Positions 1 through 64,000 are shown, numbered from the stretch's first letter. The stretch is 64,000 nucleotides of DNA from Psilocybe cubensis (GCA_017499595.2 CM039000.1:2480001-2544000); one strand, 5' to 3'. The notes: generated from the sequence alone by a model not told the origin. A program made the numbers and translations.

Positions 1-88
1 TAGATGTTAGTACCTCACGCAGGATTTGTTACATTATCATCGTTTTTTAGTGTGACTGACGCCAATCGATGCTGTGCGTCTTATTAGC

Positions 89-978
89 TCTTGGTCTTGC
101 TCTAGCGAAGCATGATCGTCTCCTGGTGTACGGAGGAGGGTCCAAAGGCATTATGGGTGTAGTTTCTGGCGCAGTTTTAGAAGGGGGTGGCAAGGTGCTC
201 GGCGTCATCCCTCATGCCATGGTTGCTGCAGGCGGCGAGGATGAGAAAGTCCAAAGTACAACTAAAGTCTATCTTAACGAAGCTGGACGAGAAAAGGTAC
301 TTACAGAGGGATGATTGTGGAGATTTTAGAAACATAAATGATTGAGCTGATGTTTATTCAACTCAGGTTGAAAATGTAAGCAGCGTCGCATTCACCGATG
401 TGATCTTGATTGTATTGAGAATAACATTATGTTCGGTGTAGATCGTTGTGGAAACCATGCACGAACGTAAGGTGGAAATGGCTCAACGTGCTGATGGTTT
501 TGTCGGCTTACCGGGGGGATTTGGTACATTCGAAGAGGTAGCGTGCATTTCAAAATTGCTTCGAGCTCTCTGTTTTTGAAAATTTTTCTGCATTCTAACG
601 AATTTTTGCCTCAGGTATTGGAGGTCACCACCTGGTCTCAATTAGGGATTCACGATAAACGTGAGTGTTTTGTGATCTTTTGGCAATTGTCCGTGTTGTC
701 TAATGCAGCTCTATTATATGGCAGCTGTCGTCTTAATCAATGTCCTTTCCTTTTGGGAACCATTACGCACACTCATCAAAAGCAGTATAGACGCTGGATT
801 TATAAAACCCTCAAGTGAAAGGTTGATCCAATTCATCGATGGTCCAGAAAACCACGAAGAACACGAATCTTTTGATTGGGGTACAGCGGCGATAGAGGCC
901 CTAGACAACTGGGAGAAAGGGCGTGGCGATCCTCTTTTTGTGTGGTCAGGTGAAAGGACCACATACACCCGCACCTAA
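89..978 (+). CDS. LOG-family nucleotide 5'-monophosphate phosphoribohydrolase (lysine-decarboxylase-like fold); 5' end lies upstream of the window
   Basis: Spliced exons give [12 protein letters not shown]...[41 protein letters not shown], which includes the LOG PGGxGT motif. Canonical GT-AG introns; 9-nt exon at 367-375. Confidence 0.9.
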
Positions 979-1100
979 AAACAAGGAATCATGCAGTTTT
1001 CACATTTTTTTGAATTTGTGTAGATTTGACAACGAGATCTTATCAACGCAATATATAAATGTATCGACTGCTTACTCGTTTTGGTAAGAAAGAAAAGCTT

Positions 1101-2782
1101 CTATGCCACCGTGACTCCGCTCTGGCTTTTACCCATTGTGGGGGATATTTTGCGGGAGGAATCCATGAATTTTCTGACCTCTTCCTCAGTAATTTTTGCT
1201 CGGCGCTTTAACAATGAGCGCAGAGTGAGTCAAACACACAACAATCAATCAAGGTTGAGATACAATTACCTCTTGGAAATCGGCTACAAAGGTTTGAAGT
1301 ACTTTGATACATTTCGCCTTCAGCTGACCCGTTAACAGAGTACCTGCTCTATAATCCTAAAAAACATGTCAGGTCGAACGTCGTTCTCAAGAAAAAAAAC
1401 CTAACACCAACCTTTCCAATTTGCTCAAGTTCATCATCATTTTCTAAAAAGAAAGTTAGGTACTGATATGCAACATCAACTTCAGTATCGCCTCCCAGCA
1501 GTCGATGTTCCTCTTCAGTCTCTTTTCCACCCGAAAATCCGTGTTTGTTAATTTTGTTTTTGATCTGATTTGCCTTGTCTGTCATGAAGATACTACTGTT
1601 GGGGTCACTGGCACTCATTTTTGTCTGAGGGCCTTGGAGGGCAGGGAAGAACTTGGAGTGAAGGAGAGCGGGCTTGGGGTGTTTCAATTTACTGGCGATA
1701 TCGCGCGTCAGCCTAAAGTATGGATCCTGATCAATCGCACAAGGAATAAGACACGGAATATCGGAGGAGGTGCCGAAAATTTGAGGGAACGTTGTCGAAA
1801 ACGAAGGAGCAGCCTGAATTGCTGCGAAGTGGACTTTCCCGATGTTATCTCTGGGAAGGCGATTTAGGCGTAATGGACAAAGATATTCACTATAAGGCCT
1901 ACGATTCTGTGAACCCAAATGTTGCTTTGACCTGATTATAGGTAATTTGTCTGGATATTCTCGAGACATTTTGATAGAATGCTCCTCCCATAAATTCGTA
2001 GTTGCTGAAGATGAACGTCCGATCAAGATCAAAGCCACATGCGATGATGTCGCGTGCATTCTGTTTGGAGAATAGTTTGGTTTGCTCAGGTTTGAGTTCA
2101 TGCTTGAAAAGGAACTTTTCATCGTCTGAGAAAACAAAAATCAGATCACTCTCGATGATGAGATAAAGTAGGATCTATACCTGTGAGTTGAATCACGATG
2201 GGAACATTAAAAACATCCTGTAGCCATCTACAAATTTTAGTCCATGACCACATGGTAGGCAGGCAGTTGAATGAGATACTTTGAAAAAACGAAAGGTATC
2301 ATGTGCCCAAGATGCATACTATCACTACTTGGACCTCGTCCTGTATACAAATAAAAGGGTTTTCCTTGTTCATATCTATCGAGTATTCTGTCAAATTCTC
2401 TGCACCAAATTGAGCAATACAGACAATTTCAGTATACTAGATCAACGTACCTGTGAGAGAAGAACATTCCTCGTCTCAGGAAAACATGAGGGCGGCGACC
2501 AGTCAATTTTTCAAAACGCTCAAGCAGTTTAGCATCAACCCTTCGGGTTCCGAACTGATCAACGAGCTTGTCGTAGTCAATGGCTTGTTGCTTGCCATCA
2601 CTGGATACGCCACCTTGGACGTCCCAAGGAGTGACAATCTGATCATGAACGGCTGCTTGCACTGCCTGGTCATCTGAGGCACTGCTTTGAACAAGTTGTC
2701 ACTGAAAATGGGCAGTTATAGGTACGGATAAAGCTTACAGTGATACTTGGGCGAGGGAATCAGTGGGTGGTTGTGCCGACAT
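1101..2782 (-). CDS. WRS1: Cytoplasmic tryptophanyl-tRNA synthetase
   Basis: [47 protein letters not shown] and KMSAS motifs; all introns GT-AG. Confidence 0.96.
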
Positions 2783-3073
2783 GTGAAGAGACTGAAGGTA
2801 AATGGAATGGATGGAGCTAAAAGGCCGAGTCAGTTGTAGTTTAGAGGCTCTGTTATCTTAATCTTATCAGCAAAGTTGGGATCTTTGTATGATTGATTAT
2901 GATCAGCCAATCAAGGACAATCAAGACCAAGCAATCGTGAGAAAGAAAGACCAGCTTTGAGCTTTGAGCCTCATTGTACCTTTGGACTCGCGTTCCTTCC
3001 ATCCTCTTCCTCGATATTACACCTCGACTGCTTTCTATTTCAGTTAAGAATCTCTCTGAACAGTCAAACACAC

Positions 3074-6000
3074 ATGGCGACCCCCAGACTTCATCCTCAT
3101 CATTCCTTACCTGCCCCTGTGGTTCATGCAACATTTTCTCTCCCCCAGTCTAAATCTCATGTCTTGGCTGGCGTCCAGGACGCGTATTGGAGCGACGATG
3201 AAGCAGTAAGAAGATAAATTCTATTCATTATCATGGTCACCTACTAATAGTACAATCGAATACATTGAAGGAAGATGCGGAATGCCCCCTCTGCCTTGAA
3301 GAAATGGATATATCCGATCTCAATTTTAAACCTTGCATATGCGGGTACCAGGTAAAAAATATGTTTTTTGCAGTTGAAATATTAATCGCCCTTACTCGAA
3401 CTTAAAGATTTGTCGATTCTGCTGGCACCATATCAAAGAGAATTTGAACAAAAGGTGCCCTGCATGTCGTCGAATCTACACAGACGATGCCGTCGAGTTT
3501 AAACCGATTGCCACGCAAGAGTTAGTCCCCAGATAGCATTGATTAGTGCTTTGATTTGGTTTGCGAAACTCTGACACCTTTTTCTTCATTTCAATGTAGC
3601 CATAAACGTCTTACTCAGCAAAAGAAACAAAGGGATCGCGAAAGGAAAGATCTTGAGGCATTGGGCAGGCGACATCTTGCCAATGTTCGAGTTGTTCAGA
3701 GGAATGTTGTCTACGTTGTCGGTATTGGTCCTCGCTTTGCAAAGGAAGAAGTAAGAAATATATTAAATATCATTCATATATGGATTTTTGATGATGTATC
3801 CAGCTGATTCCTACCCTACGCTCAAACGAATACTTCGGTCAATATGGCAAAATTACCAAGATTTTGCTGGTAAAACGTAATTCTCCTGGGGGTGGCGGGC
3901 CTGTTGTTGGTTTGTACATCACATATCACCGGCGAGAAGATGCCGCCCGTGCCATAAGTGCCGTAGATGGAACCCCATCACCTGGTGGCGGTCGTGAAGT
4001 TATGAGAGCCAGTTATGGGACAACAAAGTATTGCATGGCCTTCCTTCGTGGAGTTACTTGCAGCGACCACAGCTGTATGAATCTCCACGAATGGGGTGAT
4101 GAAAAAGACTGCTTTACAAAGGAGGACTTAACGACTTTGTATGTTCCAGCTTGCTGATTTTGTCATGGGTTTTAATTGTGTCACAGAAAGCACACTATGA
4201 AGGCTACGGAAAGTAGGAGTCGGACGGTCACAACAAAAAAGGGTGAAGAAGACGGTATGCTCCAGACAATATCACCTATATGAGTAAACTCACTCCTCCC
4301 CTAGCTGGCCTACCTCGTGCTGCTTCATGGGCACAAAAGGGATCTAATGTGGCCTCATCCTCTACGGGATCGAATGTCAGTACGATTACTTCTCTTGCAA
4401 ATACAGTTTCCGTCACGTCTCGGCAGACTCGACGGACTGGAACTATGCGGCCCGTTCGTAGTGTTGCTAATGCACCTACGCTTATTCCGGAGTCCAAAGT
4501 AACCCAATCAAAACCTGTACCTACCAAGGCCTCCCAACCTCCAGCATCTCGCCCATCTACACCTGCAACAGCCGATCCTATTCGTATACAAAGTAGCAAT
4601 GAAGTAAAAGGAACTAAACAGCAGAAAGATGCAACACCCGTATCCCAAGTACCTGAAACTCCTTCACCATCTCCTGCCAATGCATCGGAAACAGGTCCCG
4701 CTTCACAAGAACCAACCTCTTCAATTCCTAATAGACCACAGTCTACTGATTCATCTAACTCGACTACTGTGCGCCCACCAACCTCCAAGTTGACTAATTC
4801 GTTACTGGCGCCGCCAGGTCTTCCAGTGCCACCTGGTTTACCGGTCCCTCACGGGCTATCTGCTCCTCCAGGTATCTCTACTCCAAGTAGGCCTCCTCGT
4901 GCAGAAACAGCATCACCTCAAACACCATTACTTGCGTCGCAAACTTCGTATCAAATGTCAACAGCAGCTAGGGCACTGCTCGATGATGTCAAGGCAAGGA
5001 GAGAATCAGTGTTGCCACCAGGTTTGGGCTTTAGTCCTTTCCCAGACTTCGATCGTACTTTGCAAACTTTGAGTGGCGAAGACGGTGGTTTTAGCTTCAA
5101 TTTTGATCCCAAGTTAGCAGACGCAGTAGAGTCGGCTGAACAAACTGACTTTGGTGCTATGCCTTTCCATGGATCCTTTATTGACGCTTTCCCCGCCCTG
5201 CGCGCGGGTTCGCCATTTATGCGCTCTCCTTCCTCCGGTGTTTCGAATAATTTGAATCATCCGATATACGACCACTCGGCCTCTCGAACAGCTTCTGATA
5301 AACAAAATATCAGAGGAACTAGTTATCTTGGATCATTCAACCCTTTTTCAGAACTTTCGATTGACGGATCGTCGCCTGTGTCATCATCACCTTTACAACG
5401 ACCCCAACACTCTCCTGTTGAGGAGGAACGCAAAGTTTCCCGCTTTGGATTTGCTCGGGGCCGCCAGAGTTCAACGGCAACTTCTTCACCTTTGCATTCG
5501 ATGTCTCCTCTAAGCTATCACAATGACATACACCCTTTCGAACACCTCAATGAAGAACACAATGGTGGACATGTTTGGCATCCCGGTTTACATGATCTAA
5601 ATCTTGTGACTGTTCCTCAGGGGTTGGCGATTCAATCTCAGTCCGCTTTTGCGCAACAGCATGAACCATTACAACATATAAATGGTGATTTAAGCGAGGC
5701 ACAGTTGCGAAGCTTTATATTGTCAAGTCAGGATAAAGAGCATAGTATCAACAACGCAAGGAACACACTAGGTAAGTGTCCCCTTTCGATCAATAGTTGT
5801 ACCATTCTGATGATATGTGTTAGACTCTCATCTGCAGTTTAAATCTCATCAGACATTTGAAGATCCTGCCATCATGTCTGCTAGTTTTGTTGCACCCATG
5901 AACGATCGCTTGTTTGCTTCCGCAGGATATGGGCCTCCTCCAGGACTTCCGGTTCCCCCTAGATTGTCGCCCTCCCCAGCCAAATTGCAACAAATGGATG

Positions 6001-7786
6001 GACGCAACATCGGAACTCATGGTGAGTCCTTTTTTTTAAATCTCAAGGGGAGGGAGGCCAGTGTACCAAGTGCCGTGCTTTCTCAGTGCGGAATTTCTAC
6101 CATCGTCAATGATATACCACGGAACTTTTTTCGCCGTCGCCCGTTTCTCTGAACTCGCTGCGCCCAGTCAACAAGAATTTATCTCAACCTCCTCGTTTCT
6201 CCCTCCCCTTTCTCGGTGTAGTGTTGTCGTGTAATGTACAACGCTGATATTCACTTTGCTTTGGCGGTTTAGCCTCTGCCAATTCTTTCGCCCCTGTGAT
6301 ATTGTCTTCGGAGGACTTTCCAGCACTGACGCCGAGTACCTCTGATCCGGTGTCCAACTTAAATCCCCAACCTCACACCGATCACATTATTGCCCCACAA
6401 TCTTCACTACCTCCGGTTCTAAGCACCAAAGAGCAGGAAAAGGTTGAAAGAAAGGCTGCAAAGAAGGCTGCCGCCGCCGAAAAGGCTCTCGAAAGGCAAA
6501 AGATTGCAAACGAAAAGGCGGAAGCAAAAGCAGCGGAGAAAGCAAAATTGGCAAAGGAAAAGGCGGCAGAGAAGGAGAGGGCAGTACAATTACCTAAATT
6601 GCATCAAGTTGATAATCAAAAGGAAGACGATGTGTCCTCCATCGCTACTGACAATCGTTCCAGCACCCCTACCACGCCAGTTGAAAAACCTAAGGCTGTT
6701 CGTCAGCAACAGTCGCTCGACAAACTTCCATTGACCAGGCGTGCGAGCCATAAAGGATCGGAGGGTTCTTTGGCAGCAAAGCGCCAGGAATTGGCGAAAT
6801 CTGCTATGAGGATTAGCGTTACAAAATCATTCGAGCCGCCAGTCCCTGACATTCCTTCGCAAGACCCCATTTTATCGAAGAAACCGAAGAAGAACAAACC
6901 TGTTGTTAAATTAGCGAAAACCCCCAAAGAGGAGGACACCCAAGAGGAACAGAGCCTGCCGATTGCTACAGATGCTTCTCGAGGACCTAGAATACCATTG
7001 GGTTCTTCCAATTCCAGGTCTGAATCGGTAGACAGGTCACAGGGCCCCACGTCTGTGCGAGAATTATTGGCACAAATTGATGCTACTAGCCCTGGAATCG
7101 ATCTGGCTAGTAATCCTTTCTTTGATGTCCAGAGGCTCGTCTCTCCAGCCAGGATGCCGCTTGAATATGGACCTCTAGTGCATGCACTGTCTGCACTTTC
7201 GGTTGGAGGAGGGTCCTTCGCAAATAACATGCCCTCCGGGTCCATTGACAATGCAGTTTCATCTTTCCAGCAACTGCTTGAGACTCTCACGCAAACTATC
7301 TCTGACCTGCTACGACTTCTGCCTCGTACGACTTGGGACGATAGTTCTTCTTTCGATGGTGTCTTACGGGACATGCTCAAAGGTGATGACTTTCTTGACG
7401 ATGGAGAAGATGGTCCTGGCCGAGAAGATGAAGTTGCTGTACTCACTTTAGCCCTGGAACGTCGCGCGCGCTGGATGGAAGTTCAATTGTCGAAACTAGA
7501 AGAACTTCATCGTGACATCAATACCGCCGCTGTTAGAGCTGTCTTATCTTTCAATGATAATGGTTGGGATAAGCACTCTTTCTTGCCTCGGGTTGGGGAA
7601 ACCTTGCTTCGTTTCGATAAGGTTGGCACAATCGAGGAAAACGGTCAAATCCGGCCAATGACAGCGGACGAGTTGGACAAGAAGCTATTTGTAGCTAAAG
7701 AAGCCGCTGTTTTCGTCGAGACAGAATTGCGCGAGACGATGAATAAGTTTCAAAACATGACGATACATAATCAAGATAGTATGTAG
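3074..7786 (+). CDS. NOT4: CCR4-NOT E3 ubiquitin ligase subunit Not4 (RING, RRM, zinc finger) with long low-complexity C-terminus
   Basis: ECPLCLEEMDISDLNFKPCICGYQICRFCWHHI RING; LANVRVVQRNVVYVVG RRM; ASYGTTKYC...CMNLHE. Joining to the 6296-7786 ORF is inferred through a 251-nt intron. Confidence 0.9.
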
Positions 7787-8419
7787 CATGGGAAATGGTA
7801 CTGTTGTAGACTCGAGAGCACAAATATGTTATATGCTGTACTACCTTAATGTTCATTTATTTCGAAGCATTCCTTATTCAATGAGAGTGCACAACCGAAT
7901 CTATCTACGTTCCTCATTTCCTGACATGTCTCAGTCGCTTTTTCACTTTTCAAATATACATCTTCTCAAGTCAAATTTCACCTAAATAATATTATGAGGC
8001 TTGTTCCTGCGGTTTTCACTGCCTTTGTTTCCGCGCACAAGCTCTCCAAAGCGCTCTCGTCGCTTACTGCCCTCATTTTCGCTCTTATCGTGACCCTCCT
8101 CCTCCTCCTCTTTGCTTCTTTTCTCACTGTTTGGTACCGCAACCGTTGGGCAGCGGACGTTCATTTCAATATCCACGCGGTTGGATCCTTAACGCTCTTC
8201 TCCTTTTCTCTCTCTTCGCGTTTTGTTAATTCGACTTTTCCCTCTCGTCGGTTTTCAAGCTCGATCGTGTAAGCATTCACAGAATTCTCCCTGGGCTTAC
8301 TTGTGACCCTTCCCTTTCATATCTCCTCTGGTTCCTTTTTATTATATCTAGATATTTATTACGAGCGATATAACTTATCGCTGGGCTATAAAGTATACAA
8401 TTTATTTATTGCCAACAGA

Positions 8420-11400
8420 TTATTTCTTACTACGGTCATCATTTGGGTATAACTTTCGGAAAGGCGTTAGCTTTGAGTTTAGGTGTTAGTTTGTGCTTTC
8501 TTACTTTACCAGGATTCATGATATTCAAGGGATCGATTGCCTTCTTGATTGTTTTCATTAAGTTGACTGTATTTATCCCTAACTCTTCTTCGAGATATTC
8601 CTTTTTTCCAAGACCTACACCATGTTCACCAGTACCTAGGAAATGTATAGTCAGTGAAGATTGACCCTGGAAGAACTTTGCAAACTTACAAGTTCCATCC
8701 AGAGCAATTGCGCGATGGACAAGACGGTGTACAGCTCCACTGGTCGCATCGAACTCTGTATTTTCATCGAAGAGAATGAACGAATGGAAATTGCCATCGC
8801 CCACATGTCCGACAATGGTATTGATCAATTTAGAGTTATTGAGATCTTTTTTGGTTTCGTAGACCAGCTCTGGCAAGCGTGAAACGGGAACACTAAGATG
8901 ATCATAAGTTACTAAAAATTAGAAATGAGATGTTATTTTGCTTTACCACACGTCAGTCGTCCAACAACGTTTTCCTGGATGGGCTCCAATGCTTGACATT
9001 AAGGCATATTTGCGGCTTTCCCAGAGTTCCTCGGCCTCCTGCTCTGTCTTTGCGAATATGAATTGACTGCTACCATGGTTGTTGACAATTTTCTCGACAA
9101 CTTTAGAGGCCTGCTTGATTGATTGATCGTCTCCTTGGATCTTGAAAAAGAGCGTGTCTTTTACAGGATAGGGCTTATCAACTAACCCTGCAGAGTTGAT
9201 GGTAGCCATCACTGGAATGAAAACCTCAATCAAAACTTTCAGTCAATGAACTTTCTCTGCTTACTATTATCATCCAAGAGCTCGACGCATTCTGATGACA
9301 GCGTCAGATTATAAAAATCTTTCCGAATAGATCAACTCTTTACGTATATGAGGACCGTAGGGTGAATTCAAGATAAGATTGGGCTCATCAGAAACCAGCA
9401 CCCTTACGTAATCAATGGGCTTGGCGCCAAGAGCGGCCAAAATCCAGCTCGAAAAAAAAATCAAAAGTTATGTTGACGGAAAATGGTTTCAGACAAAAAG
9501 TTTAAAAAAAAAAAATTCATAAATGTGCATATACAATCCTTACTACTAGCCTTTATGCCCACAATAATAGAATTACACCTCAGAGGTCAAATTGTAGTCT
9601 CTGGAAGTCCATAATGAGTCTGAGAGGTATTACTTAGGCGTGACTTATTGTCACGTGTGGTCACGTGTACCATTATATAAGCGGCCAAAAGAACATTGTC
9701 AAATTTTCGAAAATCTCCCAAACTCGAGAAAACACCATTTCTGACGTGTTAGACTAAAAAAAAAGGAAAAAAATTAAAATCTTTATAACTTCTTGAGATC
9801 AAAATTTTTTTGAAAAAAAAAACCACAGATGTGTTCAAAGAAGCATAACCTACATATCTGTGGTTCAAAAATGTAGAATAGTGTGAGTGCAGAAGGGTTG
9901 AAAAGGTTCGGAGGTAAGCCAACTTTTGCTTACCTAAGGGGGTGCTGGTTCCTGATGAGCCCAATCTTATCTTGAACGGCACTAACGGCTTTCTGAACAT
10001 TTGGAAATTGCGCCATGGCAACTCGGGTCGGAAGAACAGGGGCCAGACGTAAAGTGGCTAATTTTGATGGAATAAGATAAAAATGATTGTTATCATTTCA
10101 TTTGACATTTCAACACACCTTCAGTTACAATACCCAGCGTGCCTTCTGCACCTACAAAAAGCTTTGTAGTGTCAAACCCTGAAGCAGATTTTCTGGCGCG
10201 CCTTTTTGTTTTGATAATCTCGCCGTTAGGAAGGACAACAGTCTTTAAAACCAGCATGAGAATTATGAGGTTAGGTTAAGCGCCAGAAATTGCTTACTAA
10301 ATTTAGAAACCATTCTGCCCTGGCAGTTCCATAACGAACAGCATTTGCTATTCGTCCAGGAGTCGATACTTCGTTATTATTGAGACAAAGCTAAGAAACT
10401 TACTGCCGCTACATCCAGTTCCTACCATGCCACCGATTGTCTGCAAACAAAGAGTAGGAGCGCTGAGACAAATTTCAATTTACCAAAGAAAATAAAACGA
10501 ACTGCACCAGGCCCGGGGTCTAGCTGTACAAAATAACACTCACTGGTCCTTCATACTCACACAAAGGACATACGTACCGGAAAAAACAATGGAATACCAC
10601 GTTCTTTAAGAGTTTGATTGATATCCTCCCATCGAGTACCAGCCTGGCATATAAGATCCGAATCGTCGACTGGACGGTACGGTCAAGAAATGAGATTAAA
10701 GTTTTGGTACTAGCGTATGTACCATTAATGGCCAAGATTTTATCCATGGCCGACAGATCAACGCAGATACTGCCAGTGGGGTACTGAATCGAAACATTTC
10801 AGAAATAAGATATAAGTGAACGAAATATCGACAGTAGTGAATAAGGTGTACCCCAGAGAAATGACCTTCAAGACTTGTGGCGCCGCTATAAGGTGTTATA
10901 GGAACGCGGAAATTTCGAGCGATGTTGACAATTTGCACAACATCTGCGGTAGATTGGGGCCGAACCTTGAAATACACGTAAGATTTATCAGTATGGTAGG
11001 GAAAGAATCAGGAAGCATAGACATACTATCACAGAATGGGGCAACGCTGGATGATACGAATTTTCAGAAGATCCATAAGTTTTTAGCACATCTGGATCTG
11101 TGACTACAGCTTGCGCCCGAGGAAATATTTGACGCAGTTGTTCGATGGCGCACTCCAGCTCTTCTGGTGAAGCATAGGATAAATTCAGATCCTCAGTGTC
11201 TGGTGATGCTGAAGATCTTTGTGACTACGGTAGAAGACGCGGATGGAATGATTCAATGGGGAACGTTCACCAGGACGGTTGACTACGACAATAAATCTTA
11301 CAATTAAGTGACTTGTCCCAAGAAATATGGCAGAGTAAAGCACAGCCTGCAGAAATACGCGAGTGCCTTGAGAGCCGGAGAAGGAGTTCGACCAGGGAGA

Positions 11401-11550
11401 GTATCGCAGGTAGGGAGCGCCAGATTGTGAATATATTCCGAACTTCTGAGCTGATATAAAGATAGGGGAGACCCGGGGGGATGATTTTATGATCCTTGTT
11501 GAAAGGAACCTAGAGACATATAAGTATCTTTCAATGAGACGACTCATCAT
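8420..11550 (-). CDS. DLD1: FAD-linked D-lactate dehydrogenase (cytochrome), mitochondrial, interrupted by a MITE in a coding exon
   Basis: [79 protein letters not shown]. Frame appears intact apart from the insertion at 9376-9967. Confidence 0.9.
9376..9967. mobile_element. Non-autonomous DNA transposon (MITE), 592 bp, TA target-site duplication (Tc1/mariner-like)
   Basis: TIRs AGATTGGGCTCATCAG(A/G)AACCAGCACCC match at 27/28 and extend to about 36 nt with a 2-nt indel and one more mismatch. TA at 9374-75 and 9968-69. Removing element plus one TA restores ...[16 protein letters not shown]-rich interior with no transposase ORF. Confidence 0.93.
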
Positions 11551-11901
11551 CCAGTAGGGTGAAGATTTGAAGCAGGGGGCGAAGACTGATATTTATATTA
11601 CGTGCACGGTTAAATAATTTGTGGCAGATAATGAATATATTGTCTAAACATTCTGTGCGTAAGATGCCAAATATAGTAACTTGTTTGCATAATGCTCACA
11701 TGTACACACAAAATTTTCTATAATCCTTCTACGTTTAAGCCAAATTGGACTAAGTAATTGGAGAGTATAAGTATTTATTTATTAATTTTAAATAATTTCT
11801 GCCATGTCAATCCAGAGCAAACTCTGGTATACTATCTGCCCTTTCTTTCAAGTTCTATCATATTTCTTTAGACTGGACAGCCAAGTTTTCTTTCACAGTC
11901 C

Positions 11902-14900
11902 ATGTCGAATTTGCACCACGATCAACGACTGCAGGAGTGCTATGATCAACTTCAGTATGCTTCATTTTATGTGTAATTTTTGTCTATGTTGATGGCCAGT
12001 CAGTACTATAGTCGCGCGTCGAAATGAATTGTTACGCGAGTTGTATCGCATGATAGAGCGTAGAAAGGATACTCAATCCAGCTTTGATGATGTGGACCAT
12101 GAAAGCGATGAGTTTCAACGTTTCCTGAAGAGGTTTGATTTATCTGCGGAGTACGTTTATTGTTCACGTATAATTCATCTGCTCATACTGTGAAATAGCA
12201 CAGACCTCGGTTCCATCACGAACTTAAGAGAGGAAGAAATACCATTTCTTTCGGAAACACTTTCAAAATCTTCTCCCTCCTCTGTTTCTACGTCGGTAGT
12301 GGACCACAAACCGAGCCAATCAACAAGAACAACACGCAGTCAGTCTCGTGCTACAGAACAGCCCCAATCACCTTCACCCATCCATGATATTTCTCTCAAT
12401 GGCACTCCTACTGAAGCACAAATTCAGCGCATGTCTGATGATGAAGGCGACTTAAAAAAACGTCAAACTTCCGAGATTCCAAGCCGCACAGAAAGCTCAG
12501 ATAATGAAGAAGATGAACTCGAACTGATGAGGTCCTCTGCATTATCTGCTGAAGGCGAAGTTCGGCCTAGTCTTCCTGTCTTGGTTGATAAGATCCAAAA
12601 AGAAATACCGTCCCCTTCTTCACAGACACTTCAGGGTCTACTCGAAGTGTCAAGTCCATCGCTTTCACACCCACTTCCATCTCGATGTACACCCACGCCT
12701 ACACATACTACTGAGGACATTGAGATGAAAGCTTTATCAGTGCCCAACACCCCGAAATTGAAGCTGGATCAAATGGAAGGTCAATCAGACATAGACATGA
12801 CTTCACTTACATATAACAATACTGGACCATCATCAGAAGGGAATCACACGCGTGTCTCTCCAGAACCACCTCAACTTGCGAATGTCGCGCCGGATGTCCC
12901 GTTGGATACCATTCCCATGGAAGTGGATAAAGGCACTGAAAAAGATGAGCAAGGCGATGTGAATGTCACAAATGGGGAGGATGAAAAGGCGGAGAAGGAG
13001 AGCGATGTTGAGCAACACGGTCTTTTGGAAGAGAGCTCTATGTCGGTCAAAAGGGAACCACCGTCTTCAACAAGCGTTACCGAACGTTTACGCATTCATA
13101 TCCCATTGCCCCCTAGTATTGAGCCAGAGGTATTGATACCGGCTCCCACTTCTGCAACACATGAAGAACCAATATTTGTACTTGACGGTGTCACCTCTCC
13201 AGTACCACGATCTGACTCTCCCAAACTGCCGGTAGAATCCCGCATCAATTCAGTCGATGCCTACACATTGCCTCCCTTGAGCATAATGCCGCCAGAATTC
13301 AGTAATCGTAAAACAAAATCTACCAAACGCAAGCGGGATCGAGATGGCAAGCGAGATAAAGATAAGGAGAAGGAGAAAGAAAGGGAAAAGGACAAGGACA
13401 AGGATGACGCCGTTCCTCTTGGCTTGAATAGATGGGGCGCAACAGTAGTGGCAAACCCTGTTTGGAAAAGGGTAGCACGAGCAACTAAATGTTTGAGTAC
13501 TCGCGAATGGGGGGTGCGTATTGTCCTTTTACTTTTTTGCTGATTGTACGTTATAAGATTCCAACAAAATCTCGTCAGGTTGCAATGAACGAACTACGCT
13601 TGATCCGCACCATTGAAAGGATTGAGGCGCTTAAGGATAGCGGTAGATGGTCATTCAGGCAGCCGAAAAAGCAACGCGGGGTGGGTGGCTTAGTGAAAAC
13701 ACATTGGGACCACCTTTTAGATGAGATGGTCAGTGACAATTACTCGGTGTCTAGAAATCGGCTTTCTCATGGAAATTCAGAAATGGATGCGCATTGACTT
13801 TCGTGAAGAAAGAAGATGGAAAATGGCGCTGGCATACAACCTTTCGACGGCCGTTCTCGAATGGCACCTTGCCAAAACACCCGAAGAACGTCAACGTACA
13901 GGGATTTGCGTAAAATGGCAAACTTCCCTTTTCAGGACTAATGCTGTTAGCTCTTCTCGAGCGGTGAGTGTAGATGATGTCCAACAAGAACCAGTCAACA
14001 CACAATTGCTCGACGACAACTATGGAACCGATGACGACGATGAAGATGAACAAGAAAAGGCATTTAGCGTCACCGACGCTTTAGAACCTGCAAATATTAT
14101 TCAGGAATCCATGGAGCTTGACATACAGCCCAAGAGTGAAGAAGTTGACGAACAGTCTGCCATCGCGATTCTTCATCAAATCCCCCAGTCCGATCTTAGT
14201 CAAGAAAGTCATCCCACTTTAACCGGAAGCGCCAATCCCACCAATGCGTTGAAAAATTCATCGACCGATCCCCTTTTAGGAGGCTTAAAGTCAAGTTCTC
14301 AGTCAACCAACGGAGATGCTGAGGCTACAATAACTGTAAAACCGTCTAAATCAGATCTTGTTCCTCTACAAGAGCGAATTGTTTACACTGGAGACGATTC
14401 TCTTTTCATTGATTTGGATAACATCCGTATTCAAGACTCGACCAAGGATAAAGGAGATGCATTTGAGCCCATAGACCTACCTTCTCTATTTCCGGATCTT
14501 CAACCATTGGGTCTTCTTGATGTTGCACATCCTGTGGTTCCAGCAGACGGCAAGAGGAAGGTCGACAAGAAATCGGACAGAGATGATCCCCATAAAAGGG
14601 TCGAGGATATTACATACACCAAGCTTTATCCTACTGGTCGATTTATGTTCACGAAGCCAACGTTAATCGGACCTCTCCAACCCGCCAAGAAATGGAAGGA
14701 CGGGAAATGGTTACCTCTGGACTATTTTTCAGTTGTTCCAGAGACAGAAAATGGTATTCGAATTCCAGAAGAAAGCGCTAGTGGTAAGTAATTTCTCACT
14801 TGCCTGCTACACTATATTAAACTGCTTCTCAGATCTTTTCGATGTTAGGCCAAGTATGTCATCGCAGCATTCTATGCCAAAAACGCAGCGTATCAAAGAT

Positions 14901-16313
14901 GGAGAGGATAAGGAAAAACACGCTTGGACGGCGAACGATGACCTTTTGTTGAAGACCATTATAGACAAGTACTCGACGAACTGGCAGCTCATAGCTGATA
15001 CTTTTAACGCAACTCGCCTTTCGACGCCGACCGATGTACGAACCCCAGTCGATTGTGCCGAGCGTTGGAAAGAGAAATGGAATCCTGATCGCAAGTTGCA
15101 ACTTCCTGAGACATCTCAGTCTTTGACAGAGGAAGCTTCGACTTCTGGGAGCAACGCACAATCCAACATGCTCACGCGAGCGGTCAAGCGCCTCGCCAGC
15201 ACTGGCACAACAAACATGTCGTCGTCACTGAATTCCGCAGCCTCCACTGAGGCTCGCAAGCGAAGGCGACACATTCTACTCAATGAAGCCGTTCGAAAAG
15301 CTGTTAAGAAAAGGAATGAAGCGGCACAGAAGGCTATTGGTACGTAAATTTGTATAATTTGAAATTGATGACGCTGAATTTACTGTAGCGAATCAAAGAA
15401 AACCGCCCGCGGTCCACGAGACTCACAACCAATTCAACAAGTTACCGAAATTGAGTCCTCAAGAACTCAGCCGTATGAAAGCAGAAAAGGATCAGCGAGA
15501 TAGTCAGGAGGCAGCTCTGGTAAGAAAACGACAAGAAGAGCAACAACGACAAAACCTGTTGTTACGAGAGCAGCAGCAACGACCAAATGTTACAGCACGT
15601 ACTAAATTCCATTCCTCGTCGCTCTTTGTTAACATCGATCGTAGGTGCAACAGCAGCAGCAGCCCCCGCAGCCTCCCCAACAAACCCCTCAACCTCAGCC
15701 CACAAATGCTGTACAGCCACTTCAGCAACAGGCACAATTTCCTCAGCAACTCGCTCAACTACAACAACTGCAAGCACAACAACAGGCAAATCAGCGCCAA
15801 AATATAACTGGTATAACAGTGATGCCGAATCGGCCGGCTAGGATAACAGCGAATGCCAATGGCCGACCGGTCGGGCCGCAAGCCCTACAAGCCCAAGCCC
15901 AAGCCCAGCTTTTACAAGCCCGAATGCAGCCTCAAATACATCCAGGCGGGGGGGCAACTAATCTGGTCAGTCCTTGCATGTCTTAGGTAGAGTAGTCATT
16001 GATAGAGCATAACTAGCCACAAGGGCTCCTTGCGCCAAACCAAGGGGGTGGAACTGCCCTTCATCCGTCAACCGGTGCCTTTTATGGGTTGGCACAAAAT
16101 ATGACTCAAGAACAGGTTGAACTCTTTCGTGCTCAGTTACTGGTTAGCTAAAGTCCAATTCTCTTGTGAATTCAGTTTCTGATGATGGCACTCAAGACCG
16201 CACAGCAGCAACAGCAGCAGCAGCAACAGCAGCAGCAGCAACAACAACAACAACAACAGCAGCAGCAGCAGCAGAATCAATCTGCCCAGAGCAATTTCGG
16301 TGCTCAGCCCTAA
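11902..16313 (+). CDS. EAF1: NuA4 scaffold Eaf1/Vid21 (HSA and SANT/Myb domains, Q-rich tail)
   Basis: [11 protein letters not shown]...[28 protein letters not shown] region; [37 protein letters not shown] motif. Start codon inferred. Confidence 0.88.
16203..16274 (+). repeat. (CAG/CAA)24 polyglutamine microsatellite in the last EAF1 exon
   Basis: 72 nt of uninterrupted CAG/CAA codons. Confidence 0.95.
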
Positions 16314-16727
16314 CGAATCCACATATCAGATGGGAAAAGACTGTGTACAAATTAACGAGTGTAAAATCTTTTGCTTGGCCGTACGCGTGGCTGGACAAGC
16401 CCACTGGACTTGTTTAATCGGATTCAGAAAAGTGACCGGTAGCCAATTGCGGACAACAAGGCTGTGACAAGTTTGGGATGCATGTAGAGAAAGGTGTAAG
16501 ATATTGACTTGGTAGTGTATATTCATTTATTAGATGGTGTAATGACTTGGTATGACGCTTTTAGGACAGAAGGCGATAATTGAAATTGAGGGACGGAATG
16601 ATAGGCGGGATGTGTGATTTACAGGCGTGACAGAGCGTGACTGGCAGCACTGCAAGGATTGGCAGGGATTTGCTTGATGGCTAGTCGCGGCATTGCTCCT
16701 TCAAGCCAAGACTCTTTTCGGTTTCTC

Positions 16728-16808
16728 GTCCTCTTCTTCTTCCTCTTTCTCTTTCTCTTTCTCCTCCTCTTTCTTTCTCCTCCATCTTCCCCTAACCTCT
16801 CTTCTTAC
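16728..16808 (+). promoter_or_regulatory. Pyrimidine (CT)-rich tract upstream of the GH5 gene
   Basis: Near-pure C/T run about 85-165 nt before the ATG; such tracts are common near fungal transcription starts. Confidence 0.5.
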
Positions 16809-16892
16809 CCCACTCAGTACCTAACATAAAGGTCTTCCTCTAATTTTTTTCTGCTCCCCCTATTCTACTCCCGCGGCCTACAGGTTTAGCCC

Positions 16893-19697
16893 ATGTCGCA
16901 TAACAACAACGACCCTTCGCGTGGTGTTGCATACGATCCTTTACCTCTTACCCAGGACGACCACCTCCCAAATACTCTCTATAATGCTCCTCCGTCCCCA
17001 GACCTTACATCGACTTTCCACACACCTCAGACTGCACCAGGGGAGCTAGGACCCGACACTGCATTAGGAGGTGCCCAGCCTCGCTTCCTTGGTGCGGCCT
17101 TGTATGATGGGCCCGGGTCTCCGGTAATCCGCGACTCCTTTGCGTCATCTCAACACACCTTTCCAGGCTCCGAATACAATGCATCTGTCTATGCTCTCAA
17201 CGACCCGTCAGGTCCTGCGCGCTATGATGGCAGCTACCGTGACGATCCACGCGATAGTTACTATGCTGGTGAGCATGGTGGTGTGCCCATGTCTCAGGGG
17301 AACTCGTCAGCCAGAATGCTGGAGGAAAAACGCACTGCTTATGAGCCCCCACAAACGAAATCGCGTCGTAAAATTATGATTCTGGGTGCCATTGCTGCTC
17401 TGATTCTCATCATTCTTGCCATCATTGTTCCGCTGTATTTCGCTGTCTTCAAAAAGTCAAACAATAATGAGGCTTCTAGTAGCCAGAGTACTTCCAAAGC
17501 AACTACGTCCTCATCTGCTCCACCGACTTCTTCGTCGGCTGCGTCTCCACCTGTACGGGTCGTGACAGGAGGCGACGGTTCGATTATAACCATGGAAGAC
17601 GGAACTACCTTCGAATACAAAAACCCTTTCGGTGGTTATTGGTATTGGGATGAAAACGATCCCTTTAATAATGGCGCAAGAGCACAGTCTTGGACACCTG
17701 CTCTAAACGAAACCTTTAATTACGGCGTTGACAGGGTTCGAGGGTAAGCACTGACCATTATATCTCCATAGGATGATCTTCTCAAAGTATGATTTATTTA
17801 AGAGTAAATTTTGGTGGATGGTTGAATACCGAACCTGTAAGCCTTATTATATTTTGACTGTTCAATCTTGGTTCTTATTTTGTTGCCAGTTTATGTTAGT
17901 CTTACTCGCCTGCTTTTGTTCAAGTCTTAACCGTTTCTTCACAGTTCTCCGGCACTTTATCAGAAGTATTCGTCAAATCCCGTGCCACCAGTTGATGAAT
18001 GGACTCTTAGTCAAGCTATGCGAGCAGATGTAGCTGGAGGAGGTATCTCTCAAATGGAAACGCACTATAAAACTTTCATTGTAAGTCCACTTTACCAAAT
18101 GGAGAAATCCCTTTTTCAGATCTTTTCCTATCAAGACGGAGAAAGATTTCGCGGACGTTGCAGGGGCGGGTCTTAATTACGTCCGTATTCCCATCGGTTG
18201 GTGGGCAATCGAAGTACGGGATGATGAACCTTTCTTGCCTAAAGTGTCATGGACGTAAGTGATACGATTTCCCTTGTTTCTCAGGTTGACCTCCGTTGTA
18301 GCTATTTCCTCAAAGCAATCAAATGGGCTCGCAAATACGGTCTACGAATCAATCTCGATTTACATGCCGTTCCTGGTAGCCAGAATGGTTGGAATCACTC
18401 TGGACGCTTTGGAACTATTGGTTTTTTGAGCGGACCCATGGGTTATGCGAATGCTCAGCGAACGCTTGATTACATTCGAATCCTTGCTGAATTTATCTCA
18501 CAACCGCAATACAAGGATGTCGTAACAATGTTTGGCATTCTTAATGAACCTCAAGAAACGTTTATTGGTCAAGATGTTTTGTCAAGTTTGTAAGTTCATT
18601 TAGTGATTAGGGTGAACATTGTTGATAAACCTTCTTTTGGTAGCTATTTGGAAGCATATGATATTGTTCGCACCGCTGGAGGTACAGGGGCAGGCAACGG
18701 CCCGTACATTTCCTTACATGATGGGTTCCTTCCTCGTGATCAATGGGCAAATTTCCTGCCCAACGCCGACCGCCTTTCGTTAGACTCTCACCCATATCTT
18801 TGTTTTGGGCCCCAATCCAATGCTGCAATGTCGACGTACGCCTTAACACCTTGTCAGAGATGGGGCAGCGCTGTCAATAATTCTATGGCTGCTTTCGGCC
18901 ACACCAACGCGGGAGAATTCAGCAATGCTGTCACCGATTGTGGTCTTTTCTTGAATGGTGTTGGTCTTGGAACGCGCTATGAGGGTGATTATGATGGTGT
19001 CTGGCCTAGAATGGGAAGTTGCAGACAGTGGACTGATTGGCAGAACTATGATGAGGCAACTAAACGGGCTATCCGTCAGTTTGCATTAGCTAGCATGGAT
19101 GCCCTTCAGGTAGCTCATGCCTTTTTTCTCACTTTCTTCTTTTTTTGATTATCCTTCGGTTAGGACTACTTTTTCTGGACATGGAAAATCGGCAACTCCA
19201 GCGTCTCTGGGGTGGTTGAGACACCTGCATGGTCTTATCAACTCGGGCTGCAGCAAGGTTGGATGCCCACCGATCCAAGGGAAGCGACCGGTGTTTGCGG
19301 AAACACAAGTCCATGGACACCTCCTCTGAAATCCTGGCAAACCGGCGGAGCAAATGCCGGTAATATTCCTTCCTCCGTTAGATCCAGTTTGGCGTGGCCA
19401 CCAGCAAGCTTTAAGACAGGCGGTGCTGTTGCATCGCTGCCTTCATACACACCAACAGGCCCCATCCCTACCTTACCCGGGCCAACGTTCTCACCTGTTA
19501 ATCCCACAGCAACGATCGATGTCGGAAATGGCTGGGCAAATTCTGCAGATACCCAAGGAATGCATGTACCTATTTCCACATGCTCCTATCCGGATCCATG
19601 GGTAAATCCTTCCACGGCCCCTCCCCCCATGTGTGGCGCCGGCACGCGCAGAGAAACTGCACCACGATCTTTTAACACTGACCCTTTATCATCATGA
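16893..19697 (+). CDS. Type II membrane-anchored GH5 glucan 1,3-beta-glucosidase (ExgD-like)
   Basis: Single TM helix; GVNFGGWLNTEPFISP, LNYVRIPIGWW, INLDLHAVPGSQNGWNHSG, ILNEP (acid/base), AGEFS (nucleophile), FFWTWK. Confidence 0.93.
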
Positions 19698-19968
19698 GCG
19701 AAGTGTGTTAGGATTCTCAGTACACCTTTATGACACCATGACATGGACAATAATCACACAGTTTTTTGATTCTTCGCTTTCGTGGCAGGGTACACTATGT
19801 GCTCTGCAAGGACTTCTTTCGGACTGTCAATTTTAGCATAACGCACATTCATTTAGTCATTAATATTACAATACTTCGGCGGGCAGTAAATGCACGTCAT
19901 GCACAGAAAAGATAAAGTAGCATTGTTTTCAGCGACCCGCATTTATCTTGTTGGATAACAATTGACTT

Positions 19969-20331
19969 TCAGTGTTCACCGCTCGTAGTGGCATAGCGAT
20001 CTTCGAGATCCTCTTGTCCTCCAAAACCCCCTTCGAAGTCGCGATCCATGGGATGTTTGACCTGGTCGATGCCGTCGTTATCTTTGTTCTCGGAATGTGT
20101 CTGCCTAATTGCTTCGAGTTGCTCCTTCTCCTAGTAAACATAGAGATGGTCAAATGCAAGGTAACAGAAATCATAAGATAGCCCGAGATTTGATACCTTT
20201 TGGCGGATGTACTGTGCTTCTTGTGATTGTTCCCTGCCTTTCCAAGTCGAGTCCTAGATACAACGGGTCAATTGTGTAGACGATACTTTTCGGAATTCGC
20301 TTGCCTGTGCAGTAGCTCCTGATGTTGACAT
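19969..20331 (-). CDS. 81-aa IF1/ATPase-inhibitor-like protein, 3 exons (20331-20305, 20253-20197, 20130-19969)
   Basis: MSTSGATAQ|DSTWKGREQSQEAQYIRQK|EKEQLEAIRQ... resembles the IF1 core (yeast Inh1 EDSFVKRERATEDFFVRQREKEQL, recalled). Introns are 51 nt (GC-AG) and 66 nt (GT-AG); TATA-like run near 20424-20434. Confidence 0.78.
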
Positions 20332-20980
20332 GGTTGTGAAGTTGTGAACCGGAAGACCTTGTGGTAGTAGCTAAGGGAGATACAGGATCCGAGGACTCCG
20401 CCTCCCCGTGATGTCATTGAGACTATATATATATGAAGCGTGCGAATGAATTACCTTTATGAAAGCTCAATCATGTTGTCTCTTTAAAATAAACTCTTCC
20501 TATGCCACCAGTACTGCACTGTGCAGGCTTCAGAACCCTTTCTGGGCAAGTTCCCCTCTAAACTAATCAGCATCTAGTTACTTCCATTTCACGTCTCCGT
20601 TGTATAGTCGGTATGATGCATCTCGTGCTCCAAATTCCGTCCTCCCACAGATCTCTGTTTCTATGCATGACCTTTTCAGCTGACGAACGGTTTGTTTTGG
20701 AATTGAACTCCCTGGATGGATCCTCTATCGTAGCCAGATGGCACCTGATGGGACTAAAATGATTCGCCATGCCGTATGCTGTGTGCAATGGTTCTTTCAT
20801 ACATCACCTGTAAACGTCTTCTGGTCATGAACCTCTAGAATTCGACTTATTTTTCCGCCACCCGGGGCATCTTGGAACACCCATGTGGCATTTAGTTTAT
20901 TGTTAGCCTTTGCTTCGACTAGCGGACTATATATTGTGCGCTAAAATGTGCTCTGTATTCGAAAGCCTTCCCTCAGCAAT

Positions 20981-23900
20981 ATGAGACGTTGGGTACTAGG
21001 CTGTACTTTTCTACTTAGTAGCTTCGTTACCTCAGTGTTGGGGCTTGGATCGTCATGCAGCGCGCCTTTAACCACAGGGACTGCGAGCAACTCGGATCCC
21101 TTCTGGATGCAAAGTATCAAACACCAGGGAACATCTGCATTCAATTCTAACCCAAGTGGATACCAGGTTTTCAGAAACGTCAAAGTACGTGAAATCTTGG
21201 ACTTATCTCACTTATAAACGATATAAACTAACATATCTTTTGCGTTTAGGACTTCGGGGCCAAGGGCGATGGATTTACCGATGATACTGTTGCTATCAAG
21301 TATGTTGCTTTATTGTTCTATGTGATCCCTTCCCGCTCAAACCGATAAATAGCAACGCTATCACGGCTGGATCGCGGTGCGGTGGTGGAACGTGTGCTTC
21401 ATCTACGTGAGTGCTTGACCACTTTCCAAATAATCAAGATATTCAATTCTGGGCAGGCTTACTCCCGCTGTTGTATTCTTTCCCCAAGGGTAATCATCAT
21501 TCTAGTTTTGTTCAACTGGACCCTTTGAATTCATTTGCCACTAGAACATACATCATTTCAGCCCCCATTATTGCATACTACTATACACAATTAATAGGCG
21601 ATGCAAAAAATCCCCCAACTCTTCGTGCAACATCAAGCTTTAATGGAATTGCAGTCATCGGTGAGCTATATGCATATTCATTCTCAGGCAGTATTATATT
21701 GAAGTAAAATCAATTGAATTCTACTGTTAGACGCCGATCCATATATACCAGGAGGCAATGGCGCACAATTCTATGTCAATCAAAACAATTTGTATATCTT
21801 CGTTTTGCGCTGGCGTAATTTGAGTTTGACTCGGTTTTAGCTTCAGGTCTGTCAGAAACTTCGTCATCGATGTTCGGCAGTAAGCATTGTGAATAATATG
21901 GGTTTGGCATAATGCATTGACGTTTCCACAACAGAGTCCCCGCTACTGCATCTCAAGGAACCGGTCTCCATTGGCAAGCTTCTCAGTCTACGTCCTTGAT
22001 CAACGTTGTTGTGGAAATGTCCACTGCCCCTAACACAGCTCATCAAGGTATAGAATCCTTTTTATTGCTCATATCATCTGATCTTCTCATATTATCCAAA
22101 GGCATCTTCATGGAAAACGGAAGGTAAAATGAAGTTGTTAATCTGACCGAATTCTATTTGAAAATATTGTCTAGTGGTGGCTTCATGGGTGATCTCGTTT
22201 TCAACGGAGGTTTGCGAATTTTGGTGATGTTTCGTGATTTTTATTGACAAGGTTCTAGGAAAGTTCGGAATGTGGGTTGGAAATCAGCAGTAAGTTGCCA
22301 GTAAAACATCTTATATTCACGGTTGATTTATTATTATTGTATGGTATATCAGATTCACGGTTCGAAACGTCACCGTCAATAACGCGCAAAGCGGAATTTT
22401 CAGCGTCTGGAACTGGGGCAAGTTTATGTCTTTCTCCAAATTAGTATTTCTTCTAAATCCCAAACTCTAGGCTGGACTTATCAAGGAATTACGATTAATA
22501 ATTGCCAGGTGATTACAAATCAAGTGTGTCACCACTGATAAAAAGGCTCAAAGTATACAGGTCGGATTTGATGTAGCTACCGGTGGTGTTGCTGCGGGTG
22601 ATCAGGTGAGCCTGTAGTCCGGATAGGCTCGGGATGGTGTTGTTAAACGCATCTTCCAGACATCTGGTGCCATTGCCATCATCGACGCGACAATTCACAA
22701 TACACCCATCTTTGTGCGCACTTCTACGGCCAGCAATGGAAAGCTTGATGGATCAATCGTGATTAATAACGCGATGCTCACCAACGTGAGCATCGCTGTT
22801 GGTGTACAGGGAGGGGCCACGTTACTTGCCGGTGGCACCACCACAATTACTTCTTGGGGACAAGGAAATGTTTATAAAGGCAGCAATGGCGGATTTATAC
22901 AAGGGACCATTGTATCAGCTAACAAGCCTTCGCCATTGTTGGATTCGTCAGGCAAAATATTCGGTCGCACTCATCCTCAATACGCAAACTTCGCCGTTAG
23001 CCAATTCGTTAGTGTAAAAGACAACGGGGCGAAAGGTGACGGAAAGACGGACGATACTGCAGCGATCACGGCTATCTTCCAAAAGGTAATTAGTCAATCA
23101 TGCTTAAGTTGCTTATATGCATGACAATTTTCGTTCAAAATTCTAGTTTTCAGGGTGCAAAATCATCTTCTTCGATGCTGGGACTTATATTGTCACTTCA
23201 ACAATCACCATTCCCGCAGGCACTCAAATAGTGGGTGAAGCCTGGTCCGTTATCGCTGGCAAGGGATCAGCATTTCAAAATCAGAATAGTCCTACGCCTG
23301 TGGTTAAAGTCGGAGAATCTAATTCTCAAGGCATTGTTGAGATTACTGATATGCTCTTCACAACAATCGGTCCAGGCAAGTTCATTCTGTTACGTCATTG
23401 AATGGATTCATACTTACAAAAATCAATCAGCTGCGGGTGCGATTGTTGTGGAATGGAACGTAAAACAACCCTCGGGCACGACAGGTGGCGCAGGCATGTG
23501 GGATTCACATATCAGGTAACACACTTTCCTTCACAACCTAAATACATTTCTTACGCATTCCCTGTAGACTGGGTGGAGGTAAGCGGCTGTGAGAGCTATT
23601 GATATAATAAATACCACTCATTTGCTTCAATGTTTTAGCTGCTGGTACAAACCTGGAGCCAACTCAGTGTCCTCGCGGTGCAACCCCATCATCAAATTGT
23701 GCAGCAGCCTTCCTAGCTCTTCATCTCACCCCTGCCTCGACTGCATACTTGGAGGTATGCATCGTCGTCACTTCTTTAAGCCTGGCTAAACGCTTGTTGT
23801 AGGGAACATGGGTTTGGCTTGCAGACCATGATATTGATGGAGATGGTTCAACACAAGTTCAAATTTATTCTGGGAGAGGTATCTTATCCGAATCTGCTGG

Positions 23901-24656
23901 ACCCGTCTGGATGATAGGAACCGGTGAGTGCAACTTTCAAAACATCTGATATGCCGAGCTAATGTGTTGATAGCATGTACGTGATTCGGGCATTATTGAG
24001 GTTTCCATCTAACTGAAGGATATCCTGCATCTCCAGCTGAACATCATGTTCTTTATCAATATAATCTGGCCAACGCAAAGAACCATTACATGGGGCTAAT
24101 TCAAACTGAAACCGTATGCTTTCTTTACAATCTTCTAATTACCCATCTTAAAGCAAATTTTTCTTCAGCCATACTTCCAACCGAACCCTGCCCCTCCCAC
24201 GCCATTTTCAGCGAATTCTGCATTCCACGATCCGCCCTCGGCACCAGCACTTTCTTCCGCATGGGCACTCAACGTTCAGGGATCTACAGACATCATCGTT
24301 TTCGGTATGTCTTACGCCTTCATTTTCTAGTTGCTCGCTGAACAAGATGGCCGATAACCTTTCTTATCGTATAGGTGCCGGGCTATACAGTTTCTTTCAG
24401 GTAACACCGATTGTATGATAGAAGCTTCATTAATACTAATATTATTGTTTAATAGGATTTTACTCAAACCTGTTTAAACAGCAATAGCTGTCAATCACAA
24501 ATTTTAAATATCGATACCACATCGTCGGTGACCATATACAGTCTGTCAACAGTGGCAACCACTTTCCAGATCAGCATTGGGCAAAACGGTATTATAAATC
24601 AAAGTGCCAATGCTAATGGTTTTGCATCAACTGTAACTGCTTGGAGCAGGTCGTAA
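20981..24656 (+). CDS. Secreted GH55 exo-beta-1,3-glucanase, highly intron-fragmented
   Basis: Signal peptide; YQVFRNVK|DFGAKGDGFTDDT, YYYTQLIGDA, NQNNFFRSVRNF, second GAKGDGKTDDT repeat, WVWLADHDID, GTASEH, MGLIQTETPYFQP. Confidence 0.95.
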
Positions 24657-24803
24657 GGCATTACTCGATATGATCTATGTTATTTGTATTGTTACAAATC
24701 TACAGTTACAGAGATCCTGGTGTGCAGCTGCAGAATCAATAATGAAGGATATTAATGGCGACATGCTGTCGCGACCGACTAAATTGTTGATTGTCCATGA
24801 CTA

Positions 24804-27287
24804 TTAGCATAATTTTTTTAGGAAATCTTTTAAACCCATCTTGTCAATTTGTATTATGTTGGAATGAAAGCCAGAAAATTGAGCAGAAAGCTTGAATGCC
24901 GATTTCGCATTTATGAAAGCCAGGCCAAACTGACTGAAAAACAATCAATGCCAAATTAACATGAAAATTTGATCAGATACCCACTTTTTACGGGTTTGAT
25001 CAAATTCCAGCGCTGCCATCATCCCAACGATAGTATACATATTTCGCGCCTCGTCGAGACAGGCAATCACGATTGGAAGAAATTTCCTTTTTGATAACCC
25101 AACAACCGTCCCAGGTAACCGTTCCCGAAGAGCTTCCGCCAGCCAAAGCCCTAATCGCCAAAGCATGCCAGGATTACAGAATAGAGCGAGATCTGGTCCC
25201 TGAGAAAGGATTACAACGCGATGGTTTCTCATGGTTTTGATATCCTGTTTGTCGATTATGGATGTGCCCTGACGGATGATAGCTCGCTGTAAAGACATTG
25301 CCAAACTCAATGATCCTTTCAGTGCATCGATACTGTCGGAAAGATGAGTTGATCAATGCTAAAGCATCAGAAAAGGGTGGTACTCACTCAGAAAGAGCGT
25401 CATAAGCCACCCAGAAATTTTTCATCCACCAAGCTGGCTCTCCTCGTGGTTTAGATGGATCCTCTTCTGCATCGACCTCGTTTTGCCGAGCGGAGTCGAC
25501 CGATTGTGGTTTATAATCAATATCTGACTTCGGAACAGCCCTGGTTAAGTCAGTGCCCTCCCAAGTTCGACCGCCACCAAACCACTCTCCACCATTCCGC
25601 ATTCCTTCAATCTCAATTTCCAGGCGCAGGCCTCCTGCAACATCCAACAACGCAGTTATCCCCTCAACAGCGTCAGCCGCTGATAAAGGCTGACTGTGAA
25701 AACCGAAACATCTCATGAACGAAGGGTATGATAGCTCGACTAGGCCGTATTCGGGTGCAATGTCATTTAACTTATCTATCAAAGTCTTTTTCAAATCCAT
25801 GTCCATGTGAGAGTAGGGCTGTTGTGTTTGAGGAATAGAAAAACTAAAACAACGCGTCAACGTGTGTAAGATGTTCGGTTAAATCTACGTACCCCATCTT
25901 TGCAAGGAGGCCTGTCAACCTTTGTCTGCCCCTTTCCTTCCAGATTCCTAATTTTCCGGCGACATAACTTGAATGAAACATCGCATCATACAAGGTCCAG
26001 TGTCGAAATAACATAAACCGCAGTTCTTCGCTTGTTCGCACGCCCATGTCATCTGGGTTGATAGATACCAAGGAGTGGACACTATCGTTAACCGCCAATC
26101 GTGGATTCAGTCGTGAAACTTCGTCATAGTAAACTGAATGATAATTCTCGTAAACCTCTCGAGATATGCGAGAAGTGATGTATTGATGCGTAAGTCCCAG
26201 TATGGCAAGCCTGTATAAACACTGAGAAGGAGAATTAGAGGCATAGAAAGGCTGATACGTGCCACAAAAAGTCGTTGTCCACACGTTCCAATAGTGTGGC
26301 CAACAAGTAGATCGCGCTGGATGCACTTTGTCCATATGATAATCCGGATTCATAGTACTTGTCAACCATCCTTCGATGGGCTATATATTCCTCAAGGGAC
26401 ATACCCCCTGGCTGCCAATACGAATGGTTACAAAAGAATTCATTGTGATCAAATCTGAAAGTAACATGCCTTAGGTTCCCGTCGCTGTCGCTTTCGCGAG
26501 CGATTCAGTGCCTCCAGTTTACGTCTTTTGGATGGTAAATTTGGTTCAAAGGTAGGTATGTCGGCGTGCTCGCTTCCAGTGAAGTCGTTATCGTCTTCTT
26601 CGAAGCCTTCCTCGTCCTCTGATCCATCGTCAGACAAATCATTTTCACTATCACGGTCGGTTTGCTCAGGGTCAGGCTCAATCTCATACTATAAGTTGTT
26701 AGCAAATAGTCAAGGACGGAGATATGGAAGGCTGACCTCAATCACTTCCCATGATTTTTTCTCTTCCGTAAGTTTCTCGGCGTGTCCATCATCCCAAACT
26801 AGTATCCGCGAGCCATTTTCGCCACCCAGAAACAAGTTGGGCAAAGCCATAGGTCTACTCGAATCGATGACGTGTATTGAAACCTTGGTATCAAAAGTGC
26901 CAAACCAATTGCCATCGGCCAGATCCAAGTTGGAACCCAAATTAATCAGGATTAAAGTATGAAGCTGTACAACATGCGTTAATTCAAACACTGCTCCATT
27001 ATGGATGAGGGTGAACATACGTCGGTGTTGTTAAAAAGATCGTCCTTGATAGTTTGTAAATCATCTAGACCGGAAACTGGGACAATACGATATGCTATGT
27101 CATCTTGCTTAAAAAGTGTAGCAAGCATTCGCGTAGCACAGAGGGAATCTACATCCGGTGAGACCAAGATATTAACTGAGGACGCCGATGCCAGTGGCGA
27201 GCGTCTATGTGATTTGAGTATATCTTTATAAGCATGCAAATAAGAGGGTCTGTCCCCTGCCAGAGATGGATGAGAAATGTAAACCAT
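24804..27287 (-). CDS. CDC45: DNA replication initiation factor Cdc45
   Basis: ILVSPDVDSLCA, HVIDSSRP, ELRFMLFRHWTLYDAM, LLAKMG, NFWVAYDAL motifs; two GC-AG introns. Confidence 0.95.
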
Positions 27288-27359
27288 TGTTCTTGCTTGT
27301 GCTGGACAGTGTAAACGGTTTAACGAATCTTCTTCGCCAAGCCTACGCGCCTGTCACAG

Positions 27360-27369
27360 GTCACGTGAC
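27360..27369. promoter_or_regulatory. Palindromic E-box GTCACGTGAC upstream of CDC45; related CACGTGA sites at 29806-29813 and 40066-40072
   Basis: Matches the bHLH (Cbf1-type) TCACGTG consensus and recurs upstream of several genes in this window. Function inferred. Confidence 0.45.
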
Positions 27370-28032
27370 TATTAAGGCATCTGTTACACGCCTAAATTCA
27401 AGCAAATATCTAGTCACAAGTAATCTTTGCTACTGAACTTGAACAAACAGCCATGATCCGTGTATTTCTATGGAGGTCGAAAACTTATGAGTTTTGAATA
27501 ACTTGACCTTTACTAGGCTTGTACACTAAATCAAAAATTGTATTACTTGAAGCCCCCAAAAGTTGATCGTAGTGTTGAAGGGGCAGGGTTTGGGTAGGGC
27601 CCGTCAAACCACTGCATTTGCAGATCTCCTTGCGAGGTGAACGTGGCGCTTTTCGTGATGGCTCCTCCAAATTGGCTCAGCCGGGATCATTTCTGACTTT
27701 CACCAGCATCGAAGCACGTCGAAGCACATTACACTAATGTGATTCTACTTAGATGAAAGAAGGCGTATATACAAAGCAAAATGGCTCAATACACGCGAAG
27801 CCCACGTGGGTCGATGAATGAACACTCGTTTAAACATAGGCCAAGATTGGGGTGCTGATGGATGGCAATATTTCTAGACGGCCGAGCATGGTTAATCTTC
27901 AGATTTGACTCCGGGTGGCGACCCTCAAGCTTATGCTGGTCGGGTGTAAGCGGCTAATATTGAATGAATGATAATAACTGAAACTGTCGACGAGGTTTTG
28001 AACCAGACCTCAGTTATCTCTGAAAATAAAAT

Positions 28033-29648
28033 TTAATCCCAACTTGTCGTATAAAATAAACCACTCCTTCACGGTCCCATCAGATTATGTAACGAAAGAA
28101 AAGTAAGGACAATGATACTCACCCTCCCGAATGGCGGGAAAAGTAGTCGAAGTCGATGTTCACTGTAGGGTACGATTATATATAGTAGACGAAGCTTAGA
28201 AAGTATAGAATTCTTACCCGCAAGAGATAGAAGAAGCTTAAAGGGATAAGACAGGGTCACAGAGCAATAGAACATGTACTCACGGCCCTAGTATCAATAT
28301 CAAGTTCATGCGCGGTGCTCGGGAATGGATTTTTGAGCTCAAGGGCACTGACTCCGGGAAGTTGTGTTTCGAGACTAAGTGCAGAAGGTTTGAAATTTAT
28401 CGAGTACCTCCCTGTAGGGTCGAATTAAACGCTATTTTCACACGTCATCGAAATGCTGGATCACCTGTGTCAGTAAAAATCTGATCAAGATCAGAGATAA
28501 AAACGCAAGTGATTAAGTCGGTTGCTCACTTCACGCCCAAACCCTCTAAAAGCACGATCGACAGTCGATATTATGTGCCCCTTGTGATTGAGAATGTGGA
28601 ATTGCCACGACAGGAAACCGGAATCTACTTTCCCAATTTGATAATAATTTAGTTCGTCGGGACCGCCTTGATTATTCGTGGGTACTATTGAAGCATGTGG
28701 TAAATTTTCACTGCTATATATCAGATTCTTTCTTGGGAGGATGGGCAATAGTTGCAGTCCTCACCGCAGGAAAAGATCATACTGACGTCTCCAGGGATGC
28801 CAAACCTGTTGAACTTCGCCAAACGTCTCAAGCGAAGGCACTGCAGTGTCCATGAATTGGTTTTCGTCTTTCAAGCGTTGAACAAACATCCGTGAATTAA
28901 TCCAAGCGAATGGCCTCCGAATCTATTATCGGTGTTGATATGAGCCGAGAGTTTGACACACATTTTCAAGATATAGAACATCCCCACAATATTGGTAACC
29001 CCTGTTGATCCATAATCACTGCTTTGAATGGACGATGCGTTGCAAAAACCTGACGCGACAGTGTGCCCCAAAACCCTTTTGGTTCCTCGGCGATGTACCC
29101 TACAGGTTCGCCTTGTTCATTGCCTATGGCATAGCATTTGGATCCTGTTAATCTCTAAAGATTAATAAAGAAAAGTCCAACTTATTGTGTATTTATTGGA
29201 TTGTTCGAATCCAATGAAAACGTTTAACATTTCAAGCTGCCTGTCAAGTTGTCCAGTAAGTTAATTTCCTGAAAAATGTTGTGAGGGTCACCAAATTGCC
29301 TTTCTATTACAAGTGTATTACTTTGAAGTAATAATTTTGACAAACCATCCTTGTGCGATGGAGAAGACCGGTCTATTGTATAGTTGGTGAAATTATTGGG
29401 CTCCGACATCTCTGTATCGTTGACTTGTTTATTTTTACTTTGCTGCCCAGTTGGTCGCACTTCAAGCAAGTGTATTTATATGGAATGAAAATGATTATGG
29501 ACGGGATATACGCACGTATTTGCCGTGTTCTTCCTACTCCTGGTATTCTTTTCGGCGCAAATCGAGAGATTGCATACGAGCGTGATATTGAAAGACAGGC
29601 AAGAGAGTGCTGGAGTGGTACTTTGAGTAGACTTTTGATAGGCAGCAT
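28033..29648 (-). CDS. AIM25: Phospholipid scramblase family protein (Aim25-like, probably mitochondrial)
   Basis: IERQLEMLNVFIGFEQSNKY, ILWIRRPFAWINSR, WHPWRRQYDLF, RGFGREIFTDTG, AVNIDFDYFSRHS; Arg/Ser-rich N-terminus. Needs one GC-AG and one GG-AG intron. Confidence 0.88.
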
Positions 29649-30094
29649 ACCAGCTGATTTTAGAGGAGCAAGTTATTATGTGCGCACTCCTGTAGCTATT
29701 TATGTTCACTTAAAGTCGGGGGTGTTCTCTCCCGCAGGGCGTTGTGATGGTTTGAAGTAAGCTGATTCGGAAAAGTTGCATGAGGGCGGGCCGTTGCTCA
29801 CACTGTCACGTGATAGTGTGCTTTCCCTCAGAAAATTAATCCGACTTGCGGACTTGCGGACTCAGAGTTGAGACTGACAGTCTTTCTGTCTTTCATTCGA
29901 CACACTCAGACGATCATCTATGTGCTAATATTCCGCTGTCTATTAAAAATTGGGGTCCTGTAGCTTTCTGTGGGTTTGGTATACTTTTTCGAACTGACTC
30001 TGAAGGAAGAGCTTCGCGGAGGTATGTCATTACACAATTGTTACACTTACACTCGGTCACTGACTTCATCTGTAAGACAGCGCACCAATAAACA

Positions 30095-33000
30095 ATGCAT
30101 CGACATTCAAGGACTATCATAAATGTCTGTAATAAGCACTGCTGTCATTTTGGCACTGCTTCTCAATTAAAAGTATGTATCCTTTTCAGTAATTTCAAAA
30201 GACCAATCTATAGTAACTTGTTATAGGTCAAACCAGAGATTAACTCATCCTCTTCAGGTTACTCCTTGTTACCTAAATAAATATATCGTCTAATCTTTTC
30301 AAATAACTAGGGATACCTTCAGCCAGAAGCTGGACTCGAGAACCACCGCCGCATCAAGCATCCGTTCAGGCGAGCAATACGAACCCAACAGCATCAAGTA
30401 ATGATAGCACACGGGCGTCAGGCATTCAAACGCCATCTCCGCAAATCGTTCTTGAAAAAAGGCCTGAAACACTGCCTTTGCCAGCCAGAAATTGGACGCG
30501 GCCATATGTCCCGTCATCTTCCTCATCCCAGCAACTCCATCAAGTGAAAAACGGAGAATCTTCCTTGCCTGCCAGAGCCCGGACACATTCGTCTTCCCAT
30601 GCACCGTCTCACCCTACCCAAGATACGCCTTTACCTGCTAGAAATTGGGCTCGGTCATCCCCGCCAACATCAACCACTTCTTTCAGACAGAGTCCCTCTC
30701 AGCCCACAACTACAAATAGTTCCGTACGTTCAAGAAACTCGACGCCGCCATCCTACCCAGAATCTTCGCAGCACGTTGGCCCCCAAATAACTGCCTCCAG
30801 TACGCCTTTGCCTAAGAGGAACTGGGCACGATTATCCGCTTCCACGTCGCCTATTTCTCAAAAGCAGGAACAAACATCAGCGAACATTACAGATAAATCC
30901 TTGTCCGTTAGAAATCTAGGCCACCCATCCGCCAGTACCTCGCGCGTTTCTCCGCCTGACGGGCGAGGCAGTGTTCTTCATCAGTCTAACGTCGATCCAA
31001 AACATTCAGAGCTAGGAAGGCAGACCAATCAAACCATGCAGCCAAAAGTTTCAACCCCGAAGTTGGTTGTTAGCACAAATCCTCGTCAGGAGACTTCACG
31101 AATACCGTCTAAGCTTTTAATCCAAAAATCAAAGCCACGATCAAGAAATGCGCGTCGAAAAAATGTATATATCCCTACGACTCTAACAGTCGCAACTCTT
31201 TCGAAGGTATTGAAGGTTAAATTAGGTATGATGCATCCTATTGTAAGGTGTTTTACTTTTTTATTCTATCATTCCAGATTTCTTGCTATCGAAAATGCGA
31301 CAAGTTGGAATGACACAAGAAGCGACCTATGATTATAGTCAGTAGAATATTTTTTTGATATATAAGCACGTCCTCATGTCATGCTTAAGTTCTTACATCC
31401 GACTACGCAATGTTGTTGGCGGACGAGCTCGGTTATAACCCCATTGTAGACGACGAAGCTGCCTTTGACATACATGCACCGTGAGTTCGATTTCTGTTGG
31501 TGTATGACTTTTAGTCTGACTTGTTTTCAGCCCTCCTCATCCTAACCCTTCTTCGTTGCCCCCACGCCCACCAATCGTGACAATCATGGGGCACGTCGAT
31601 CACGGCAAAACCACCCTTTTAGATACTTTGCGCTCAGCATCTGTTGCCAAAGGTGAAGCTGGGGGTATAACTCAGCACATTGGAGCCTTTTCTGTACCTG
31701 TGTCCCAAAATGCTAATTCTGTGACTGGGTCTCAGACCATTACGTTTTTGGATACTCCAGGACACGCGGCATTTTCTGCCATGCGTGCTCGAGGTGCAGA
31801 TGTCACGGACATAGTTGTATTGGTTGTTGCTGCGGATGACGGGATTATGCCTCAGACAAGGGAAGTTATTAATCTGTTGAAGAGAGAAGGTAGTCACGTC
31901 AGCTTAGTGGTGGCCATCAATAAAGTTGATAAACCAGGGGCGGATGTGGTAGGACTATGGTTTTTTAGTGATAACGACATGCTTATGCTATTTAGGAATC
32001 GGTTAAACGAGCTCTCATGGTAGAGGGAATTCAGTTGGAAGAGTTCGGTGGAGACATCCCATCCGTCGAGGTATCTGGCTTAACTGGCCATGGTTTGCCT
32101 GAATTGGTCGAAACTCTTTCAGCAGTAGCGGAGATGCAGGATCTTAGGGCAGAACAAGATGGTCCCGTCTTTGGTCACATTCTTGAATCAAACTTTAACA
32201 AAGGAATAGGGTGCGCAAACGTTCATGTGCTTGAAGTTTATCCTACTGACATCCTTGCAGACCTGTTGCAACTGTCCTAGTTCAGAGGGGCTGCTTGAAA
32301 GTTGGAGCTCGTGTAATTAGCGGGCTTTCTCAGGGGAAAGTTCGTCTTATGATGGACTCGAATGGCAAGTCAGTGAAGGTTGCAATACCTGGAATGGCCG
32401 TCACCGTCAGCGGGTGGAAGACATTACCGAAAGCCGGTGACGAGATTCTGGAGGGCTCCGAAGCTGACATCAAGAAAGCCCTCGCTAACCGTGTTACAAT
32501 GGCCGAGAAGGAGGCTTTGCATGAGGATGTTGAAGCTATCAATTCATCTCGGAAGCTTGATCGTGATGCACGTGCAGCTGCAGCTGCAGCTGAGGCAGAG
32601 AGTCGTCACCTTGCTCGCGATAATGCACTTACTGAACCCGAAACTGGTCCTAAGGAGCTGAAACTCATTATCAAGGCTGATGTCAGTGGCAGTAGTGAAG
32701 CTCTCGAAGGAGCTTTGGATAGCATTGGGAACAGCATCGCAATCTCAAAGGTGATGTCGACAGGTGTCGGTGACATCACGGAGTCCGACGTTATGATGGC
32801 TAAAGTTGCAAATGGTCAGTCTTTATATGCTATTCAAACGGGAGTCTAAATCTAGCCAATTACCGCAGCAATTATTGTCGGATTCTCTGTGTCTGCTCCT
32901 CGCATAGTTCAGAACTTGGCAGCGCAAAATGGGGTTCAAATATTCACTTCCAATATTATCTACAGGCTTGTGGAAGATATCCGAGAGCGCGTCATTTCAA

Positions 33001-33383
33001 TGTTGCCCAAGATCATAGAAACTAAAGTCGTCGGAGAGGCAACAGTCCTTCAGATATTCGAAATTCAACTCAAGTCCAAGCAAATGGCAAAAGTTGCTGG
33101 ATGCCGTGTCACAAACGGAAATGTGGAAAAGCAGAAGTACGCGCGAGTTGTACGAGATGGAGAAATCGTTTATGAAGGTAAATTTGCGTTTTACTTTTTA
33201 TTCGTTTTACTGATGACTACCATGTTCGTAGGATCGTTGGATACTATGCGTCACCTTAAGAAAGAAATCACAGAGGCTCGCAAAGGCATGGAGTGTGGGC
33301 TGAGTCTCAAAGATTTCTCTGACCTACGGGAAGGAGACATGATTCAGATGTACGAGAAGATTGAAAAACCTGGGATTCTATAA
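30095..33383 (+). CDS. IFM1: Mitochondrial translation initiation factor IF-2
   Basis: [62 protein letters not shown]. Start codon inferred. Confidence 0.93.
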
Positions 33384-33420
33384 AAAATATTGTAAACACC
33401 TCCTGGAAGACATATACTAA

Positions 33421-34876
33421 TCATGTACGCAATTTATTAGACTCGTCTAGAATGATCTCTTTCCCACCGACAGTCCCTGTCCTACCCCCTACACCGAATG
33501 TCAAGCTAATTGGACCAAGATCTCGGTCTGTCTTTTCCAGAACAGTCCAGCTGCGTGCATCGATTTTCTGAAGGGTCAATTCAACCTAGAGGGAGTTGGT
33601 CAGCACAGAACATTCGAGTAGAAATTTATACACGAATTAAGCAGACTTTTGTACCAAGAACTTTCGAAGTGCATGATCTTGGATCGATGCCGCCGAAAAG
33701 GTCCAGTGTGCGCGTGAAGCGTCTGTTGTTCGGAAGAAATAAGTCCAGCATGGCCTGAATAAATCATATTGGTTAAAAGCAATTCCACCAGGATGAATGC
33801 GCCCATTACCTTATTATCTTCAAATGTTACTGTACTTCGTTCCTTGTCAACCTGCTTCGCAAAGATAGATACGTGTACTTGGGAGGGTGTCTGATAATGG
33901 TCGATCCGGCAAGTAACTTGCTCCTCGGTCTGCAGAATTACACATTGTATAAGATCAGCGAGGAGTATATTACAGTATGGTATGAATGTATACTCGCCTT
34001 AGGTTCCGTTACTACAGGTATAAAGCAATGACGACCAGTCTGGCATCCTTCAATTTTCAAGAATTCGTCGAATTCCAAAACTCTGCGTTTACAGCACAGA
34101 TATCCCTTACAAAAAATGCAAAGCATTAGCATATAGCAATCCACCTTTTGAAAGATGGTATACCTTGCTGCCTTCCCTGAAGTAAGGCTGAGATAGTGTC
34201 AGAACTGTGAATATCAGGCCGGTCTATCGATGCTCACTGGTAGTGGATGGTAACGACATATGGTTCCCTCTCCATCTCCCTGTCTGTTTTGTTCATCACT
34301 TACAAAAATTGTATGGCAGCCTTTCCGTTTGCAAGGTGTACCAACAGGAACTGCTTGATTCAAGTCATCCACTTCCAGAACAGGTACAGGTGGGGGTGCG
34401 GGCATAGCTGCAGTCACCTCTTGTTTCGCCGAAGCAGAACTGGTCAAAGAATCCTTGTGGACACCTCCAACCTGGTAAATTTCCTTTCCATCCGATGTGG
34501 TTTCTGATGATACGTTCACCGTAGACCTTGGGACTGGCGCAGGGGAGATGGGGGCTTCAACTTTTGATGTGTGTCCTTGTATTTCGGTACATGGCTGGAA
34601 CACGATGAAGTTGAGACGACAACCTTGGAGATTTTGATGTGACTGACCGGGATTGTCATGAATTCATCGAAATCTAACACTGGCTTGTTGATATCCTGGC
34701 AACAGGACCAGGATTTCAGTCCTTCGTGAAATACCTAGTGGCGTTGAATCGATATAAGATTTGAAAGACATTGGTACATCATCTGAACTTACAGGCGTGC
34801 CTGGATGATAATTGCAAGTGCTCGCTTCCCCTTCCTTGAATTCTACACCGCAACCTTTACGCGTGCAACGAGCCAT
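33421..34876 (-). CDS. CHORD-CHORD-CS Hsp90 co-chaperone (Chp1/CHORDC1-like)
   Basis: [27 protein letters not shown] and CKRKGC..CRYHP..FREGSKGYLCC CHORD domains; CRIDHYQTP CS domain. Confidence 0.92.
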
Positions 34877-35147
34877 TTTCAATGGGTAGTATCGATGATG
34901 AGGTGAAGTGGTATATTGGGCCAGAAACCGACGCGTCAACTTTAATAAACTCGATCCTATTTCGAAACCCAAAGATGGTTAATTGAAAATTCTAGAAGGA
35001 TCTACCGACTATCGTAGACTATCATAGGACAACAGTTATTTCCAACATTATTTATATTATGGTATATATCAGGGAGCTACATTTGAAACCTGTATATTAT
35101 ACGATCAAGTAGAGAGATGTCCAAGAGATTCGCAATTGTCATTGGAA

Positions 35148-36480
35148 TCAATTAAGTCCAGAGCTATAGGCCTCCCAAACCAAAAAGCCCACACCCCAGG
35201 GACCAACTCGCCCAATAGTACGAAGAAATTGCTTTGTTCTCGTGCTAGTTGCAGTCAAATCTGCGGGCAAACCGCTGGCCTTGAAGAAGGAACTTGCGCT
35301 ATCTTTGATGATTTTCCGTTTCAAGATGGCGTAAGAGCTGTCCATTCGATGCGATTTTTCAAGCCTTTCAAGGTAAATGGCGCGTCTCGCGACATCAAAA
35401 GGTCGACCAATAAATTCATAGGTCAGTCCTGCAATGACCTGCTTATTCATTAGCACTTATAGATCCACACATGTTCCACGCTTACGCCTCCGGACACAAG
35501 GACCACCCCGTTAATCACAGCTGGTATTTGTTTCTTAATGACACCATTGTATTCTTGGTTGGTAGCATTACTGAAAAGATTAACATAAACGTCCTTGGCT
35601 GTTGAGCCCGCGCGCCTGGATAACTCGAATATCAGGAAAAAGGCAGAAAACCCTAACGTTTTGATAAGTTCACAGGTCGTCAGAACAAAATAATTGCTTA
35701 CCTAGAGTGTCCTTAGCTACACCCCAACCCCAACCATTCCATCCTCGTCCTGCCATCTGCCCGACATCTTGTAACCAGCCACGTAGTTGGCGTACATCCT
35801 GTAGTCGAGCAGGCCGACTTTGAGTAGTAGAAGCATTCTTAAATACTTCTTTCCAAGCGCAAGACCATGTATGCCCACCAAATCCGTGTTCTAGTAAAAG
35901 TCTGACATTATCGGCAGGGGCAGCAGCAACGGCCTGGCAGGCTCCTGCTATTGCACCGGAAAGCGCTGTATTCAAAATAGAATGATTTTTTAGATGAGGC
36001 TCCAAGCCTTTACTGGCTTCCCCATATGATGTCCACAATATGGTACCGAGTATTGCGTTGATAATCATAGGAGGTACAAAATGTTTGGGTATAACTAATA
36101 TCTATCCTTGCGTCAGATACCTGGAAAGGAACCTGGAAGAATTTGTAATAGCTACCCCTTGGTTTTTGACCAAAGACACAAGATATTGGTGCGAGAGCGC
36201 AGATCCTTGCTGCGCTGCCAGATTTTTTAGAGTCTGCCACCCATTCACTGATATGATGTCCATGAGAAGTAATAACATCTTTCTCAGAGGGTGGGAAATA
36301 CCTTTTGCAGGTCTAAAGAGTCGAACTGGACGTGCAAAATACAAAGCAACGCTTCTGGACAAAGTACGTGCTATAGCTGCTTGTGCACTCCCTGATAGGA
36401 AACATCAGATTTATTCTATAATCTATCTGAACTTACATGCCTTCATTATTCTGGTTGTCCCCGTTCTTAACAGTAGTCAT
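35148..36480 (-). CDS. Divergent mitochondrial-carrier-like membrane protein
   Basis: YFARPVRLFRP, GAIAGACQAVAAAPADNVR and RPFDVARR resemble Px[DE]xx[KR] carrier motifs; clean intron model. Confidence 0.7.
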
Positions 36481-37133
36481 ATTGCTTTCTCTCATGTTGA
36501 CACTCCACTTATCTACGAGATGCTGCCATGTTGCAAAGAAAGACCACTGAGAAGGAGTGATATGAGTGCCGAATGACTATTATATGCAGTTTGCGCAACA
36601 ATGGAATGACGGTAGGATTGTGCATTTGCCATTCACATTGTGTAGTCACATGATTGACTTAGACTGGAGGCCACCGGCTACAGCCGACCAATAGCCAGAA
36701 CAAAACGAGTGGGTAGGTGATTTGATTGAGGGTGAAATTTAAAAACTCTCCGATACTTCTATTATCTACCAGCTCCTGTATCGTCTGTTAGACGTCTGAT
36801 CACCGCCGAAATTTTAGACATAACAGTCGCCTACTATACACTAGTTCCGCTTGACTATTAATGTCATAATATTCTGCCAATAAAATCACTGGCAATTCCG
36901 ATTTACAACGTGTCAGCCTCAAAGCCGGCGGTTCGTCGTTATTTCGGAGCTCGATGACACAGAACAGAGTACTAAAACGTGGACCCTATTTGGCATAGCA
37001 GGTTCCTGTGGTTCTTGAGATAAATCTTGTTCACACCATTCACTGGGCCATCTTCTTGCCATCCTCTTACAACAAGTAGTCAATTATTTTCCAAAACAAA
37101 TCCTAACAAATCTTGCCCCTACACGTTCCTCTC

Positions 37134-38036
37134 ATGGCAGCTTTCCATCGGTTAATAGGAAGACCTCGCATGGGAATTGTCCAAAAGTCTCAAAGATATG
37201 TATGCCGCTGTTTTCATTCTCATGGCCTTCAATTACCAGATGGTTTTTCGTATTGGCCAAACTTCTTCACCAACAGAGAGCAAAAAATATTGCTCTCAGC
37301 AGCCTTGTCCAAGTTGGATAGTACGGAGACGCGCCAATCCCGTATTAAGCGAAAAAACTATTGGAAGTCTAGGTCGAACGATGATCAGACGGATTTAGAT
37401 CCTGCAGCCATTTTATTCGCACCGGATGGCATGTATGAATTTCAAGAGGTCAGATTCATGTCTTGTCTTCTCTGGATTAAAATTTAATCAAATTATTTTG
37501 TAAGGGTCACTTTGACGGCGTTATTCATCATTACAGAGAAATGCATTTGTCATCGTGGCCTATTGATAAATTTCACGACCTCAGGCCTGTTCTGGATAGG
37601 TTATATTCCCTTTGTCCTACACTGGATGTCCAAACACACATTTTGCATTTGGCATCGTATGGCGAAATCCTCCCCCATGTAGATAATATCAGTGCAAGTG
37701 GGCGTTGGATTCTAGGTGTCAGCCTTGGCGATGAACGTATACTGCATATGAGAGAAAAATCTCAAGATGGTCGCGAATTTTGGTTGAATCTTCCATCGGG
37801 AAGTGTTTATCTCCAACGGTCGGTCCTTTAAAGATGATTTGGTCTTGACTCTCGCCATTGATGTCTTTATAGAGACGATATCAGGTATAACTATCTGCAT
37901 AGCATATCCAAAGCTGTGCAGGGACATAAACATTTCGGACAGCGATTGAGCATCGTGATACGAGTAAGTCCGAGTCTGATGTCATATTCAGTTCCACCAT
38001 GTTCTCTGATTCCCATGACGATACCAGGATCGATGA
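37134..38036 (+). CDS. ALKBH7: ALKBH7-like 2OG-Fe(II) dioxygenase, probably mitochondrial
   Basis: FQEGHFDGVIHHYREM, HILHLASYGEILPHVDN (HxD), LPSGSVYLQRDDIRYNYLHSI, QRLSIVIRD. Confidence 0.85.
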
Positions 38037-40366
38037 CTTATAATTTCTGAATCACATTTTTCCACCTTGGTGAACGAGGTCCAATGTTTGCATTATTTTG
38101 TACTATTTAATTTGTGGAACAAATCAGGGAGAGATCCTTCAACGCTTTGGCGATAGCCCGGATAACATGATATGCTTTACGTTCTCAACTTCTTCATGCT
38201 CATTGATTTTTGATGAAGTAGGGAGCCTATTGGAACGAAGCATAAAATGCTTCTCGATTGGTTGCAGAGTTATACTAATAATTTATCATAGTCTGCAGGC
38301 TTATAACATCCGAAACCCACGATGCTCGAACTAAGTAAACTCAGCGATTTTGCATGACGTCCCGTAAAGACTGAAATAATCAAAGGGGTCCAACACGAGG
38401 TTTATGGGGCACAGATAAAGGAGGTTCCTAGCTATCGACGCCGATCTTACCAGGATTTTTATATAAAAATAGTCATAAAGCTATTGTACATGCGCACCGC
38501 ACCGTACTTCAACTACTGCACCAAGGCTTCGTTTTCACAATAATCATAGTACAAATGATGACTGCTCGAAAGCAAAGGTATAAGTGGAAGGGAATGTATT
38601 ATTTGAAGAAATGGATTACTACCAACTAAAATCCACTGGCACGCGACCGATGGTTCTACTATAAACGAGATATCTATTATACTTTCGTTACTCCGAGAGC
38701 ACTAGATTGACAGATTAGCTTGTTATGTGAGCAATCGAAGCAAAAACGTACGGCAGCGTCGTCGTTTGATCGCGTCCTTCCAGCCTCAGAACAAGCATCT
38801 GTGTCCCCTTTAAATGAAGTCATGAAAATCATTAAATGTCAGCAGTAAAAGCGCGAAGACCTACATCTGGAAGATGGCTAGACGACTGCACTCTAGCATA
38901 GACCACTTCTCCTTTTGAGGTCCAGAAAAATACTCTGGTCCCCTCCTGAATATGAGAGTAAGAATGAATAAACATTGAAGTAAGTCAGACATACTGGAAA
39001 GTTATTGTCCATCATAGCCGAAATAGCAGTTGTTTTCTGGTTTGGTTGAGCTAGAGAAGATGTCAATGACTTCAGCGTATTTATACGAAGACGAGGACTA
39101 AATATTTCACAGCGTAAACTTGTCTTGCCGCCAGGACAGGGTGTTAATTTTCCGTGGACTTGCAACCCGTTGCAGAAGTCAGTAAATGGACTTGAGCTGC
39201 GTGAACAAGCACCTTGGTATGAAGAAGATATGACACGGGAGATCCACAATCTCCTGCGATTTTGTCGTTTCACATCGCTTGGATTTGGATTTGTCGGAGA
39301 ATATATCGAGAGAGAAACTGCTGGGTTGGAAACCCTGGATTAATGACATCGATCCTCGCTGTAAGAAGATCAGTGATCAAGAAGAGCAAATTAATGGAGG
39401 GAACTCTCACAGCGGTTGTGACAGAAGAGATCTGGAGAGCAAGGCACATATGAAAACTCTTCTACGTAATCTTGACGCAGGTAGACGGTGTTCGGCATTA
39501 GACATCACTTCGCAGGTATATCAAAATACTGATGCCTTGGGGAAAGGCGTGCTAGCCACGCTACTTGCGTCAACTTGAAGGAAGAATCTGTAACGACCCA
39601 TTAATAAGGTGAAGGTAACAAGGTTAACCGATCCCGATTTCCAAAGTGTGATCCTCGGGGAGAGAAGCAGAACATGAGAGCAATCCATTGTATAGGTCTA
39701 CCGAACCGCAGGTTGATTCTATATGTAGTGGTTGGTACAACATACCATCCGACACGCACATTCTGAGTCTGAAAGCAAAGCAGGTGCCTTTCATGATCGG
39801 CGGAGTAGAGGTGCCACCGGCGGCCCAACATAGGTCCCTTCTCCAGTGTTATTGTTGCAAGTTATATGCCAACCTTATCAGTTTCTTCACATTCAAGGAA
39901 AGAGGCATCCACTATCCGCGAACAAGTTGAGAATGGCTTTGTAGACTACGGTAGTCGCGGTTATCTCATCTGTGTGTACATGTAATAGTGAAGTCACGAG
40001 CCTACGAATACCTTACAGATAAGTGAAATAAGTCACAATTGGTCACAATCACAACAAATTAGCAACACGTGATACATGTAGGACTAGGTTGCTCATCTAT
40101 CATCAAGGTAGTCTTGAGTCTTGAGCTTACATTGTTCTCTTTGTTGAATTACCATCGACATTCACATCGATTCATCCTTCTGATTGACTGGTTAACACTG
40201 TAGTGCGCGACAGTAATAGTTAATTAGAGTCACATCTGGTGATAACTACCTAGCAGCTCGATAACTTGGAAATCTCTTTTAAGTTGTACTTAGGTGAGCA
40301 AGAGGCCGCCGCTGCTACCCTCGCCACTGATCATTTTGAATGCTACAACAGGCGTAGTATCTTATT

Positions 40367-41901
40367 ATGCCTTCAAAACCCTCCGCAGCTCGTCACGACA
40401 TGTCCGTGATTCTCGTTACTGGTTCCTACGACCATGAGATTCGTTTCTGGGAAGCATGGAGTGGTATATGTTCCCGAACTATTCCCCGTACCGGAGAGTC
40501 AGGAGTGAGGTTCATTCACATCCACGTTATCCTCTTTTTGTCTGAAACGATTTCCACAGCAAGTTAATCGCTTAGCTATCTCTCACGAGTAAATCCATTT
40601 TCAGGCAAATCAGTGAAATTGAACCTTAAACATTCTTTTAGCAAACGTTTTTTAGCAGCTGCTATTCATAAGAAAATAAACATATATGATATAGCAAGCT
40701 CTTCCCCTGATCCAGTACGTGCAATAATCCTCTTCGACTCTAGCATAAGTTATTTACGGTGTAAATCTACGTCATAGCTGGCAACGTTCGAAGGCCACAC
40801 CAACAATGTAACATCGATAGCATTCAACAGCGAGGGGAAATGGTTGGTATCTGGTAGTGAGGATTCAACGATAAAAATTTGGGACCTTAGGTAAGCTACA
40901 GATACACTATTGGAAGATTTCCCCTCCAAACCGACTATCTCGAAGAAATCCAGCCAACAATGTGCACAGGACTTATTATAATAAATCCCCAGGTCTCTAT
41001 TGCTTTATATGTTGCTCGTTTCGTAATTGACTCTGTGGTAGTGAATGATGTCTGCATTCACCCCAATCAAGGAGAACTGATATCCTGTGATCAAGCAGGA
41101 AGTGTCAAGCAATGGGACTTGACAGACACCATATGTTCTCATGACCTTGTATGTCGAATTATTTCATCATCTGTAACCAGAATAAGACTCAAGTCTACCC
41201 AGACACCAGCAGTCGACGTTCCTGTACGATCTATAACCCTTGCATTGGATGGGTCATGCGTAGTTGCTGGCAATAACAAGGTAAGTTGTCACACATTGTT
41301 TTCTACCACCATGATTTACGCGCTCCACCGAAGGGACAATGCTTTGTATGGAAACTGAACGACGAGAACACAGGGCTGCCTCGCTTTCAAGCTGTAACAC
41401 GATTTCAAGCTCACAGCAAATATATCACTCGGTGTCTTTTAAGTCCTGATGCACGGTGGGTCAACAAATTCTCTCTCGAGTAATCTTTACCTATCTTACT
41501 GATATGTTGGCCTGCACATCCAGTTTTCTTGCAACATGTTCTGCAGATACTACGGTCAAAATTTGGTCTATCAGTCCAAATTACGAACTTAAGTTCGAAA
41601 AAGTATTAGCAGGACATCAACGTTGGGTTTGGGATTGTGCCTTTAGCGCGGATTCAGCATACCTTGTTACAGGTAAAGATCTCCCTGATGCCGAGACCTT
41701 ACTAGTACATTAACATTGATTCCAGCGTCTTCGGATCACACTGCGCGCCTTTGGGAAATGGCCTCAGGGGAAACCGTGCGCCAATATAATGGCCATCATA
41801 AAGGTTGGTTCTATTTTAATATTTGAACATCACCCTCCATGTCGAATAAAATATCTCTTCCAGCCGCTGTCTGCTGTGCTCTGCATGATGGTGCCAGCTA
41901 G
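40367..41901 (+). CDS. LST8: TOR complex WD40 subunit Lst8
   Basis: [79 protein letters not shown]. Confidence 0.96.
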
Positions 41902-42578
41902 GCATGTACGAATCTTTTCTTACTTTCGTTCTGTACGCGATTTTCTCTTCATACAACCAAATGTATAGGGCTTGCCACGTATTCGTTATCTTAAGATATG
42001 TTATTCTTGGAGTTCACTTATCTATTAGTTATGACTTGGCTCGACCAAGGAGGCTCGCCTAGATTTCCACACCGAATTGCAAAAAGGTACAGATACTGTC
42101 TCTATGACGCGATCCTCAAAACGACCTTGCGGCATACTGAGATACTTATAGTCTTTGTCGTTGAGATTTGGGCGTTATAGATTAGATATGAATACTGGAA
42201 TGAATACTCGTTCATTGGACGAACAGTAGCCCTGATCGCTGGGCTCCTATTTACATTGCGGCCCCTTATCTGGGGTGACGGATCAGCCAGCGGGGAGACG
42301 AGCGTTTGATTGTCGCCTAGAATCGAGGAGCCAATGAAAGTTTACAATTGACAAAGGCTTCGGCGTCTTTCGGCCTATCGACCGGTCCACTGTGCCGGAA
42401 ACGATCATGCGGACTCGACGATCTTGTGGAATTCAATTGACATTAATCGCCACCCCTCACTTCCGTTTTCCATTTTCTTTTCTTGATTCCTTGTTCTCCG
42501 CTCTTCACCCACTACTGCCAGAGTACATTCTATCTCCCTTGTTCTGGTCGATTTTAACGTTACTCTGTTGTGTAGTCC

Positions 42579-45500
42579 ATGGCCAGTCCGGGTTATCAAC
42601 CGTCGCCCGAATCTCTTCCTCTTGTCTCCACTCATGCGACTGAAGAAAATATCAAGAGCTTCAATGCAGTAAAGCGTGACGAAACATCTTTCGCATCTTC
42701 TTTGCCTGCCGACCAAGGTCTGTATAGCAACGAGAATGAGAAGGATTCTTGTGGTGTGGGCTTCATTTGTCACATTAAGGGTGAACCTAGCCACAAAATA
42801 GTTTCTGATGCTCGTCAGTTACTTTGCGCCATGACCCATCGAGGAGCCACAGGAGCTGACAGTCGAGACGGAGATGGGGCCGGTGTTATGACTGCCATTC
42901 CTCATGGCTTCTTCAAGCGAGAGGCTGAAAGAGACCTTGGGTGTGTTCTTCCAGATCCAGGAGAATATGCTGTTGGAAATGTTTTCTTCAAACCCAATGA
43001 TCCTGTTCAGCTCCAAAGTTATCAAACTGTCTTCACCAATATCGCCACCGAGCTAGGTTTGCGTGTTTTGGGTTGGAGAGAAGTTCCCACCGATGGGACC
43101 ATTCTTGGACCAGCGGCCAGCAGCAAGGAGCCAACCATTCTCCAGCCGTTTGTAGTTCTTCGTGCGCATTATGGGGATGCAAACACGAGCCAACACGGCA
43201 CATTTGATGCAACCCATTTTGAAAGACAACTTTATGTTCTGCGAAAGCACGCTACCCACAGCATGTCAGTACCTCTGGCTCTGTATTCTTTTGTGGAGAT
43301 TGGCTAACTTATAAATCAAAGTACTCTTGCCAAGGGCTTCTATGTTTGCTCGCTTTCGTCCAAGAACATTGTTTACAAAGGACAGTTATCTCCGGCGCAG
43401 GTGTACAACTATTACCATGACCTGAACCATGTCCTGTACAAATCACATTTTACATTGGTGCACTCGCGCTTTTCTACCAACACTTTCCCAAGCTGGGATC
43501 GTGCTCAGCCGATGAGATGGGCAGCGCACAACGGTAAGTATGCAATCGTGTTTCTGACCTATTTCAGTTTACTCATTGTTGTTTCAGGTGAAATCAATAC
43601 CGTTCGAGGAAATAAGAACTGGATGCGTGCTCGAGAAGGCGTACTATCTTCCCAGCACTTTGGTGACCAATTGGATTTACTCTATCCGATCATTGAACAT
43701 GGTGGATCTGATTCAGCGGCTTTCGACAACGTCCTCGAACTACTTGTCGTTAACGGTGCCGTGACGTTGCCAGAAGCTGTTATGATGATGATTCCGGAGG
43801 CCTGGCAAGGGAACGAAGACATGGACCCTCGCAAAAAGGCATTCTATAATTGGGCGGCGTGCGTCCAGGAACCATGGGATGGTCCCGCTCTCTTCACCTT
43901 CAGCGATGGTCGATTTTGCGGTGCTAATTTGGACCGTAATGGCCTCCGACCCTGCCGTTTTATTGTCACCAATGAAGACATTATTGTCTGTGCGTCTGAA
44001 GTAGGCGCAGTTTACATCGCCCCAGAGAAAGTTGTGCAGAAGGGACGATTAAAGCCAGGTCGCATGCTCCTCGTTGATACGCTGGAGGGCAGGATCGTTG
44101 ACGACAAGGAACTCAAGCGCAATACTGCATCTAAACAGAATTTTGCATCTTGGGTAGAGACTCATGTTCTTGAAGTGCCAAATATCATCAAACGCGTCAA
44201 ACGCAGTCAAGTTTCCCTTCTTCCCACACTTGACGACTCTACTCTCAGTACTGATCCTAAACTACTTGCTTTCGGCTTCACTGTTGAACAGCTTAACTTG
44301 CTCATGCTTCCTATGGTCATTGATGGCAAGGAAGCACTCGGTTCTATGGGGAACGATGCCCCTCTCGCCGCCATGGCCACCCAACCTCGCATTATCTATG
44401 ATTACTTCCGACAACTCTTCGCTCAGGTCACCAATCCTCCAATCGATCCTATCAGAGAGAGCATCGTCATGTCGCTCGCCGCTTACGTTGGCCCCGAAGG
44501 AAATTTGTTGGAAGTAAAACCGGAACAGTGTCATCGAATTCTTCTTCCCTCTCCCCTTTTATCCATCGAAGAGATGAACGCCATGAAGCATCTCAAGGCT
44601 GCGTACACTACCTGGCCTTCTCGTACCATCGATATCACATTCCCCAAAACCGAAGGCCTTCCCGGCTACAGACGTGCCCTAGAACGGGTGTGCAGTGAGG
44701 CATCACAGGCCATTGACGATGGTATCAAAGTCATCATCCTAAGCGACCGTGCGACTGGTCCCAACCGCGTCCCCTTGTCGGCACTGATTGCTTGTGGTGG
44801 CGTGCATCATCATCTCACTACCCAGAAAAAGCGTGCCAAAGCCGCCTTGATGGTGGAAACTGGAGAGGCCCGCGAGGTTCACCACCTTTGTGTGTTGGTT
44901 GGCTATGGTGCTGATGCAGTCTGCCCTTGGCTAGTGCTAGAAACCATACATAAGGTTGCACGGGAGGGACTGTAAGTGATATATCTTGGATTTTTTCTAC
45001 TTCCATTATCTAATCTGGTTTTAGTGTGAAGAATGGCAAGACCGTTGACGATCTAACGCAGAACTACCGTCATTCCGTGGATAATGGTATCCTCAAAGTT
45101 ATGTCGAAGATGGGAATCTCTACTCTCCAATCCTATAAAGGTGCCCAAATTTTTGAAATTCTGGGTCTCCATAGTGAGGTTGTGGAGCCCTGCTTCATTG
45201 GTACTGCAAGTCGTGTACAGGGAGCGACTTTTGATCTCCTTGCTATGGATGCATTTGAGCTTCATGAACGCGGATGGCCCAGCCGTGATACGATTCTTCC
45301 CCCAGGTATGCCTGAATCCGGTGAATATCATTGGCGAGATGGCGGCGAGGCGCACATTAACGATCCAGCGGGCATTGCCAATTTACAAGATGCTGTTAGA
45401 GAGAAGAACCAGAGTGCTTATGATGCCTATGCTAACAATGCCAACACCCAAGCACAGAGCATCCACCTTCGCGGCTTACTAGACTTCCGTTATGAGAACG

Positions 45501-48500
45501 CAACACCTATCCCTATCGAACAAGTGGAACCTTGGAACGAAATTGTTCGCCGTTTTGTGACTGGAGCCATGTCATATGGTTCCATTTCCATGGAAGCCCA
45601 CTCTGCTCTTGCTGTCGCTATGAATCGCCTAGGAGGCAAGTCTAATACAGGTGAAGGAGGAGAAGATGCGGAGAGGTCACAGATTCTGCCTAACGGTGAT
45701 ACGATGAGGTCTGCTATTAAGCAGATTGCTTCCGGACGCTTTGGAGTCACTTCTAACTATCTCGCTGATGCTGACGAGTTGCAAATTAAGATGGCCCAAG
45801 GTGCTAAGCCTGGAGAAGGTGGTGAATTGCCTGGTCACAAAGTCTCCGCATCCATTGCCAGAACACGGCATTCAACTGCTGGTGTCGGTCTTATCTCTCC
45901 ACCTCCTCATCACGATATCTATTCTATCGAAGATCTCAAACAACTCATTTATGATTTGAAGTGTTCCAATCCCCGTGGTCGCATTTCCGTCAAACTTGTA
46001 TCTGAAGTTGGAGTAGGCATTGTTGCCAGTGGTGTCGCCAAAGCAAAGGCGGACCATATTCTTATATCTGGACATGACGGAGGAACTGGTGCATCGCGTT
46101 GGACAGGAATTAAATATGCTGGCCTTCCATGGGAACTTGGTCTTGCTGAAACCCATCAAACTCTCGTTTTGAATGACTTGCGTGGTCGCGTAACTGTGCA
46201 GACTGATGGTCAAATTCGAACTGGGCGAGATATCGCTATTGCTTGCTTATTGGGTGCCGAAGAGTGGGGCTTTGCAACAACACCGTTGATTGCGATGGGT
46301 TGTATCATGATGAGGAAATGCCATTGTACGTTGACCTGATTGACTTAACAAAATATTTAGTATACTCACTGATTGGTTTTCATAGTGAACACATGTCCCG
46401 TTGGTATCGCTACTCAAGATCCTCAACTTCGAGCCAAATTTGCCGGTCAACCAGAGCAGGTTATCAACTTCTTCTACTATCTTGCAGAGGAACTTCGTGG
46501 CTACATGGCAAAACTTGGTTTCCGCACTATCAATGAGATGGTAGGACGTGCAGACATGCTCAAAGTCAACGAGAAACTTCGCACACCTAAAACAGCGCAC
46601 CTTGATCTCTCTGCCATCTTGAAGCCAGCTTGGCAAATGCGCCCAGGAGCAGCAACGTACCGCATCCGCCAACAGGACCATAAACTGTACATACGACTTG
46701 ACAACAAATTCATTGACGAGTCCGAGCCTGCCTTGACGAAGGGTCTTCCGGTACATATCGAGTGTGACGTCGTAAACACCGACCGCGCTCTGGGCACTTC
46801 GCTCTCTTACCGAGTGTCCAAACTGTATGGGGAAGAAGGCCTCCCTAAAGATACCATTCACATTCAAATGAAAGGGTCTGCTGGCCAATCTTTGGGTGCG
46901 TTCCTTGCTCCTGGGATAACTATTGAGCTGGAAGGAGATGCAAACGATTATGTCGGGAAAGGGTTGTCTGGCGGAAGACTTATTGTTTACCCACCCAAAG
47001 AATCGACATTTAAAGCCGAGGAAAACATTATCGTTGGTAACGTGTGCCTGTATGGTGCTACCTCCGGCGAGGCTTTCATTCGTGGAATTGCTGCCGAACG
47101 TTTTGCTGTCCGAAATTCTGGGGCTAACGCTGTTGTAGAGGGCACTGGGGATCACGGCTGTGAGTATATGACTGGTGGACGGGTCGTTGTGCTTGGTGTA
47201 ACAGGTCGTAACTTTGCTGCTGGCATGAGCGGAGGAATTGCTTATGTTCTCGATACCGCCCACACTTTCGCCTCCAAGGTCAATATGGAGATGGTCGAGC
47301 TCGGTAAAGTCAATGACCCTCGAGAAATTGCTGCACTTCGGAGCTTGATTGAAGATCATCGCCATTACACTGGATCTGAAGTCGCCGATCGCGTGCTACA
47401 CGATTTCCACCACTTGCTTCCTTTATTCGTCCGTGTTATGCCCCTTGACTATAAACGTGTTTTGGAGGAGCAGAGTGCCAGAGAGAAAGAGGAGAAAGCG
47501 CGCCAGAGCGTCATTGACCTCATTCCTTCACGGACTGCTAGCCAAGTTGACCTCGCTTCAGATGGGTTGCAAGATGTTCTTCTGCCGAAAACCGTTGGTA
47601 CAGTCACTCCTCCCGCTAAGCCACGTCATGAACCCTCGTTGGTTGATGTTGAAGATTCCCTTGTCGACGATTCGACGACCAAACAACGCCTAACTAAGCT
47701 AGACAAGACCCGTGGATTTATGAAGTACAAACGCCTAGGTGAAGCCTACCGTCCTCCTCGCAAGCGTGTCAAAGACTGGAAGGAAATCTCTACTCGTCTC
47801 ACTGAAAGTGAATTGAAATATCAGTCTGCTCGTTGCATGGACTGTGGTGTTCCCTTCTGCCAATCCGATTCCGGGTGCCCAGTTTCCAATATCATTCCCA
47901 AATGGAATGACCTTGTTTTCAAGGGACAATGGCAAGACGCTCTCAACCGCCTTTTGATGACCAACAATTTCCCTGAGTTTACTGGTCGTGTTTGTCCAGC
48001 CCCTTGCGAAGGCGCTTGTGTGCTTGGTATTAACGAACAACCCGTCGGAATCAAGAGTATTGAGTGTGCCATTATCGACAAGGTATGAAAATAAGTTTGA
48101 CTGCTTCCATTTTTTCGCTAAAATTTTCCAGGGATTTGAGATGGGTTGGATGTCCCCCAATCCCCCAAGTTTCCGCACCGGAAAACGAGTTGCGATCATA
48201 GGATCTGGCCCCGCAGGTTTGGCTTGTGCTGATCAACTCAACAAAGCAGGCCATTTTGTGACGGTGTATGACCGCAATGATCGTATGGGAGGACTATTGA
48301 TGTATGGGATCCCCAAGTTAGTAAATCCTATTCTCTTCAGTCTGGCCGTTGTTAATTGAAAAATCAGTATGAAGTTGGATAAATCCGTAGTACAGCGTCG
48401 ACTTGATCTTATGGCTGCTGAAGGAGTTGTAAGTAATTATTTATATGTGTGTTACAGTAAGCTGACTTGATCACTGTAGACGTTCGTGCCCAATGCCAAT

Positions 48501-49753
48501 GTCGGTGTCGACATTGATCCTAAGCAACTTCAAGCAGAAAACGACGCTGTTGTGATATGCACAGGGGCTACTTGGCCCAGAGATTTGAAAATCCCTAACA
48601 GAGGGGCCGATGGTATTCACTTTGCTATGGATTTCCTACAGGTTTGCAACTTTTTTTTTTTTGAATTGATGCCTAGTGTTCTAACAGATCATTCAGTTGA
48701 ATACCAAGTCTTTGTTGGATTCTGAACTCCAGGATGGTGGCTACATCAGCGCAAAAGGAAAGGATGTCATTGTCATTGGAGGAGGTGATACCGGTAACGA
48801 TTGCATTGGTACTTCCATGCGCCACGGTGCCAAATCTGTGGTCAACTTTGAGTTGTTGCCCCGTCCACCTGTTGCGCGTGGCCGTGACAATCCTTGGCCA
48901 CAGTGGCCTAGGTAAGTATCTTCTACAATACGAAAGACATGACACTAAATTTTGTATCAGGATCTTCCGAACAGACTACGGTCACACAGAAGTCGCGGCT
49001 CATTTTGGCAACGGTCAGGCATTCCCACAAAAAATTTCCAGGTTTCAAGCGTTGATTTTTCTTCAGATCCCAGAGAATACTGCATCTCCACCAAGGACTT
49101 CGTATTGGACGATGAAGGCAAATTGAAGGGGCTAAATACTGGTCAGTGCTTCGGTATCTGAATAAAGTTAGCATTCTTACGTCAATTAGTTCGTGTTGAA
49201 TGGACCAAGGATAGTGGAGGCCGCTGGAAGATGGAAGAAGTTCCTGGATCCGAGAAATTTTTCCCTGCCCAACTAGTTTTCCTTGCCCTCGGATTCTTGG
49301 GCCCACAGAATGAGGTGCTTCAGGCGCTGGGTATTAAGCAAGATGCTCGTTCCAATGTGCAGACGCCCCCCAAGGTAAGCGTTTATTTCCAAATACCTTT
49401 ACCCAAACCTGACCTCTTCCACAGAAATACTCAACCAATGTGGAAGGTATTTTTGCCGCTGGCGACTGTCGTCGTGGTCAATCATTAATTGTTTGGGGCA
49501 TCAAGTATGTCCCCCTTCTCTCTGACAAAGTTGTTCCCATGACTAAGTATAATCTGTAGTGAGGGCCGTGGAGCAGCAGCTGAAGTCGATAACTGGCTTA
49601 CTTCTGGCTCATCCAGATTACCTTCTGCTGGTGGTATTAAAACGAGGGTGAGTAACTATTATGTTCCTTAAGTACAGTAATTTATGCATAAACTTTCTTA
49701 ATCAGACTTTCGGCCCTCCACCCAGCAAAATTGCCCCTGATGTTAGGGCGTAA
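42579..49753 (+). CDS. GLT1: NADH-dependent glutamate synthase (fused alpha-beta GOGAT)
   Basis: EKDSCGVGF amidotransferase start, [40 protein letters not shown] Fe-S motif, [31 protein letters not shown]. Confidence 0.98.
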
Positions 49754-49934
49754 AAAGTTATTCTCATTTCTCACATATCTATGTCAATGTATTTGTTATT
49801 TACATTGCTTGTGATTCTGGATTTATACATTGGTGGTTATGTTATCATTAAAAAATGTTGATATGAAATGCAATTGCAGCAAGTGTTTAATATATTGAAT
49901 CAGCATGCATAGGTACGAGGTGCCTCATTTATAA

Positions 49935-51590
49935 TTACGCAAGACGAGGAAGGATCGAAGAGAATATACTTCTTTGTTCTTGAACATCTCTGCTCTTTCC
50001 TCGGATGGCCCATATACCCCAATTTGTTTTCACCATGACTCTAGGGTCGAAGTCGGCTACTTCCCATTTTTCACTCCCAAAGCTATTCGGGCCTGGAGTG
50101 ATGACCCATTCAAATTCACCCGCAACTTCAGGGGCCGTGGAGAGTGAGCGAACATCTCGCTCAACATCAGTAGGGGAGAATCCGGTAACGAAGATGGGAC
50201 ACTTGCTGGCCAGGAGCATAGGGAGCACGGGGCCCCATTCCGTAGGTGATGCGATCTGTAGCAGTGGTTCACCATTCTCCGAGAACGAGTCGGGAGAGGG
50301 GAATCCAAATCCAGGAGAAAAAAAGAAAAAAAGATCGCTGTAGGGATCCAGAGTATGCTGGAACTGAGCATGCACGTCAGCATAATTGGCTTGCATGCCA
50401 GTGATTGTAAGTTGGGGCGTGTACGGGACAGTGTAAGATGGGACGCCATATCGCTCAAGCGAAGACCGAGTGCGTTTTAGACGTTCAATCGGTTGAGGTG
50501 TGGGGGGTTGGTATACATTCGGAAGGTATGTGACCTTTTCCTCTCTCATTTCAGACTGATCTGGGGCCTCAGCGAGCTTTGCCGATTCTGCTTTTTTTGC
50601 CATGGTAGGCGCAACTGTAGCTTTGGGTGGCTTAGGGAGCGACACTTGGGGGCCGATAAAGAACAAGTGAAAATGAGTAGAGGGGAAGAGCATGCAAAGC
50701 TGTTCCCAAACGTGAGGCGGAAGGGAGGATTCCGCCCGCGCACCGAGTATAAAAATCCGGACTTGGGGTTTCCCGACCGCGGCTTCGTCAGTTTCGGGGG
50801 CACCTGGGGGTACATGTAGGGTGCTTCGTAGTGCTAGGTTAAAGGATGATTAATAGGTTGAAAACATCATATAAATGTTTGAAACAAATCGCACCTGCCA
50901 ATGACCTACTGCCTTCCGGTGTTACCCTTTGATTGCTTAGGGTCAAACCGCTATGCTGGTGTAGAGCTCCCCCGATCGTGATGGGGTAGGTCAGAAGTTT
51001 ACTGGCATGTCTCCGGGAACGCTCAGTATCCATGGAAGGGAAGTTTCGAGTGTACCAGAAGACATCCCAGTTGGCGAGTGATACTGTTTCTTCATAACCC
51101 TGAGGACCTGTGAATCTTAATGAGCACATTACTACAACTTGTTGTTGAAGAACCCACCAGGCATCTCAAATTCTCGCATCCGTCGTCCGCTTCTGAGGTC
51201 GTGCTCATCTTCATTGGCCTCACGCAAGCGAGAGCAATATTTACGGTGTTCCTCGTCCTCTGCCCAATGCTCTTCTGAGCAATGGGTTGGCCAGCCACAG
51301 TCCGGGCACTCGTGTTTCACGGCTTTGGGCTGCGCCTTAGTGTGGGCATGGATATGACCATGGGACGATGCGCATACAGGACACGGCGCTAGCTGCTTGA
51401 TAGCTTCGCCACGCGCACGCACAGCAGGGAACGGCGACTTTGAAAATGGATGAAATAGATTGTCTTCGGAGAGAACTGGAACTGGCTCTGTGGACGGTGG
51501 CTTCTTTGCCCTTAAGAAATTGAATAGGGACCTGGTACGTTGGGGAGCGGGTGGCCTACAGCGGAGAGCAAGCGGTCGAGGGAAACGCAT
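49935..51590 (-). CDS. MSS51: Mss51 mitochondrial COX1 translational activator / assembly factor (MYND-type zinc finger)
   Basis: NLFHPFSKSPFP, CPDCGWPTHCSEEHW, EDEHDLRSGR, NWDVFWYTRNF, IFILGARAESSLP, FFSPGFG, KTNWGIWAIRGK. Confidence 0.92.
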
Positions 51591-51674
51591 TGAGTCAAGA
51601 AAGTTTCAATGTCCAAATCGAGCCGACGTGTTGTTGCCGTCTGTTGTCCCCGATCAATTTTATTCCCAACCTCT

Positions 51675-52480
51675 ATGTCCAGACAAGCCTCAATCTCAAG
51701 AAAGACCCAGGAAACTTCAATCGAGGTCTCCATCGATCTTGACTGTGCTCCGGGCTCCAATGTGAAGCAAACCATCGATGTCTCCACTGGCATCGGTTTT
51801 TTGGATCATGTAATGTTACACATTAACTTACTATATCTGCACAATCTAACCCATCCGTTACTAGATGTACACCGCGCTCGCAAAGCACGGAGGCATGTCC
51901 TTGACCATGAAATGCAAAGGCGACCTTTGGATCGATGACCACCACACAGCAGATATGATAGTTGCTTTTTCGTGACGCTCTCCAGTCTGAGATGTTACCA
52001 TACAGGATAGCGCCATTGCCCTGGGTACGGCTTTCAAGGAGGCTTTGGGGGAAGTGCGTGGAATCAAACGCTACGGCACCGGATTCGCCCCATTGGACGA
52101 GGTCAGTTTATCTCTTACATGCTACGCCGGGATGTTCATCGCAATTAGGCTCTCTCGCGTGCAGTAATCGACATCTGTTCGCGTCCTTACTGTGTAACTG
52201 AACTCGGTCTCCGACGCGAGAAAATAGGAGATCTTTCCACGGAGATGATCCCTCACATTTTCTACTCATTTGCCATGGCCTCAGGGGTAACTCTACATGT
52301 AGATGTCCTCCGCGGCGAAAATGACCACCACCGGTACGATTCTGTGCAAAAGTATAATCCTTGATCTGATCATTCCCTTCCAGGGCTGAGTCGGCCTTCA
52401 AAGCTCTTGCACTTGCAATCAGACAAGCCATAGAAAAAACAGGTGGTAATGATGTCCCAAGCACCAAAGGCGTGTTATAA
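51675..52480 (+). CDS. HIS3: Imidazoleglycerol-phosphate dehydratase
   Basis: [27 protein letters not shown](E)[31 protein letters not shown]. Intron 2 must be AT-AC to give HHTAED. Confidence 0.96.
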
Positions 52481-52531
52481 ATAGTGACAAGAAAATCTCA
52501 TACATGATATGTACATATATTATTCGAAATA

Positions 52532-55500
52532 TCAAGACCAGAATATACAACGATCCTCGTTGGGCGGATTCAGCTGTTGAAACGTTATAATCTTACACCT
52601 CGCCAGACGGTCTTGAAAGCAACTCACTTTAGCTTTTCTAGAGCATTTAAATATCTGGGCAAATGCAGGAATATTGCTAACAGTTCCGTCTACCCGGAAC
52701 CGAGTTGGCGAATGTGGATCAGTACGAATACGTTGTACCTGGAAGAACATATGGCAACCAATGAACACGTAGTACAATATTCGCAAATAACATAGAAAGC
52801 TTACGGCTGCAGCGGTGCTACTGGCCCTCGCCCATATTCTCGCAAATGAGATGAAGAACAATTGCTCCCTGGAAGTGCATATTGGAAATGAGTTCGCTTT
52901 CGAATCTGACTAAACAACCTCATCCCCTACCTTGTGTAATTCAGGCCAGGAAGCAAGTATTCGGTGCCAGCTTTCTCAGAGGTATGAAATTGGGCTTTCC
53001 ATGCGCGATATGCTTGAATAAGGCCAGTGTCTCCGATATTCTCCCCTGACGTCCTGAAATTATAGTGGGAAATGAAGAAACGGGTTGACATGTAAGACCT
53101 GAACAAACTAACAGATTTCCCTGCAGCAAGTTCATAGTATCATTAACCGCGACAGAAACACAGATGTTGTTGCAACTTACATTGACATGAACTTTGCCGC
53201 CCTTTCCGTCATCGATAGCATATCCTGGCAAAGGCACATTACTATACTGGCAGAGTCCTCCTTTTAAGCGATACTGCCTACCAGAATATTGTTCTACAAT
53301 GCAGTCTTGCTTAACCTTGAATCCCTCAGAAGTCGCATTGGTCCACCATTGTTTTAATTTTCCTTCTTGGTTGTAGAGTCGACCAGCAGAGTCAAATGCA
53401 TGCTAAAAGCATTTATTTCAATGATGACCAACGAGAAATAATCGTAACTCACAGTCAATTCATGTGCAGCTACTTGTCCGAAAGCGCCGTAGGAAAGATA
53501 ATTGGGCCTGTTCCGAAATAGATTAGAGTGCCTAAACTAACGATTCATCAAAGAACGAACGCTTACCATTCCACGGAAAAGAAGGGTGGGCGAAGAATTC
53601 CAGCTGGAAAAACAATCTGACAAATATTATCAATGTCATGGATTGAGATTAATGGATGAACTCAAACCTCGTTTGAAGGTGGATTGAAGTACGCGTTGAC
53701 CGTTGACGGGTACATTTCCCAAGTATTCAAATCACGAGATTTTCCAAGTTGTGACCATGTTTTGAAGGTGCTACTCGCGCTACAAACAGGATAAGAGTCA
53801 GGGTCAACCGAAAAGTGTCGACAAAAGAGGCCAACCCTGCACTCAGAACATTTCCAAAGAAATCAAGTTTGTTCGCTTTAACGTCGCGGTAATAGCTAAT
53901 AATCGAGCGAGGATTGCGAGTATCGGGCGAAATGGGAAATCCAACCTTTACACGGATCGCGTCCGCCTGTCATAACGTTGCCGTTAGTATAACCTTAAAT
54001 TTAGGCGGTACCGCAAGCTAAAGATCATAGTGGTGTGTTACATACCTTCTCGGCAGCGGCTTTAGCAGATTGCGCGTCCATCCAATCAATGTCTTTCAGA
54101 GATGTCTTGAAGCTTTCAACAATGTCTGCAAGAAAGGCATTAATTTATGAAATCCTGAGAAATTTGGTATGAGTACTAACCAGTAATAACCTTTGTGCCT
54201 TTGTCTCTGGAATCCCCGCCGAAGGTTTCGTTGACGAAGAAACGACCAGAAGCAAATCCGAGGCTGTTCTCCACCTGTCCAATACATTGCTCAGACCGAT
54301 CACCCACAGCTCCTTTCTTGATGCCGGTTAATGCCTCCAAAAGTGTACGATGTGCTTGCCAAGCCTCTGTACTCCTACCGAGGTATGGAGAAAGTGAAAG
54401 CGCAACTCGTGTGATAAGATAGGCTTCAACAACATCCGCAGATGTTTCATTCAAGATGTTAGAAAGAGAAGCGGCAAAATCGGGGTAAGTAAGAATGACT
54501 GTATCAGGATATGACCTTGGAGTAAAGGCTGAGAAATATGTTGGAAAATGGATCTGAGTAATTGTGTCTGTGAGGTTAGCAAGAGGAACAGGATTGTAGG
54601 TTGCGACCGGGTCTTGCTGTATGATATCCCTAACCATCATCACATGAATATAACGTTAATATGGTAAAAAAAAGTACATACAAATCAAGACTTGCTTGCG
54701 CTATTTTACTCTCGAATTTTACAACTTTTTTAGCGAGTTTTTGGGCCTCCAACGTGCGGTTCACGGGTTTTTTGTCGGAATCGTCGTCCCCTCCCCATGG
54801 GGGCCAAGGCCATGGAGGCCAGACATTGTGTTCTTCGTTCGTAGTCAGGACAGAACTTTGTGAATGTGAGTCGGCCGATTCTTCTTCCTCCTCAGTAAGT
54901 GTAATGAGGAGTCGCTCCAGAACAATGTTGTAGACCTCGAGTATTGCTTGTTCTTCGTAATATTCCTGTTCATTTCTAAGTACTGTTCTGCATATTTAGA
55001 ACAGTACACCTACGAACCTTGGAAGGAAGTCCCAGTCCGGGTTGATTGAACCAAAGCACCATATGATTTGGATCAACCCCAACGTCGCCCTCAATATCAA
55101 ATGAAAACAACCCTTCGATGCCTGCAAAATGTCAGTCTTTGACAACAGTGGGAGCGACAAATATACCTCTTGAATGAATGAAAGCAAGAGCCGCAGTTAG
55201 GCCTTTGACGTTGATAGCACCTGCATCAGCAGCCGTAATGTCGGTGTCGTTGCCACGATATAGTTTTCTAAGAGTATCAACTAAGTGGCGCAAAGGTGCA
55301 GTACCAATTTCATCCAATTTATCTTCATCCATGCAGGACGAATAAAAATCGCGCAACTTGGTGAGAATTTGGTCATCCAGTGGCGAAACAGACGTGGAAG
55401 ACTCCAAGATTGTCCGGATTATTTGTTTGTTCTCTTGGGCAAGGGCTTCAAATTTCCCAAAGCTGGGTTTGTCAGGGGGTAAAGGGTGAGACTTTAGCCA

Positions 55501-56178
55501 TCCACCATCTAGAACCCAAGGTCAATTGTGGTGATAACCAGCGAGCAAAGTGGCATTGATATTTACTGGCAAAGTCGTAAAAATTCTCGCACGGATCTTG
55601 GGACGTATCAATGGAAGATAAAATCGAGGCAGATAGAATGATACAGTGAGGTTCAAGACATCGTTTCTACAAACACAGTCAATGAGGTTTAACGCCATGA
55701 GTGAAGGAGACTACTTCAGACGGTTCCTTAGTCGGCTCCGGTGGTACAGGTTCGGTTGTGGTGCTGATGGATGTCGATGTGGATACAGAAGTTGACGTCA
55801 AAGTCACTGTAACTGTCTTGTGCTCGCCTCCGCCATGGTCCAGCCCCAGCTTATGTTGTGCTCCAGCAAACAAGCCTATAAAGATCTAGGATAAGAGGGC
55901 GCGTGAGTAAAATACACAACATGCATATTGTTAACGCACAGAGCTTGTGAGCAACAAAACAAGTCCGAGTACGAGAAGGATCTTCGTCAGGGGTGTAAGT
56001 GGCTCTTGAGCAATGGCATGTATGCGATCGCCAAAGTTGGATTCGTTGGTTGTATTTTGTTCTGGTCGATCGTCTCCGAAGTCTCTTAACAACGGAGTCT
56101 GCTCTGTGAAATATGTGAGAAGGTTCAAAATGGATCAGCAAGTTGACGCCCACCTTCATCTACAGATGGCCTCGCCAT
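52532..56178 (-). CDS. M13 family zinc metallopeptidase (endothelin-converting enzyme/neprilysin-like), type II membrane protein
   Basis: DPCENFYDFANGGW, VNAYFNP, VFPAGIL.PPFF, HELTHAFD (HExxH), GENIGD, DPHSPTRFRV; N-terminal TM helix. Confidence 0.94.
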
Positions 56179-56566
56179 CTTGTCTATTTCGACAACTCGT
56201 GAGTTGCGAAGAATTCAAAGCCGAGTCTATATTGGCTTCTGTTCGTCGCCTCGAGCTAACGGTGCGGATTATGCGTGGAGGAAATTAAAGAGCGGAACCT
56301 GCGAGCGACTTGATTTAGACTGACGAAATCGTGACCTCCATCAACATTCAAATGATAACAACGTGATGGCAATACTATTTTTAAATTTTAGTCGTAAATT
56401 AAATCAGATGTTTTGGCACGCATCCCAATTACTTAGAATATTTCAATAGCTTTGCACAAATTGTTCCAAAATCAACTGTCAGCCAACACATTCATTGAAT
56501 CTATTATATTAGTTCGTGTAAGCAGCAGACAAGCAGATTATTAGATACGGTGAACGGAATGACACA

Positions 56567-58505
56567 TTAGACGTCATATAATTTGGAACTCTCCAAAACC
56601 ACCGTTGCCGAGAACCGGGAGCTAGTTAGCCCTATCAATACCATGATGATAACCCAAAGGTAACCGCCAAAAATGTGGTATTGCACAGAAAACGCATATG
56701 TAGCACTGAATAATGTAGTCAGTCAACTATATTCACAAGGATCTGACATAACAAGGCAAACCTTGTAAAAGCTGGACTGATTGCTCGAGAAAAGCAAATG
56801 CAAATTTGGACCAAACTCATGGTCGTACCGAGCGACGATGTATCGGGGGTGAATCGTTTGATAAGGAGCATGTTTACTCTGCCGAGTCAAAATGATTTAA
56901 TTAAACTTGGGGGATATCTCTGGAATGTGAAATTTATGAAGAAAAATTACTTACGAATATGCCAAAAATGCCACTCTTGTCATAGCTAGCACTACAGCAA
57001 TTGAAATCCACAGAACTGCGAGGGCGAGAGGTTTCGAGTTATCACGCCCTTCAAGGGTTCCCCATCTGGCAATAAGATTCAAGAACGGCATGGTAATGAA
57101 TGAATACGGCCAGATTTTCATACAGAAGTGGTACATGGTTGTATGGCTGACCCGATTGAGTATTGTAGGCATGAAGAAAACTTGTAGGAAGGCAGCAATC
57201 CCACCCGACAAGGACAACGCAAAGCCAATCTGCGAAGACTTTTTTGCATTGGTCAGAGTATCACCGATGAGTGCGAGAAAATTATTTACTGAGAATGAGA
57301 GACCACCAGCATTCACAGGAGTGAAACAAAATAGTACGAATAACACGTCAAAAGATGCTGACATAAAGCTCAAGGAGAGACCAGATGCGCATAATGCACG
57401 GAGGATGGGCGCTGAGAGTAATTCTTTCACCGAAGAATTTTTGCGTACCGCTGATTCCTCATCGTCCATTGTTCCGTACGACGGTGACAAAGATGAACGT
57501 TTTTCGTAATTAGGTAAAGTCTTGATAGCGAGTTGAACCATCAAAATTCAGTTTTGAAAATGTGCACGTACTTCTCTTAAAAATAGCCAGCTGAGGATGA
57601 ATCCGATGGTGGCTAAAACCGTAACGGAGATGCATGGAAGAAAATAGGGATACTTCCTAAGAAATCTGCAGTCCAAAAAATTGGTGTAACGACTCGCTGG
57701 GTTTGAAAGAAAGCCTCCGATAAGTGATCTATCAAAACAGTCAGGACGATAGTCAAGACTCAGGGTGAAAAGGATCAACATCCCCAACAATAGCACCTAA
57801 TGGCCACCAGAATCCAAAGAACGAAAAAGCAAATGCTTGATTTTTTTCGTTGGTGAGCTCACATAACATGGATGGAATAGTTGTAACGTTCCCAGCAAAC
57901 AGACCAGCTAAATTAGCACCATATTAGTATTGCAAAACAGCCAGCCGATTGAAAATTTACCTGCTGCACGAGCCAATAGAGCAGTTGGGAACGACGATGA
58001 CAACCCAAAGAGCAGTGTTGTCATTGCCAAACCACCAACGCCAACCAAAATTACAGGCCGACGCCCAATGTGATCTAATTCCAGTTAATGTAGTATAGAT
58101 TAAGTAAGACTACAAGAACTCGCCAGACAAAAAGCCCCATGGATAGATTGACAACAATTGAGTGAAACAGAAGGAACTCTCCTAATTCACCGAGCACAGG
58201 CCCCATCAGCAAACGGGATTGTCAGTGATTTTACTCGAGTAAACACTTACAAGCAATCCACTGTAGAACCCAATTCGCGCTGGATCTTCGGTAACTCGAA
58301 GATCGCTGATAAACTCGTTAACATAAGGAAAAATTTGAGTAAAACTCATAGGATCCAGAGTGCGAAGAAAGCATAAAATTCCCAACTGAACTGTGGCAAG
58401 AGTATGCGGCGTGTATGGCAGTTCACTCTTGTCCCTCGACTGCACTGGACCGAATTCTGCTTCCACCAATAGAGGCATTGCTTTGTGATTTGTGTCTCCC
58501 AACAT
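56567..58505 (-). CDS. MFS transporter (drug:H+ antiporter / ZIFL-like)
   Basis: QIFPYVNEF, IGFYSGLLES, WGFLSDHIGRRPVIL (motif A), GAIVGSLIGG, KYPYFLPC; multiple hydrophobic helices. Needs a GC-AG and a GG-AG intron. Confidence 0.85.
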
Positions 58506-58995
58506 TGTTGCGATCGTGGGTAGAGCCAACCTTGGTACTCAACTGATTGAAAGTATATGGGTTTTATAACAATGAATCTAGAGAGCAGTGATATGATTGT
58601 ACGTGTGGCAACCGCTTAGGGTTGAGACTATTACCTACAGCATTAGAAAATGCACTTGTTTATAATTGGCCGGAGTGGACGCTCGGAACAGTTTACCTAA
58701 AATAAGCCGAATTGAAGATGGCTTTGAGTCTTTAACGAGTTTTTGTGAACCCATATTGGCCATATATTCATTATATTCATGCTGAAGCCGAAGGTTGGAG
58801 TCAAATGTTGCAGTGGGGACAGAAGGGGCTTCACAATAAGATACCAGTGGATTTGGATGGTCCGAGAGATGGGTTTTTGGACTTCAAACGAGGCCATCCC
58901 TGCAAAATCGAACACTGAAATTAAATACGCCAAGGAAGGCGGCATGAACTTCTTTGGACATTATTATGTAAAATCTCACCTCGAGGTTGAGATTT

Positions 58996-60584
58996 TCATG
59001 AACCGGAAGACCTTGGAGCATGGAACCACGGACCTCGCCCTTCTTCCTGCATGTTCATGACCTTCCAGAAATCACAACCTTTTCCATCATTTTGAGCTCC
59101 CGCATAGCATGTCCACCAATAGCGCTCCTTCTCTTCATTGCTTCTGTTTCTCATATCTGGACGCAGAACGGTTGGTATGCCACATTTGCAGTGTGGGATG
59201 CTGTAGGGGCGAAAATCGGGCCGATAAAACCGAAACGTAATATTTATGCGACAATTAGATGGTTCTATGGGTGCATCACATAAGGACTGCCCAGTTGATG
59301 AATACTGTGGCCTGAACAAATCGACTGCAGATTGAGGAGGTATGGAATGCTTAAACCTTTCTTGACAAGAGGCATGCATTATTATGAGCTAAATCCAACC
59401 AATCAAGAAAAGGAATGTCTGATGAAGTGAAGTCAAACAAGTTTTCACATACTGAGTTGTGGGCCAGCGGAATGTTGAAGGTTTGTGCCTTTCTGGAATT
59501 TAATTGGTCATTTGGAATTACTTCACGCAAGCGGAAATTTCTTCTAGTTCCTGTAGGGATCCAGTCGATTGAGTAATTGACACAGGCTGGTGGAAATAAC
59601 CACTTGAGCTCACCCAGACTAAGTGAAGCTATGGTGGGGTACGGCCCAAGATATGTAACTTGGTCAGAATGGAAACCGACGCTTTCTCTACCCCCTTGAT
59701 AACAATTTGAGGCAGCAACATTTGCTCTCCAAAGGGGATCTGCCCCATCTTTCCCTGCCCACTCAAGTGTAAATCGTTTCCTATTTTTCATTTCCTCATT
59801 CACAACGTGCTCGATTATTTTACAGGCCTCCTCCATCTCCGGAGAGAATGGCTCTGGTGGCTCTGTCATCCTTCCGTTGTACCTAGTGCATATAAAAGCG
59901 GGTAAACAGGGCTTAAGTTACAAATTTCAAACACGAGGTGGCGTACCAGTACTGAGCAGCCTCCTGCCAGTTCTCGTCATCGTCTAACCCGTCCGTTTTT
60001 CGCGCAAAGAAGGACGTCAGATGCGGACTTTCGACGACGCGATCAAACAGCCACCATTTGTTTCTCTTCCAATTTTTTGATGCGTTGATCATTGTATGGA
60101 AAAGCCTACAAGCAAGTTCTGGAGGAAGAACACCAAGATGCATAGTGCAAGGGGTATACTTGGCAACCATCTGGGGATTCGAAAGTAGCATCGGTGGCAA
60201 GCGCGAAGGTTCTTTCTTGAGTGAAGGCGGTTGACGTAGAACAGACAACAAATTAACTGTTTTTTCGGAATTTGAGTTCAGGGCAGAAGAGGTTGACTGT
60301 TGGATATGATTCGAACTGGACACTGTCATGGTCGACGATGGGCCTGGTCCCTCGAGTTTTGATTTGACCTGCTTCGACCTTGAGGATGATCTCAGCCATG
60401 TGTCAAGATTAATGTGTTTACGCTTCTTCGTCTTGGTAGTTCTGGTGTCAAGTAAATATCTGACAGCGGCATCCACGTTTCCGTTAGACGTTAACAATGC
60501 GTCCATGATCGTGTCTTGGGTAAAAGACAAATCTTTCTCAGGTAATTGACTAGCGACTAGTGCAAAAAGGGTCTCCGTATCCAT
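58996..60584 (-). CDS. AlkB-family 2OG-Fe(II) dioxygenase with N-terminal CUE/UBA-like domain and C-terminal GRF-type zinc finger
   Basis: ALLTSNGNVDAAVRYLL (CUE-like); VGFHSDQ..LGPYPTIASLSLG, QERFKHSIP, RINITFRFY; HCKCG...YWWTC....GKGCDFWK. Confidence 0.88.
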
Positions 60585-60800
60585 GATATGTCGTAGTGGT
60601 GTTGGCAGGGTCAAGAGGACAACTGCAAGAGCCACACAGTACTTTTCAACTGTCTCGAGTAAAGATTGTGAGGTGAACGTGATTAACACAACCCTTTCCG
60701 GCCCGCTCGGCCGTGAGTTGCTCAGCGCTGTTCAACCTCCACACACTTTCTTTCAATTCTCAACACAACTGATCACTACTACTGTTTGAAATTTCAGCGA

Positions 60801-63042
60801 ATGGGAGCTAGGGGAACATCTGATTCTTTAGGACCCGCTATGGTATCTAAATCGAACTCTAATCGATCTTCAAAGAAGTTTATACCCGCAGTTTTGGCTC
60901 TTATCGTCGTATCTAGTTGGTTCTTGTCACCGAACACACCTCATACACCCGACATTCCTGGCTCTTTACTCTCGGGTGTCGATTTTTTGGATTATAGTCA
61001 CCTGTCCTCTCATTGCGAAACCATCTCTGCCATAGGCATTTCTGAGTATACTGCGCGTCAAATTGCACTTGCCGAAACACTGTATGCTTTGAATGCATCG
61101 GCCTATATCGCGGAGCCTGGTGCCAATACACACTTCTATGGCAACTTCTCAAACTCCCAATGGTATCTTTCAGAAAGACCCCTCCTTTTGATTATTTCTC
61201 CTGAGATTTCTGAATCCATGGATGGTCAGAAAATCCTACCACGAGTGACGGTCCTGACACCCAAGGTGTGGGTCTGATAAATCTGTAGGCCTAAAATAAC
61301 GATATGCTAATGTGACGTATTATAGTTCGAATCTGCTCGAGCTAGGATGCTGCCTGTCCCCAGTCCCAACGGCACAGTGCACTATGTTGAATGGGCTGAG
61401 GAAGAAAACCCTTATGCCGTTGTTTTGTCTGCGCTCCCTATGTCTACAGCAGGGTCTTCGAAGTCACGGACGATCTTTGTCGACAATAGTATCCGGAAAT
61501 TTATAGTGGACGGTCTTCTCCGTGCTTCAGAACCACAAAGAAACTCCACGGTTCCAGCGGTGGAAGTTCTATCAGCACCACTCGACATAACTCAAATGCG
61601 AGAACGCAAGTCTGAAGCTGAGCTCCAGATTCTCAAGTGTGCAAACGAGGCAAGTTCAATCCAAACATATTGGTGTTTCATCTCCAGGGATTCAGTCACT
61701 TTTCACTTCATCCTTAAATACCGCACACGCAGTCGCAGTGGTGTTCCATGTTCCTTGTGGTTTTTTCTCTCCATCAAGGATATATCCGCCTTGCTCTCCG
61801 GATTCTACCCTTATCTGTCTTTTGCTATTTATCCCAATTATACAGGGGAAAGGGCCACACCTTTTCTACTTACCTTTTCGAGGTGTCGCATGTCAGACGC
61901 CGCCGTCCATCTCAGATTTTGTCTTCGACGAATTTGATGCATGGGTCCCAAGGATCAAAATAAATGATGGGATTCACGCCAGTTCATTCCGCTCGATACT
62001 GCATTACTTACTATTCTTTGTATGAATCTCTCAGGCCACGTTGCTCGCTATTCGGGAGGTACACAAAAATCTGTACCCTGGGATCCGGGAATCCCAAGCC
62101 CGGAGCATGATGGCGACTGCCCTCGGCGCCGCAGGACTGAAAGACGGCGGATGCCTCACACTATTTGGAGGTGCGTACGTTAGTTATCAATTGTTTCTCT
62201 TCGATTATAGTCGAATATCATTCCGTCATTGCTCCGTCGCTGCTCGTTTTCATGATATCATATCTTTGTCCCTCCTTTGTACGCGAACCGCCACATTGAC
62301 GACGTATGCAGAAAACGCAGCTTTACCTCATGGAAGTGGGACTGATCGAACTTTGTCCAAGTCGGATTTTGCATTATTTGACTGTACGGCCTCGTTACAT
62401 GGGTACTATAGCGATGTCACTCGGGTAAGCAGTGGATCCACCTTGACTGTGTTCCGCCGGAGTCAAAGAGGATGATCATGTTATTGAAATTACTGACCGC
62501 GCATGTTGACGATCTGTCTATCTAGACGGTGGCGCTTGCCTCGGCAGGCATTTCGTCAGAACAACTCAACATTTGGCGGATGGTGCAGTCAGCTCAAAGC
62601 ATTGCATTGGCCGTGGCTTTTGATGGAACAGTGACATCTACTGTGGACGCAGCCGCCCGAGCGATACTGGAGTTAGGAGGATACAGGCAATATTTCACTC
62701 ACAGACTGGGCCATGGTATGTATTCCACCGTCACGGTAAAGAAATTGACTAACACTTCAATTTTGGCAGGCATTGGTCTGGAGGTCCATGAACCTCCTTA
62801 TCTGAGAGGGGGCAGCAATGATATCATTCGGACAGGACACACTTTTTCGGACGAGCCTGGAATTTACATAGAAGGCAAGGTGAGGTATATATGGTGATCT
62901 GACACCGTAAACAGGCTAATGTCAAATTTCTTTGCAGGTGGGGGTGCGTCTGGAGGACTGTTTCTACATCAACGAGCATGGATTTGGGGTATACCTCACC
63001 GAAGGGGTTGGGGGACAAAGCAAAGATCCATGGAATCCATAA
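60801..63042 (+). CDS. M24 family Xaa-Pro dipeptidase/aminopeptidase with N-terminal membrane anchor
   Basis: RERKSEAEL, ENAALPHG, LFDC...GYYSDVTRT, FTHRLGHGIGLEVHE, FSDEPGIY, GVRLED. Start may be 60801 or 60840. Confidence 0.92.
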
Positions 63043-63270
63043 AGCGTATGAATTTGGAGAGATGCTACACGAGAATACAATTTTACATAAAGCCTTTGAA
63101 TCATGATTAGATAAAGAAAACAAGGTGAAGGTGGATGTTGGGCAAGGTATATAGGTATGCTGGTGATTAGAGACTCTGAGAGTGTAGAACAGGGCTCGGA
63201 GAAGATCCGTTACAATAGGTTGGTATAGATAAAAGGGAGCGAGTGTGTGTATTGTCTCGAGAATGCGAGA

Positions 63271-63887
63271 TCATAAGGTGTCGATGGAATCGGGGGCGGG
63301 AGAGGGCGGAAGAGGAACGGCAGCTGGAGTCAACGGAGGAAGAGGAGGGGGAGAACGGGCATCGCGACTCCTCTGAAAAGGGTTGCGGGTGTGCATGCGA
63401 GAGACAGGAGAAGCTACGGGGACAACGAGGTGAGCAAGGGAAAGCTGATGCGGGGAGCAGGGACGCACAGAGGAGAACAGAGGAGAACCAGCGGACGTCT
63501 GTCTCGACATGGGCGGGTTTGGAGTCGCTCTTTGGAGACTCTGGGTTGAGGGAGGAGTCGTGGGTGTCGAGCTGCTGGACCTGGCGGAAACTGATGTTGC
63601 GGTCTGGGAGAAGGGCGGGGAATGCGATCGAGCGTGGTTTGTGGATGAAGGAGGGGGTGAGTATGGAGAGGAACTCTTCAAGAGCCTCTGAGGGGAGGGC
63701 TGAACTGGAGGACGGGGGACGTCGATGAGTAGAGCGGGGAGAACGACGACGGGGACGAGACGCACCGCGAGGAGGCGCGACTGAGGGCCTCGGGGACATT
63801 GAAGGCGATCCTGTCGGCAGCGAAGAAGGAGGGAGAAAGACGGACGGGGCGGGGGGCGACGACGATCGGGATTTCGTTATTAGACAT
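63271..63887 (-). CDS. Hypothetical Ser/Pro-rich protein, 3 exons, GC-rich
   Basis: MSNNEIPIVVAPRPVRL..|SALPSEALEEFLSILTPSF..VRWFSSVLL|SSPVSRMHTRNPFQR..; two GTGCGT-donor introns link three ORF-track frames consistently. Confidence 0.65.
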
Positions 63888-64000
63888 GGGTGTGTGGAAG
63901 AGAAGAGTCTGATCGCTCGCTTGATCATGGACCAACACACCCCATTGCTCGACCAAAACCTCCCCGCCCAAGCCCCCGCCACCGCCACCGCCCCCGCCGG

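Follow-up and report, generated by a model that had tools for sequence, protein, structure and literature searches.

In maize, exonic Ds and dSpm insertions give leaky alleles through cryptic splice sites near the transposon ends, and in Fusarium the small TIR element mimp, which shows a TA duplication, is mobilised by a Tc1/mariner-type transposase; both are likened to the Psilocybe cubensis element described here by description only. Earlier work by Rushforth and Anderson in 1996 reportedly dealt with the removal of Tc1 and Tc3 from mRNA. According to the available part of Zhao et al. 2025, SOS splicing excises these DNA transposons from mRNAs of C. elegans and human cells, its products are often out of frame, and rescue occurs only in poorly conserved protein regions (PMC12779559); the same authors raise the idea that spliceosomal sites evolve in the terminal repeats of transposons. 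In algae and other protists, introners, as presented in the accessible portions of the sources, are MITE-like DNA transposons that create introns, carrying or co-opting splice sites (PMC11282704; Gozashti et al. 2022, bioRxiv 10.1101/2022.06.06.494994), and the fungal introners covered there, found in Pezizomycotina, are without TIRs and TSDs (Gozashti et al. 2022, bioRxiv 10.1101/2022.06.06.494994). Literature searches for co-mention of "introner" and "Agaricomycetes" found none, and those for "Psilocybe" and "miniature inverted-repeat" found only a Fusarium graminearum gene-cluster paper, judged unrelated on the portion available.

The locus analysed here lies in a 64,000-nt stretch of P. 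cubensis DNA (the whole stretch is referred to as the window), in which positions 9376-9967 are occupied by a 592-nt non-autonomous, non-coding MITE inside a coding exon of the minus-strand D-lactate dehydrogenase (DLD1) gene. As in SOS splicing, the coding exon is occupied by a TA-duplicating transposon whose terminal repeats pair, and cuts at or close to these repeats would produce short indels, of which only some would be in frame; one trait of an SOS substrate, base-paired terminal repeats in the transcript, is present as a predicted 38-bp stem. The two cases differ, as far as the published portion goes, in that removal was shown by RNA there and would depend on candidate sites read from the sequence here, that SOS junctions are mostly not GU-AG and require animal factors, and that SOS rescue is found only in poorly conserved regions, whereas the two P. 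cubensis insertions fall in conserved domain cores. With introners, in the part of that literature available, the element shares membership in a short TIR/TSD family that inserts in genes and has splice signals. Introners, however, bring one splice site with them and recruit the second from the duplication, which makes removal exact, whereas here at least 63 nt would stay and no GT..AG pair restores the original; they also have hundreds of genic copies, against two known for the P. cubensis element. The introner-like elements of Pezizomycotina are similar in their fungal host and in being repeated intron-forming sequences, but the P. cubensis element, unlike them, has both TIRs and a TSD and an agaricomycete host.

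A polymorphic MITE in a coding exon of DLD1

The host gene, D-lactate dehydrogenase (cytochrome), extends from ATG to stop over positions 8420..11550 on the minus strand and has 15 exons, as delimited by spliced contigs, the ORF and protein matches. Two spliced contigs (1744 and 1802 nt, one per RNA-like run) confirm 14 GT..AG introns in it, each 52-77 nt long, and removal of the introns and the element yields an intact 574-aa protein, with the ATG at 11550 and the stop ending at 8420, in agreement with the remark of the sequence-only reading that the rest of the gene looks undamaged. The interrupted exon (9344..10057, minus strand; joints 9291/9344 and 10057/10119) comes to 120 nt without the element, and an exon translation of 87 aa has 100% identity with P0001, a public P. 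cubensis model of D-lactate dehydrogenase (cytochrome), and 82% identity with the P. cyanescens orthologue. A second public model, P0121, carries the FAD_binding_4 and FAD-oxidase_C domains (Pfam E-values of 7e-30 and 1e-55) and, minus a 21-aa insert, matches the window protein at 573/573 residues from the second Met. Mouse LDHD (structure 8jdc) aligns with the P. cyanescens orthologue at E = 3.5e-101. With both domains and close orthologues present, the host gene is identified as a D-lactate dehydrogenase (cytochrome) of the FAD-linked oxidase family.

The MITE had been proposed from the sequence, and its TIRs, TA duplication and precise empty site all bear the proposal out. Its bounds (9376..9967, no strand assigned) follow from the TIRs and from a precise skip of 594 nt in all four runs mapped. 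The left TIR (9376..9403, plus strand) and the right TIR (9940..9967, minus strand) are 28 nt each, the left with one mismatch to the right and the right with no mismatches to the query, and these two TIR matches in the window compare with zero expected from 100 shuffles, so that the element itself is beyond chance. The longest fully internal ORF has 44 aa; this lack of coding capacity, together with the size, fits a MITE, and the GC content of the element is 0.34-0.37 versus about 0.43 in the flanks. The TA target-site duplication reads directly at 9374..9375 and 9968..9969, the left copy being also supported by the joint 9373->9968, with two letters fitting either side, and the right copy by the joint of the empty alleles. 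Empty alleles lack exactly 594 nt, that is, the 592 nt of the element plus the 2 of the TA, with two ambiguous letters at the joint.

A repeat finder reports an apparent inverted repeat of 37 nt, of which 28 nt are TIR; the excess arises because the host target is itself palindromic (TTCAAGA-TA-TCTTGAA), with host arms at 9367..9373 and 9970-9976 that form, in the empty allele, a perfect 16-nt palindrome around the TA. Once the element is taken out, the window has 3351 TA sites, of which only 2 are flanked by 7-nt palindromic arms, and this hints at a preference of the element for such sites. The TA duplication, TIRs, small size and dispersed multi-copy occurrence are all those of a TA-duplicating (Tc1/mariner-type, Stowaway-like) MITE, the assignment to the Tc1/mariner-type superfamily being based on the TA duplication alone. 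A 3-bp duplication of the PIF/Harbinger type is out, given that TAA and TTA, the flanking triplets, do not form a direct repeat and that the skip is of 594 and not 595 nt. An Rfam match to ARRPOF was dismissed, its 26 bits falling short of the gathering score of 127, and the element has no credible Rfam match. A second copy of the element or of its TIR was absent from the 64,000-nt window, and a metagenome scan with the inner 23 nt of the TIR gave zero matches. The element is nevertheless a member of a dispersed multi-copy family: in run X7, short element-like contigs with 90-99% identity cover the interior at a summed depth of 79-155, compared with 13.9 for the single-copy flanks, and their loose ends show several different flanks, and in run X8 only the TIR end recurs, in short contigs that stop at the right TIR (9940-9967), have a depth of 80-150 (single copy, 24.8) and also show differing flanks.

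The search for empty alleles in other isolates that had been recommended was rewarding: the joint 9373->9968 was found in four of four runs mapped, two of DNA (X7 and X8, in which it is carried on contigs of 16.3 kb and 118 kb) and two of spliced mRNA contig sets (X10 and X11). Beside the empty site, the flanks differ by no letters in X7, X8 and X10 and by one in X11; filled and empty alleles are therefore on one haplotype, and the insertion is polymorphic and very young. The MITE family seems to have moved recently in P. cubensis. Isolates with the empty site express the normal mRNA for the 574-aa protein, and since the contigs of X10 and X11 come from empty alleles, they have no bearing either way on splicing of the element; neither the element nor its TIRs are covered in these two runs. 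When words of a 2.9-kb stretch were sampled, six runs contained 88-99% of them, five of these runs 94-99%, and three runs about 82-83%, the value expected if 594 nt (20%) are missing; of this last group, X7 and X8 were mapped. The six runs at 0.88-0.99 are consistent with an element that is widespread in isolates, although identical copies elsewhere could give the same shares.

Because the element is a multi-copy repeat and is absent from the site in four runs, one might ask if the assembler misplaced it into the gene. We give this next to no credence: the TA duplication is clean and lies at a precise empty site, the TIRs are translated inside the gene by two public model sets independently, and in five runs, 94-99% of the words sampled from the stretch are present.

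The interrupted frame and putative splice sites

If the element stays in the transcript, translation encounters a TAA (9932-9930) after 12 element codons, that is, after aa 357, as had been predicted for read-through, and this stop overlaps the donor G|TAAGC. Splice sites in the TIRs had been proposed to restore the frame, with a consensus donor at 9933 and an AAG acceptor ending at 9403. Both exist. The candidate 5' splice site GTAAGC (9928..9933, minus strand), just inside the right TIR, appears in all three public-model solutions; scored with a weight matrix trained on the 14 true splice sites of the gene, a small set that makes all such scores rough, the donor TAG|GTAAGC reaches 7.2, which ranks 3 of 37 among the GT sites of the exon and falls within the range of the gene's true donors. 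The candidate AAG acceptor (9403..9405, minus strand), which is used by P0121 and would add 21 aa, scores 1.1 and ranks 23 of 34 AG sites, although AAG acceptors, as had been stated, are used elsewhere, namely, in 3 of the 14 verified introns of the same gene. Removal of 9933..9403 (531 nt) leaves 63 nt and gives a stop-free translation of 595 aa, in which 21 extra residues follow VQD in frame. In both orientations, phases 0 and 1 of the 63-nt remnant are open and phase 2 is closed, which upholds the earlier count of two open frames in three on the gene strand, and direct reading confirms the mirror sites on the plus strand.

Two other acceptors could pair with the same donor. A GAG acceptor behind a T-run (9448..9450, minus strand; score of 4.4), used by P0001 and P0122, is open and in frame with donor 9933 and would add 36 aa. 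A better-scoring acceptor (5.9, rank 2 of 34) delimits a cryptic intron of 76 nt, GTAAGC...CTCAC...CCACAG (9858..9933, minus strand), which lies wholly within the element and, like each of the 14 verified introns, has a length between 52 and 77 nt; spliced alone, it would produce a +2 frameshift and leave the gene unrescued. Across the exon, 519 GT..AG pairs are at least 40 nt apart, of which 12 give an open in-frame product (2 of them with donor 9933), and none of these 12 restores the original exon, which is what removal of an introner would do; the best leave +63 or +108 nt. The proposed sites stand and would restore the frame, but the frame-restoring property itself is within chance.

These sites could allow for rescue by the spliceosome, in which a sub-terminal CTTA(G/C)GTAA in each TIR would serve at one end as the 5' site and at the other, through its TAAG, as the 3' site, with the TIRs left behind as an in-frame insertion of 21 (or 36 or 42) aa, a nascent introner that tolerates exons. 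There is precedent in transposon-derived introns and in GU-AG removal of Tc1, as reported in the available portions of two papers (PMC11282704, PMC12779559). The donor score, the AAG acceptors in 3 of 14 verified introns, the 63-nt remnant left in both orientations and open in two of three phases, and the recurrence of the same peptide at a second exonic copy (see below) all argue for such rescue, as does the predicted TIR stem, which would bring the two distant splice sites together. Several properties of the candidate intron argue against it. At 531 nt, it would be 7-10 times as long as the 14 verified introns, and the mRNA contigs come only from empty alleles, none from a carrier. The acceptor ranks low, and the sole YTNAY motif near it is 9 nt upstream, compared with roughly 12-33 nt for plausible motifs in 10 of the 14 verified introns (the other 4 have none, so the scan discriminates poorly). 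Donor 9933 lies in a predicted local 8-bp hairpin with 9919-9912, and the closer acceptor gives an intron of typical length that does not rescue the frame. Adding the frame match, which at 12 of 519 is within chance, we regard spliceosomal rescue as rather unlikely, if still a serious contender.

A fold prediction for the 626-nt transcript segment gives -189.8 kcal/mol (z = -6.7), with the 38-bp terminal stem in both the MFE and the centroid structure. Such a stem is what a structure-triggered, non-spliceosomal excision would act upon: paired TIRs would be recognised and the element cut imprecisely near them, in the manner of animal SOS splicing of Tc1, with some products in frame. To our knowledge, fungi are generally held to lack the ligase RTCB, which we count against this process. 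On the evidence of the part of the source available, base-pairing of the ITRs alone triggers SOS splicing in C. elegans and human cells, but evidence for the system is confined to animals, and it depends on AKAP17A, CAAP1 and RTCB (PMC12779559). We thus consider excision of this kind in P. cubensis very improbable.

Public gene models and a second exonic copy

In public P. cubensis models, the element is already handled as an intron, with three solutions that add 21, 36 or 42 aa. P0121 (594 aa) has an insert of exactly 21 aa in D-lactate dehydrogenase, and P0001 (580 aa) one of 36 aa, corresponding to donor 9933 and acceptor 9448. An identical 36-aa insert occurs in a P. cubensis model of aminodeoxychorismate synthase, between GYWCVGG and SGDWSV. 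P0123, the other model of the aminodeoxychorismate synthase gene, has an insert of 42 aa, which we could reproduce on the window copy as two introns flanking an 18-nt micro-exon (9736..9753, minus strand): donor 9933 with acceptor 9754 and donor 9735 with acceptor 9448 give the SLTRQKC of P0123. That the family can sit in exons had been suggested from the single copy and is supported by these models, since two public sets place an identical element copy within coding sequence of the aminodeoxychorismate synthase gene.

The second copy was recovered by searching the 40 residues around the 36-aa insert against proteins of 319-1015 aa, which yielded 2 matches among 9 candidates; among proteins of 30-318 aa, the TIR-encoded peptide was absent (1 candidate). 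Genes with the TIR-encoded peptide therefore number 2 among gene models of 30-1015 aa, with one phase searchable. In aminodeoxychorismate synthase, the copy shares its orientation and phase with that in DLD1, the sole combination that the search could detect, which we list against rescue; the ability to insert in either orientation that had been suggested is conjectural. A broader proposal would be that an active TA-duplicating MITE family in an agaricomycete uses the near-palindromic CTTA(G/C)GTAA and the TIR stem to have its exonic copies removed, in either orientation, as a new intron plus an in-frame peptide, and is a nascent DNA-transposon introner, still polymorphic, in a lineage without known ones; we hold this to be improbable.

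Three solutions for one element are the expected output of frame-preserving, homology-guided gene predictors, which, like the sequence-only reading, would have chosen in-frame combinations for their restoration of the frame. The available part of the P. cubensis assembly paper describes FunAnnotate annotation and leaves strain-matched RNA unmentioned, although the model sets may or may not stem from that assembly (PMC8220353). The transposon-derived peptides in two D-lactate dehydrogenase and two aminodeoxychorismate synthase records of P. cubensis would, if the element is not spliced, probably be annotation artefacts.

Cost of the insertions and the carrier allele

At the insertion site in DLD1, VQ[ED]|ILN, none of 51 orthologues has an insertion, and the flanking A, V, A, V and Q residues are invariant among them. 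With the insert, the FAD-oxidase_C match covers profile positions 33-248 instead of 5-248, so that positions 5-32 are lost, and in aminodeoxychorismate synthase, the insert interrupts the alignments with solved structures and with Chorismate_bind. Judged from conservation and Pfam matches, from which the structural placement is taken, both insertions lie within conserved catalytic domain cores, and the DLD1 site would be a helix. Every spliced form, moreover, keeps both TIRs, whose 38-bp stem has a predicted energy of -73.7 kcal/mol compared with -8.0 for the empty allele, a hairpin that may impair translation or attract RNA silencing. The expected disruption of invariant motifs in two enzymes and a hairpin of about -74 kcal/mol in the coding sequence weigh further against spliceosomal rescue.

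We favor, with moderate confidence, the reading that a recent, segregating MITE insertion has made a null or hypomorphic allele and that the in-frame intron is an unforced coincidence exploited by annotation pipelines. The weak acceptor at 9403 (23/34), the better acceptor at 9858, the 12 in-frame pairs among 519, the conserved insertion site and the retained hairpin all count for it. A young cut-and-paste, non-autonomous element would have inserted at the central TA of the 16-nt palindrome in the DLD1 coding exon, and in carriers, the unspliced transcript would stop 12 codons into the element. Some cryptic splicing from donor 9933 is plausible, its nearest well-formed partner giving the 76-nt intron without frame rescue, and the in-frame "intron" would be one of several GT..AG combinations that restore the frame by chance. 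A null or strongly hypomorphic allele might be tolerated if the gene is dispensable or if a second nucleus or a paralogue makes up for it.

In the likelier case that the element is not spliced, some isolates may carry null alleles of D-lactate dehydrogenase and aminodeoxychorismate synthase, and the transposon-derived peptides in four public P. cubensis protein records would probably be artefacts. If it is spliced, the locus would present a rare birth of an intron from a still-segregating DNA transposon, in a cultivable fungus with short introns, and the occurrence of empty and filled alleles on the same haplotype would make the cost of each step measurable.

Three sets of observations are counted against the null or hypomorphic allele. 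The first concerns the sites themselves, namely, the quality of the donor, the real AAG acceptors (3/14), a remnant whose length is divisible by 3 whichever way the element lies, and a predicted TIR stem that would join the sites. The second is the word shares of the six runs at 0.88-0.99, which fit a widespread element but may also reflect identical copies elsewhere. The third is that two core enzymes are affected in a viable fungus, which would be easier to explain if the insertions were tolerated.

Copies of the element in public protein records

The element is also translated within the conserved chorismate-binding domain of the P. cubensis aminodeoxychorismate synthase (public proteins P0122 and P0123, outside the window), where its orientation and phase are identical to those of the copy in the D-lactate dehydrogenase (DLD) gene. 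The two synthase models differ, one having an additional 36 aa and the other an additional 42 aa, and these models, together with both DLD records (P0001 and P0121), probably include transposon-derived peptides. Among the DLD orthologues of alignment A1, the Marasmius crinis-equi model P0078 contains a 21-residue insert directly after ...SPYGAH, the position occupied by intron 9292-9343 in the DLD gene of the window; this insert looks like an intron retained in the gene model.

Target site and variation at the locus

The host sequences flanking the element (9367-9373 and 9970-9976) form a perfect 16-nt palindrome with the duplicated TA at its center, and once the element is removed from the window, palindromic arms of 7 nt occur at just 2 of 3,351 TA sites. 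The flank of another copy of the element, recovered in DNA run X8, is the same as the host flank as far as position 9976, with a single difference. Such a palindromic target may reflect a preference of the transposase. At position 10011 (plus strand), the spliced mRNA contig of X11 has a T in place of the C present in the window, in mRNA contig set X10 and in DNA runs X7 and X8, a difference that may be a strain polymorphism.

Splice sites of the DLD gene and a repeat elsewhere in the window

AAG, rather than CAG or TAG, forms the 3' end of 3 of the 14 RNA-verified DLD introns (8453-8504, 10243-10297, and 10966-11026, all on the minus strand). The candidate donor within the element, AGGTAAGC, is followed 8 nt downstream by its reverse complement, GCTTACCT (9912-9935, minus strand), and pairing of the two is predicted to form an 8-bp hairpin covering the donor.

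Elsewhere in the window, a CAG trinucleotide array of 24 copies with 91% matches (16203-16274) lies in a CAG/CAA-rich stretch (15647-16269) and may encode a polyglutamine tract of a neighboring gene.
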